Of a stretch of 34,380 nucleotides of DNA, positions 1 through 34,380 are shown in pieces. Position 1 is the first letter of the stretch; every line of letters starts with the position of its first letter. The stretch is from Candidatus Omnitrophota bacterium. GTDB lineage: Bacteria; Omnitrophota; Gorgyraeia; JAGLLT01. The DNA is taken from the NCBI GenBank assembly GCA_023140385.1, contig JAGLLT010000039.1, forward strand, positions 1 to 34,380, written 5' to 3'. The notes beneath the pieces were generated by a model. The model searched no databases, was not told the origin of the DNA, and saw only the letters and a program-made list of their open reading frames with translations. A program made the position numbers and the translations under genes.

Positions 1-462
1 CAGACTGATCCGGTGGGGTATGAGGATTCAATGAACCTGTATCAGTACTGCCTGAACAATCCTCTTAACTTTACTGATCCATTAGGGTTATTTTGCTGGG
101 GAGAGTTAGCTTGGTGGGAAAAATTTGGAAAAGGATATTATTATGGAACTGGCACTGGAATAAAAGCGAGTGAATATTGGGCAGATAGATACGCAGAGAC
201 AGGAAATCCTCTATATGCTATTCCTGGAACCCTTTCTGAATCCTGGAGGCCTAAGACATTTAGAGGAACAGGCTTCACATTAATAAGTGCGGCTACGTTG
301 GGTCAAGCACCAACAAGCGCGAAGGTTAAAGTGCATCCCCCGCACCATACTTTTAAAATATTTGGAAAGAAACGAGCACTAAAACACATACAAATGGATT
401 TATGGAAAAAAGGCATTAAGGGAAGTGGAAGATCTATCCGCGTGCCATTGCCGGGAAAATAG
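1..462 (+). CDS. RHS/YD-repeat polymorphic toxin, 3' end (RHS core end plus C-terminal toxin domain); truncated by the left window edge
   Basis: Frame 1 is open from base 1: QTDPVGYEDSMNLYQYCLNNPLNFTDPLGL, the RHS-core terminal signature (DPxG...NLYxY..NNP....DPxGL). It is followed by about 120 aa of variable C-terminal sequence. The GTG at 13 is internal, not a real start. Confidence 0.92.
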   Translation, partial: QTDPVGYEDSMNLYQYCLNNPLNFTDPLGLFCWGELAWWEKFGKGYYYGTGTGIKASEYWADRYAETGNPLYAIPGTLSESWRPKTFRGTGFTLISAATLGQAPTSAKVKVHPPHHTFKIFGKKRALKHIQMDLWKKGIKGSGRSIRVPLPGK

Positions 463-512
463 AGTTCTAACTAAAATATAAACCTTTTATTTTTATAAAA
501 AAGCGACGATCT

Positions 513-770
513 ATGAAAAAAGAAGATTTAAAAAGAGCTTTGCTTAACGAGAAAGAAAAATATGAAAGTAAAACCTTTGATCAATTAGTTAAGATTGATA
601 AACCGGTAACCTATGAATGTGGTTCTGGAAAAGATTGGTATCAGGTTGAGATACAAGTATTAGAAAAGAACGATAAATATGTACATGTCGTTGTTTCAGT
701 AGACGATGGGAGATTGTGGCGGACTATTTTGCCGCTAACAAGCAGTTTTATAGTGTATAAAGATAAGTGA
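513..770 (+). CDS. Putative cognate immunity protein (85 aa, cytoplasmic)
   Basis: Small AT-rich ORF immediately downstream of the RHS toxin tip, with no signal peptide or TM segment. Function is inferred from position only. Confidence 0.65.
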   Translation: MKKEDLKRALLNEKEKYESKTFDQLVKIDKPVTYECGSGKDWYQVEIQVLEKNDKYVHVVVSVDDGRLWRTILPLTSSFIVYKDK

Positions 771-795
771 GATGTGAAAAGTAAGAAGAGTGTAT

Positions 796-1269
796 ATGGA
801 TAAAAAAGCTATCTATTTATTAATAGGTTTTTTTTGTTTTGCTTGCTTCCCGGTGGCATTGTCGGCGGATGAAAAAGGAGATATTGCAATGGAAGATATT
901 TTTCTAAATTTTGATTATCAGAAAAATATAGTTATAAATTCATATGTAGTTAGTGAAGAAGATATTGCTGATTTATTTAAGGAAAGTAGCGAACTAAGCA
1001 ATTTCAAGCCAAAGACCTTTTCTGAACTACAGGATAAAGAATTATTCTTGGTGTTGAAATTAAGCAATAAAGCTAACAGTGCTTTTTGGGGGATGCTTAA
1101 CTGTAAGATAGACGGGATTATAAGAGATACAAAAGTTTATTTGAATTTATGTGGAGCGCATCAAAAAACAGGTAGGTACGTGATCCCACTAAAAGAAAAA
1201 CCCGTTAATATAGATGAACAATCTATTCCAAATGTAAGCACTTCGTGGGAAAAGTTATATGTAAAATGA
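796..1269 (+). CDS. Hypothetical secreted protein, possible orphan immunity protein
   Basis: ATG at 796 (ORF track starts at GTG 790). N-terminal signal peptide KKAIYLLIGFFCFACFPVALSA/DE. Lies in the AT-rich block after the RHS gene. Confidence 0.6.
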   Translation: MDKKAIYLLIGFFCFACFPVALSADEKGDIAMEDIFLNFDYQKNIVINSYVVSEEDIADLFKESSELSNFKPKTFSELQDKELFLVLKLSNKANSAFWGMLNCKIDGIIRDTKVYLNLCGAHQKTGRYVIPLKEKPVNIDEQSIPNVSTSWEKLYVK

Positions 1270-1319
1270 AACCTAAAGAACCAAAGACGCAGAGGGCAAG
1301 GACCCATTGATAAAGAAAG

Positions 1320-1727
1320 GTGCGGCAAGTGAATCTATCAAAGAAAAAAAGTTTTGTTTATCTATCATTTTTTATATTAATAGCGTTAACTACATATGTA
1401 AATATAGTATTTATCCGGATATCTTTTCTTAAAACAATCCAAGGAGAAAATGTAATACTTTTAATTACGTTATTGTTAATTGATTTATCCTATATGTTGA
1501 TTTTAATATTTCGAAAAGAGTGGTTGTTTAAAATGTTAAAGTATTTAATTATATTTTTTAGTTCAATAATATGCGTCGTTTTTTCTATCTTTTTCTTAGT
1601 TAGTAGTATCGGAAACTTAACAAAATCAAATATAGTATTTTTGCTATTAGTTTGTTTTTGGTTGATACTATTTTATATTTGCAATTACATATTATTTTTA
1701 AATAAGGGAATGATTATTAGGAAATAG
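1320..1727 (+). CDS. Hypothetical 4-TM membrane protein, possible orphan immunity protein
   Basis: Four hydrophobic segments, extremely AT-rich codons, last gene of the RHS-associated block. Confidence 0.55.
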   Translation: MRQVNLSKKKSFVYLSFFILIALTTYVNIVFIRISFLKTIQGENVILLITLLLIDLSYMLILIFRKEWLFKMLKYLIIFFSSIICVVFSIFFLVSSIGNLTKSNIVFLLLVCFWLILFYICNYILFLNKGMIIRK

Positions 1728-1870
1728 TAAAAAGAATCAGCTTCACTTTTATCCGCCCTAATTGAACTGATTAACCCGCCAATCCGCTCACCGGTTAACT
1801 ATATATGACGGCCATAACTTTATACCCGTTAAAGCGGGAATGAGTTTAACGTGTTAATCCACACCAATTG

Positions 1871-1899
1871 TCCCACCTCGTAGGTGGGATGGGTTTTTT
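1871..1899 (+). terminator. Probable intrinsic terminator closing the RHS block
   Basis: Perfect 8-bp stem TCCCACCT-cgt-AGGTGGGA (1871-1889) followed by tggg and a T6 run. Confidence 0.55.
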
Positions 1900-1919
1900 A
1901 TACTTTTTTAAAAAATAAC

Positions 1920-1948
1920 TTGAAATTAGCTCTTTTTTCTGTAACAAT
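1920..1948 (+). promoter_or_regulatory. Possible sigma70 promoter for the HARP gene (near-leaderless)
   Basis: TTGAAA (1920-1925), 17 bp spacer, AACAAT (1943-1948). ATG is at 1958 and there is no Shine-Dalgarno sequence. Confidence 0.35.
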
Positions 1949-1957
1949 GTACTCTAA

Positions 1958-2527
1958 ATGAAAAAAGAGCGTATAGTTTTAGATACCAGTGTGTTTGTTA
2001 ATCCGGAAGCGAAATATGAATTTGGCAGGAAGCCGACCTCTGCTTTTTTGAACTTTTTGAAGCTGGCTGAGAAGGCAAAAGATGTAAGATTTTATATGCC
2101 TCCTTCGGTTTTTGATGAGTTGATGAACTTTGTTGATAGCAGTAAAATTCCGGATAAGTCTCTGCTCGCCGTACACAAAAAGGCCCCAAAAAGATATGAG
2201 CTGAAACTGCCGGCTCTTTTTCTTTATGAGCTTATTCATGATATTAGAAAAAGGGTTGATAGAGGCCTGAGGATAGCAGAGCGGGGGGTGCGCGAGGCTC
2301 AGGGGCAGGAGAAGGTGGATGATGTCATAAAGAAGCTGAGGCACAGCTACAGGGTTGCCCTGCGAACGGATACCCTGGATAGCCGGGAGGATATTGACTT
2401 GATTCTTTTGGCAAAGGAGTTGGGCGCCGCCCTGGTAACTATTGATAACGGGGTAATTCTCTGGGCGCATAAGTTAGGAATAAAGTGCCTTGAGGCTAAA
2501 GAATTAAAGAGTATTTTAGAAGGATAA
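1958..2527 (+). CDS. RNA-free (protein-only) ribonuclease P, HARP/Aq880 family (PIN_5; older annotation 'RNA ligase partner protein')
   Basis: Motifs VLDTSVFVNPE, FYMPPSVFDEL, LPALFLYELIHDIRKRVDRGLRIAE (spike helix), LDSREDIDLILLAKELGA and VTIDNGV..WAHKLGI. Length is 189 aa and the PIN-type acidic residues are present. Confidence 0.9.
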   Translation: MKKERIVLDTSVFVNPEAKYEFGRKPTSAFLNFLKLAEKAKDVRFYMPPSVFDELMNFVDSSKIPDKSLLAVHKKAPKRYELKLPALFLYELIHDIRKRVDRGLRIAERGVREAQGQEKVDDVIKKLRHSYRVALRTDTLDSREDIDLILLAKELGAALVTIDNGVILWAHKLGIKCLEAKELKSILEG

Positions 2528-2545
2528 ACGAAAGGAATATTAATT

Positions 2546-3031
2546 ATGACAGAAGAAAAGAACGAGCAGCAAAATGCTGAAGAAACACCGGAAGTAAAAG
2601 AACAGGAAGTAAAAGAAGTACAGCCGGCGCCGGCTGAAGAAACAAAGCCTGAGGCGGAAGAAGTCAAAGCTGAAGAAGTCAAACCGGCAGAGCCGGCAGA
2701 AGAAATAAAGCCCGAAGAAAAAACTGAAGAAAAACCTTCTGAAGAAAAGAAAGAAGAACCAAAAAAAGAAGAACCGTCAGCCGAACCTGTAGCAGAGGAG
2801 AAAAAGGAAGAAGCACAGCCCGCGCAGGAAGCTCCTAAAAAAGAGGAGCCCAAGCCGGTAGCACCCGCCAAACCGGCAGATGAGAAAAAAGGAAAAGGCC
2901 GGAACAAAATCAATAAGATGACGCTGAATGAAGTTGAGAAGAAAATTAGCGAGACCAAAGATAAGATGGGCAATTTTACTTCAAAGTACGCTCAAGCCCT
3001 GCTTAAGAGAAGAGACAAACTAAAAAACTAA
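2546..3031 (+). CDS. Hypothetical protein: long E/K/P/A-rich disordered region plus a ~45-aa basic helical C-terminal domain
   Basis: AAGGA RBS upstream. Low-complexity repeats (EEVK, KPAE, EEKK), then KINKMTLNEVEKKISETKDKMGNFTSKYAQALLKRRDKL. Confidence 0.75.
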   Translation: MTEEKNEQQNAEETPEVKEQEVKEVQPAPAEETKPEAEEVKAEEVKPAEPAEEIKPEEKTEEKPSEEKKEEPKKEEPSAEPVAEEKKEEAQPAQEAPKKEEPKPVAPAKPADEKKGKGRNKINKMTLNEVEKKISETKDKMGNFTSKYAQALLKRRDKLKN

Positions 3032-3146
3032 AAGTGCAAAGCGTAAAGCGAAAAACGTAAAACCATAGTGTAAAATTCAAAATAAAGCAGGTAGTTTTAA
3101 GTTTTGAATTATCGTTTTCAGTTTTGCGCTTTTAGCTTTACGTTTA
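3031..3146. repeat. Heptamer tandem repeat (AAAGCGN-like) with an inverted copy, forming a long imperfect hairpin
   Basis: aaagtgc aaagcgt aaagcga aaaacgt aaaacca (3031-3065). Segment 3038-3063 matches the reverse complement of 3121-3146 at 21/26 positions. Inner stem aattcaaaa (3074-3082) / ttttgaatt (3102-3110). Confidence 0.75.
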
Positions 3147-3160
3147 TATTGGGGGGTATT

Positions 3161-3970
3161 TTGCGGCCGCTTTTGGATTTAGAGAGGCAATTATGGGAGC
3201 AAGGATTAAAATATGTTGCCGGTATAGATGAAGTGGGCATGGGCGCGCTGGCGGGGCCGGTGGTGGCCGCGGCCGTTGTTTTTCCTCCGGATATGAATCT
3301 CCTCGAGATTAAGGATTCAAAGCAGTTAACTCCTTTAAAAAGAGAATCTTTATACCCTGTAATACAGAAGAGAGCTCTTTTCATAGGTATTGGCAAGGTT
3401 GAGGTTGAGAGGATAAACCAACTTAACAATATATATACGGCCGGCCTGGAAGCCATGAGAAAAGCCGCATGCGCGCTAAAGGTAGAACCTGAACATCTGC
3501 TTGTTGATGGCCGGCAGATTCCACACCTAAAAATACCTCAAAGCAGAATTGTCAAGGGCGATGAAGTTAATTTTTCCATCGCGGCGGCCTCTATTGTGGC
3601 TAAAGTTTACAGGGATAATTTGATGAAGAAGTACTCTGAAAAATATCCCGACTATCACTTTGCCAGGCATAAAGGTTATGCTACAGCTATCCATGTTGAA
3701 GCCTTAAAAAAATCAGGCCCTTGTGAGATTCATAGAACTTCGTACGAATTTATCAAGGGCATCTGCGGCGGATTTTCTAAAACATATTATATATTTGACA
3801 GGCAGATTAACAAGGCAAGAGAGATTAAGGAGCTTGATTTGTTGGATAATGATCTGAACCGGCGGAATTGCGAAGTAAGCCGGATAGAGCTTAAGCGCCT
3901 GAAGAGAAAAATGCAGTTTAAAAAAACCATTAAGCGAAAAAAAGAGGGGGTGGAGTATAATGATAGTTGA
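3161..3970 (+). CDS. rnhB: Ribonuclease HII with a C-terminal extension
   Basis: AGIDEVGMGALAGPVVAAAV, IKDSKQL, LLVDG, IVKGD, SIAAASIVAKVYRD and HKGY motifs. Start placed at TTG 3161 behind GGGGGG (3151-3156); the ORF-track start at 3104 lies inside the repeat hairpin. Confidence 0.93.
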   Translation: MRPLLDLERQLWEQGLKYVAGIDEVGMGALAGPVVAAAVVFPPDMNLLEIKDSKQLTPLKRESLYPVIQKRALFIGIGKVEVERINQLNNIYTAGLEAMRKAACALKVEPEHLLVDGRQIPHLKIPQSRIVKGDEVNFSIAAASIVAKVYRDNLMKKYSEKYPDYHFARHKGYATAIHVEALKKSGPCEIHRTSYEFIKGICGGFSKTYYIFDRQINKAREIKELDLLDNDLNRRNCEVSRIELKRLKRKMQFKKTIKRKKEGVEYNDS

Positions 3971-4283
3971 TTTAACGGATGGAAATTTTGAAGGTGAAGT
4001 ACTAAAATCAGAGATTCCGGTGCTTATTGATTTCTGGGCTGAGTGGTGCGGCCCCTGTAAAATAATGACTCCTGTTATAGAAGAACTTGAGGAGGAATAC
4101 GCGGGTAAGCTGAAGATAGCCAAGTTAAATGTTGATGAAGCCAGAGAAACGGCTTCTACCTACGGCATAATGAGCATACCTACTCTAATTCTTTTTAATC
4201 AGGGCGCGGAGGTTGACCGTCTTTCAGGGGCAATGCCCAAAGACCCCCTTGTTCACTGGATAGAGTCTAAGGTTAATTTATAA
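3960..4283 (+). CDS. trxA: Thioredoxin
   Basis: DFWAEWCGPCK active site, IMSIPTL cis-Pro loop, 107 aa. Confidence 0.96.
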   Translation: MIVDLTDGNFEGEVLKSEIPVLIDFWAEWCGPCKIMTPVIEELEEEYAGKLKIAKLNVDEARETASTYGIMSIPTLILFNQGAEVDRLSGAMPKDPLVHWIESKVNL

Positions 4284-4299
4284 AGCGGAAAGGCTTAAA

Positions 4300-4983
4300 T
4301 TGAAGAAATTAACTTTTACTCCCCGGGCAGTTATCTTTGATATGGATGGTGTTATTACAGATACTATGGGTTATCATTATACCGCCTGGAAAAATGCCTT
4401 TGCCGCTCATGGAATTAAGGTTGGCTATTATGATATTTATCTAAGAGAAGGACAAAAGGGGTTGGAGACAGCATGGGAGTTAATGGAAAAAAATGGCCTC
4501 AAGCCTTCTAAGGCCGGAGCTGGAAAAATCTTGAGGCTGAAGGAAAAGTTTTTTAAAGAGATATCCAGGCCAAAGTTAATCAGCGGGTCAAAAAGCCTTA
4601 TCAGAGACCTGAAAAATGCCGGTTTTATATTAGCCCTTGTTACCGGTACCGCGAGAAGTGAGATAAAGCATATCCTGCCCGACAAGATGCTATCTTCATT
4701 TGACTTTAGTGTAACCGGCAATGAGGTTAGATCCGGCAAGCCCAACCCCGAACCTTATCTCAAGGCGCTAAAAAACCTGAATCTTAAGGCCAAAGACTGC
4801 CTTGTGCTGGAAAACGCGCCTTATGGGATCAAGTCGGCTAAAAGCGCCGGACTGTACTGCGCGGCTATAACTACCTATCTGCCGCCTGAATACCTGAGAG
4901 AGGCGGATATCATTTTGAACTCCCTAAAAGAGGCAGATCAAATGCTTCTCAAGGCCGCGAAGAATATAAAGTGCCGGCCTTAA
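4300..4983 (+). CDS. HAD-superfamily hydrolase (beta-phosphoglucomutase-like, subfamily IA)
   Basis: IFDMDGVITDT motif I, VTG motif II, GKPNPEPY motif III, ENAPYG motif IV. Confidence 0.9.
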   Translation: MKKLTFTPRAVIFDMDGVITDTMGYHYTAWKNAFAAHGIKVGYYDIYLREGQKGLETAWELMEKNGLKPSKAGAGKILRLKEKFFKEISRPKLISGSKSLIRDLKNAGFILALVTGTARSEIKHILPDKMLSSFDFSVTGNEVRSGKPNPEPYLKALKNLNLKAKDCLVLENAPYGIKSAKSAGLYCAAITTYLPPEYLREADIILNSLKEADQMLLKAAKNIKCRP

Positions 4984-4997
4984 AAAGGAAATGATGC

Positions 4998-5026
4998 TTG
5001 ACTTTTTAGGGCATTAGCCTTAAAAT
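4998..5026 (+). promoter_or_regulatory. Sigma70-type promoter upstream of the PNPOx-like/PFOR genes
   Basis: TTGACT (4998-5003), 17 bp spacer, TAAAAT (5021-5026). Confidence 0.7.
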
Positions 5027-5125
5027 ATATTTAAAAGATTATCTAATCGCAGGATCAATTGTCATAACACCCATAATTTTGAGAACTTAGGCAGTATTCT
5101 ATCTGAAAAAGGAGTAGGTAAAAAA

Positions 5126-5608
5126 GTGGAATTAAGCAAGGCTATGGCCAAATTGCTGGCCAAGCATAGAATAGTTATGGTAGCCAGCGCCTCTAAGAAC
5201 GGCAAGCCCAACGCCTCTATGAAGGGAATTGTTGAGGTAATTCCCGAAGAAGGTGTCATATACTTTTTAGACCTTTATTCCCAAAAGACCAAAAAAAATC
5301 TGCTTGAAAATCCTCAGGTATCAATTTCTTTCGCGGACATTGAGGACTTTGTGGGCTATCAGTTTAAGGGGACTGTAGAGATTATTGAGGACCGTGAAAT
5401 TGTCAATAAGTACGTTGATAAATGGGAGAAGCAAAGAACGGTTTTATTAATTGAGCGGATGATTAAGAATGTACAGAAGGGCTCTTCTCATGGAAGGCAT
5501 GAAATGTATCTGCCCGACCCGAAGTATTTGGTTAAGGTAAAGGTAACTGAGATTTATGACCTCCTTCCGCAGGAACAAGGAAAGTCAAAAAAATCAAAGA
5601 AAAAGTAA
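5126..5608 (+). CDS. Pyridoxamine 5'-phosphate oxidase-like FMN-binding (split-barrel) protein
   Basis: VASASKNGKPNAS.K, KTKKNLLENPQVSI and GYQFKG patterns; AGGAG RBS before the GTG start. Confidence 0.8.
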   Translation: MELSKAMAKLLAKHRIVMVASASKNGKPNASMKGIVEVIPEEGVIYFLDLYSQKTKKNLLENPQVSISFADIEDFVGYQFKGTVEIIEDREIVNKYVDKWEKQRTVLLIERMIKNVQKGSSHGRHEMYLPDPKYLVKVKVTEIYDLLPQEQGKSKKSKKK

Positions 5609-5675
5609 TAAATAACCGCTTTAAAAGCTAATATCTCGATTATATAGCCAAAAGTTCGTAGAAATGGAGAAAGAA

Positions 5676-8600
5676 ATGAGTCGAAGAAAAATTGCTATGG
5701 ATGGCAATACCGCGGCGGCATACGCGGGACACGCCTTAAATGAGGTTATTGCTATTTATCCCATAACACCCTCCTCGGGGATAGGTGAAATGGCTGATGC
5801 CAAATCAGCCAAAGGCCAAAAAAATATCTGGGGACAGATTCCCGCTGTATCTGAACTGCAGTCGGAAGGAGGCGCTGCCGGCGCTGTGCACGGAGCCCTT
5901 TCCGCGGGCAGTCTGACGACCACCTTTACGGCTTCGCAGGGACTGCTTTTAATGATGCCTAATATGTTTAAGATTGCCGGGGAATTAACCCCGGCTGTTT
6001 TTTATGTAACAGCCAGGACGGTCGCGACTCACGCGCTTTCTATATTTTGTGACCACTCCGACATTATGGCTGTCCGCTCTACGGGATTTGCTATTCTTTC
6101 GGCCTCCAGCGTTCAGGAGGTAATGGACCTTGCCCTGGTGGCGCAGGCGGCGACGCTTGAGTCAAGAGTGCCTTTTGTCTTTACTTTTGACGGTTTTCGC
6201 ACCTCGCACGAGATTCAGAAGATTGAAGAGATAACTTTTGAAGATATGAAGGCTGTTATTAACGATGATTTTATCAAAGCGCACAGACGAAGGGCCCTGA
6301 CTCCGGATAGGCCGGCCATAAAAGGCACTTCTCAAAATCCGGATGTCTTTTTTCAGGAGAGAGAAACGGTAAATACCCATTACCAGAAAACCCCCGCTAT
6401 AATTCAGGCGGTAATGGATAGATTTGCCAAGCAGGTGGGCAGGCAGTATAAACTTTTTGAGTACATAGGAGCGCCTGACGCGGAACGTATCATCATAATT
6501 ATGGGCTCTGCCGCGGAGACTGTTCAGGAGGCGGTAGAGTTTTTAGAGGCTAAAGGCGAAAAAGTCGGCCTGGTGAAGGTTAAATTGTACAGGCCGTTCG
6601 CGATTGAAAGTTTTGTGAAATCACTTCCGGCCTCAACTAAAGCCATAACCGTTTTGGACAGAACGAAAGAACCGGGCGCTGTAGGTGAGCCCCTTTATCT
6701 AGATGTGCGTACTGCTATTAATGAGGCTATGGAAAAAGGTATTACCCCTTTTAAGATTGCTCCGGTGATTGTGGGAGGCAAGTACGGCTTGGGCTCTAAG
6801 GAATTTAATCCGGCAATGGTTAAGGCGGTTTTTGATAATCTTCTGCCTATAGACGGCGGTAAGGCTAAAAACCACTTTACCGTAGGCATCGTAGATGATG
6901 TAACCGGCGGCAGCCTTGAAGTAAACTATGATTTTTCAACGGAAGACTCCGAGACTTTTCGAGGTATCTTTTACGGCCTCGGCTCAGACGGTACAGTCGG
7001 CGCGAATAAAAATTCAATAAAGATAATCGGTGAGTTAACCGATAATTATGTTCAGGGTTACTTTGTCTATGATTCCAAAAAGGCGGGTTCCAAGACGGTA
7101 TCCCATTTGAGATTTGGCAAAAAGCCTATCCGCAGCACATACCTTATTAAGAAGGCTAATTTTGTTGCCTGTCATAACTTCTCTTTTCTTGAAAAGTACG
7201 ATATGCTTTCCTCGGCCGAAGAAAAGGCAACTTTTCTTTTGGCAAGCCCGTTTGGGAAAGAAGAGGTCTGGGATAAAATTCCCGTTGAGGTCCAGAAGCA
7301 GATAATTGATAAGAAACTGAACTTCTATATTATTCCGGCTTATAGGCTGGCATCAGAAGTTGGCCTCGGAGCCAGAATAAACGTAATTATGCAGACCGCC
7401 TTTTTTGTTATCAGCGGAATTATTCCCAAAGAAGAAGCGGTGAAAGCTATAAAGGATGCCATCAGGAAGACATATGGTAAAAAGGGAGAAAAGATTGTTT
7501 CGATGAATAGTGAGGCGGTTGATAAGGCTCAGGGAGCCATTGAGAAGGTTGACGTTCCTCAAGAAGCAACGAGTGTTATTACCAGGCCGCCTGTTGTGCC
7601 TGAGGGTGCTCCCGAATTCGTTAAAAGGGTAACGGCCGGAATAATCGCGGGTGAAGGAGACGAGCTTCCTGTTTCAGCTTTTCCGAATGACGGAACCTTT
7701 CCTACAGCTACCTCTTGTTTTGAAAAGCGCAATGTTGCCGTAGAAATTCCCGAGTGGGATCCGGAGATATGTATCCAGTGCGGCCAGTGCTCTTTGGTTT
7801 GCCCGCACGCGGCCATCAGAATGAAGATATATGATAAAGAATGCCTTGAGAAAGCGCCTGAAAGTTTTAAATCCGCTCAGGCCAAGGGCAAGAGCCTTGA
7901 AGGCAAGTCCTTTACATTGCAGGCCGCCCCGGAAGACTGTACCGGCTGCGGTGTTTGTGTAAATACCTGCCCGGTGTTCAAAAAAGATGAAAATAATAAA
8001 CCGACGGATAAAAAAGCGATAAATATGGTTTCCCAGATAGAAGTCAGGGAAAAGGAGAAAGAGAATTTTGACTTTTTCCTATCTCTGCCTGATATGAAGG
8101 TTGAGGAGCTGCCTGTAGGAATCGGAACGGTAAAGGGTTCTCAGCTTATGCGCCCGCTTTTTGAGTTTTCCGGCGCCTGTCCGGGTTGCGGCGAGACAGC
8201 TTATGTCAAACTGCTTACCCAGCTTTTTGGAGACAGGGCTTTAATAGCTAACGCTACCGGATGTTCTTCTATATATGGAGGTAATCTGCCGACAACGCCC
8301 TACTGCCGCAATAATGAGGGCAAAGGCCCTGCCTGGTCCAACTCTCTTTTTGAGGATAACGCGGAGTTTGGCTTTGGTATGAGATTGAGCATTGAGCAGA
8401 TTTCAGGAAGGGCTCGTCTTCTTCTTAATGAGTTAGCCGGCTTGGATGAATACAAGAGAGAAAGTTCTTTATTTGAAGAAATCTTAACTGCCGTCCAAAA
8501 GGAACAAGGAGATATTAATAAACAGCGGAAAAGTATAATCAAACTGAAAAAAGTTCTTTCTCAGGATAAAAAAAACAAAGCGGCGGCGGAGCTTTTTGAA

Positions 8601-9284
8601 ATCGCGGACTATCTGGTTAAAAAGTGCGTCTGGATTTTAGGCGGCGACGGTTGGGCCTATGACATCGGATATGGGGGGCTGGATCATGTGCTTGCTTCCG
8701 GCCACAACTTTAATGTGCTAATATTGGATACAGAGGTTTACTCTAATACCGGGGGGCAGATGTCAAAGGCGACACCAATGGGGGCTATAGCCAAGTTCGC
8801 GGCGGCCGGAAAACCTATTTTTAAAAAAGATATGGCCTTGCTTGCTTTAACTTATGGGAGCATTTATGTAGCCCGTATCGCTTTAGGGGCAAATCCGGCT
8901 CAGGCAATTAAAGCTTTTATAGAGGCGGAGAACTATGATGGGCCGTCGATGATTATTGCTTACAGCCACTGCATAGCTCACGGTATCAATATGACTAAAG
9001 GCCTGGAGGAGCAGAAAAGAGCGGTTCAGTCGGGGTGTTGGCCTCTTATCAGGTTTAATCCTGATTTAATAAAGGAAGGTAAAAACCCCCTGCAGTTGGA
9101 CAGCAAAGAGCCCAGCATTCCTCTTGAAGATTACTTTTATAATGAAAACAGATTTAGAGCCTTAAAGACGGCTAATCCTGAAAGAGCCAAAAAGCTTCTT
9201 GACGCGGCTCAAAAAGAGGTGACGTGTAGGTTTAAGAGATATCAGTATATGGCTAATATGGATTGTAGTTTGGAGGAGGGGTAA
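5676..9284 (+). CDS. nifJ: Pyruvate:ferredoxin (flavodoxin) oxidoreductase, single-chain
   Basis: MDGNTAAA, AIYPITPSS and QSEGGAAGAVHG motifs; two CxxCxxCxxxCP ferredoxin motifs; SGACPGCGE, NATGCSSIYG and GGDGWAYDIG (TPP). Start at 5676 has GGAG upstream; 5664 is an alternative. Confidence 0.97.
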   Translation: MSRRKIAMDGNTAAAYAGHALNEVIAIYPITPSSGIGEMADAKSAKGQKNIWGQIPAVSELQSEGGAAGAVHGALSAGSLTTTFTASQGLLLMMPNMFKIAGELTPAVFYVTARTVATHALSIFCDHSDIMAVRSTGFAILSASSVQEVMDLALVAQAATLESRVPFVFTFDGFRTSHEIQKIEEITFEDMKAVINDDFIKAHRRRALTPDRPAIKGTSQNPDVFFQERETVNTHYQKTPAIIQAVMDRFAKQVGRQYKLFEYIGAPDAERIIIIMGSAAETVQEAVEFLEAKGEKVGLVKVKLYRPFAIESFVKSLPASTKAITVLDRTKEPGAVGEPLYLDVRTAINEAMEKGITPFKIAPVIVGGKYGLGSKEFNPAMVKAVFDNLLPIDGGKAKNHFTVGIVDDVTGGSLEVNYDFSTEDSETFRGIFYGLGSDGTVGANKNSIKIIGELTDNYVQGYFVYDSKKAGSKTVSHLRFGKKPIRSTYLIKKANFVACHNFSFLEKYDMLSSAEEKATFLLASPFGKEEVWDKIPVEVQKQIIDKKLNFYIIPAYRLASEVGLGARINVIMQTAFFVISGIIPKEEAVKAIKDAIRKTYGKKGEKIVSMNSEAVDKAQGAIEKVDVPQEATSVITRPPVVPEGAPEFVKRVTAGIIAGEGDELPVSAFPNDGTFPTATSCFEKRNVAVEIPEWDPEICIQCGQCSLVCPHAAIRMKIYDKECLEKAPESFKSAQAKGKSLEGKSFTLQAAPEDCTGCGVCVNTCPVFKKDENNKPTDKKAINMVSQIEVREKEKENFDFFLSLPDMKVEELPVGIGTVKGSQLMRPLFEFSGACPGCGETAYVKLLTQLFGDRALIANATGCSSIYGGNLPTTPYCRNNEGKGPAWSNSLFEDNAEFGFGMRLSIEQISGRARLLLNELAGLDEYKRESSLFEEILTAVQKEQGDINKQRKSIIKLKKVLSQDKKNKAAAELFEIADYLVKKCVWILGGDGWAYDIGYGGLDHVLASGHNFNVLILDTEVYSNTGGQMSKATPMGAIAKFAAAGKPIFKKDMALLALTYGSIYVARIALGANPAQAIKAFIEAENYDGPSMIIAYSHCIAHGINMTKGLEEQKRAVQSGCWPLIRFNPDLIKEGKNPLQLDSKEPSIPLEDYFYNENRFRALKTANPERAKKLLDAAQKEVTCRFKRYQYMANMDCSLEEG

Positions 9285-9288
9285 TATG

Positions 9289-9355
9289 TCCCCCCTTGTT
9301 TTCTTTCGAAAACACGCAGGGGGGATCAATCCTCCCGCCACGGCGGGATCATTGA
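9289..9355. repeat. Intergenic tandem double hairpin (REP-like)
   Basis: TCCCCCCT-TGTTTTC-tttc-GAAAACA-cgc-AGGGGGGA (9289-9325), then TCAAT-cc-TCCCGC-cacg-GCGGGA-tc-ATTGA (9326-9355). Confidence 0.65.
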
Positions 9356-9367
9356 GAGGGATAGGCG

Positions 9368-9556
9368 ATGAAAGCGATAGTTGAAAAAGAGGTGTGTACC
9401 GGATGTGGGCTATGTGCCAATACTTGTCCGGAGGTGTTTGAGATGGTGGATGATGTAGCAGTGGTAAAGGGTGAAGCTGTACCTGAGGCGGCGGCAGGGT
9501 CTGCCAAAGAGGCGGCTCAAAATTGTCCGGTCGAGGCAATAGTAATAGAAGAATAG
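9368..9556 (+). CDS. Ferredoxin, single-cluster [4Fe-4S] type
   Basis: CTGCGLCANTCPEVF ... CPVEAI, 62 aa, acidic. Confidence 0.93.
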   Translation: MKAIVEKEVCTGCGLCANTCPEVFEMVDDVAVVKGEAVPEAAAGSAKEAAQNCPVEAIVIEE

Positions 9557-9608
9557 TTACTTCCTTATTATAGCGAACTTTTCTAATGGAGCGTGCTGAG
9601 AAAGCAGA

Positions 9609-10319
9609 ATGATAGAAGAGCTGCTGTCCAATCTTGAGGTTTACATTCAAGCCGGCCGGGTGACATCATACCTGGCCGCTTTTGTTAGCGGCGTGTTAGT
9701 TAGCTTGACGCCCTGTTTTTATCCTTTAATTCCCGTAACCATAGGATATATCGGGGCTAACGCGGCCAGCAGGTTAAAGGCTTTTTTCCTTTCTTTATTT
9801 TACGTTTTAGGGATAAGCCTGACCTATGCTGTTCTGGGTATTGTTGCCGGTTTAAGTGGACAGCTTTTTGGTAAGATTTCAACTTATCCGGTTTTTTCGT
9901 TAATAGCAGGGCTTCTCTATCTTACTCTTGGACTGTCAGCAATTGGTTTGTTTAAATTCCGCCTGCCTTCATTTCTGACAAGTTCTAAGATAAAAATAGA
10001 AAAGCGTTCGCCGTCTCTCTTATTCAGTTTCGTTGTTGGTATAGCATCAGGATTGATTGTCGCGCCCTGCGCGGCGCCGGCTTTGATTTTAATCTTATCA
10101 TATATTGCCGGTAAGCAGACGCTGTTTTTCGGAGCGGGCTTAATGCTTACTTTTGCCTTTGGCATGGGAACACTGTTACTCTTAATCGGCACCTTTGCCG
10201 GAATCTTGCGTTCTTTGCCTAAAGCCGGCTCCTGGATGGAGAAGGTTAATAAAATTTTTGGAATTATCCTGATTATTGTTGGAGTTTATTTTATTAAAAG
10301 GGCAATCTCGCTTTTTTAA
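9609..10319 (+). CDS. ccdA: CcdA / DsbD transmembrane-domain thiol-disulfide transporter
   Basis: Multiple TM helices with the two redox Cys in SLTPCFYPLIP and VAPCAAPAL; LPKAGSWM motif. Confidence 0.88.
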   Translation: MIEELLSNLEVYIQAGRVTSYLAAFVSGVLVSLTPCFYPLIPVTIGYIGANAASRLKAFFLSLFYVLGISLTYAVLGIVAGLSGQLFGKISTYPVFSLIAGLLYLTLGLSAIGLFKFRLPSFLTSSKIKIEKRSPSLLFSFVVGIASGLIVAPCAAPALILILSYIAGKQTLFFGAGLMLTFAFGMGTLLLLIGTFAGILRSLPKAGSWMEKVNKIFGIILIIVGVYFIKRAISLF

Positions 10320-10340
10320 TAGTAAAGACGAGGGGGATAA

Positions 10341-10853
10341 ATGAACGGTTTCAAAAAAGTTACAGCGGTAAGTATTTTTCTTATTATAACTTCTTTAGTT
10401 TTTATAAACATTTTACCGGCTAAATCCAGGAATCTGACGGTGGGAGAAAAGGCGCCTGATTTTACCCTTTCTGACACTAAGGGTAACGTAATATCTCTAA
10501 GTGATTACAAAGGAAAAAACGTGGTGCTTATTGATTTTTTTACTACCTGGTGTCCCAGTTGTGTCCGCTATATGAGCGTGGTAGAAAAATTTTATAAGAG
10601 ACATAAGAAAAAAGGGCTGGTTGTTTTAAGTATTGATATAGAAGAGCCGGTTGATAAAGTAACCAAGGTCGTCGAAAAATATAAAATTTCTTATACTATG
10701 CTGCTTGATAAGAATGGCGCTACTGCCAGGGACTATAATGTACGAGGTGTTCCTTATGTGATGGTGATTGATAAAAAAGGCAACATCAGGTGGATAGGGC
10801 GCCTTTTTACTAAAGAGATGAAAAAGTTAGTCAGCCAATTGCTGGCAGAATAA
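10341..10853 (+). CDS. TlpA/ResA-family thiol-disulfide oxidoreductase (exported)
   Basis: N-terminal signal/anchor, GEKAPDFTL, SLSDYKGK, TTWCPSC, YNVRGVP. Confidence 0.9.
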   Translation: MNGFKKVTAVSIFLIITSLVFINILPAKSRNLTVGEKAPDFTLSDTKGNVISLSDYKGKNVVLIDFFTTWCPSCVRYMSVVEKFYKRHKKKGLVVLSIDIEEPVDKVTKVVEKYKISYTMLLDKNGATARDYNVRGVPYVMVIDKKGNIRWIGRLFTKEMKKLVSQLLAE

Positions 10854-10869
10854 AAGTGAATTTTTTATT

Positions 10870-11985
10870 ATGATTACACCTAATCCCTTTACGCCGCAGT
10901 CCGGCTGGGAGCCGAGAGTCTTCGGCGGCAGAGATGAAGAGCTAAAGTACTTTCAGAAAATACTGTCTGAAAGCGCGGTTAATCGCGCTAATCATATAGT
11001 GGTTCTGGGAGAGTGGGGGACGGGTAAGACCTCTTTATCAAAACAGTATAAGAAGATATCTCAAAACATAGGTTATCCGGCGTCACTTTGCCCCATAAGC
11101 AGGATTAACTCAAAGTCACATTTAAAGGACGCTATCAGCCTGATTTCAGAGGAGATGCTGGCCGGTTTTCCCCAAGCCGGAGGTGACAGCGGCCTCCATG
11201 AGAAATTTAAAAAGAAAGGTTCTCTCCAGCCACAGGTTCAGTTTACGAAGTTCCTTCTGGACTTATGGAAATATATTCGGGCGGACTTAGCCGTCGTTTT
11301 ACTTGATGATATTCAGAACCTTGATGTGGAATCAGGAGTAATTGATATACTGCGATCTGTATTAAGTAAAGAAGAAATTTTAAAAAATACAAACTATCTT
11401 TTTGTGCTTTGCTCAACACCCAAAGGCTGGGAGGGGTTTATAGACAAGCATAATCCTGTAGGGCGTTTTTTCAGAAAGAGGGTTTATCTGAAAAGCCTTA
11501 GCCGGATTGATACGCGTAAGATTATAGAAAATAGCTTAAAGAATACCGGGGTGAGCTTTAGTGAAAAGGTTGAAGAGAGGGTGTACTTAGACGCCCTGGG
11601 GCACCCGTATGAAACCCAGCTTTTATGCAGTCATCTCTACGATGCCCAGATTGAAGGGCAGGTTACGGCTGATATTTATGACGCTGTCTTTAAAAACGCC
11701 CTTAAAGAGTTGGGTAGGGATTACTTTGAGGCGCTCTTTAGAAGGGCGAGTGAACGCGAGGCAGAGGTTCTGGCCATTCTGATGGAGAAAAACAGGCCTA
11801 TGGTGATCGGTGATGTGCGCTCTGTAATGATTACCGAAAAAAGAGCCGCTAACTTTCCGATTGCCAATGTCAAAAACTTCCTCTACCGCCTTGAGGAGAA
11901 AGAACTTATAAAAAGAAATGAAAAAGGCGAATTTGAAATATCAGACCCTATGTTTTTAAAATATTTAAAAATGTTTAAGTCATAA
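10870..11985 (+). CDS. AAA-family ATPase (AAA_16/archaeal-ATPase-like) with a C-terminal winged helix
   Basis: NPFTP..G.EP.VFGGRDEEL, Walker A GEWGTGKT, Walker B VLLDD, GHPY motif, C-terminal LYRLEEKELIKRNEKGEFEISDPMF. Confidence 0.82.
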   Translation: MITPNPFTPQSGWEPRVFGGRDEELKYFQKILSESAVNRANHIVVLGEWGTGKTSLSKQYKKISQNIGYPASLCPISRINSKSHLKDAISLISEEMLAGFPQAGGDSGLHEKFKKKGSLQPQVQFTKFLLDLWKYIRADLAVVLLDDIQNLDVESGVIDILRSVLSKEEILKNTNYLFVLCSTPKGWEGFIDKHNPVGRFFRKRVYLKSLSRIDTRKIIENSLKNTGVSFSEKVEERVYLDALGHPYETQLLCSHLYDAQIEGQVTADIYDAVFKNALKELGRDYFEALFRRASEREAEVLAILMEKNRPMVIGDVRSVMITEKRAANFPIANVKNFLYRLEEKELIKRNEKGEFEISDPMFLKYLKMFKS

Positions 11986-12010
11986 GATTGATTATTACTA
12001 AGGGGGACGA

Positions 12011-12481
12011 ATGACTGGATTAAGAGATAAGATTGAACAGGATATAGTTGAAGCTCTGAAGCAAAAAAACAGCGCCAAAGTGTCGGCCTTAAAAATGTTA
12101 AAGGCGGCCGTAGAGGAAAGGTCGATTCAGAACAAGAAGGAAGAGCTAAAAGAAGAAGAGGTTCTGGAGGTAGTAAGAAAGCAGTTAAAGCAGGTGAAAG
12201 AGTCTATTGAGGCCTTTGAAAAGGGCGGCCGGCCTGACCTGGTTAAAAAAGAAGAGGTCGCCTTAGAGCTATTAAAGGCCTATCTGCCGCCCGAGGCAAC
12301 GGTTGAAGAAATTACCGGCTGTGTCAAAAAGGTGATAGAGGAGTTTAAGCCCGCGGGCGGGAAAGATTTCGGCCGTGTTATGAAGGAGGCAATGATGCTT
12401 TTAAAAGGTAAAGCTGACGGCAAATTAGTCAGCCGGATAGTAAAAGAGGAACTCTCAAAGTCAGAAAAAGGCGGCGGCTGA
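12011..12481 (+). CDS. GatB/YqeY domain protein
   Basis: LKMLKAAV, ESIEAFEKGGRPDL, YLPP, DFGRVMK, GKADGKLVS. Confidence 0.92.
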   Translation: MTGLRDKIEQDIVEALKQKNSAKVSALKMLKAAVEERSIQNKKEELKEEEVLEVVRKQLKQVKESIEAFEKGGRPDLVKKEEVALELLKAYLPPEATVEEITGCVKKVIEEFKPAGGKDFGRVMKEAMMLLKGKADGKLVSRIVKEELSKSEKGGG

Positions 12482-12487
12482 TTTTTT

Positions 12488-13264
12488 ATGAAGACCTTAA
12501 AATTTTTAGGAACGGCCGGCGCCAGGTTTGTGATGTTGAAACAACTACGCGCTTCAGGCGGGTTATGGCTGTGCTGGGATGATACCAGCGTATTGATTGA
12601 TCCGGGGCCCGGTAGTCTGGTAAAGTGCCTGCGTTCGCGCCCTAAGCTGGAACCTTCGAAGTTGGACGGGATTATTCTGACCCATCGCCACTTAGACCAC
12701 TCAGGCGATATAAATGTGATGATTGAGGCGATGACCAACGGGGGCCTTAAGAAAAAAGGTGTTGTTTTCGCGCCGCGGGACGCCCTGGATGATGATCCAG
12801 TTATCTTGAAATACAATCGTAATTTTGTTGACAAAATAGAGGTTTTAAAGGAAAATAAAACCTATAAAATTAAAAGTTTATCATTTCAGACTTCAGTCGA
12901 ACATATTCACGATTGCCAGACATACGGTTTGAACTTTATAGACGGTTCAAAAGTGCTGTTGTCGTTGATAGCTGACACACAGTATTTTAAAGGTTTAGAA
13001 GAAAAGTATTCGGGTGAGATTTTAGTGATTAACGTTGCCAGGCATGAGCCCAAAGAAGGCGTTAAGCATTTGGATGTTGACGGCGTCAAAAAGATACTTT
13101 CAAAAACAAAAGCCAGGGTTTGTATCCTGACTCACTTTGGAATGACAATGCTAAAGAGCGGCCCGTTTAAGATAGCGGAAGGCCTGCAAAATGAGTTCAA
13201 AAATGTTAAAGTTATAGCGGCTTATGACGGTATGACTTTTAAACTTGAAAGGGATTCACTATGA
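12488..13264 (+). CDS. MBL-fold metallo-hydrolase
   Basis: FLGTAG, IDPGPG, THRHLDH, ADT and THFG metal-binding motifs. Confidence 0.9.
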   Translation: MKTLKFLGTAGARFVMLKQLRASGGLWLCWDDTSVLIDPGPGSLVKCLRSRPKLEPSKLDGIILTHRHLDHSGDINVMIEAMTNGGLKKKGVVFAPRDALDDDPVILKYNRNFVDKIEVLKENKTYKIKSLSFQTSVEHIHDCQTYGLNFIDGSKVLLSLIADTQYFKGLEEKYSGEILVINVARHEPKEGVKHLDVDGVKKILSKTKARVCILTHFGMTMLKSGPFKIAEGLQNEFKNVKVIAAYDGMTFKLERDSL

Positions 13265-14418
13265 AATTTTCTAAAAGAGCGCAGGCTATAAAGGCTTCGC
13301 TTACTTTGGCTATTACTTCAAAGGCGAAAAAATTAAAGGCAAGCGGAGAAAATGTGATAAATTTCGCGGCCGGAGAGCCTTATCTTGATACTCCGGAGCA
13401 CATTAAAGAAGCGGCTATAGAAGCTATAAGGCAGGGTTTTACTAAATATACGCCGGCGGCAGGAGCTCCTTTTTTGAAAAAGGCGATTATTGAAAAGTTT
13501 AAAAAGGACAATAATCTTGAATATAACAACAGTCAAATTGTAGTCTCCTGCGGCGCCAAACACTCTCTTTTTAACGTAATGGAGGTGCTTTGTGATGAAG
13601 GCGATGAGGTGATTATTCCGGCTCCCTACTGGGTAAGTTACCCGGAGATGGTGAGGTTTGCCGGAGGACAGCCGGTGATAATAAAAACACTGGAAAAAAA
13701 TAAGTTTAAATTTACTACGGACACACTGGAAAAATATATTACCGCTAAAACAAAAATTTTAATTTTAAACAGCCCTTCCAATCCGGCAGGAACCGTTTAT
13801 ACGAAAGATGAGTTGAGAAAAATAGCTAAGGTAGCGGTTGAGCACAACATATATGTAATCAGCGATGAAATATACGAGAAGATTATCTATGATAACAACA
13901 GGCATGCCTCTATCGCCTCCTTTGACAAAGACATATACAAGCTGACGGTGACAATTAACGGTGTTTCAAAGGCCTATTCAATGACCGGTTGGCGCATAGG
14001 CTATCTGGGGGCGAGTGAAGAAGTGGCCGCCAAAGTTAATAATCTACAGAGTCACTCAACCTCCAACCCCTCTTCTATCAGCCAGAAGGCGGCCTGGGCG
14101 GCCCTGACCTCAGATGAAAGATTTGTCCGGGAGATGGTCAGAGAGTTTGACATCAGAAGAAAAAAAATGGTTAGCGGCCTAAACAGGATTAACGGCTTTT
14201 CCTGCGATATGCCCCAAGGGTCCTTTTACTGTTTCTGCAATACAAAAGAGACCAGATTAAATTCTATGGATATAGCTAATAAACTTCTTGATGAACTAAA
14301 AATCGCCGTTATTCCCGGTATAGCCTTTGGGCAGGAGAATTACATCAGAGTCAGCTACTCCTGCGGCTACGAAGAAATAGACGAAGGCTTAAGGAGATTA
14401 AAGGAACTGTTTGGTTAA
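13261..14418 (+). CDS. PLP-dependent class I/II aminotransferase (aspartate aminotransferase-like)
   Basis: GEP, YWVSY, NSPSNPAG, SDEIY and SKAYSMTGWRIGY (PLP Lys); start overlaps the upstream stop (ATGA). Confidence 0.93.
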   Translation: MKFSKRAQAIKASLTLAITSKAKKLKASGENVINFAAGEPYLDTPEHIKEAAIEAIRQGFTKYTPAAGAPFLKKAIIEKFKKDNNLEYNNSQIVVSCGAKHSLFNVMEVLCDEGDEVIIPAPYWVSYPEMVRFAGGQPVIIKTLEKNKFKFTTDTLEKYITAKTKILILNSPSNPAGTVYTKDELRKIAKVAVEHNIYVISDEIYEKIIYDNNRHASIASFDKDIYKLTVTINGVSKAYSMTGWRIGYLGASEEVAAKVNNLQSHSTSNPSSISQKAAWAALTSDERFVREMVREFDIRRKKMVSGLNRINGFSCDMPQGSFYCFCNTKETRLNSMDIANKLLDELKIAVIPGIAFGQENYIRVSYSCGYEEIDEGLRRLKELFG

Positions 14419-14549
14419 AAGTACATTTGACTTTTCCCGCCTAATATTTCATTCAAATAACAAAAACATACCTATATCTTACCTTGTAGGCGGGGCAAGG
14501 ATTATGAATAACAGTAATTTATTATAGAAAAGATGATAGGTATCCTTTA

Positions 14550-15614
14550 ATGTTTTTAAAGACGCTACAAAAAATAATTTTTCTGGTATTATTTTTTACA
14601 TCTACTTGCTTCTCATCCTCCGCTGATGTTATCTACCTTAATAATGGCAATAAAATGGAGGGTATTATTCTTGAAGATAAGCCAGAAGAGATTATTATTC
14701 AGTTAAATATCGGCACGGTGGTTTTTAGTTATAATCAAATTGAGAAAGTTGAAAAATGGTCTGAAGATGAAAATCAGTGTCTTAAAAAAGGGTGGTTGAG
14801 TAAGAAGGAAAAACTTAAAAAAGAAATTGAAGAAATTAAAAATACCCAACCGGCTAAAACCCAAATAACTGAAAAATCTGAGAAAATTCAGGAGGAAAAG
14901 GTTAAAAAAAAAGAAGAATATGTAATTGAGCCTGTAGTAACTCCGCCTCTAAGGCGCAAAAAAGTTTCTTCCAAACATACTCGGTATAAAAACCTATTAA
15001 GTAAAACTACTCTTATGAAGCTCAAGAAAGATCCCGATCAAACCTACTATATCTATTTGCCTAAAAAATATTCTCCGTCTAAAGAATGGCCTCTTTTTAT
15101 TGGGATCCACGGTCTTGGTGCCGATGGCAAACAGTCAATAGATCTGTGGAGAGAATTTGCTGACGGAGAAGGTTTTATTTTAGTTTGCCCTAATTTTGGA
15201 GATGGCTACGCACTGTTAAGGAATAATGCTGATAAAAGAATGAAAGATATTATTAAAGAAGTTGGAAAGAACTTTAAGATTGATAAAGAAAAAATCCTTA
15301 TGGCTGGTTTTTCTGGAGGCGCGCAGTTCCTTAGCAGATTTGTCTTTAGGCATCGGAATATTGTTAGAGCTGTTTCTATAATATCGGGAAGATGGTTTGA
15401 CTTATCAGTAATAAGAAAATCAGCCAAAACCAAGTTTTTGATAACAGTAGGAGAAAATGATACGGAAAGAATAGGCGACTCAAGGGAGTTTGCCAAACGC
15501 CTTAAAGATAAAGGATGTAAAGTAAAATTCAAAATTTGTCCTGGAGCTGGTCACTGGGTTTGTGATGAAGCTAAAAAGTTGACTATGGATTTATTTAGGC
15601 AGATAAAATTATGA
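14550..15614 (+). CDS. Secreted alpha/beta hydrolase (esterase/peptidase-like) with an N-terminal small beta domain and a charged linker
   Basis: Signal peptide ending SSA/DVIYLNNGNKMEGII; YYIYLP, IHGLG, nucleophile elbow AGFSGGAQ, GEND (Asp), GAGH (His); AT-rich. Confidence 0.8.
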   Translation: MFLKTLQKIIFLVLFFTSTCFSSSADVIYLNNGNKMEGIILEDKPEEIIIQLNIGTVVFSYNQIEKVEKWSEDENQCLKKGWLSKKEKLKKEIEEIKNTQPAKTQITEKSEKIQEEKVKKKEEYVIEPVVTPPLRRKKVSSKHTRYKNLLSKTTLMKLKKDPDQTYYIYLPKKYSPSKEWPLFIGIHGLGADGKQSIDLWREFADGEGFILVCPNFGDGYALLRNNADKRMKDIIKEVGKNFKIDKEKILMAGFSGGAQFLSRFVFRHRNIVRAVSIISGRWFDLSVIRKSAKTKFLITVGENDTERIGDSREFAKRLKDKGCKVKFKICPGAGHWVCDEAKKLTMDLFRQIKL

Positions 15615-15669
15615 AAGATGAATCATAAATGGCGATATGAGTAAGGGTGAAAAAAGTAAAGGAGCATCT

Positions 15670-15985
15670 ATGAGAAAAGATATGTATGTAGTCGTTGTTA
15701 TCGTTTCTGGATTAGCTGTAGCAATGCTCAGCTTACATTGATGATATCTCTTTAGGAGTGGTTAAAGTAGAAGGCGAAATAGATCCAATTACAAAAGTGA
15801 TGATGGATATCGAAAGTCCAATATCGGGAGTAGAATTGGATATTCGGTATGACAATCTGAAAGTACGAAGTTCTGGCGATTTATACAAGTTCAAACAAGA
15901 AATGTTCGCAGAGTCATTTTTCTCAACACATATCACAATCCAACCTGAAAATTTACCTACATTTATCAAGAATCATCAAAAATAA
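15670..15985 (+). pseudogene. Frameshifted small secreted-protein gene (or sequencing indel)
   Basis: GGAG-ATG at 15670 encodes a signal-like MRKDMYVVVVIVSGLAVAM... that stops at 15739-15741. The +1 frame is open from 15722 (QCSAYIDDISLGVVKVEGE...) to 15985. Confidence 0.5.
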
Positions 15986-15988
15986 CAC

Positions 15989-16018
15989 TTGCCAGACATT
16001 TTATAAGTGTGTTATATT
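15989..16018 (+). promoter_or_regulatory. Probable sigma70 promoter for the hydratase-icd-mdh operon
   Basis: TTGCCA (15989-15994), 18 bp spacer, extended -10 TG-t-TATATT (16010-16018). Confidence 0.5.
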
Positions 16019-16056
16019 AGTATTCAACACATTAAATTAAAGGATATTTATATAGT

Positions 16057-17313
16057 ATGGGAAAAACTATTGCGGAGAAGATATTAAGCAGTCACGCGGG
16101 AAGAGATCTGAAGGCTAATGACCTGGCTGTCTGCGAAGTGGACTTTTGCTTTGGGCAGGATGGGACAAGCGGGCTGATTATTGACTCTTTTGAGAAGTTG
16201 AAAAATGAAAAGGTAGCCGATAAGTCCCGCTTTTGCATGGTAATTGACCACTCGGCTCCCAGCCCCAATGAGAGGGTTTCTGAAATCCACAATAAGATGA
16301 GAAATTTTGCCGCTAAGCATGATCTTGGTATGTATGATATTGGCTGCGGGGTTTGTCATCAGATTGTACCCGAGGGAGGTCATGTAAGCTGCGGCGACTT
16401 GGTGGTTGGGGCGGATTCTCACACCTGTACTTATGGCGCTCTGAATATTTTTTCTACCGGCATGGGTTCGACTGACCTGAGCATAATTTTAGCCAGCGGC
16501 AAGACCTGGTTTAAGGTGCCTGAGACGGTCAAGGTTATGATTGACGGGGAACTGCCTAAAGGAGTTTACTCGAAAGATCTGATTCTTCATATTACCGGCG
16601 ATGTAGGCGCCAATGGCTGTACCTATAAAGCTATAGAGTTTTGCGGAGAAACTATTAGAGGCCTAAGTATGGATGCCCGTCTCACTATTTCTAATATGGC
16701 CATTGAGGTTGGGGCAAAGGCGGGTATTATGGATGCCGATGAAAAGACAATTGACTGGCTTAAGAGGTATTCAGATAAGATTCCTCAACCGGTAGCCAGC
16801 GATGAAGATGCCATTTACTCTGAGATAAAGGTTTATAATGCCCAAGAGGTTGAGCCGATGGTATCAAAACCCCACACAGTAGATAATACGGCAACTGTTT
16901 CTGAGGTGGAGGGAACAAAAGTAAATCAGGGATATATAGGTACCTGCACCAACGGAAGAGTAGAGGACTTGAGAATTGCCGCCGATATTTTAAAAGGCCG
17001 AAAGGTTAATTCCGAGGTTAGGTTTTTAGTGGCTCCAGCTTCACAGGTTGTATATTTGGAGGCCATTCGTGAAGGAATTATTTCTACTTTGATAGAAGCC
17101 GGTGCCGTAATTTTAACGCCCGGCTGCGGGCCGTGCGTAGGTACGCATCAGGGGGTGCCGGCAGACGGTGAGGTGGTTATCTCCACGGCTAACAGAAACT
17201 TTAAGGGCAGGATGGGTAACCCCAACGCCTATATTTATCTGGCCTCGCCCGCTACTGTAGCGGCCAGCATGATAACCGGCAGGATAACCGACCCGAGGAG
17301 TTACCTGAAATGA
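16057..17313 (+). CDS. Aconitase-family hydratase large subunit (LeuC/HacA type; probable two-subunit aconitase)
   Basis: MGKTIAEKIL, QDGT, IDH, GVCHQ, GADSHTCTYGA; [4Fe-4S] Cys in GTCTNGR and PGCGPCVG; STANRNFKGRMG. Confidence 0.92.
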   Translation: MGKTIAEKILSSHAGRDLKANDLAVCEVDFCFGQDGTSGLIIDSFEKLKNEKVADKSRFCMVIDHSAPSPNERVSEIHNKMRNFAAKHDLGMYDIGCGVCHQIVPEGGHVSCGDLVVGADSHTCTYGALNIFSTGMGSTDLSIILASGKTWFKVPETVKVMIDGELPKGVYSKDLILHITGDVGANGCTYKAIEFCGETIRGLSMDARLTISNMAIEVGAKAGIMDADEKTIDWLKRYSDKIPQPVASDEDAIYSEIKVYNAQEVEPMVSKPHTVDNTATVSEVEGTKVNQGYIGTCTNGRVEDLRIAADILKGRKVNSEVRFLVAPASQVVYLEAIREGIISTLIEAGAVILTPGCGPCVGTHQGVPADGEVVISTANRNFKGRMGNPNAYIYLASPATVAASMITGRITDPRSYLK

Positions 17314-17813
17314 TAATAAAAGGTGAGGTTATAAGACTTACCCAGGATGATGATGTAAATACAGACTATATAATTTCCGGAAGATATAAGTTCCAGATTC
17401 AGGACCCGAAGGAGCTGGCCAAGTACGTGTTTAATGATTTAGAGCCTGATTTTATCAAGCGGCTTGCCGGCCGCGGTATTATCGCTGCCGGAGAAAATTT
17501 TGGCTGCGGCTCATCGCGTGAGCAAGCACCCCTGGCCTTGAAGTACGCGGGCATAAAGGCGATTATTGCCAAAAGTTTTGCCAGAATTTTTTACCGTAAC
17601 GCCTTTAATCTGGGAATAATTTTAATAGAGGCTGATACGGAAGATATAAAAGACGGAGATTTGATTGAGCTTGACCTTGATAGCGGTTTCCTGAAAAACA
17701 AAAGCCGGGAGTTTGAATTAAAGGTGAATCCTCTGCCGGAGTTTATGAAGGAGGTTGTTAAGCTTGGTTCGATTGTTAATTATTTCAATAAATACGGAGG
17801 TTTTAAGTTTTGA
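17310..17813 (+). CDS. Aconitase-family hydratase small subunit (LeuD/HacB type)
   Basis: [47 protein letters not shown] overlap with the large subunit. Confidence 0.92.
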
Positions 17814-18907
17814 CGAAACATAAAATTACCTTAATTCCGGGAGACGGTATAGGGCCGGAGGTGAGCGAGGCGGCCAGGCGCTGTATTGAGGCAACAGGCA
17901 TTGATGTTGCCTGGGATGTAGTAGAGGCTGGCGCGGCAGTTTTAGAAAGAGAAGGCACACCTCTTCCTGATACGGTCATTGAGTCAATAAAGAAAAATAA
18001 GGTCGCTATAAAAGGGCCCATCGTAACACCGGTAGGCAAGGGATTTCGTTCGGTTAACGTTGCCTTGCGGCAAAAACTTAATCTTTACAGTTGTTTAAGG
18101 CCGTGTAAAAGTTATGAAGGGTTAAAACTTCCATATAATAATATTGATTTGGTGGTAGTCAGAGAAAATACAGAGGATCTTTACGCCGGCATAGAATTTG
18201 AAGAAGGCAAAGATGAGACCGGAGAGTTAATCGCTGTTATTGAAAAATTGTCTTCAAGAAAAATTCCTGAAGACTCGGGTATCAGCATTAAGCCTATGTC
18301 GGTATCAGCCACGAAGAAAATTGTAAAATTTGCTTTTGAGTACGCCCTTAAAAATGGCAGGAAAATGGTAACCGCTGTTCATAAGGCTAATATTATGAAA
18401 TTTACTGACGGCCTATTTCTTAAGGCCGCCCGCGAAGTTGCCAAAGAATATGAAGGCAGGGTGGAGTTTAGTGATAACATAGTTGATAATATGTGCATGC
18501 AGTTGGTTCTACGCCCGTATAACTTTGACGTGCTGGTTTTGCCCAATCTGTACGGTGACATTATATCTGATTTATGCGCCGGATTAGTGGGGGGGCTGGG
18601 ATTGGCGCCCGGAGCTAATATTGGCGATGAATACGCCGTTTTTGAAGCTACTCACGGTTCGGCTCCGAAGTATACCGGCTTAAATAAAGTTAATCCTATA
18701 GCCATGATTTTGTCAGGTGTTTTGATGCTTCATCATATTGGCGAAGACAAGGCGGGCGTAAAGCTGGAAGAGGCGGTCAGGCTGGTTATTAAAGAGGGCA
18801 AGTCGGTTACTTATGACCTGAAAGAAGACAGAAATGACCCGGCCGCCGTCGGTACCAGCCAGATGGCAGACGCGATAATTGAAAAATTAGGATGTGTCCC
18901 TAATTAA
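17810..18907 (+). CDS. icd: Isocitrate dehydrogenase (short IDH/IPMDH-family type, NADP signature)
   Basis: [19 protein letters not shown] (isocitrate-type S-x-N), [33 protein letters not shown] and VTYDL (NADP-type residues); TTG start overlapping the upstream stop. Confidence 0.85.
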
Positions 18908-18920
18908 ATGGAGGTGTTGT

Positions 18921-19517
18921 ATGTTTAGGAAGATGATAGGAACTGTTGTAATATTATTGTTGTTTGTATTCTCTTTCGCGGTGAAAACGGATGCTCAGGA
19001 AGCAATTTCTCCGGAGAAACGAGCGTTGATTAAAGAACTACTTGAAGTTACGAAAGTAGTGGAGATGTCTAATAGTATGACGGACACAATGTTACAGCAG
19101 ATGGAAAGAAATTATCCCCAAATGATATCTCAGATGATGTCTGAAGGTGGACTCTTGATGGATAAAGAACAGGATGAGTTTCAAAAGGAACTTATTGAGA
19201 GCCAACTTCGTTTTTCCAAGCGGTTTAGAGAGCTATATCCGAAAAGGGTAAATATGGAACAAGTTATAGAAGAGATATACTATCCTTTGTATGACAAATA
19301 TTTTACAGAAAATGAATTAAAAGATATAGTTGTGTTTTATAAATCTTCTACGGGAAAGAAATTTATTGAAGTAACGCCGCAGTTATTTCAGGAGTCAATG
19401 CGAAAGTCCAGCGAGTTGTTAAATCCTAAAATCATACAATTGGTTAATGAAATTATGCAAGAAGAGAAAGAGCGTCTGTCAAAAACACAGGAAGAGGGAG
19501 AGCCGAGTGAAGATTAG
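18921..19517 (+). CDS. DUF2059-domain secreted protein
   Basis: GGAGG RBS at 18910-18914 and ATG at 18921; signal peptide; YDKYFTENELKDIVVFYKSSTGKKF motif. Confidence 0.85.
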   Translation: MFRKMIGTVVILLLFVFSFAVKTDAQEAISPEKRALIKELLEVTKVVEMSNSMTDTMLQQMERNYPQMISQMMSEGGLLMDKEQDEFQKELIESQLRFSKRFRELYPKRVNMEQVIEEIYYPLYDKYFTENELKDIVVFYKSSTGKKFIEVTPQLFQESMRKSSELLNPKIIQLVNEIMQEEKERLSKTQEEGEPSED

Positions 19518-20433
19518 CATAATCGGCGCCGGTAACGTTGGTTCGACTTTGGCCTTTAAAATTTTGGAGGAAGAACTTGCCGACGTTGTCCTGGTGGATA
19601 TAAACGGCGATATGGCAAAGGGTAAGGCCCTTGATTTAAACGATGCTTGCGGTGTCCTGGGTAGTAAAAAAAAGGCGGTCGGCGCCGGCAATTATAGTGA
19701 AATAAGAGGTTCGGAGGTTGTAGTTGTTACTGCCGGCTTTGCCAGGCGGCCCGGCATGACAAGAGAGGACTTGTTGATAAAGAACGCCGGGGTAATAAAA
19801 GAAGTAGCCGGAAAGATAAAAGAAAACGCGCCTCAATCAATCATCCTAATGGTAACAAATCCGCTGGATGTGACTACTTATCTGGCTTTAAAAGTAAGCG
19901 GTTTTGATAAAAAGAGAGTTCTGGGTATGGCCGGGGTGCTGGATTCGGCGAGGCTTTCGGTCATTGTATCAGACGAGTTAAGGCGGGAGGTTTCTTCTGT
20001 GGAATCTCTGGTGTTGGGAACTCACGGTGACTCAATGGTGCCGCTAAAAAACAAAATCAGCGCGGGCGGCCGGAGATTGGATGAGCTTTTAGAAAAAGCA
20101 AAGATAGATGAGCTTCTCGAGAAGGCCGCGGGCCAGGGAGGCAGGATAGTTTCTTATCTAAAAGGGGGCAGTGCCTATTATGCCCCGGCGATTAGTGTTT
20201 ATAAGATGCTGGAGGCTATTGTAAATGACAGGGGCAGTATCCTGCCCGTATCGGCTTATCTGGAAGGTGAGTACAATTTGAGAGACGTTTGCCTTGGTGT
20301 CCCGGCGAGGCTCGGCAAAGGCGGCATTGAGGAAATTGTAGAGGTTGAGTTGACTAAAGAAGAAGAGATATCCCTCCAGAAGGCCGGCGCTGTCATAAAA
20401 GCCGGTATCGCTAAAGTTATAACTGCTGACTAA
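19507..20433 (+). CDS. mdh: Malate dehydrogenase (LDH-like type)
   Basis: GTG start at 19507 (VKISIIGAGNVG); TAGFARRPGMTREDL with the MDH-specific Arg; NPLD, LDSAR, HGD, SAYYAPA. Confidence 0.92.
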   Translation: MKISIIGAGNVGSTLAFKILEEELADVVLVDINGDMAKGKALDLNDACGVLGSKKKAVGAGNYSEIRGSEVVVVTAGFARRPGMTREDLLIKNAGVIKEVAGKIKENAPQSIILMVTNPLDVTTYLALKVSGFDKKRVLGMAGVLDSARLSVIVSDELRREVSSVESLVLGTHGDSMVPLKNKISAGGRRLDELLEKAKIDELLEKAAGQGGRIVSYLKGGSAYYAPAISVYKMLEAIVNDRGSILPVSAYLEGEYNLRDVCLGVPARLGKGGIEEIVEVELTKEEEISLQKAGAVIKAGIAKVITAD

Positions 20434-20443
20434 ATACCGTATA

Positions 20444-21379
20444 ATGAATACTATCTTTTTCCGCAATAATAGAGCTTACGGCGGGCTATTTTTATTAACT
20501 TTATTGTTCGCGTTTACTGCCGGCTCCTCATGTTCAAAAAACAGCGTTCATTCTCAAAAGTATCTTTTGATGGGGACAACAGTAGAAATTACAGTTGCCG
20601 GGGAAAATAAAACGGTGGCTGAAAAAGCTTTAAGCAGGGCATTTGGCGAGATAAAGAGGGTAGACTGCCTGATGAGCTACTTTGATGATAATAGCCTTTT
20701 ATCCAGACTAAACGCTCTGGCAGTTAAAGGGCCCGTCAGGGTAAATAAGGAGCTTTATTATGTTATTGATAAATGCCTTGAATTTGCTAAAATAACAGAA
20801 GGAGCTTTTGATGTTACGGCTACTTCTCTGGATAAAGCCGGAGGCTATCGGGAGGTTATTCTTGGTGCCGAAGAGAGGACAATTCATTTCAAAAATGATA
20901 AGGTTAAGATTGACCTTAGCGCGGCCGCTAAGGGTTATGCTGTAGATAGAGCTGTATTTGTTCTGAGGGAAGACGGTATAAAAAATGCCCTGGTTAATGC
21001 CGGAGGAGACATGAGGGCAATAGGCTGTTTTGGCAAAAGGAACTGGGCAGTCGGGGTGCGCGACCCCAAACTTAAAAATAAGATTACCCGGGCCGTTTTT
21101 TTGGCCGATAAGGCTGTGGCCACCTCGGGCAACTATTTGCGCGATCATATTATCAGGACAGGCACCGGAGCTGGCAAGGAAAATATACTTTCTTCAACCG
21201 TTATTGCCTCCGACTGCCTGACAGCCGACATTTTAGCTACCTCTTTATTCGTTATGGGCAGAAAAGGGATTAATTTAATTGAAAACTTAGAAGAAGTTGA
21301 AGCCCTTTTAATAATAGAAAGAGATGGAAAAGCGGAATTTATAGAAAGCTCGGGATTTAGTAATTATAAGGATAAATAG
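20444..21379 (+). CDS. apbE: FAD:protein FMN transferase
   Basis: LMGTTV, TEGAFDVT, IDLSAAAKGYAVD, VNAGGD, ATSGNY, HII, ADILAT; N-terminal lipoprotein-like signal (..TAGSSC). Confidence 0.9.
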   Translation: MNTIFFRNNRAYGGLFLLTLLFAFTAGSSCSKNSVHSQKYLLMGTTVEITVAGENKTVAEKALSRAFGEIKRVDCLMSYFDDNSLLSRLNALAVKGPVRVNKELYYVIDKCLEFAKITEGAFDVTATSLDKAGGYREVILGAEERTIHFKNDKVKIDLSAAAKGYAVDRAVFVLREDGIKNALVNAGGDMRAIGCFGKRNWAVGVRDPKLKNKITRAVFLADKAVATSGNYLRDHIIRTGTGAGKENILSSTVIASDCLTADILATSLFVMGRKGINLIENLEEVEALLIIERDGKAEFIESSGFSNYKDK

Positions 21380-21446
21380 CTCGGAGCCCAACAGTATGGG
21401 TTCATTCAGACAGACGACGGATACCTGAAAAATTAAGGAGGTTTTT

Positions 21447-22409
21447 ATGTTTAGATTTTTTAAAATTCTTATAGCTCTATGTATTATTTTTTCAATAAGT
21501 AGCTTATCCGTAAAAGCGGAAATTGTGGACGGCATCATTGCCATTGTCAACAATGAGGTGATTACTCAAGGGGAGCTCAATCAGATACTGCTTCCTATCT
21601 ATGCTCAGTACAAATCGACGTATACGGATGAAGAACTACTCCAGAAACTTGATGACGCCCGCCGGAATATACTATATCAGCTTATTGAGGATAAACTGAT
21701 TCTTCAGGAAGCCAAAAGAGTCGAAGTTATCGTCGACGACAAAGAAGTTTCCGGGCGGATGGAGCAGATTAAGTCTCAATTCGCGGACGCGGACGAATTT
21801 AAAGAGGCCCTTAAGTCTCAAAATTTAAGCATTTCGGACTTAAAGGATAAATACAGGGAACAGATAATGATAAAAAGGCTTATTGATTATATGGTGCGCT
21901 CTAAGGTAGAAATCGCGCCCACGGAAATAAGCCGGTATTACGAAGAACATCGGAATGAATTTAACGTTTCTAAGCAGTTAAAAGTTAAAACCATCCTTAT
22001 ACGAAAAGACGACGAAGATCCGGAAAGCCAGGCGGAGCTTCAGAAAAAAATCAAAGAGATACATAAAAAGGTAAAAGAGGGAAACGACTTTTCAAAGATT
22101 GCCCGGGAATACTCCGAAGACCCTTCGGCTGTTGACGGTGGAGATATGGGTTATATAGAGAAGGGCCAGATGATGAAGAAGATTGACGACCTTCTATTTT
22201 CCTTAAAGCCGGAGGAGATTTCAGATGTTATTGAAACCGGCATAGGGTATCATATTTTTCAGGTTGTAGAAATTAAAGAAGCGAAGGTTATGCCTTATGA
22301 AGAAGTCAGATTGTCTATCAAGGAGAAGTTGTTTCAGGAGAAGGCCAGAGATAGAATGAACGAATGGATGAATAGCCTAAAAGAAAATGCGTACATCTCA
22401 ATTAAATAA
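21447..22409 (+). CDS. surA: SurA-like periplasmic chaperone / parvulin PPIase
   Basis: Signal peptide, VDGIIAIVNNEVIT, FSKIAREYSEDPSAVDGGDMGY, GYHIF; surA-pdxA-rsmA synteny. Confidence 0.85.
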   Translation: MFRFFKILIALCIIFSISSLSVKAEIVDGIIAIVNNEVITQGELNQILLPIYAQYKSTYTDEELLQKLDDARRNILYQLIEDKLILQEAKRVEVIVDDKEVSGRMEQIKSQFADADEFKEALKSQNLSISDLKDKYREQIMIKRLIDYMVRSKVEIAPTEISRYYEEHRNEFNVSKQLKVKTILIRKDDEDPESQAELQKKIKEIHKKVKEGNDFSKIAREYSEDPSAVDGGDMGYIEKGQMMKKIDDLLFSLKPEEISDVIETGIGYHIFQVVEIKEAKVMPYEEVRLSIKEKLFQEKARDRMNEWMNSLKENAYISIK

Positions 22410-23376
22410 TATACGTATCGGTATTACCGCCGGCGACGCCGCCGGCATCGGGCCGGAGATCATATTAAAGGCGCTGGCTAAGGTAAAGGACAAAAGCGTT
22501 TCTTTTTTGATTATCGGGGATTATGAGGTTTTTAAAAAGGTTAAAACCAAACTTGCCCGCCGCGGAATAAACTATCTGCCTCGCGGAGTAAATTTTTTAG
22601 ATATGAATATTATCGGCAAAAGGAGTTATAAATTAGGCAGGCCGTCAAAGCTCTGCGGGAGGGCGTCAATAGCCTATATTAAGGAGGCGGCGAATTTAAT
22701 CAGAGACAAGAAGATAGACGCGTTGGTTACAGCCCCTATTAACAAAGAAGCCATAAGCCTGGCCGGGTGCAAGTGGCGCGGCCACACTGAGTTGTTGGCG
22801 CATCTGGCAGGGATAGAAGAAGTGGCTATGATGTTTGTGGCGGAGCAGTTTAAAATAATTTTAGTTACTACCCACGTAGCCTTAAGTAAAGTGAATAAGA
22901 TATTAAATCCGCGATTAATATTAAAAAAAATTGAATTGGCGGATAGGTATTTAAAGGGATACTTCCGGATAAAACGGCCCTTGATAGGGGTTTGCGGATT
23001 TAATCCTCATGCTTCCGATGGAGGGCTTTTCGGTAAAGAAGAATGTGACAGTATACTTCCGGCCGTAAAGATGGCCAAAAGGAAAAAAATTAACGTTATG
23101 GGCCCTGAGTCTGCCGAATCTCTTTTTCATCAGGCGTACCACGGCAAGATTGACGCCCTAATCTGTATGTATCACGACCAAGCCTTAATTCCTCTGAAAA
23201 TGATTTTAAGAGACAAGGCGGTCAATCTCACCATAGGACTTCCATATATCCGCACTTCACCGTCTTCGGGTACGGCCTATGATATCTCAGCCCGGACAAT
23301 AGCCAGGCCGGAGTCAATGATAGAAGCTGTTAAGTTAGCCGCCTCTTTGACAAGGATTAAAAAGGCGCGGCTTTGA
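22387..23376 (+). CDS. pdxA: 4-hydroxythreonine-4-phosphate dehydrogenase
   Basis: GDAAGIGPEI, VTAPINK, GHTE, NPHA and YHDQ (three metal His), VNLTIGLPYIRTSP. Confidence 0.92.
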   Translation: MRTSQLNNIRIGITAGDAAGIGPEIILKALAKVKDKSVSFLIIGDYEVFKKVKTKLARRGINYLPRGVNFLDMNIIGKRSYKLGRPSKLCGRASIAYIKEAANLIRDKKIDALVTAPINKEAISLAGCKWRGHTELLAHLAGIEEVAMMFVAEQFKIILVTTHVALSKVNKILNPRLILKKIELADRYLKGYFRIKRPLIGVCGFNPHASDGGLFGKEECDSILPAVKMAKRKKINVMGPESAESLFHQAYHGKIDALICMYHDQALIPLKMILRDKAVNLTIGLPYIRTSPSSGTAYDISARTIARPESMIEAVKLAASLTRIKKARL

Positions 23377-24236
23377 TGTTAAGTCAATCAGAGGTAATAA
23401 AATTACTTAATGAACACAATATACGGGCTAAAAAAAGGTTTGGCCAGAACTTTCTAATTGATAAAAATATCAACAAGATAATTCTGAAGGAAATTGATTT
23501 AAACAAGCGTGATATGGTGATAGAGGTCGGAGCGGGATTTGGCGGCCTTGCTTGTTTAATGGCTGAGATGGCGGGCCGGGTTTTTGCCGTAGAGCTTGAT
23601 AGAAAGTTAGCGGGGATTTTAAGAGAGAAGCTAAGCGCGTTTAATAATGCTAAAGTTATAGAAGGTGATTTTTTAGAGTTTGATTTAAAAAAGGTTATCC
23701 GCGGCTCTTTTAATAAAAAAATTAAGGTAATCGGCAATCTGCCGTACTATATAAGCAGTCCTGTAGTTTTCCGGCTCATAGAGTATAAAGCTATAATAAA
23801 AACAGCTTTAATTATGGTGCAAAAAGAGGTTGCCCGGCGATTTGTTGCCTGCCCCGGTGGAAAAGAACGCGGCATTTTAAGCTGTTTGCTAAGTTATTAC
23901 GGCAAGAGCCGTATCGTGAAGTACGTTAGCAAGAACTCTTTTTATCCCAGGCCCAAGGTTGATTCAGCTTTAGTGAGGATAGATTTTTTTAAACAATCTC
24001 CTTTTAAAGTCAGCAATGAAGGCCTTTTCAAAAAGGTTGTAGAGGGGGCATTCTCCAAAAGAAGAAAAAATATATTAAATTCGCTTTCTTCCTGCTCTGG
24101 CCTCAAGCTTAATAAACCGGAGTTGTTTTCTATATTGGAAGAACTTAAAATAGATTTTAGAACGAGAGCTGAACAGCTTGAAGCCGAAGAATTAGCCGAA
24201 ATCGCCAATTTAATCGTAAAAAAAGGCGTAAGTTGA
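23376..24236 (+). CDS. rsmA: 16S rRNA (adenine-N6,N6)-dimethyltransferase
   Basis: KKRFGQNFLID, EVGAGFG, VELD, GNLPYYISS, MVQKEVA, FYPRPKVDS; ATG at 23376 (TTG at 23373 is an alternative). Confidence 0.95.
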   Translation: MLSQSEVIKLLNEHNIRAKKRFGQNFLIDKNINKIILKEIDLNKRDMVIEVGAGFGGLACLMAEMAGRVFAVELDRKLAGILREKLSAFNNAKVIEGDFLEFDLKKVIRGSFNKKIKVIGNLPYYISSPVVFRLIEYKAIIKTALIMVQKEVARRFVACPGGKERGILSCLLSYYGKSRIVKYVSKNSFYPRPKVDSALVRIDFFKQSPFKVSNEGLFKKVVEGAFSKRRKNILNSLSSCSGLKLNKPELFSILEELKIDFRTRAEQLEAEELAEIANLIVKKGVS

Positions 24237-24306
24237 CACATAAGATTGAACCTAAAATATAAAGTTAGAATAGCACTAATTCTTCTTTTTCTTGATTGCT
24301 TTCTAT

Positions 24307-24335
24307 TTGACTTTTGAGTTTATTTGTGTTACTTT
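24307..24335 (+). promoter_or_regulatory. Probable promoter for gatCAB
   Basis: TTGACT (24307-24312), 17 bp spacer, extended -10 TG-t-TACTTT (24327-24335). Confidence 0.45.
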
Positions 24336-24357
24336 GTGTGCGGATGGAGAAGATGAT

Positions 24358-24633
24358 ATGGACGTGAAATATACAGCTGAACTCGCGAAAATCCGGCTAA
24401 ATAAGGAGCAGGTTGATAAGCTTGGATCCGAACTTAACGATATCCTTTCTTTTTTTAAAAATCTCAAAGAAGTTGACACGAAAGGTGTTGAACCCTTAAG
24501 CCATGTGCTTGCTTTAAAGAACGTATTTCGTGATGACATAGTTAAGCCCTCTCTTAAGAAAGCTGATGTTTTGAAAAACGCCCCCCAAAAAGACACTCAC
24601 TATATCAAAGTTCCAAGGGTGATTAAAGGATGA
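24358..24633 (+). CDS. gatC: Asp/Glu-tRNA amidotransferase subunit C
   Basis: ATG at 24358 behind GGAG; LAKIRL, EVDTKGVEPLSH, NVFRDD, NAP, KVPRVI. Confidence 0.93.
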   Translation: MDVKYTAELAKIRLNKEQVDKLGSELNDILSFFKNLKEVDTKGVEPLSHVLALKNVFRDDIVKPSLKKADVLKNAPQKDTHYIKVPRVIKG

Positions 24634-26072
24634 AGCTATACGAACTTAGCGCGGCCAGGCTCATCAGCCTTTTGGAAGCGGGCGAAATAAAAGCTTCTGA
24701 AATTCAGGAGTCTGTTCAAAAAAGAATCGATGAAGTTGAGGATAGGGTGCATGCTTACGCGACTCTGGATAGGAATACAGAAACCGGTTCGTCAAAATCT
24801 GCCGGGGGCGAAAGTGTTTTAGACTTAAAAGGTATTCCTGTAGCCGTAAAGGATAATATCTGTACAAAAGGAGTGCCAACTACCTGTTCTTCCAGAATTC
24901 TTGAAGGATTTATTCCGCCTTATGACGCTGCTGTTATTAACAGGCTGAAAAAAGCTAACGCCTTTTTATTGGGAAAGACCAATATGGATGAGTTTGCTTT
25001 TGGTTCATCCTGCGAAACATCCTGCTACGGGCCTACGCATAACCCCTGGGATCTGTCCAGAATTCCCGGCGGCTCAAGCGGGGGTTCGGCGGCGGCTGTG
25101 GCTAGTGGTGAGGCTATTCTGGCTTTAGGCTCTGACACCGGAGGCTCTATCAGACAGCCGGCGGCTATGTGCGGCGTGGTAGGATTAAAACCCACTTATG
25201 GCAGGGTGTCCCGCTACGGCTTGATTGCCTTTGCCTCAAGCCTGGATCAGATAGGCACCATAACTAAGACGGTTGAAGATTCAGCTCTGTTAATGAATGT
25301 TATCGCGGGCGGGGATGAGAACGATTCTACCTGCTCTAATGAAGATGTCCCTGACTTTACCAAATCTTTAGAAGGCGGGATTAAGGACTTAATAATCGGA
25401 GTGCCGGATGAGTATTTTGTGGAAGGGCTTGATAAAGAGGTCGAGGAGGCGGTAAATGAGGCTATAAAGCTACTCTCGGGCCTGGGAGCCAAAGTGGAAA
25501 GAATTTCCCTGCCGCACACCAAGTATGCGGTTAGTACTTACTATCTTATAGCTCCGGCAGAGGCTAGTTCCAATCTGGCTCGCTTTGACGGAGTTCAGTA
25601 CGGCCTGAGGCGGGATGCCGAAGGCATTACGGATATGTATAAAGTAACGAGATCGTCAGGCTTTGGAGAAGAGGCCATACGCCGGATAATTCTCGGGACA
25701 TACTCCCTGAGCAGCGGATATTATGAAGACTATTATCTAAAGGCTCAGAAGGTAAGGGCCGTAATAGCCGGAGAATTTAAAGAAGCCTTTAAAAAGGTGG
25801 ATTGTCTTATTACTCCGACCTCGCCGACGACGGCCTTTAAAATAGGTGAGAGGATAGAAGATCCTTTAAAAATGTATCTTTCCGATGTATTTACGATTCC
25901 GGCTAATCTGGCTGGCCTGCCGGCTATGTCGGTTCCTTGTGGTTTTTGCGGGAATAACCTACCTGTCGGAATGCAGATTTTAGCAAAACCTTTTGGCGAG
26001 AAAACAATATTTAAGACCGCTTACGCCTATCAGGAAAACAGTCAGTGGCATAAAAGGAAGCCGTCTCTATGA
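24630..26072 (+). CDS. gatA: Asp/Glu-tRNA amidotransferase subunit A
   Basis: GIPVAVKDNI, GKTNMDEFAFGSS, PGGSSGGSAAAVA and GSDTGGSIRQPA amidase signature. Confidence 0.97.
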   Translation: MKLYELSAARLISLLEAGEIKASEIQESVQKRIDEVEDRVHAYATLDRNTETGSSKSAGGESVLDLKGIPVAVKDNICTKGVPTTCSSRILEGFIPPYDAAVINRLKKANAFLLGKTNMDEFAFGSSCETSCYGPTHNPWDLSRIPGGSSGGSAAAVASGEAILALGSDTGGSIRQPAAMCGVVGLKPTYGRVSRYGLIAFASSLDQIGTITKTVEDSALLMNVIAGGDENDSTCSNEDVPDFTKSLEGGIKDLIIGVPDEYFVEGLDKEVEEAVNEAIKLLSGLGAKVERISLPHTKYAVSTYYLIAPAEASSNLARFDGVQYGLRRDAEGITDMYKVTRSSGFGEEAIRRIILGTYSLSSGYYEDYYLKAQKVRAVIAGEFKEAFKKVDCLITPTSPTTAFKIGERIEDPLKMYLSDVFTIPANLAGLPAMSVPCGFCGNNLPVGMQILAKPFGEKTIFKTAYAYQENSQWHKRKPSL

Positions 26073-27496
26073 AGTATAAAACGGTTATTGGCTTAGAAGT
26101 TCACGTGCAGTTATTATCCAAAACCAAAATATTTTGTTCGTGCAGTACTGCTTTTGGCAAAGAGCCCAACAGTCAGACCTGTCCATCCTGCCTGGGTTTG
26201 CCCGGGTCACTGCCGGTTTTTAATATGGAGGTGCTGGCTTTAAGTTTAAAGGCCGCCCTCGTTCTCCATTGCCGGATACAGAAAGTTATGAGGTTTGACA
26301 GAAAAAATTACTTTTATCCCGATCTGCCGAAGGCCTACCAGATTTCTCAATACGATATGCCTCTGGCTCAAAATGGTTATCTTGAGATAACGGATGATGA
26401 CCGCTTAAAGCGTATCGGTATAACCAGGGTGCACCTGGAAGAAGATGCCGGTAAGCTTATTCATACCGGAGCTGAAAGCCTTGTAGATTTTAACCGCTGC
26501 GGCACTCCTCTGATAGAGATAGTATCAGAACCTGACATAAACAGCCCCGATGAAGCTTATCAGTATCTTACGAAGCTTAAAAGTATTTTAACTTATCTCG
26601 AGGTTTCCGACTGTAATATGCAGGAGGGAAGCCTGCGTTGCGATGCCAACATATCTCTTTGCCCGGTTGACTCAGCTGAGTTGGGAGCTAAGGCCGAAGT
26701 AAAGAATTTAAACTCTTTTAAGGCTGTCAGAGACGCGCTTAAATATGAAGCCGGCCGCCAGAAGAGGCTTTTGGAGGAAGGTGGAAGGGTTACGCAGGAG
26801 ACCCGCTTGTGGGAAGAGAATAAAAAGGTAACTCTTTCGATGAGGTCAAAAGAAGAGGCTCACGACTATAGATATTTTCCGGAGCCCGACCTGCCGATTT
26901 TCGAGATTAATGAAGAAGATATAGAAACCGCGAAGCGTTCCTTGCCGGAGTTGGCTGATGAAAGAAAGAGTAGATTTGTAGAGCAATACAGCCTTTCTGA
27001 TTACGACGCCGGTATTCTTACTTCGGCTAAACCTTTGGCTGATTATTACGAGAAGTGTCTTGTAATTTTGGCGGAGCCGAAAGAAGTCGCCAACTGGTTA
27101 GCGGGGGCGGTTATGGCGGAGCTGAACGCGAGAAACGAAAACTTTTCTTCAATTAAGCTCAAGCCGGAAGAGCTGGTTGAGATGATTAAACTGGTAAGAG
27201 ACGGTAAAATTAATTCCAAAGCGGCCAAAGAAGTCGTCCTGCCCGAAATCATAGAAGGCGGGAAAAAGACATCAGATATTTTAAAAGAGAAAAATATCAG
27301 TCAGGTTTCGGATGAAGGAGAGATAGGTAAAATTGCTGATGAGGTAATCAGGCGAAACGAAAAATCAGTAAATGACTTCAAGGAAGGCAAAAAAAATGCT
27401 ATAATGTACTTGGTAGGCCAGGTAATGAAGGGCAGTAAAGGCCGCGCCAATCCTAAGACAGTAAAGGAGATTTTAGAGAAGAGGCTAAGTGAATAG
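26069..27496 (+). CDS. gatB: Asp/Glu-tRNA amidotransferase subunit B
   Basis: IGLEVHVQL, RKNYFYPDLPK, HLEEDAGK, GSLRCDANIS, YRYFPEPDLP. Confidence 0.97.
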   Translation: MKYKTVIGLEVHVQLLSKTKIFCSCSTAFGKEPNSQTCPSCLGLPGSLPVFNMEVLALSLKAALVLHCRIQKVMRFDRKNYFYPDLPKAYQISQYDMPLAQNGYLEITDDDRLKRIGITRVHLEEDAGKLIHTGAESLVDFNRCGTPLIEIVSEPDINSPDEAYQYLTKLKSILTYLEVSDCNMQEGSLRCDANISLCPVDSAELGAKAEVKNLNSFKAVRDALKYEAGRQKRLLEEGGRVTQETRLWEENKKVTLSMRSKEEAHDYRYFPEPDLPIFEINEEDIETAKRSLPELADERKSRFVEQYSLSDYDAGILTSAKPLADYYEKCLVILAEPKEVANWLAGAVMAELNARNENFSSIKLKPEELVEMIKLVRDGKINSKAAKEVVLPEIIEGGKKTSDILKEKNISQVSDEGEIGKIADEVIRRNEKSVNDFKEGKKNAIMYLVGQVMKGSKGRANPKTVKEILEKRLSE

Positions 27497-27534
27497 TTTT
27501 GTAAATTGTGGTTTCATTGAAAGGATTTAATTAG

Positions 27535-28812
27535 ATGAAGAAGCGTAGGATTTTATTATGGATAATTATGGCGGGCCTTATTACCGGCCTGGGCTTGGGC
27601 AGCGGCGTTTGTCTTCAGAAGAGTGAAAAGGAGAGGGAGCTTTATAGCTCTTTGGAACTTTTTTCTCACGCCCTGTCAATGATACAGTCTAAGTATGTCG
27701 AGGAGATTGATTCAAAGGATTTAATTTACGGGGCTCTAAAAGGAATGCTTTATTCACTTGATCCCTATAGCCAGTTTTTAGACCCGGATTCGTACAAGGA
27801 TATGCAGGTTCACACGGAAGGAAAGTTCGGCGGGCTGGGAATTGAGATAGCTATTAAAGATAATCTTCTGACTATTATCACGCCTATACACGGCACGCCG
27901 GCGGATAAAGCCGGAGTCAAGGCGGGTGACAGGATAATAAAAATTGATGGTGAAAGCAGTGAGGGAATAACTCTGCTGGATTCGGTTAAGAAGTTAAGAG
28001 GTGAACCGGGGACAGAGGTGAAGCTGACCATATTCAGAGAAAAGGCGGGTAAGGTTTTAGAGATTAGCATTATTCGTGACATTATAAAAATAGAGAGCCT
28101 GAAGGGGCAGAGGATTCTTGAAAACAATATCGGTTATATAAGACTCGTTGAGTTTCAGGAAGAGAGCTCCGAGGAGTTTGAAAAAGCCATTATTGAATTG
28201 AAAAAAGAAGGTATGGATGCCTTAATTCTGGATTTGAGGAACAACCCCGGGGGGCTTTTGGACAGCGCGGTTAACATAGCCGATATGTTTGTGCCCAAAA
28301 ATAAACTTTTAGTTACCACCAAAGGCAGAGAAGGCGAGCAGACCTACACCTTTAAATCAAGGAGAGAGCCCCTTTTAGAGGAAGAGGTGCCTATAGTGGT
28401 TATGGTCAATCAGGGTTCGGCCAGCGGAGCCGAGATTTTAGCGGCTGTTTTACAGGATTATAAAAGAGCGGTTCTTATCGGACAAAAAACCTTTGGTAAG
28501 GGTTCTGTGCAGACGATTATACCTTTAGTTGACGGGTCTGCTTTAAGAATTACTACGAGCAAATATTTCTTGCCCAGCGGCCGCTCCATACATGAGAAGG
28601 GGATTATGCCCGATGTGGTGGTTGAAGATAAGCTTATGGAAATGAACGCGGAAGAAAAGTCAAAGGTTTTTTTTGATGAAGTAGAAAGAAAAGAAAACGG
28701 AGAAATCGCGGCTGAAGAGGCGGAAGCGTATGATTACCAGCTGAAGAGAGCGATTGATCTGATTAAAGGTTTAAGGGTTTATTCTGAAAGACGTTTTAAT
28801 GATAAAGAATAA
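27535..28812 (+). CDS. S41-family carboxy-terminal processing protease (CtpA/Prc-like, PDZ domain)
   Basis: LDPYS, FGGLGIEI (PDZ), LDLRNNPGG, GSASGAE (Ser), TFGKGSVQ (Lys). Confidence 0.94.
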   Translation: MKKRRILLWIIMAGLITGLGLGSGVCLQKSEKERELYSSLELFSHALSMIQSKYVEEIDSKDLIYGALKGMLYSLDPYSQFLDPDSYKDMQVHTEGKFGGLGIEIAIKDNLLTIITPIHGTPADKAGVKAGDRIIKIDGESSEGITLLDSVKKLRGEPGTEVKLTIFREKAGKVLEISIIRDIIKIESLKGQRILENNIGYIRLVEFQEESSEEFEKAIIELKKEGMDALILDLRNNPGGLLDSAVNIADMFVPKNKLLVTTKGREGEQTYTFKSRREPLLEEEVPIVVMVNQGSASGAEILAAVLQDYKRAVLIGQKTFGKGSVQTIIPLVDGSALRITTSKYFLPSGRSIHEKGIMPDVVVEDKLMEMNAEEKSKVFFDEVERKENGEIAAEEAEAYDYQLKRAIDLIKGLRVYSERRFNDKE

Positions 28813-28821
28813 GCTAAAAAG

Positions 28822-29826
28822 ATGTTGATTTTAGGTATTGAGACTTCCTGTGATGAGACCGCGGCTTCTGTAGTAAAAGACGGCAGGGAAATTCTTTCTA
28901 ATATTATTTTATCGAGTATTGATTTACATAAAAAATTTGGGGGAATAATTCCCGAAATAGCGCATAGATTTCATCTGAAGTTTATTCGGCAAGTTGTCGA
29001 AAAAGCCCTGGATGAAGCTAATGTTTCCCTGAAAAGAATAGATGCTATAGCTGTCACCTATGGACCGGGCCTTATGGGGGCGCTGTTGGTAGGAGTTTCA
29101 TACGCTAAATCTGCATCTTTCGCTTTAGATAAACCCTTGATTGGAGTAAATCACCTGCAGGCGCATATTTACGCGCCTTTAATGACGCAGGATGTTAATT
29201 TTCCTTTTATAGGGTTAGTAGTTTCCGGGGGGCATACTCTGCTGGTGTTGGTAAAAGACTTTGATAGCTACCGGCTTATAGGAGAGACTCGGGATGACGC
29301 GGCCGGAGAGGCATTTGACAAAGTGGCTAAGATGCTGAATCTCGGGTATCCTGGGGGGCCGGTTATAGACAGGCTGGCAAAGGGCCGGGGAGGCAGAGGA
29401 GTTGACTTTCCGCGTTCATATTTAGGCAGAGACTCCTTTGATTTTAGTTTTAGCGGCCTTAAAACCTCGGTTTTGTATTGTATCAAAAGAAAACTGAAAC
29501 AGGGAAAGCTTAGCAGGCAGGACAAGGTTAACATTGCCAGCGGCTTTCAGGAATCGGTAGTTGACGTTTTAGTTGACAAAAGTATAGCTGCCTGCGAAAA
29601 AAACAGAGTTGGCGCTCTTGTAGTTGGCGGAGGAGTAAGCCGCAACTCAAGGCTCAAAGAGCGTCTTTTGGAAAAAGCCGGAAGGTGCGGTGTCAGAGTG
29701 TGTTTTCCCGCCGGTGAGTTGTGCCTTGATAACGCGGCCATGATAAGCGGCCTGGCTTACCGGAAGTACAAAAAGAATTTAATCTCTGATTTGCGGTTAG
29801 TTCCAAAATCAGATTTAAGAATTTAA
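28822..29826 (+). CDS. tsaD: tRNA N6-threonylcarbamoyladenosine transferase subunit
   Basis: LGIETSCDET, GPGL, NHLQAH, VSGGHT, DDAAGEAFDKVA, FSFSGLKT, DNAAMI. Confidence 0.96.
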   Translation: MLILGIETSCDETAASVVKDGREILSNIILSSIDLHKKFGGIIPEIAHRFHLKFIRQVVEKALDEANVSLKRIDAIAVTYGPGLMGALLVGVSYAKSASFALDKPLIGVNHLQAHIYAPLMTQDVNFPFIGLVVSGGHTLLVLVKDFDSYRLIGETRDDAAGEAFDKVAKMLNLGYPGGPVIDRLAKGRGGRGVDFPRSYLGRDSFDFSFSGLKTSVLYCIKRKLKQGKLSRQDKVNIASGFQESVVDVLVDKSIAACEKNRVGALVVGGGVSRNSRLKERLLEKAGRCGVRVCFPAGELCLDNAAMISGLAYRKYKKNLISDLRLVPKSDLRI

Positions 29827-29834
29827 GGAGAAAA

Positions 29835-30530
29835 ATGGGAGATCTAAAGACTGTTGTTTGCCGTTTGATTTTAACTATGGTGCTTAGCGGATTGATAGGA
29901 GTAGAAAGAGAAACGCACGGGCGCGCGGCGGGCCTGCGAACGCATATTTTAGTTGGTGTTGGTTCTACCCTGATACTACTCACTTCAATATATATGGCTG
30001 AGACAATCATTGGAGGGGCCTCAGTTGACCCCGGCAGAGTAGCGGCCGGTGTAATTACGGGTATTGGATTTATAGGCGCCGGTACCATTATAAGATTTCG
30101 CGCCTCGGTTAAAGGATTGACGACAGCGGCGAGTTTGTGGGCGACGGCAGGTGTGGGCCTCGCGGTCGGCTGCGGTTTTTATACGGGTGCTTTCGCGGCC
30201 ACCTTTTTAATATTGTTTTCCCTGGTTTTTCTGGGACGTTTTGAAAAAAGGATAATTAAGAAGATCAGATGCAGGTCTCTTGAAGTAAAAACATCTGCCA
30301 GCGCCGAACAGCTTCATCGCATAAGGGCTATTCTTTCTGATTATAATGTTCGTATAAAAGATCTGGAAATAGATAAATTGGAGGAGCCCGAAATGATAAA
30401 ATTGATTGTTGATGTAGAATTATCCGGTGGGCGTGAGGATGAACAGATAATTAATGATCTCATGAAGATTGAAGGAGTGCGAAAAGCCGGTTGGCTTAAA
30501 AAGGAGAGGGAGGTGAAAGAAAATGTTTAA
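29835..30530 (+). CDS. MgtC/SapB-family membrane protein with a C-terminal ACT-like domain
   Basis: IGVERE, AGLRTHILV, DPGRVAAGVITGIGFIGAG, GLTTAASLW. Confidence 0.92.
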   Translation: MGDLKTVVCRLILTMVLSGLIGVERETHGRAAGLRTHILVGVGSTLILLTSIYMAETIIGGASVDPGRVAAGVITGIGFIGAGTIIRFRASVKGLTTAASLWATAGVGLAVGCGFYTGAFAATFLILFSLVFLGRFEKRIIKKIRCRSLEVKTSASAEQLHRIRAILSDYNVRIKDLEIDKLEEPEMIKLIVDVELSGGREDEQIINDLMKIEGVRKAGWLKKEREVKENV

Positions 30531-31068
30531 GCATCCTAAAAAAGATACAGATGAAGACAGGCACAATGTTCTTGATATGGATGCCAGTATGCAGGGGAGC
30601 TTAGTATTTAAAGACCATGTAGATTTAAAGATTAGCGGCAAGTTTGAAGGAAGCCTGGAGGTTAAAGGCAGTCTGACTGTCGGAGAGATGGCGGTAGTCA
30701 ACGCGGAAATAAAAGGCGAGGAGATTACCATTTCAGGGAAAGTGATGGGTGACATTAGCGCTACTTCCAGATTGAGTCTTACGGGAACAGCCAGAATAAT
30801 AGGTGACATTAGTACACCGGTTTTGGAGGTGCAGGAGGGGGCGGTTTTGCAGGGCAATTGCCAGATGCTTACTCAGGAGCAAAAGGCGGGCAGTATTAAA
30901 AAGCAGGCTCTTAACTGCCAGCAGCTCGCGGAATATCTGGAGGTAGGTTTGAATGAGGTTGATGAATGGATTAAAAATCATAAGATTCCCGCTTTTAAGG
31001 AAAATAACGAATGGAAGTTTGATAAGGCCAAGATAGATGCTTGGGTGGCCACGGAAAAAATTAAATAG
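30523..31068 (+). CDS. Bactofilin (polymer-forming beta-helix) fused to a C-terminal HTH_17/excisionase-like domain
   Basis: aa ~16-115 are bactofilin repeats (LKISGKFEGSL, LTVGEMAVVNAEI, ISGKVMGDI, ARIIGDI, VQEGAVLQGNC). aa ~129-176 read LAEYLEV...WIKNHKIPAFK....WKF...IDAW. Confidence 0.85.
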   Translation: MFKHPKKDTDEDRHNVLDMDASMQGSLVFKDHVDLKISGKFEGSLEVKGSLTVGEMAVVNAEIKGEEITISGKVMGDISATSRLSLTGTARIIGDISTPVLEVQEGAVLQGNCQMLTQEQKAGSIKKQALNCQQLAEYLEVGLNEVDEWIKNHKIPAFKENNEWKFDKAKIDAWVATEKIK

Positions 31069-31116
31069 GGCTGTGAAGTTGAAACGGTTTAATTTTTAAT
31101 GTAAGGAAAAAGGGGA

Positions 31117-31458
31117 ATGCAGGAAAAACTGTTGAGCTTAAAGGCGGCGGCTGATTATCTGGGAATATCCGAAAAGAAACTCAAAGAGCTTTCTGATTAT
31201 GGAGTTATACCGGCATACAGAATTGCCGGTATCTATTTGCGTTTTAGACGAAGCCAGCTTCTGAATCTCAAAGATAAGATATCCGGTATACAAGCTCAAT
31301 ACGCTAAATACCAACAGGCACGGGTCGCCTATGAAGAAAAGACACCTTATGGTTTAGGTGACAGGCTGAAGGATTTTTGGCACTTTTACGATTTCTATAT
31401 TATCAGCCTTCTGCTTATTGTTATCATTTTAGCGATAATATTTCGCTATAACTTATGA
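31117..31458 (+). CDS. HTH_17/excisionase-like domain protein with a C-terminal transmembrane anchor
   Basis: LLSLKAAADYLGISEKKLKEL...IPAYRIAGIYLRFRRSQL; C-terminal DFWHFYDFY followed by IISLLLIVIILAIIF. Confidence 0.82.
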   Translation: MQEKLLSLKAAADYLGISEKKLKELSDYGVIPAYRIAGIYLRFRRSQLLNLKDKISGIQAQYAKYQQARVAYEEKTPYGLGDRLKDFWHFYDFYIISLLLIVIILAIIFRYNL

Positions 31459-31501
31459 CTTAGCGGTAACTACTTAAAAAGTATAAAAAGATAAATTTTT
31501 T

Positions 31502-32722
31502 ATGGGTATTGAAACAATTTATTTAATTATAGCTGTTGTCCTGGGATTTTATATGGCTTGGAACATAGGCGCCAATGATATGGCTAACTCTATGGCCAGC
31601 GCTGTCGGGGCTAAAGCTATTACGCTGAAACAAGCCGTTATAATCAGCGGCGTCCTCTGTTTTATCGGAGCTACATTTATCGGAGGCAGTGTAACAGACA
31701 CCATTAAAAAAGGCATTATTGACCCGGCTTGTGTCGGTGACTTAGAAGTTATGATTAAGGGCCTCTTGGCTACGCTTCTGGCTGCCAGCGCCTGGATTAC
31801 CTTTGCTACCTGGCGCGCCTGGCCGGTTTCAACAACTCACTCAATAGTAGGCGCTCTGGTTGGTTTTGGGGTATTTTCTGCCGGCATTAATTCGATAAAC
31901 TGGAATAAGTTAGCCGGTGTGGCAATCAGCTGGGTTACCTCTCCTTTATTCGCGGGAGTCCTTGCTTATTTCATTTTTAAAATAATTTATAGATGTATAT
32001 TGAGCGTTGATGAAAGTGAAAAGGCGTCGATAAAAATTGGCCCGGTGTTTGTAGGGTTTACCTTCTTTCTGATGATAATTTCTCTTTTGCTAAAAAGCCC
32101 CCTGGGAAAAGTGTTAGAGCTGGCCATATGGCAGAGCTTTTTTATTGCCGTCTTAGGAGGAGTTATCAGCTTGATAGGCGGGTATTATTTTATAAAAAAA
32201 GCTGTGAAGGCGGGCGCGAAGGTAGAGGATATATTTAAAGTACTGCAGATTATGACTTCCTGCTATATCGCTTTTTCCATCGGGGCCAACGATGTAGCTA
32301 ATGCCGTGGGGCCCGTCGCGGGCATTTTTTCTATTTTAAAAAATAATACCTTAGGAACCAAGGTTGAAGTACCGGTAGCCCTTCTGGCTATGGGCGGAGT
32401 GGGCATAGCAATCGGTATGTCTACCTGGGGTTATAGAGTTATTTCTACAGTAGGAAGCAAGATTACGGAGTTGACGAACTCAAGGGGTTTTTCGATAGAT
32501 TTTTCAGCGGCTACAAGTGTTCTTCTGGCTTCCAAGCTGGGTATGCCGGTTTCTACCACCCACGCGGTTATCGGAGCGGTTTGCGGTGTCGGCTTAGCCA
32601 GGGGCCTGGATGCGGTGGATTTCAGGGTTGTTAAGAAAATAATTATCTCCTGGGTAGTTACCATACCGGCCTCAGCCGTAATGTGCGTTTTGTTTTTTAA
32701 ATTCTTTATGTGGCTTTTTTAA
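31502..32722 (+). CDS. PiT-family inorganic phosphate transporter
   Basis: Duplicated signatures GANDMAN / GANDVAN and PVSTTH (twice); many TM helices. Confidence 0.94.
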   Translation: MGIETIYLIIAVVLGFYMAWNIGANDMANSMASAVGAKAITLKQAVIISGVLCFIGATFIGGSVTDTIKKGIIDPACVGDLEVMIKGLLATLLAASAWITFATWRAWPVSTTHSIVGALVGFGVFSAGINSINWNKLAGVAISWVTSPLFAGVLAYFIFKIIYRCILSVDESEKASIKIGPVFVGFTFFLMIISLLLKSPLGKVLELAIWQSFFIAVLGGVISLIGGYYFIKKAVKAGAKVEDIFKVLQIMTSCYIAFSIGANDVANAVGPVAGIFSILKNNTLGTKVEVPVALLAMGGVGIAIGMSTWGYRVISTVGSKITELTNSRGFSIDFSAATSVLLASKLGMPVSTTHAVIGAVCGVGLARGLDAVDFRVVKKIIISWVVTIPASAVMCVLFFKFFMWLF

Positions 32723-32787
32723 ATAAATGATAAAGGTTTATAAAACCCCTTGCTTAAATAAGCTTGGGATTAATATATATTAAATGC

Positions 32788-32895
32788 TTCCGCCTCGAAA
32801 GATGTCTCAAAATTCTCTTCGACAATTTTGCGACTCTCGGCGGAATTAATTCGGGCAGATATTTTACACCAACTTCGTTGTTGTAAAAGATGCCC
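32788..32895 (+). other. Structured double-hairpin element upstream of the DUF47 gene (candidate cis-regulatory RNA or REP-like insert)
   Basis: Hairpin 1: TTCCGCC/GGCGGAA with inner GTC-t-CAAAATT/AATTTTG-c-GAC. Hairpin 2: GGGCA/TGCCC, TTTTACA/TGTAAAA, CAAC-ttc-GTTG. It ends 5 nt before AAGGAGG. Confidence 0.55.
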
Positions 32896-32914
32896 TCATT
32901 AAGGAGGTAATGTT

Positions 32915-33583
32915 ATGTTTAGAAGAATACCTATACTGTCTATTTTGCGCAAATCGCCATTTGAAGATTTAGTTAGGCACGCGGCGAAGGTTAATGAGTG
33001 TATTCACATCTGGAAGCAGGCTGTAAGCGCCTACGTAGAAAAAAAGTATGAAATCTTTGACAAGTTAGCGGGGCAAGTTCAGCAGCTTGAACATGAAGCC
33101 GACCTGATTAAGGGAAATCTGAGCGCTCATCTTCCCAAAGGCATTTATATGCCGGTTCATAAATCTGACTTTATGATGTGTCTTAAAGAGCAGGATTCAA
33201 TATTGGACTATGCGGAAGATACAGTTATCTGGCTGGGCTTTAAAAGGGTTGATATGGACTTTATTAAGGACGGTATGCTGGAACATATTCAGAAGGTTAC
33301 CGAGACGGTTGAGACGCTGGAAAAGGTCGCTTTGGGCATTAAGGACTTTTTTTCAACCCTGAAGAAAAAAAACAGAGAAGAGATGAAGGAGTTGATAAAG
33401 ATAGTGCATAGATTAGAATGGGAGTCCGACCGCATAGAAAAAAAATTAGCCAAAAAAGTTTTTAACGCGGGCAAAGACCCCCTTTCTGTTTACTTTATTA
33501 TCAAGGCCATCGGACTAAGCGCGGATATTGCTAACCACGCTGAAAACGCCGGAGACAGAATCAGAGCGATGATAGCCAAATAA
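32915..33583 (+). CDS. DUF47 / TIGR00153 PhoU-like phosphate transport accessory protein
   Basis: SPF..L..H, LEHEADLIK, EQDSILDYAED, LEWESD, ADIANHAENAGDR; adjacent to pit. Confidence 0.92.
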   Translation: MFRRIPILSILRKSPFEDLVRHAAKVNECIHIWKQAVSAYVEKKYEIFDKLAGQVQQLEHEADLIKGNLSAHLPKGIYMPVHKSDFMMCLKEQDSILDYAEDTVIWLGFKRVDMDFIKDGMLEHIQKVTETVETLEKVALGIKDFFSTLKKKNREEMKELIKIVHRLEWESDRIEKKLAKKVFNAGKDPLSVYFIIKAIGLSADIANHAENAGDRIRAMIAK

Positions 33584-33587
33584 TAAT

Positions 33588-33722
33588 TAGCGTATAAAAA
33601 ATAGCGTATAGCGGATAGCGCTTAGCGTATAGAAAACAGCGGATAGTGTATAGCAGATAAATGGGTAGGCTGTTTTTTGCTTTTGTGTGTTTTATACGCT
33701 ATACGCTATATGCTATCCGCTA
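33588..33722. repeat. Heptamer (TAGCGTA) tandem array with an inverted array, forming a long hairpin
   Basis: Ten units in unbroken 7-nt register at 33588-33657 (tagcgta taaaaaa tagcgta tagcgga tagcgct tagcgta tagaaaa cagcgga tagtgta tagcaga). Four inverted units at 33695-33722 (tacgcta tacgcta tatgcta tccgcta). Confidence 0.88.
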
Positions 33723-33741
33723 TTATTATCCGGTGATTTAC

Positions 33742-33770
33742 TTGACGTAGAGGCAAAACCACTGTATAAT
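33742..33770 (+). promoter_or_regulatory. Near-consensus sigma70 promoter for the PilB/GspE gene
   Basis: TTGACG (33742-33747), 17 bp spacer, TATAAT (33765-33770). Confidence 0.8.
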
Positions 33771-33810
33771 AAAGTCTGTAAAAACAAAACTGCACATAGG
33801 TTAAGGAAAA

Positions 33811-34380
33811 GTGATTGATGATAGAAGGCTAATTGTAGATAGTATTAAAAGCACAGGCCTACTGGAGGACGGTCAGGTTCAAGAGGCTCTGGAGCTTCAG
33901 GCTAAAAGCCGGGAAAGATTAAGTTCACTTTTAGCCAGCTTAGGCTACATTTCAAATGAGGATATTGTTACCGCCCTTCCTTCACAAATCGGCCTTGTTC
34001 CCGTTGAGATAAAAGATAAAAAGATTAACAGCGAAACCGCTAAAATAATTTCCCCCGAAGTTGCCTATCAACACAGAGTTATGCCTCTGGAGCTTAACGG
34101 CGAAATCCTCACCATTGCTACAGATGACCCTCTGAATTTTCTTGCTATAGAAAACTTACAAAAGTTTGTTGGAATTAAGCTGAAGGTTGTTTTATCTTCC
34201 GAAGATGAGCTGTTGGCGCAGCAGAAAGTCCACTATGGGGAAAAACGGGAAAAAGAAAATGTTTTAGAGGGTGTGGTAGAGAGAATTGACGAAGAGAGTG
34301 ACTTTTATAAGGGGGGAGGAGAAAAAGGAATTGGTTATGTAGTTAGTGATGAGGATGCTCCGATTATTCGCCTGGTGAGT
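33811..34380 (+). CDS. PilB/GspE-family secretion/pilus ATPase, N-terminal part; truncated by the right edge and absent from the ORF track
   Basis: GTG at 33811 behind AAGGA, open for 190 codons: MIDDRRLIVDSIKSTGLLEDGQVQEALELQAKSRERLSSLLASLGYISNEDI...AYQHRVMPL...LTIATDDPLN...HYG...EDAPIIRLVS (MshEN-like/T2SSE_N domain plus the APII linker). Confidence 0.88.
   Translation, partial: MIDDRRLIVDSIKSTGLLEDGQVQEALELQAKSRERLSSLLASLGYISNEDIVTALPSQIGLVPVEIKDKKINSETAKIISPEVAYQHRVMPLELNGEILTIATDDPLNFLAIENLQKFVGIKLKVVLSSEDELLAQQKVHYGEKREKENVLEGVVERIDEESDFYKGGGEKGIGYVVSDEDAPIIRLVS

Follow-up and report, generated by a model that had tools for sequence, protein, structure and literature searches.

A bactofilin fused to a winged helix-turn-helix domain and an adjacent protein of the same fold with a predicted membrane anchor: a candidate cytoskeleton-DNA-membrane link in Omnitrophota

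Introduction

Bactofilins are widespread scaffolds, and to our knowledge every known client of a bactofilin is a separate protein. In Caulobacter crescentus, the bactofilin BacA, whose core has the same fold as that of the bactofilin reported here, requires its membrane peptide MFSKQAKS for function and has no extra folded domain; PbpC, a bitopic membrane client, binds the BacA polymer by the N-terminal part that it exposes to the cytoplasm, and the peptide can be substituted by PbpC (PMC12448750). In the BacNOP-PadC-ParAB system of Myxococcus xanthus, a bactofilin scaffold positions chromosome-segregation proteins (PMC5703909), and the link to DNA is made by a separate adaptor, PadC, together with ParB. 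The gene for the helix-turn-helix (HTH) protein BacR (YhbD, DUF4004) of Bacillus subtilis adjoins the bactofilin genes, an arrangement that is also found here; BacE and BacF bind BacR, recruit it to the membrane, and exclude its binding to DNA (PMC13649987).

In Streptococcus pneumoniae, the small protein RocS begins with a MerR-type winged HTH, continues with a helical segment, and ends in a membrane anchor, a layout that the second protein of the pair described here resembles. The presumed role of RocS is to tether DNA to the membrane, and its anchor can be exchanged for one of a different nature without much loss of function (PMC11500499). RacA-DivIVA of B. subtilis follows a similar logic, in which a DNA-binding winged HTH is coupled to a self-assembling, membrane-associated scaffold (PMC4914108), and pSK1 Par of Staphylococcus aureus joins an N-terminal winged HTH of the same type to a self-associating domain for DNA positioning by a single protein (PMC11500499). 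The same small MerR-like winged HTH without a dimerization helix occurs in BldC of Streptomyces and in the Xis-type excisionases. BldC forms head-to-tail arrays on direct repeats using residues that include Gly44 and Ile40, and the R30A substitution abolishes its binding to DNA; RacA uses the equivalent Arg (PMC5859096).

In this study, we characterized in silico a pair of adjacent genes in a 34,380-nucleotide stretch of DNA (hereafter the window) from a Candidatus Omnitrophota bacterium (assembly GCA_023140385.1, contig JAGLLT010000039.1). The Omnitrophota are uncultured bacteria with very small cells. The pair stands out by the covalent fusion of a bactofilin with a DNA-binding-type fold, a fusion that most of the phylum retains and that is paired with a protein of the same fold predicted to be membrane-anchored. 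The original prediction, made from the letters of the window, was aware of no characterized bactofilin directly fused to a DNA-binding fold, and our literature search found no published description of one; the supplements of a survey of 14,337 bactofilin homologues may list domain fusions (PMC12448750). Our results suggest that the Omnitrophota pair is a so far unstudied scaffold with a possible role in connecting the membrane, the filament, and the chromosome.

Results

The gene pair and its surroundings

The pair consists of two open reading frames on the plus strand, separated by 48 bp.

30523..31068, plus strand: gene 1, 181 amino acids, a bactofilin with a winged HTH fused at its C-terminus (ORF list)
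31117..31458, plus strand: gene 2, 113 amino acids, an N-terminal winged HTH and a predicted tail-anchored membrane protein (ORF list)

The start of gene 1 overlaps the stop of mgtC by 8 nt, with GGAGG approximately 10 nt 5' of it, and AAGGGG lies 5' of the gene 2 ATG. The surrounding genes in the window are gatC, gatA, gatB, an S41 protease gene, tsaD, mgtC, a PHO4 transporter gene, and a PhoU-like gene. A scan of 32 further plus-strand ORFs of the window gave no match to an integrase or recombinase family. A terminator scan found no plus-strand terminator-like sites between mgtC, gene 1, gene 2, and the PHO4 gene, which would be compatible with co-transcription and is no proof of it. The region contained 9 promoter-like sites versus a mean of 9.6 in shuffled sequence, that is, no excess.

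The two reading frames and their spacing were as the original prediction had given them, and so was their setting among core genes without an integrase. This setting makes a housekeeping cell-biology role far more likely than that of a prophage excisionase. The prediction had also read gene 1 as a bactofilin plus HTH_17, and gene 2 as HTH_17, a linker, a DFWHFYDFY stretch, and a C-terminal membrane helix; the searches and models described below recovered both architectures.

Gene 1 is a bactofilin fused to a winged HTH

Gene 1 is the sole bactofilin of the source genome (a single PF04519 match in 1.50 Mb) and comprises the following parts.

30523..30567, plus strand: N-terminal tail, residues 1-15, MFKHPKKDTDEDRHN, basic then acidic, predicted to be disordered
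30568..30867, plus strand: bactofilin beta-helix core, residues 16-115 (Pfam, AlphaFold2, Foldseek, PDB profiles)
30868..30915, plus strand: flexible linker, residues 116-131 (AlphaFold2; 5-18 residues long in the family)
30916..31062, plus strand: MerR/Xis-type winged HTH, residues 132-180 (HTH_17, AlphaFold2, Foldseek)

The Pfam Bactofilin family (PF04519/DUF583) matched residues 16-114 with 84.7 bits (cut-off 27.9), and HTH_17 matched residues 133-177 with 36.2 bits (cut-off 27); the NCBIfam 'excise' domain (TIGR01764) scored 30.2 bits (cut-off 28.8). The AlphaFold2 model, built from the family alignment, had a mean pLDDT of 84.6, with values of 91-97 for the beta-strands over residues 16-115 and below 50 for residues 1-13 and for residues 120-126 of the disordered linker. 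By Foldseek, the core superposed on the T. thermophilus bactofilin 6rib with a target TM-score of 0.89 (rmsd 1.9, 103 columns) and also matched BacA (2n3d), and PDB profile searches returned BacA 2n3d (1.8e-11) and TtBac 6ria (2.1e-9). The glycine ladder of the core is invariant across 60 gene 1 homologues. Gene 1 thus has both the sequence match and the right-handed beta-helix fold of a bactofilin, and it is predicted to polymerize without nucleotide.

The C-terminal domain, for which scoring and folding as an HTH had been proposed as a check, did both. In the AlphaFold2 model it consists of helices at 132-138 and 143-151, strands at 158-160 and 163-167, and a helix at 168-180. Its Foldseek matches were RacA-DNA (5i44), BldC-DNA (6ama/6amk), Pukovnik Xis (4j2n), and the DNA-binding domain of pSK1 Par (8csh), with target TM-scores of 0.58-0.75 and E-values all above 0.01; the RacA winged HTH was among the best of them. 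For the HTH domains of both genes, all Foldseek E-values exceeded 1e-3, as expected for domains of approximately 50 residues.

The N-terminal peptide MFKHPKK, which the original prediction had compared with bactofilin membrane-binding peptides, is present in the window protein (F2 plus lysines) but does not appear to be a feature of the family; peptides of the MFSKQAKS type are typical of bactofilins without being universal among them. 'MF' occurs in 3/60 aligned family tails, many of which read MAKKK...EEKI, and a loose hydrophobic-plus-dibasic pattern fits 34/60, with the start codons of the homologues taken as given in both counts. Judged from sequence, the tail resembles a membrane-targeting peptide in the window's own family alone.

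Gene 2 combines a winged HTH with a predicted C-terminal membrane helix

Gene 2 comprises four parts, the last two of which overlap.

31129..31263, plus strand: MerR/Xis-type winged HTH, residues 5-49 (HTH_17, PDB profiles, Foldseek)
31264..31371, plus strand: basic helical stalk or linker, residues 50-85 (AlphaFold2; neither sequence nor length conserved)
31372..31398, plus strand: juxtamembrane aromatic motif DFWHFYDFY, residues 86-94 (family consensus DFxYFNDFY)
31390..31452, plus strand: predicted C-terminal transmembrane helix, residues 92-112 (AlphaFold2 helix, pLDDT 88-94)

HTH_17 matched residues 5-49 with 29.9 bits (cut-off 27), and TIGR01764 scored 27.7 bits. The AlphaFold2 model from the family alignment (mean pLDDT 74.3) shows a winged helix at residues 5-44, a long helix at 45-73 with a pLDDT of only 57-63, and helices at 80-90 and 92-112. 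In the models of both proteins, the HTH shows helix 1, helix 2, a beta-hairpin wing, and helix 3, and hhalign aligned the two domains with a probability of 97%. PDB profile searches with gene 2 returned Pukovnik Xis 4j2n (8.7e-6) and BldC 6amk (1e-3). The RacA DNA-binding domain 5i44 was its top Foldseek match (E 5.7e-3) and best structural match, and the target TM-scores for BldC were 0.79-0.84. The wing is basic and conserved, with Y34, K/R35, G38, R42, F43, and R/K44.

The linker following the HTH is 13-54 residues long with a mean charge of +3.0 among 61 homologues, in which no conserved coiled coil was found; gene 2 had no DUF536 match at E up to 0.1. No part of gene 2 is better conserved than the aromatic motif: F87 and Y94 never vary among the 61 sequences, D86 and F93 each reach at least 90% conservation, and the motif is retained in genomes without gene 1. 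The hydrophobic run ends 4 residues short of the C-terminus in the window protein and, in 61/61 homologues, is followed by only 0-7 residues (median length of the run, 17), which makes gene 2 a tail-anchored protein with predicted insertion into the membrane. Gene 2 therefore has the N-terminal MerR-type winged HTH and the C-terminal anchoring element of a tether of the RocS, RacA, or Par type.

DNA-contact surfaces of the two HTH domains

We compared both families with BldC at its DNA-contact positions Lys26, Arg30, Lys33, His46, Arg47, and Arg48. Among the 60 aligned homologues, the gene 1 HTH lacks the basic residues expected at these positions. Position 148, which corresponds to Arg30, is Glu in 43 and Asp in 10 (acidic in 53/60); position 142, at the BldC Asp24 N-cap, is Glu in 36 and Asp in 23 (59/60); and position 160 is Glu in 42 and Asp in 11 (53/60). 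E140 is nearly invariant, and position 167 is also conserved as acidic. The BldC-Arg48 position is Lys in 28 and Arg in 9 of 60, and the wing is one residue shorter than the wing of gene 2 and BldC. The mean charge was -2.3 for the turn plus recognition helix and -1.8 for the whole domain, unlike the three stand-alone HTH_17 proteins of the source genome, which are basic. These residues make it doubtful that gene 1 forms a filament decorated with DNA-binding HTHs, as had originally been proposed. Basic residues are kept in the wing and third helix (K154 or Arg in 60/60, K/R168 in 59/60, and K/R165 in 37/60), so gene 1 may still contact DNA non-specifically, and W149 (59/60) aligns with BldC Trp31, a residue that touches the phosphate backbone.

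In gene 2, R42 (61/61) aligns with BldC Arg48, G38 (59/61) with Gly44, and the conserved Y34 with Ile40; the mean charge of the wing is +2.0. The recognition helix varies among the homologues and is acidic on balance (mean charge -1.4), and canonical reading of the major groove by gene 2 is therefore not assured. Its BldC-Arg30 position is basic in 31/61 (Lys in 18, Arg in 13) versus acidic in 20/61 (Glu in 11, Asp in 9), and its BldC-Arg47 position is hydrophobic. The net charges of the two HTHs did not co-vary (Spearman 0.10, n = 61), a value that is uninformative given related sequences and few pairs.

Distribution and synteny in Omnitrophota

Strong full-length matches to gene 1 (E 1e-35 or better) were found in 172/201 genomes of the phylum and strong matches to gene 2 (E 1e-20 or better) in 184/201, both counted by eye from match tables. 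Gene 2 is present in all 172 genomes with gene 1, and the distribution of gene 1 is thus nested within that of gene 2. Among the matches listed, there were at least 150 gene 1 places, all spanning both domains. The locus was read in 61 genomes, 20 of them from classes other than that of the window, and in 61/61 gene 2 is the next gene downstream on the same strand, so the pairing anticipated for relatives is syntenic. In the window's class, mgtC lies upstream of the pair and larB/larC-like genes lie downstream; in another class, ACPS-YdjC-SurE lies downstream, and the two classes have no neighbor in common apart from the pair. In one divergent bactofilin-HTH_17 lineage, no gene 2 adjoins the bactofilin gene. 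All named matches and Atlas clusters belonged to Omnitrophota or the 'PVC group', most database members carrying no taxon. The pair thus belongs to the core of the Omnitrophota and is not a prophage relic.

Nine genomes that are 94-100% complete contain an intact gene 2 (wing, motif, and membrane helix) and zero Bactofilin matches, and in one genus (g6) gene 1 is cleanly missing between mgtC and gene 2. Gene 2 is therefore the autonomous partner, and the two-component scaffold of the original prediction is not an obligate unit. In one genome (G043), a weak bactofilin-like match with an internal TAG came from a beta-helix stretch unrelated to bactofilins.

The best 120 of 186 near-length matches, all of them 122-198 amino acids long, included no polypeptide in which gene 1 and gene 2 are joined. 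A search for longer proteins gave one 365-residue thymidylate kinase plus bactofilin, on a 1,264-bp contig, and no gene 1-gene 2 fusion; the absence of such a fusion is weak evidence either way.

Cytoskeleton and segregation genes

MreB was found in 100/101 and FtsZ in 0/101 of the Omnitrophota genomes searched. All five of the gene-1-less genomes tested keep MreB, and the losses of the two are unlinked. The source genome encodes a canonical RodZ (HTH_25, 62 bits; RodZ_C, 47 bits) beside ftsK, which rules out gene 2 as the RodZ of the cell; gene 2 also has HTH_17 and not HTH_25, and no periplasmic part. ParA and ParB are both encoded in the source genome, and a role of the module as a replacement for ParABS was rejected for this reason.

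Discussion

Comparison with known systems

Each of the systems described above shares some features with the Omnitrophota pair and differs in others. RocS is anchored by an amphipathic helix that needs oligomerization and contains a coiled coil and a DUF536 region (PMC11500499), whereas gene 2 has a predicted true C-terminal transmembrane helix, an aromatic juxtamembrane motif, and a non-conserved stalk of variable length; RocS also has no bactofilin partner. RacA binds its DivIVA scaffold by a coiled coil and serves a sporulation-specific function, whereas gene 1 carries its winged HTH, acidic on the DNA face, in covalent fusion with the bactofilin, and the Omnitrophota pair is constitutive and phylum-wide. 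BacR is a soluble protein whose C-terminal part is DUF4004 and which moves to the nucleoid (PMC13649987); in Omnitrophota, the bactofilin itself carries one HTH, and the protein with the other HTH is predicted to be inserted in the membrane. In place of the separate DNA link of M. xanthus, a DNA-binding-type fold is fused directly to the bactofilin. The MFSKQAKS-type peptide of BacA does not appear to be conserved in the gene 1 family, and the candidate client is an HTH protein and not a cell-wall synthase like PbpC. BldC, a transcription factor of 68 residues, is a free protein whose DNA face is basic, whereas neither gene 1 nor gene 2 is free and gene 1 is without the key Arg. pSK1 Par differs in that it is plasmid-borne, is oligomerized by a coiled coil, and has a DNA-binding domain that binds centromere DNA.

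Proposed mechanism

We tentatively favor a reading, to which we give somewhat less than an even chance, in which gene 2 tethers DNA to the membrane in the manner of RocS or RacA and the bactofilin, via a degenerate HTH, docks on gene 2 and organizes it. The pair would then be a conserved cell-organization module of Omnitrophota. Gene 2 would sit in the inner membrane by its tail, its RacA/BldC-type winged helix held in the cytoplasm on the basic stalk, and by analogy with RocS and RacA it would most likely attach nucleoid DNA to the membrane via the invariant basic wing and the stalk. On flexible linkers, the predicted gene 1 polymer would display another winged helix from that family; with its DNA-reading surface turned acidic, this domain would no longer read DNA and may instead dock on gene 2, either at the basic wing or by extending a BldC-like head-to-tail array. 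In this way, the polymer could gather the gene 2 tethers at the membrane, set their position, or gate them. A complex prediction with full-length gene 1 and residues 1-84 of gene 2, both as alignments, scored 0.00 versus a mark of 0.32; it was uncontrolled and has no bearing on binding.

If this proposal is true, the pair would be a minimal and compact genetic link between cytoskeleton, membrane, and DNA, and its total of less than 300 residues is small enough for reconstitution in vitro. The acidic HTH surface would, if read correctly, be a clear natural instance in which a DNA-binding fold has been converted for docking or DNA mimicry. The pair is also a possible entry into the cell biology of Omnitrophota, which have MreB and no FtsZ in the genomes searched. 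A more far-reaching version, which we consider decidedly improbable, is that the bactofilin-winged HTH polymer and the tail-anchored winged HTH form a lineage-specific machine that fixes the chromosome to a defined membrane site and couples nucleoid position to FtsZ-independent division or polarity, with the acidic pseudo-HTH as a DNA-mimicking switch that loads or releases the tether.

Alternative explanations

Both winged helices might bind DNA, so that an HTH-decorated bactofilin filament and a membrane HTH together tether the nucleoid to the envelope in the style of RacA or pSK1 Par. The superposition of the gene 1 HTH on the RacA-DNA, BldC-DNA, Xis, and Par domains, the conservation of W149 at the position of a backbone-contacting Trp, and the basic residues at 154, 165, and 168 are all consistent with this, as is the pairing of the same fold with oligomerizing domains for DNA positioning in Par and RacA (PMC11500499). 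We nevertheless regard it as unlikely, given the conserved clustering of acidic residues (140, 142, 148, and 160) on the side of gene 1 where DNA would be expected to bind, the shortened wing, and a negative net charge that sets the domain apart from the stand-alone HTH_17 proteins of the same genome. The opposite reading is that neither HTH binds DNA and both are protein-protein adaptors, gene 2 anchoring the bactofilin polymer and perhaps other partners, with a role in shape or division without FtsZ. RodZ, which holds MreB via its HTH, is a precedent, and in Planctomycetota there are type II/IV secretion ATPases that carry a fused HTH_17 as well (Atlas row). The recognition helices of both genes are net acidic, and the rarity of 'MF' in gene 1 tails would make sense of an external anchor, much as PbpC can stand in for the BacA membrane peptide (PMC12448750). 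The distribution of FtsZ and MreB in the phylum likewise agrees with such a role. On the other hand, gene 2 persists in the nine bactofilin-less genomes, so anchoring gene 1 cannot be its sole role; its invariant R42 and its G38 coincide with BldC residues required for DNA binding (PMC5859096); and a canonical RodZ is already present in the source genome. We therefore think that a purely DNA-free function, too, is improbable.

A switch like that of BacR, in which one HTH is a transcription factor (e.g., an autoregulator of the operon) whose access to DNA is set by sequestration on the polymer or membrane, would have a close parallel in B. subtilis, where BacR is encoded beside bacEF and, once bactofilin-bound, loses DNA binding and is recruited to the membrane (PMC13649987). 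However, gene 2 is predicted to be permanently inserted in the membrane and gene 1 is permanently fused, so neither could relocate as BacR does, and neither protein has a DUF4004 match at E up to 0.1. A conserved operator is also made less likely by the upstream genes and probable promoters, which are not the same from class to class, and promoter-like sites were no more frequent than in shuffled sequence. We judge such a switch to be very unlikely. That the two genes are excisionase-type relics left by a prophage or integrative element is already contradicted and has, in our view, almost no chance of being correct. Both proteins match TIGR01764, and some databases label them 'excisionase family DNA binding protein', but the pair is kept phylum-wide at a fixed housekeeping locus and integrase families are absent from the window ORFs scanned. 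The true excisionase of the genome, a basic, stand-alone protein, adjoins a tyrosine integrase on another contig.

Domain architecture and genomic context of the pair

The original prediction of a bactofilin fused to a helix-turn-helix (HTH) domain and encoded beside a membrane-anchored HTH protein was confirmed, with ORFs, Pfam matches, and AlphaFold2 folds in agreement. The two ORFs (hereafter gene 1 and gene 2) are separated by 48 bp and have the following features.

30523-31068, + strand: gene 1, ORF of 181 aa
gene 1, residues 16-114: Bactofilin domain (Pfam, 84.7 bits; cut-off 27.9)
gene 1, residues 133-177: HTH_17 domain (Pfam, 36.2 bits; cut-off 27)
31117-31458, + strand: gene 2, ORF of 113 aa
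gene 2, residues 5-49: HTH_17 domain (Pfam, 29.9 bits; cut-off 27)
31372-31398, + strand: gene 2, residues 86-94, juxtamembrane aromatic motif (family consensus DFxYFNDFY)

An NCBIfam excisionase-type domain also matched both proteins weakly. The C-terminal end of gene 2 reads DFWHFYDFY and continues as a hydrophobic run nearly up to the last residue. AlphaFold2 models were built from family alignments. The gene 1 model (mean pLDDT 84.6 overall) shows residues 16-115 as a confident beta-helix, 120-126 as a disordered linker, and 132-180 as a helix-helix-hairpin-helix unit. In that of gene 2 (mean pLDDT 74.3 overall), a winged helix (5-44) is followed by a long helix of low confidence (45-73), then by a short one (80-90) and by a confident helix at the end (92-112).

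Upstream of the pair lie gatCAB, an S41 protease gene, tsaD, and mgtC, and downstream lie a PHO4 transporter gene and a PhoU-like gene. The mgtC stop codon overlaps the start of gene 1, and a terminator scan detected no + strand terminator-like site between mgtC, gene 1, gene 2, and the transporter gene. No integrase match was found among the 32 other + strand ORFs of the window that were scanned. Five + strand ORFs of 135 to 354 aa (13-459, 790-1266, 1320-1724, 2546-3028, and 14550-15611) had no Pfam match at E ≤1e-5, and another ORF, at 33811-34380, starts with an MshEN domain and runs off the window end.

The host genome, 92.7% complete, comprises 1.50 Mb on 57 contigs, with the window as contig 33. 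It matched bactofilin in gene 1 only and HTH_17 in five proteins, two of them being the products of the pair and the other three small, basic, and stand-alone. One of these three, a basic excisionase-type protein of 67 aa (contig 56, locus L004, 1489-1692), is directly followed by a 351-aa ORF (1702-2757) that is a putative tyrosine recombinase by its sequence. These two probably constitute the real Xis-integrase pair of the host genome, a useful contrast to gene 1 and gene 2.

Conservation of the fusion and of the gene pair

We searched 201 genomes from across the phylum Omnitrophota and found matches to the gene 1 protein at E ≤1e-3 in 188 of them; by score class, as read from the table, 172 genomes had a match at E ≤1e-35, 1 was intermediate, 15 were weak, and 13 had none. 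The 150 listed matches all extend from residue ~20 or earlier to at least residue 178 and therefore cover both domains, and both Pfam domains were present in every one of the best 120 of 186 database matches. In a 50%-identity library of 1.84 billion representatives, only 16 matched gene 1 at E ≤1e-30, compared with 12,871 bactofilin-level matches, indicating that the fused bactofilin-HTH is a compact family. Remoter representatives (28-38% identity) retain both domains, and the named relatives of both proteins are all labeled 'Candidatus Omnitrophota/Omnitrophica' or 'PVC group'.

A gene 2 profile matched 197 of the 201 genomes at E ≤1e-5 and, by our own count, 184 at E ≤1e-20. In all 61 genomes whose locus was read, including 20 from other classes, gene 1 was immediately followed by the gene 2 homologue in the same orientation, with a gap of -32 to +237 bp. 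The order in the window's class is gatB, S41 protease, divergent polysaccharide deacetylase, tsaD, mgtC, gene 1, gene 2, and LarB-/LarC-like genes; in a second class, it is gene 1, gene 2, ACPS, YdjC, and SurE. No flanking gene is common to both classes, and the conserved unit is the pair itself.

All 172 genomes with a strong gene 1 match also had a strong gene 2 match, and no bactofilin-HTH lacking gene 2 was seen in the 201-genome sample. Gene 2 occurred without a strong gene 1 match in 12 genomes, of which 2 are explained by contig ends and 1 has the intermediate gene 1 score. The other nine, which are 94-100% complete, gave no Bactofilin match (0/5 and 0/4); a bactofilin-like match in genome G043 was rejected as an unrelated beta-helix stretch. 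In one genus (g6), mgtC is followed by gene 2, with gene 1 cleanly absent between them, and in one family (f10), gene 2 directly follows tsaD. The membrane HTH gene is still in place at the gene-1-less loci L077-L081 (genomes G015, G033, G163, G087, and G109), and its wing, aromatic motif, and membrane helix are all retained in the genomes lacking gene 1. Since gene 2 is kept in nine bactofilin-less genomes, it has a role independent of the bactofilin. As natural gene 1 knock-outs, these genomes could serve as a guide for comparative studies.

A divergent bactofilin-HTH_17 fusion was found at 2501-3064 of locus L089 ('Omnitrophica WOR_2 bacterium'), with ~28% identity to the window protein via database protein P0287. 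Its N-terminus, MKFFLKRKK, is far more like a membrane-targeting sequence. No gene 2 homologue lies next to it; instead, it is followed by a gene for a multi-pass membrane protein of 262 aa.

Membrane anchor of gene 2 and N-terminal tail of gene 1

Across 61 gene 2 sequences, the juxtamembrane motif is the best-conserved part, more conserved than the HTH domain: F87 and Y94 never vary, and conservation of D86 and F93 is 90% or higher. The motif had no match among the families searched. In the 61 homologues, the hydrophobic run ends 0-7 residues before the C-terminus, which indicates that gene 2 is tail-anchored, without a periplasmic domain.

The membrane peptide of BacA is given as MFSKQAKS in an excerpt of PMC12448750. 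An MF-type membrane peptide had also been proposed for gene 1; a tail resembling it was seen in the window's own family but not elsewhere, where the tails read MAKKK, MRKRE, and the like. Because the resemblance is confined to one family, membrane attachment of gene 1 may depend on a partner in most of the bactofilin-HTH family.

Comparison of the two winged helices with BldC

The top Foldseek match of gene 2 was the DNA-binding domain of RacA, and BldC targets gave TM-scores of 0.79-0.84; the HTH domain of gene 1 matched the same set (RacA, BldC, Xis, and pSK1 Par). The E-values for both domains all exceeded 1e-3, a common outcome at a length of 50 residues, and the assignment therefore relies on the combination of sequence and fold. 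On this basis, both domains group structurally with these proteins, and they align to each other with a profile-profile probability of 97%.

We mapped the DNA contacts of BldC through the alignments and counted residues in 60 gene 1 and 61 gene 2 homologues. According to excerpts of PMC5859096, Arg30 of BldC is a base-reading arginine shared with RacA, R30A abolishes BldC binding, and the head-to-tail interface includes Gly44 and Ile40. In gene 1, Glu or Asp occupies the Arg30 position in 53/60 homologues, the helix N-cap in 59/60, and wing position 160 in 53/60; E140 hardly varies, the wing lacks one residue relative to gene 2 and BldC, and the turn and recognition helix carry a mean charge of -2.3. 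With such acidic contact positions, the gene 1 HTH seems ill suited to reading DNA, and the proposal that the bactofilin carries a DNA-binding HTH is doubtful. The gene 2 wing is conserved and basic, with R42 (equivalent to BldC Arg48) in all 61 sequences, K/R35 in 55, R/K44 in 59, and K/R45 in 50. G38 (59/61) and Y34 (58/61) align with BldC Gly44 and Ile40. Its recognition helix varies between homologues and has a slight negative charge (-1.4), and the stalk is basic (+3.0). Wing and stalk might allow gene 2 to bind DNA, but this is not assured.

Cytoskeletal and segregation genes of the host

The host genome encodes parA, parB, MreB, and a canonical RodZ, so the gene 1/gene 2 pair replaces none of them. 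It had no match to the Tubulin and FtsZ_C families. Pfam Tubulin matched 0/101 Omnitrophota genomes (at least 90% complete), and the TIGR00065 ftsZ equivalog was above cut-off in 0/41 genomes of the class; 13 of 14 control genomes were matched in each FtsZ search. MreB was found in 100 of the 101 phylum genomes. Published statements differ from this absence of detectable FtsZ: FtsZ is described as found only in 'Omnitrophica OLB16' in an excerpt of PMC5147048, and dcw genes as highly conserved in Ca. Omnitrophota in an excerpt of PMC12283558. The lack of detectable FtsZ together with the presence of MreB adds interest to a conserved bactofilin module.

Possible mechanism and alternatives

Published systems offer precedents for parts of our preferred reading. 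RocS, a DNA tether of the membrane, is built from a winged HTH (wHTH), a helical region, and an anchor at its C-terminus (PMC11500499); in RacA, a wHTH is coupled to DivIVA as the scaffold (PMC4914108); the HTH protein BacR is bound by the bactofilins BacE and BacF, which recruit it to the membrane and prevent it from binding DNA (PMC13649987); and the membrane client PbpC is able to replace the BacA membrane peptide (PMC12448750). Combining these known parts with the present data, we tentatively favor a reading, itself somewhat short of even odds, in which gene 2 would be a membrane tether of the RocS/RacA type and the acidic, degenerate wHTH of the bactofilin polymer would serve as a module docking on it, thereby clustering, positioning, or gating the tether.

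That both HTH domains bind DNA, as first proposed, fits their shared fold group, but the acidic contact positions of gene 1 speak against it, and we consider it unlikely. We give a similarly low chance to the converse, with no DNA binding by either domain and gene 2 acting solely as an anchor or adaptor at the membrane; the net acidic recognition helices and the poorly conserved membrane peptide of gene 1 agree with this, and the invariant R42 and the retention of gene 2 in bactofilin-less genomes do not. A transcriptional switch like BacR is still less probable: the BacE/BacF system offers a model for it, set against a gene 2 HTH that is tail-anchored and a gene 1 HTH that is fused to the bactofilin. 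The weak excisionase-type matches would suit a mobile-element relic, a reading that we regard as close to negligible beside the integrase-free scan and the conservation of the pair across classes.

We regard the pair as a variation on two known kinds, bactofilin scaffolds and tethers of the RacA/RocS type, and not as a category of its own. Both proteins are already in public databases under generic names. No bactofilin-HTH fusion was described among the literature matches listed for bactofilin and helix-turn-helix, and a literature search found no publication on bactofilin in Omnitrophota. The pair, whose function we infer, is conserved, compact, testable, and unusual.

Further proteins carrying one of the two folds were also seen. 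The giant database protein P0268 (4767 aa) matches the bactofilin core in 32 separate stretches, and P0280 (253 aa), another uncharacterized bactofilin fusion, carries a PilZ domain, a type known to bind c-di-GMP. HTH_17 is joined to T2SSE (type II/IV secretion ATPase) in a cluster of 61 Planctomycetota proteins (Atlas), a further use of the fold in the PVC group beyond classical DNA-binding proteins.
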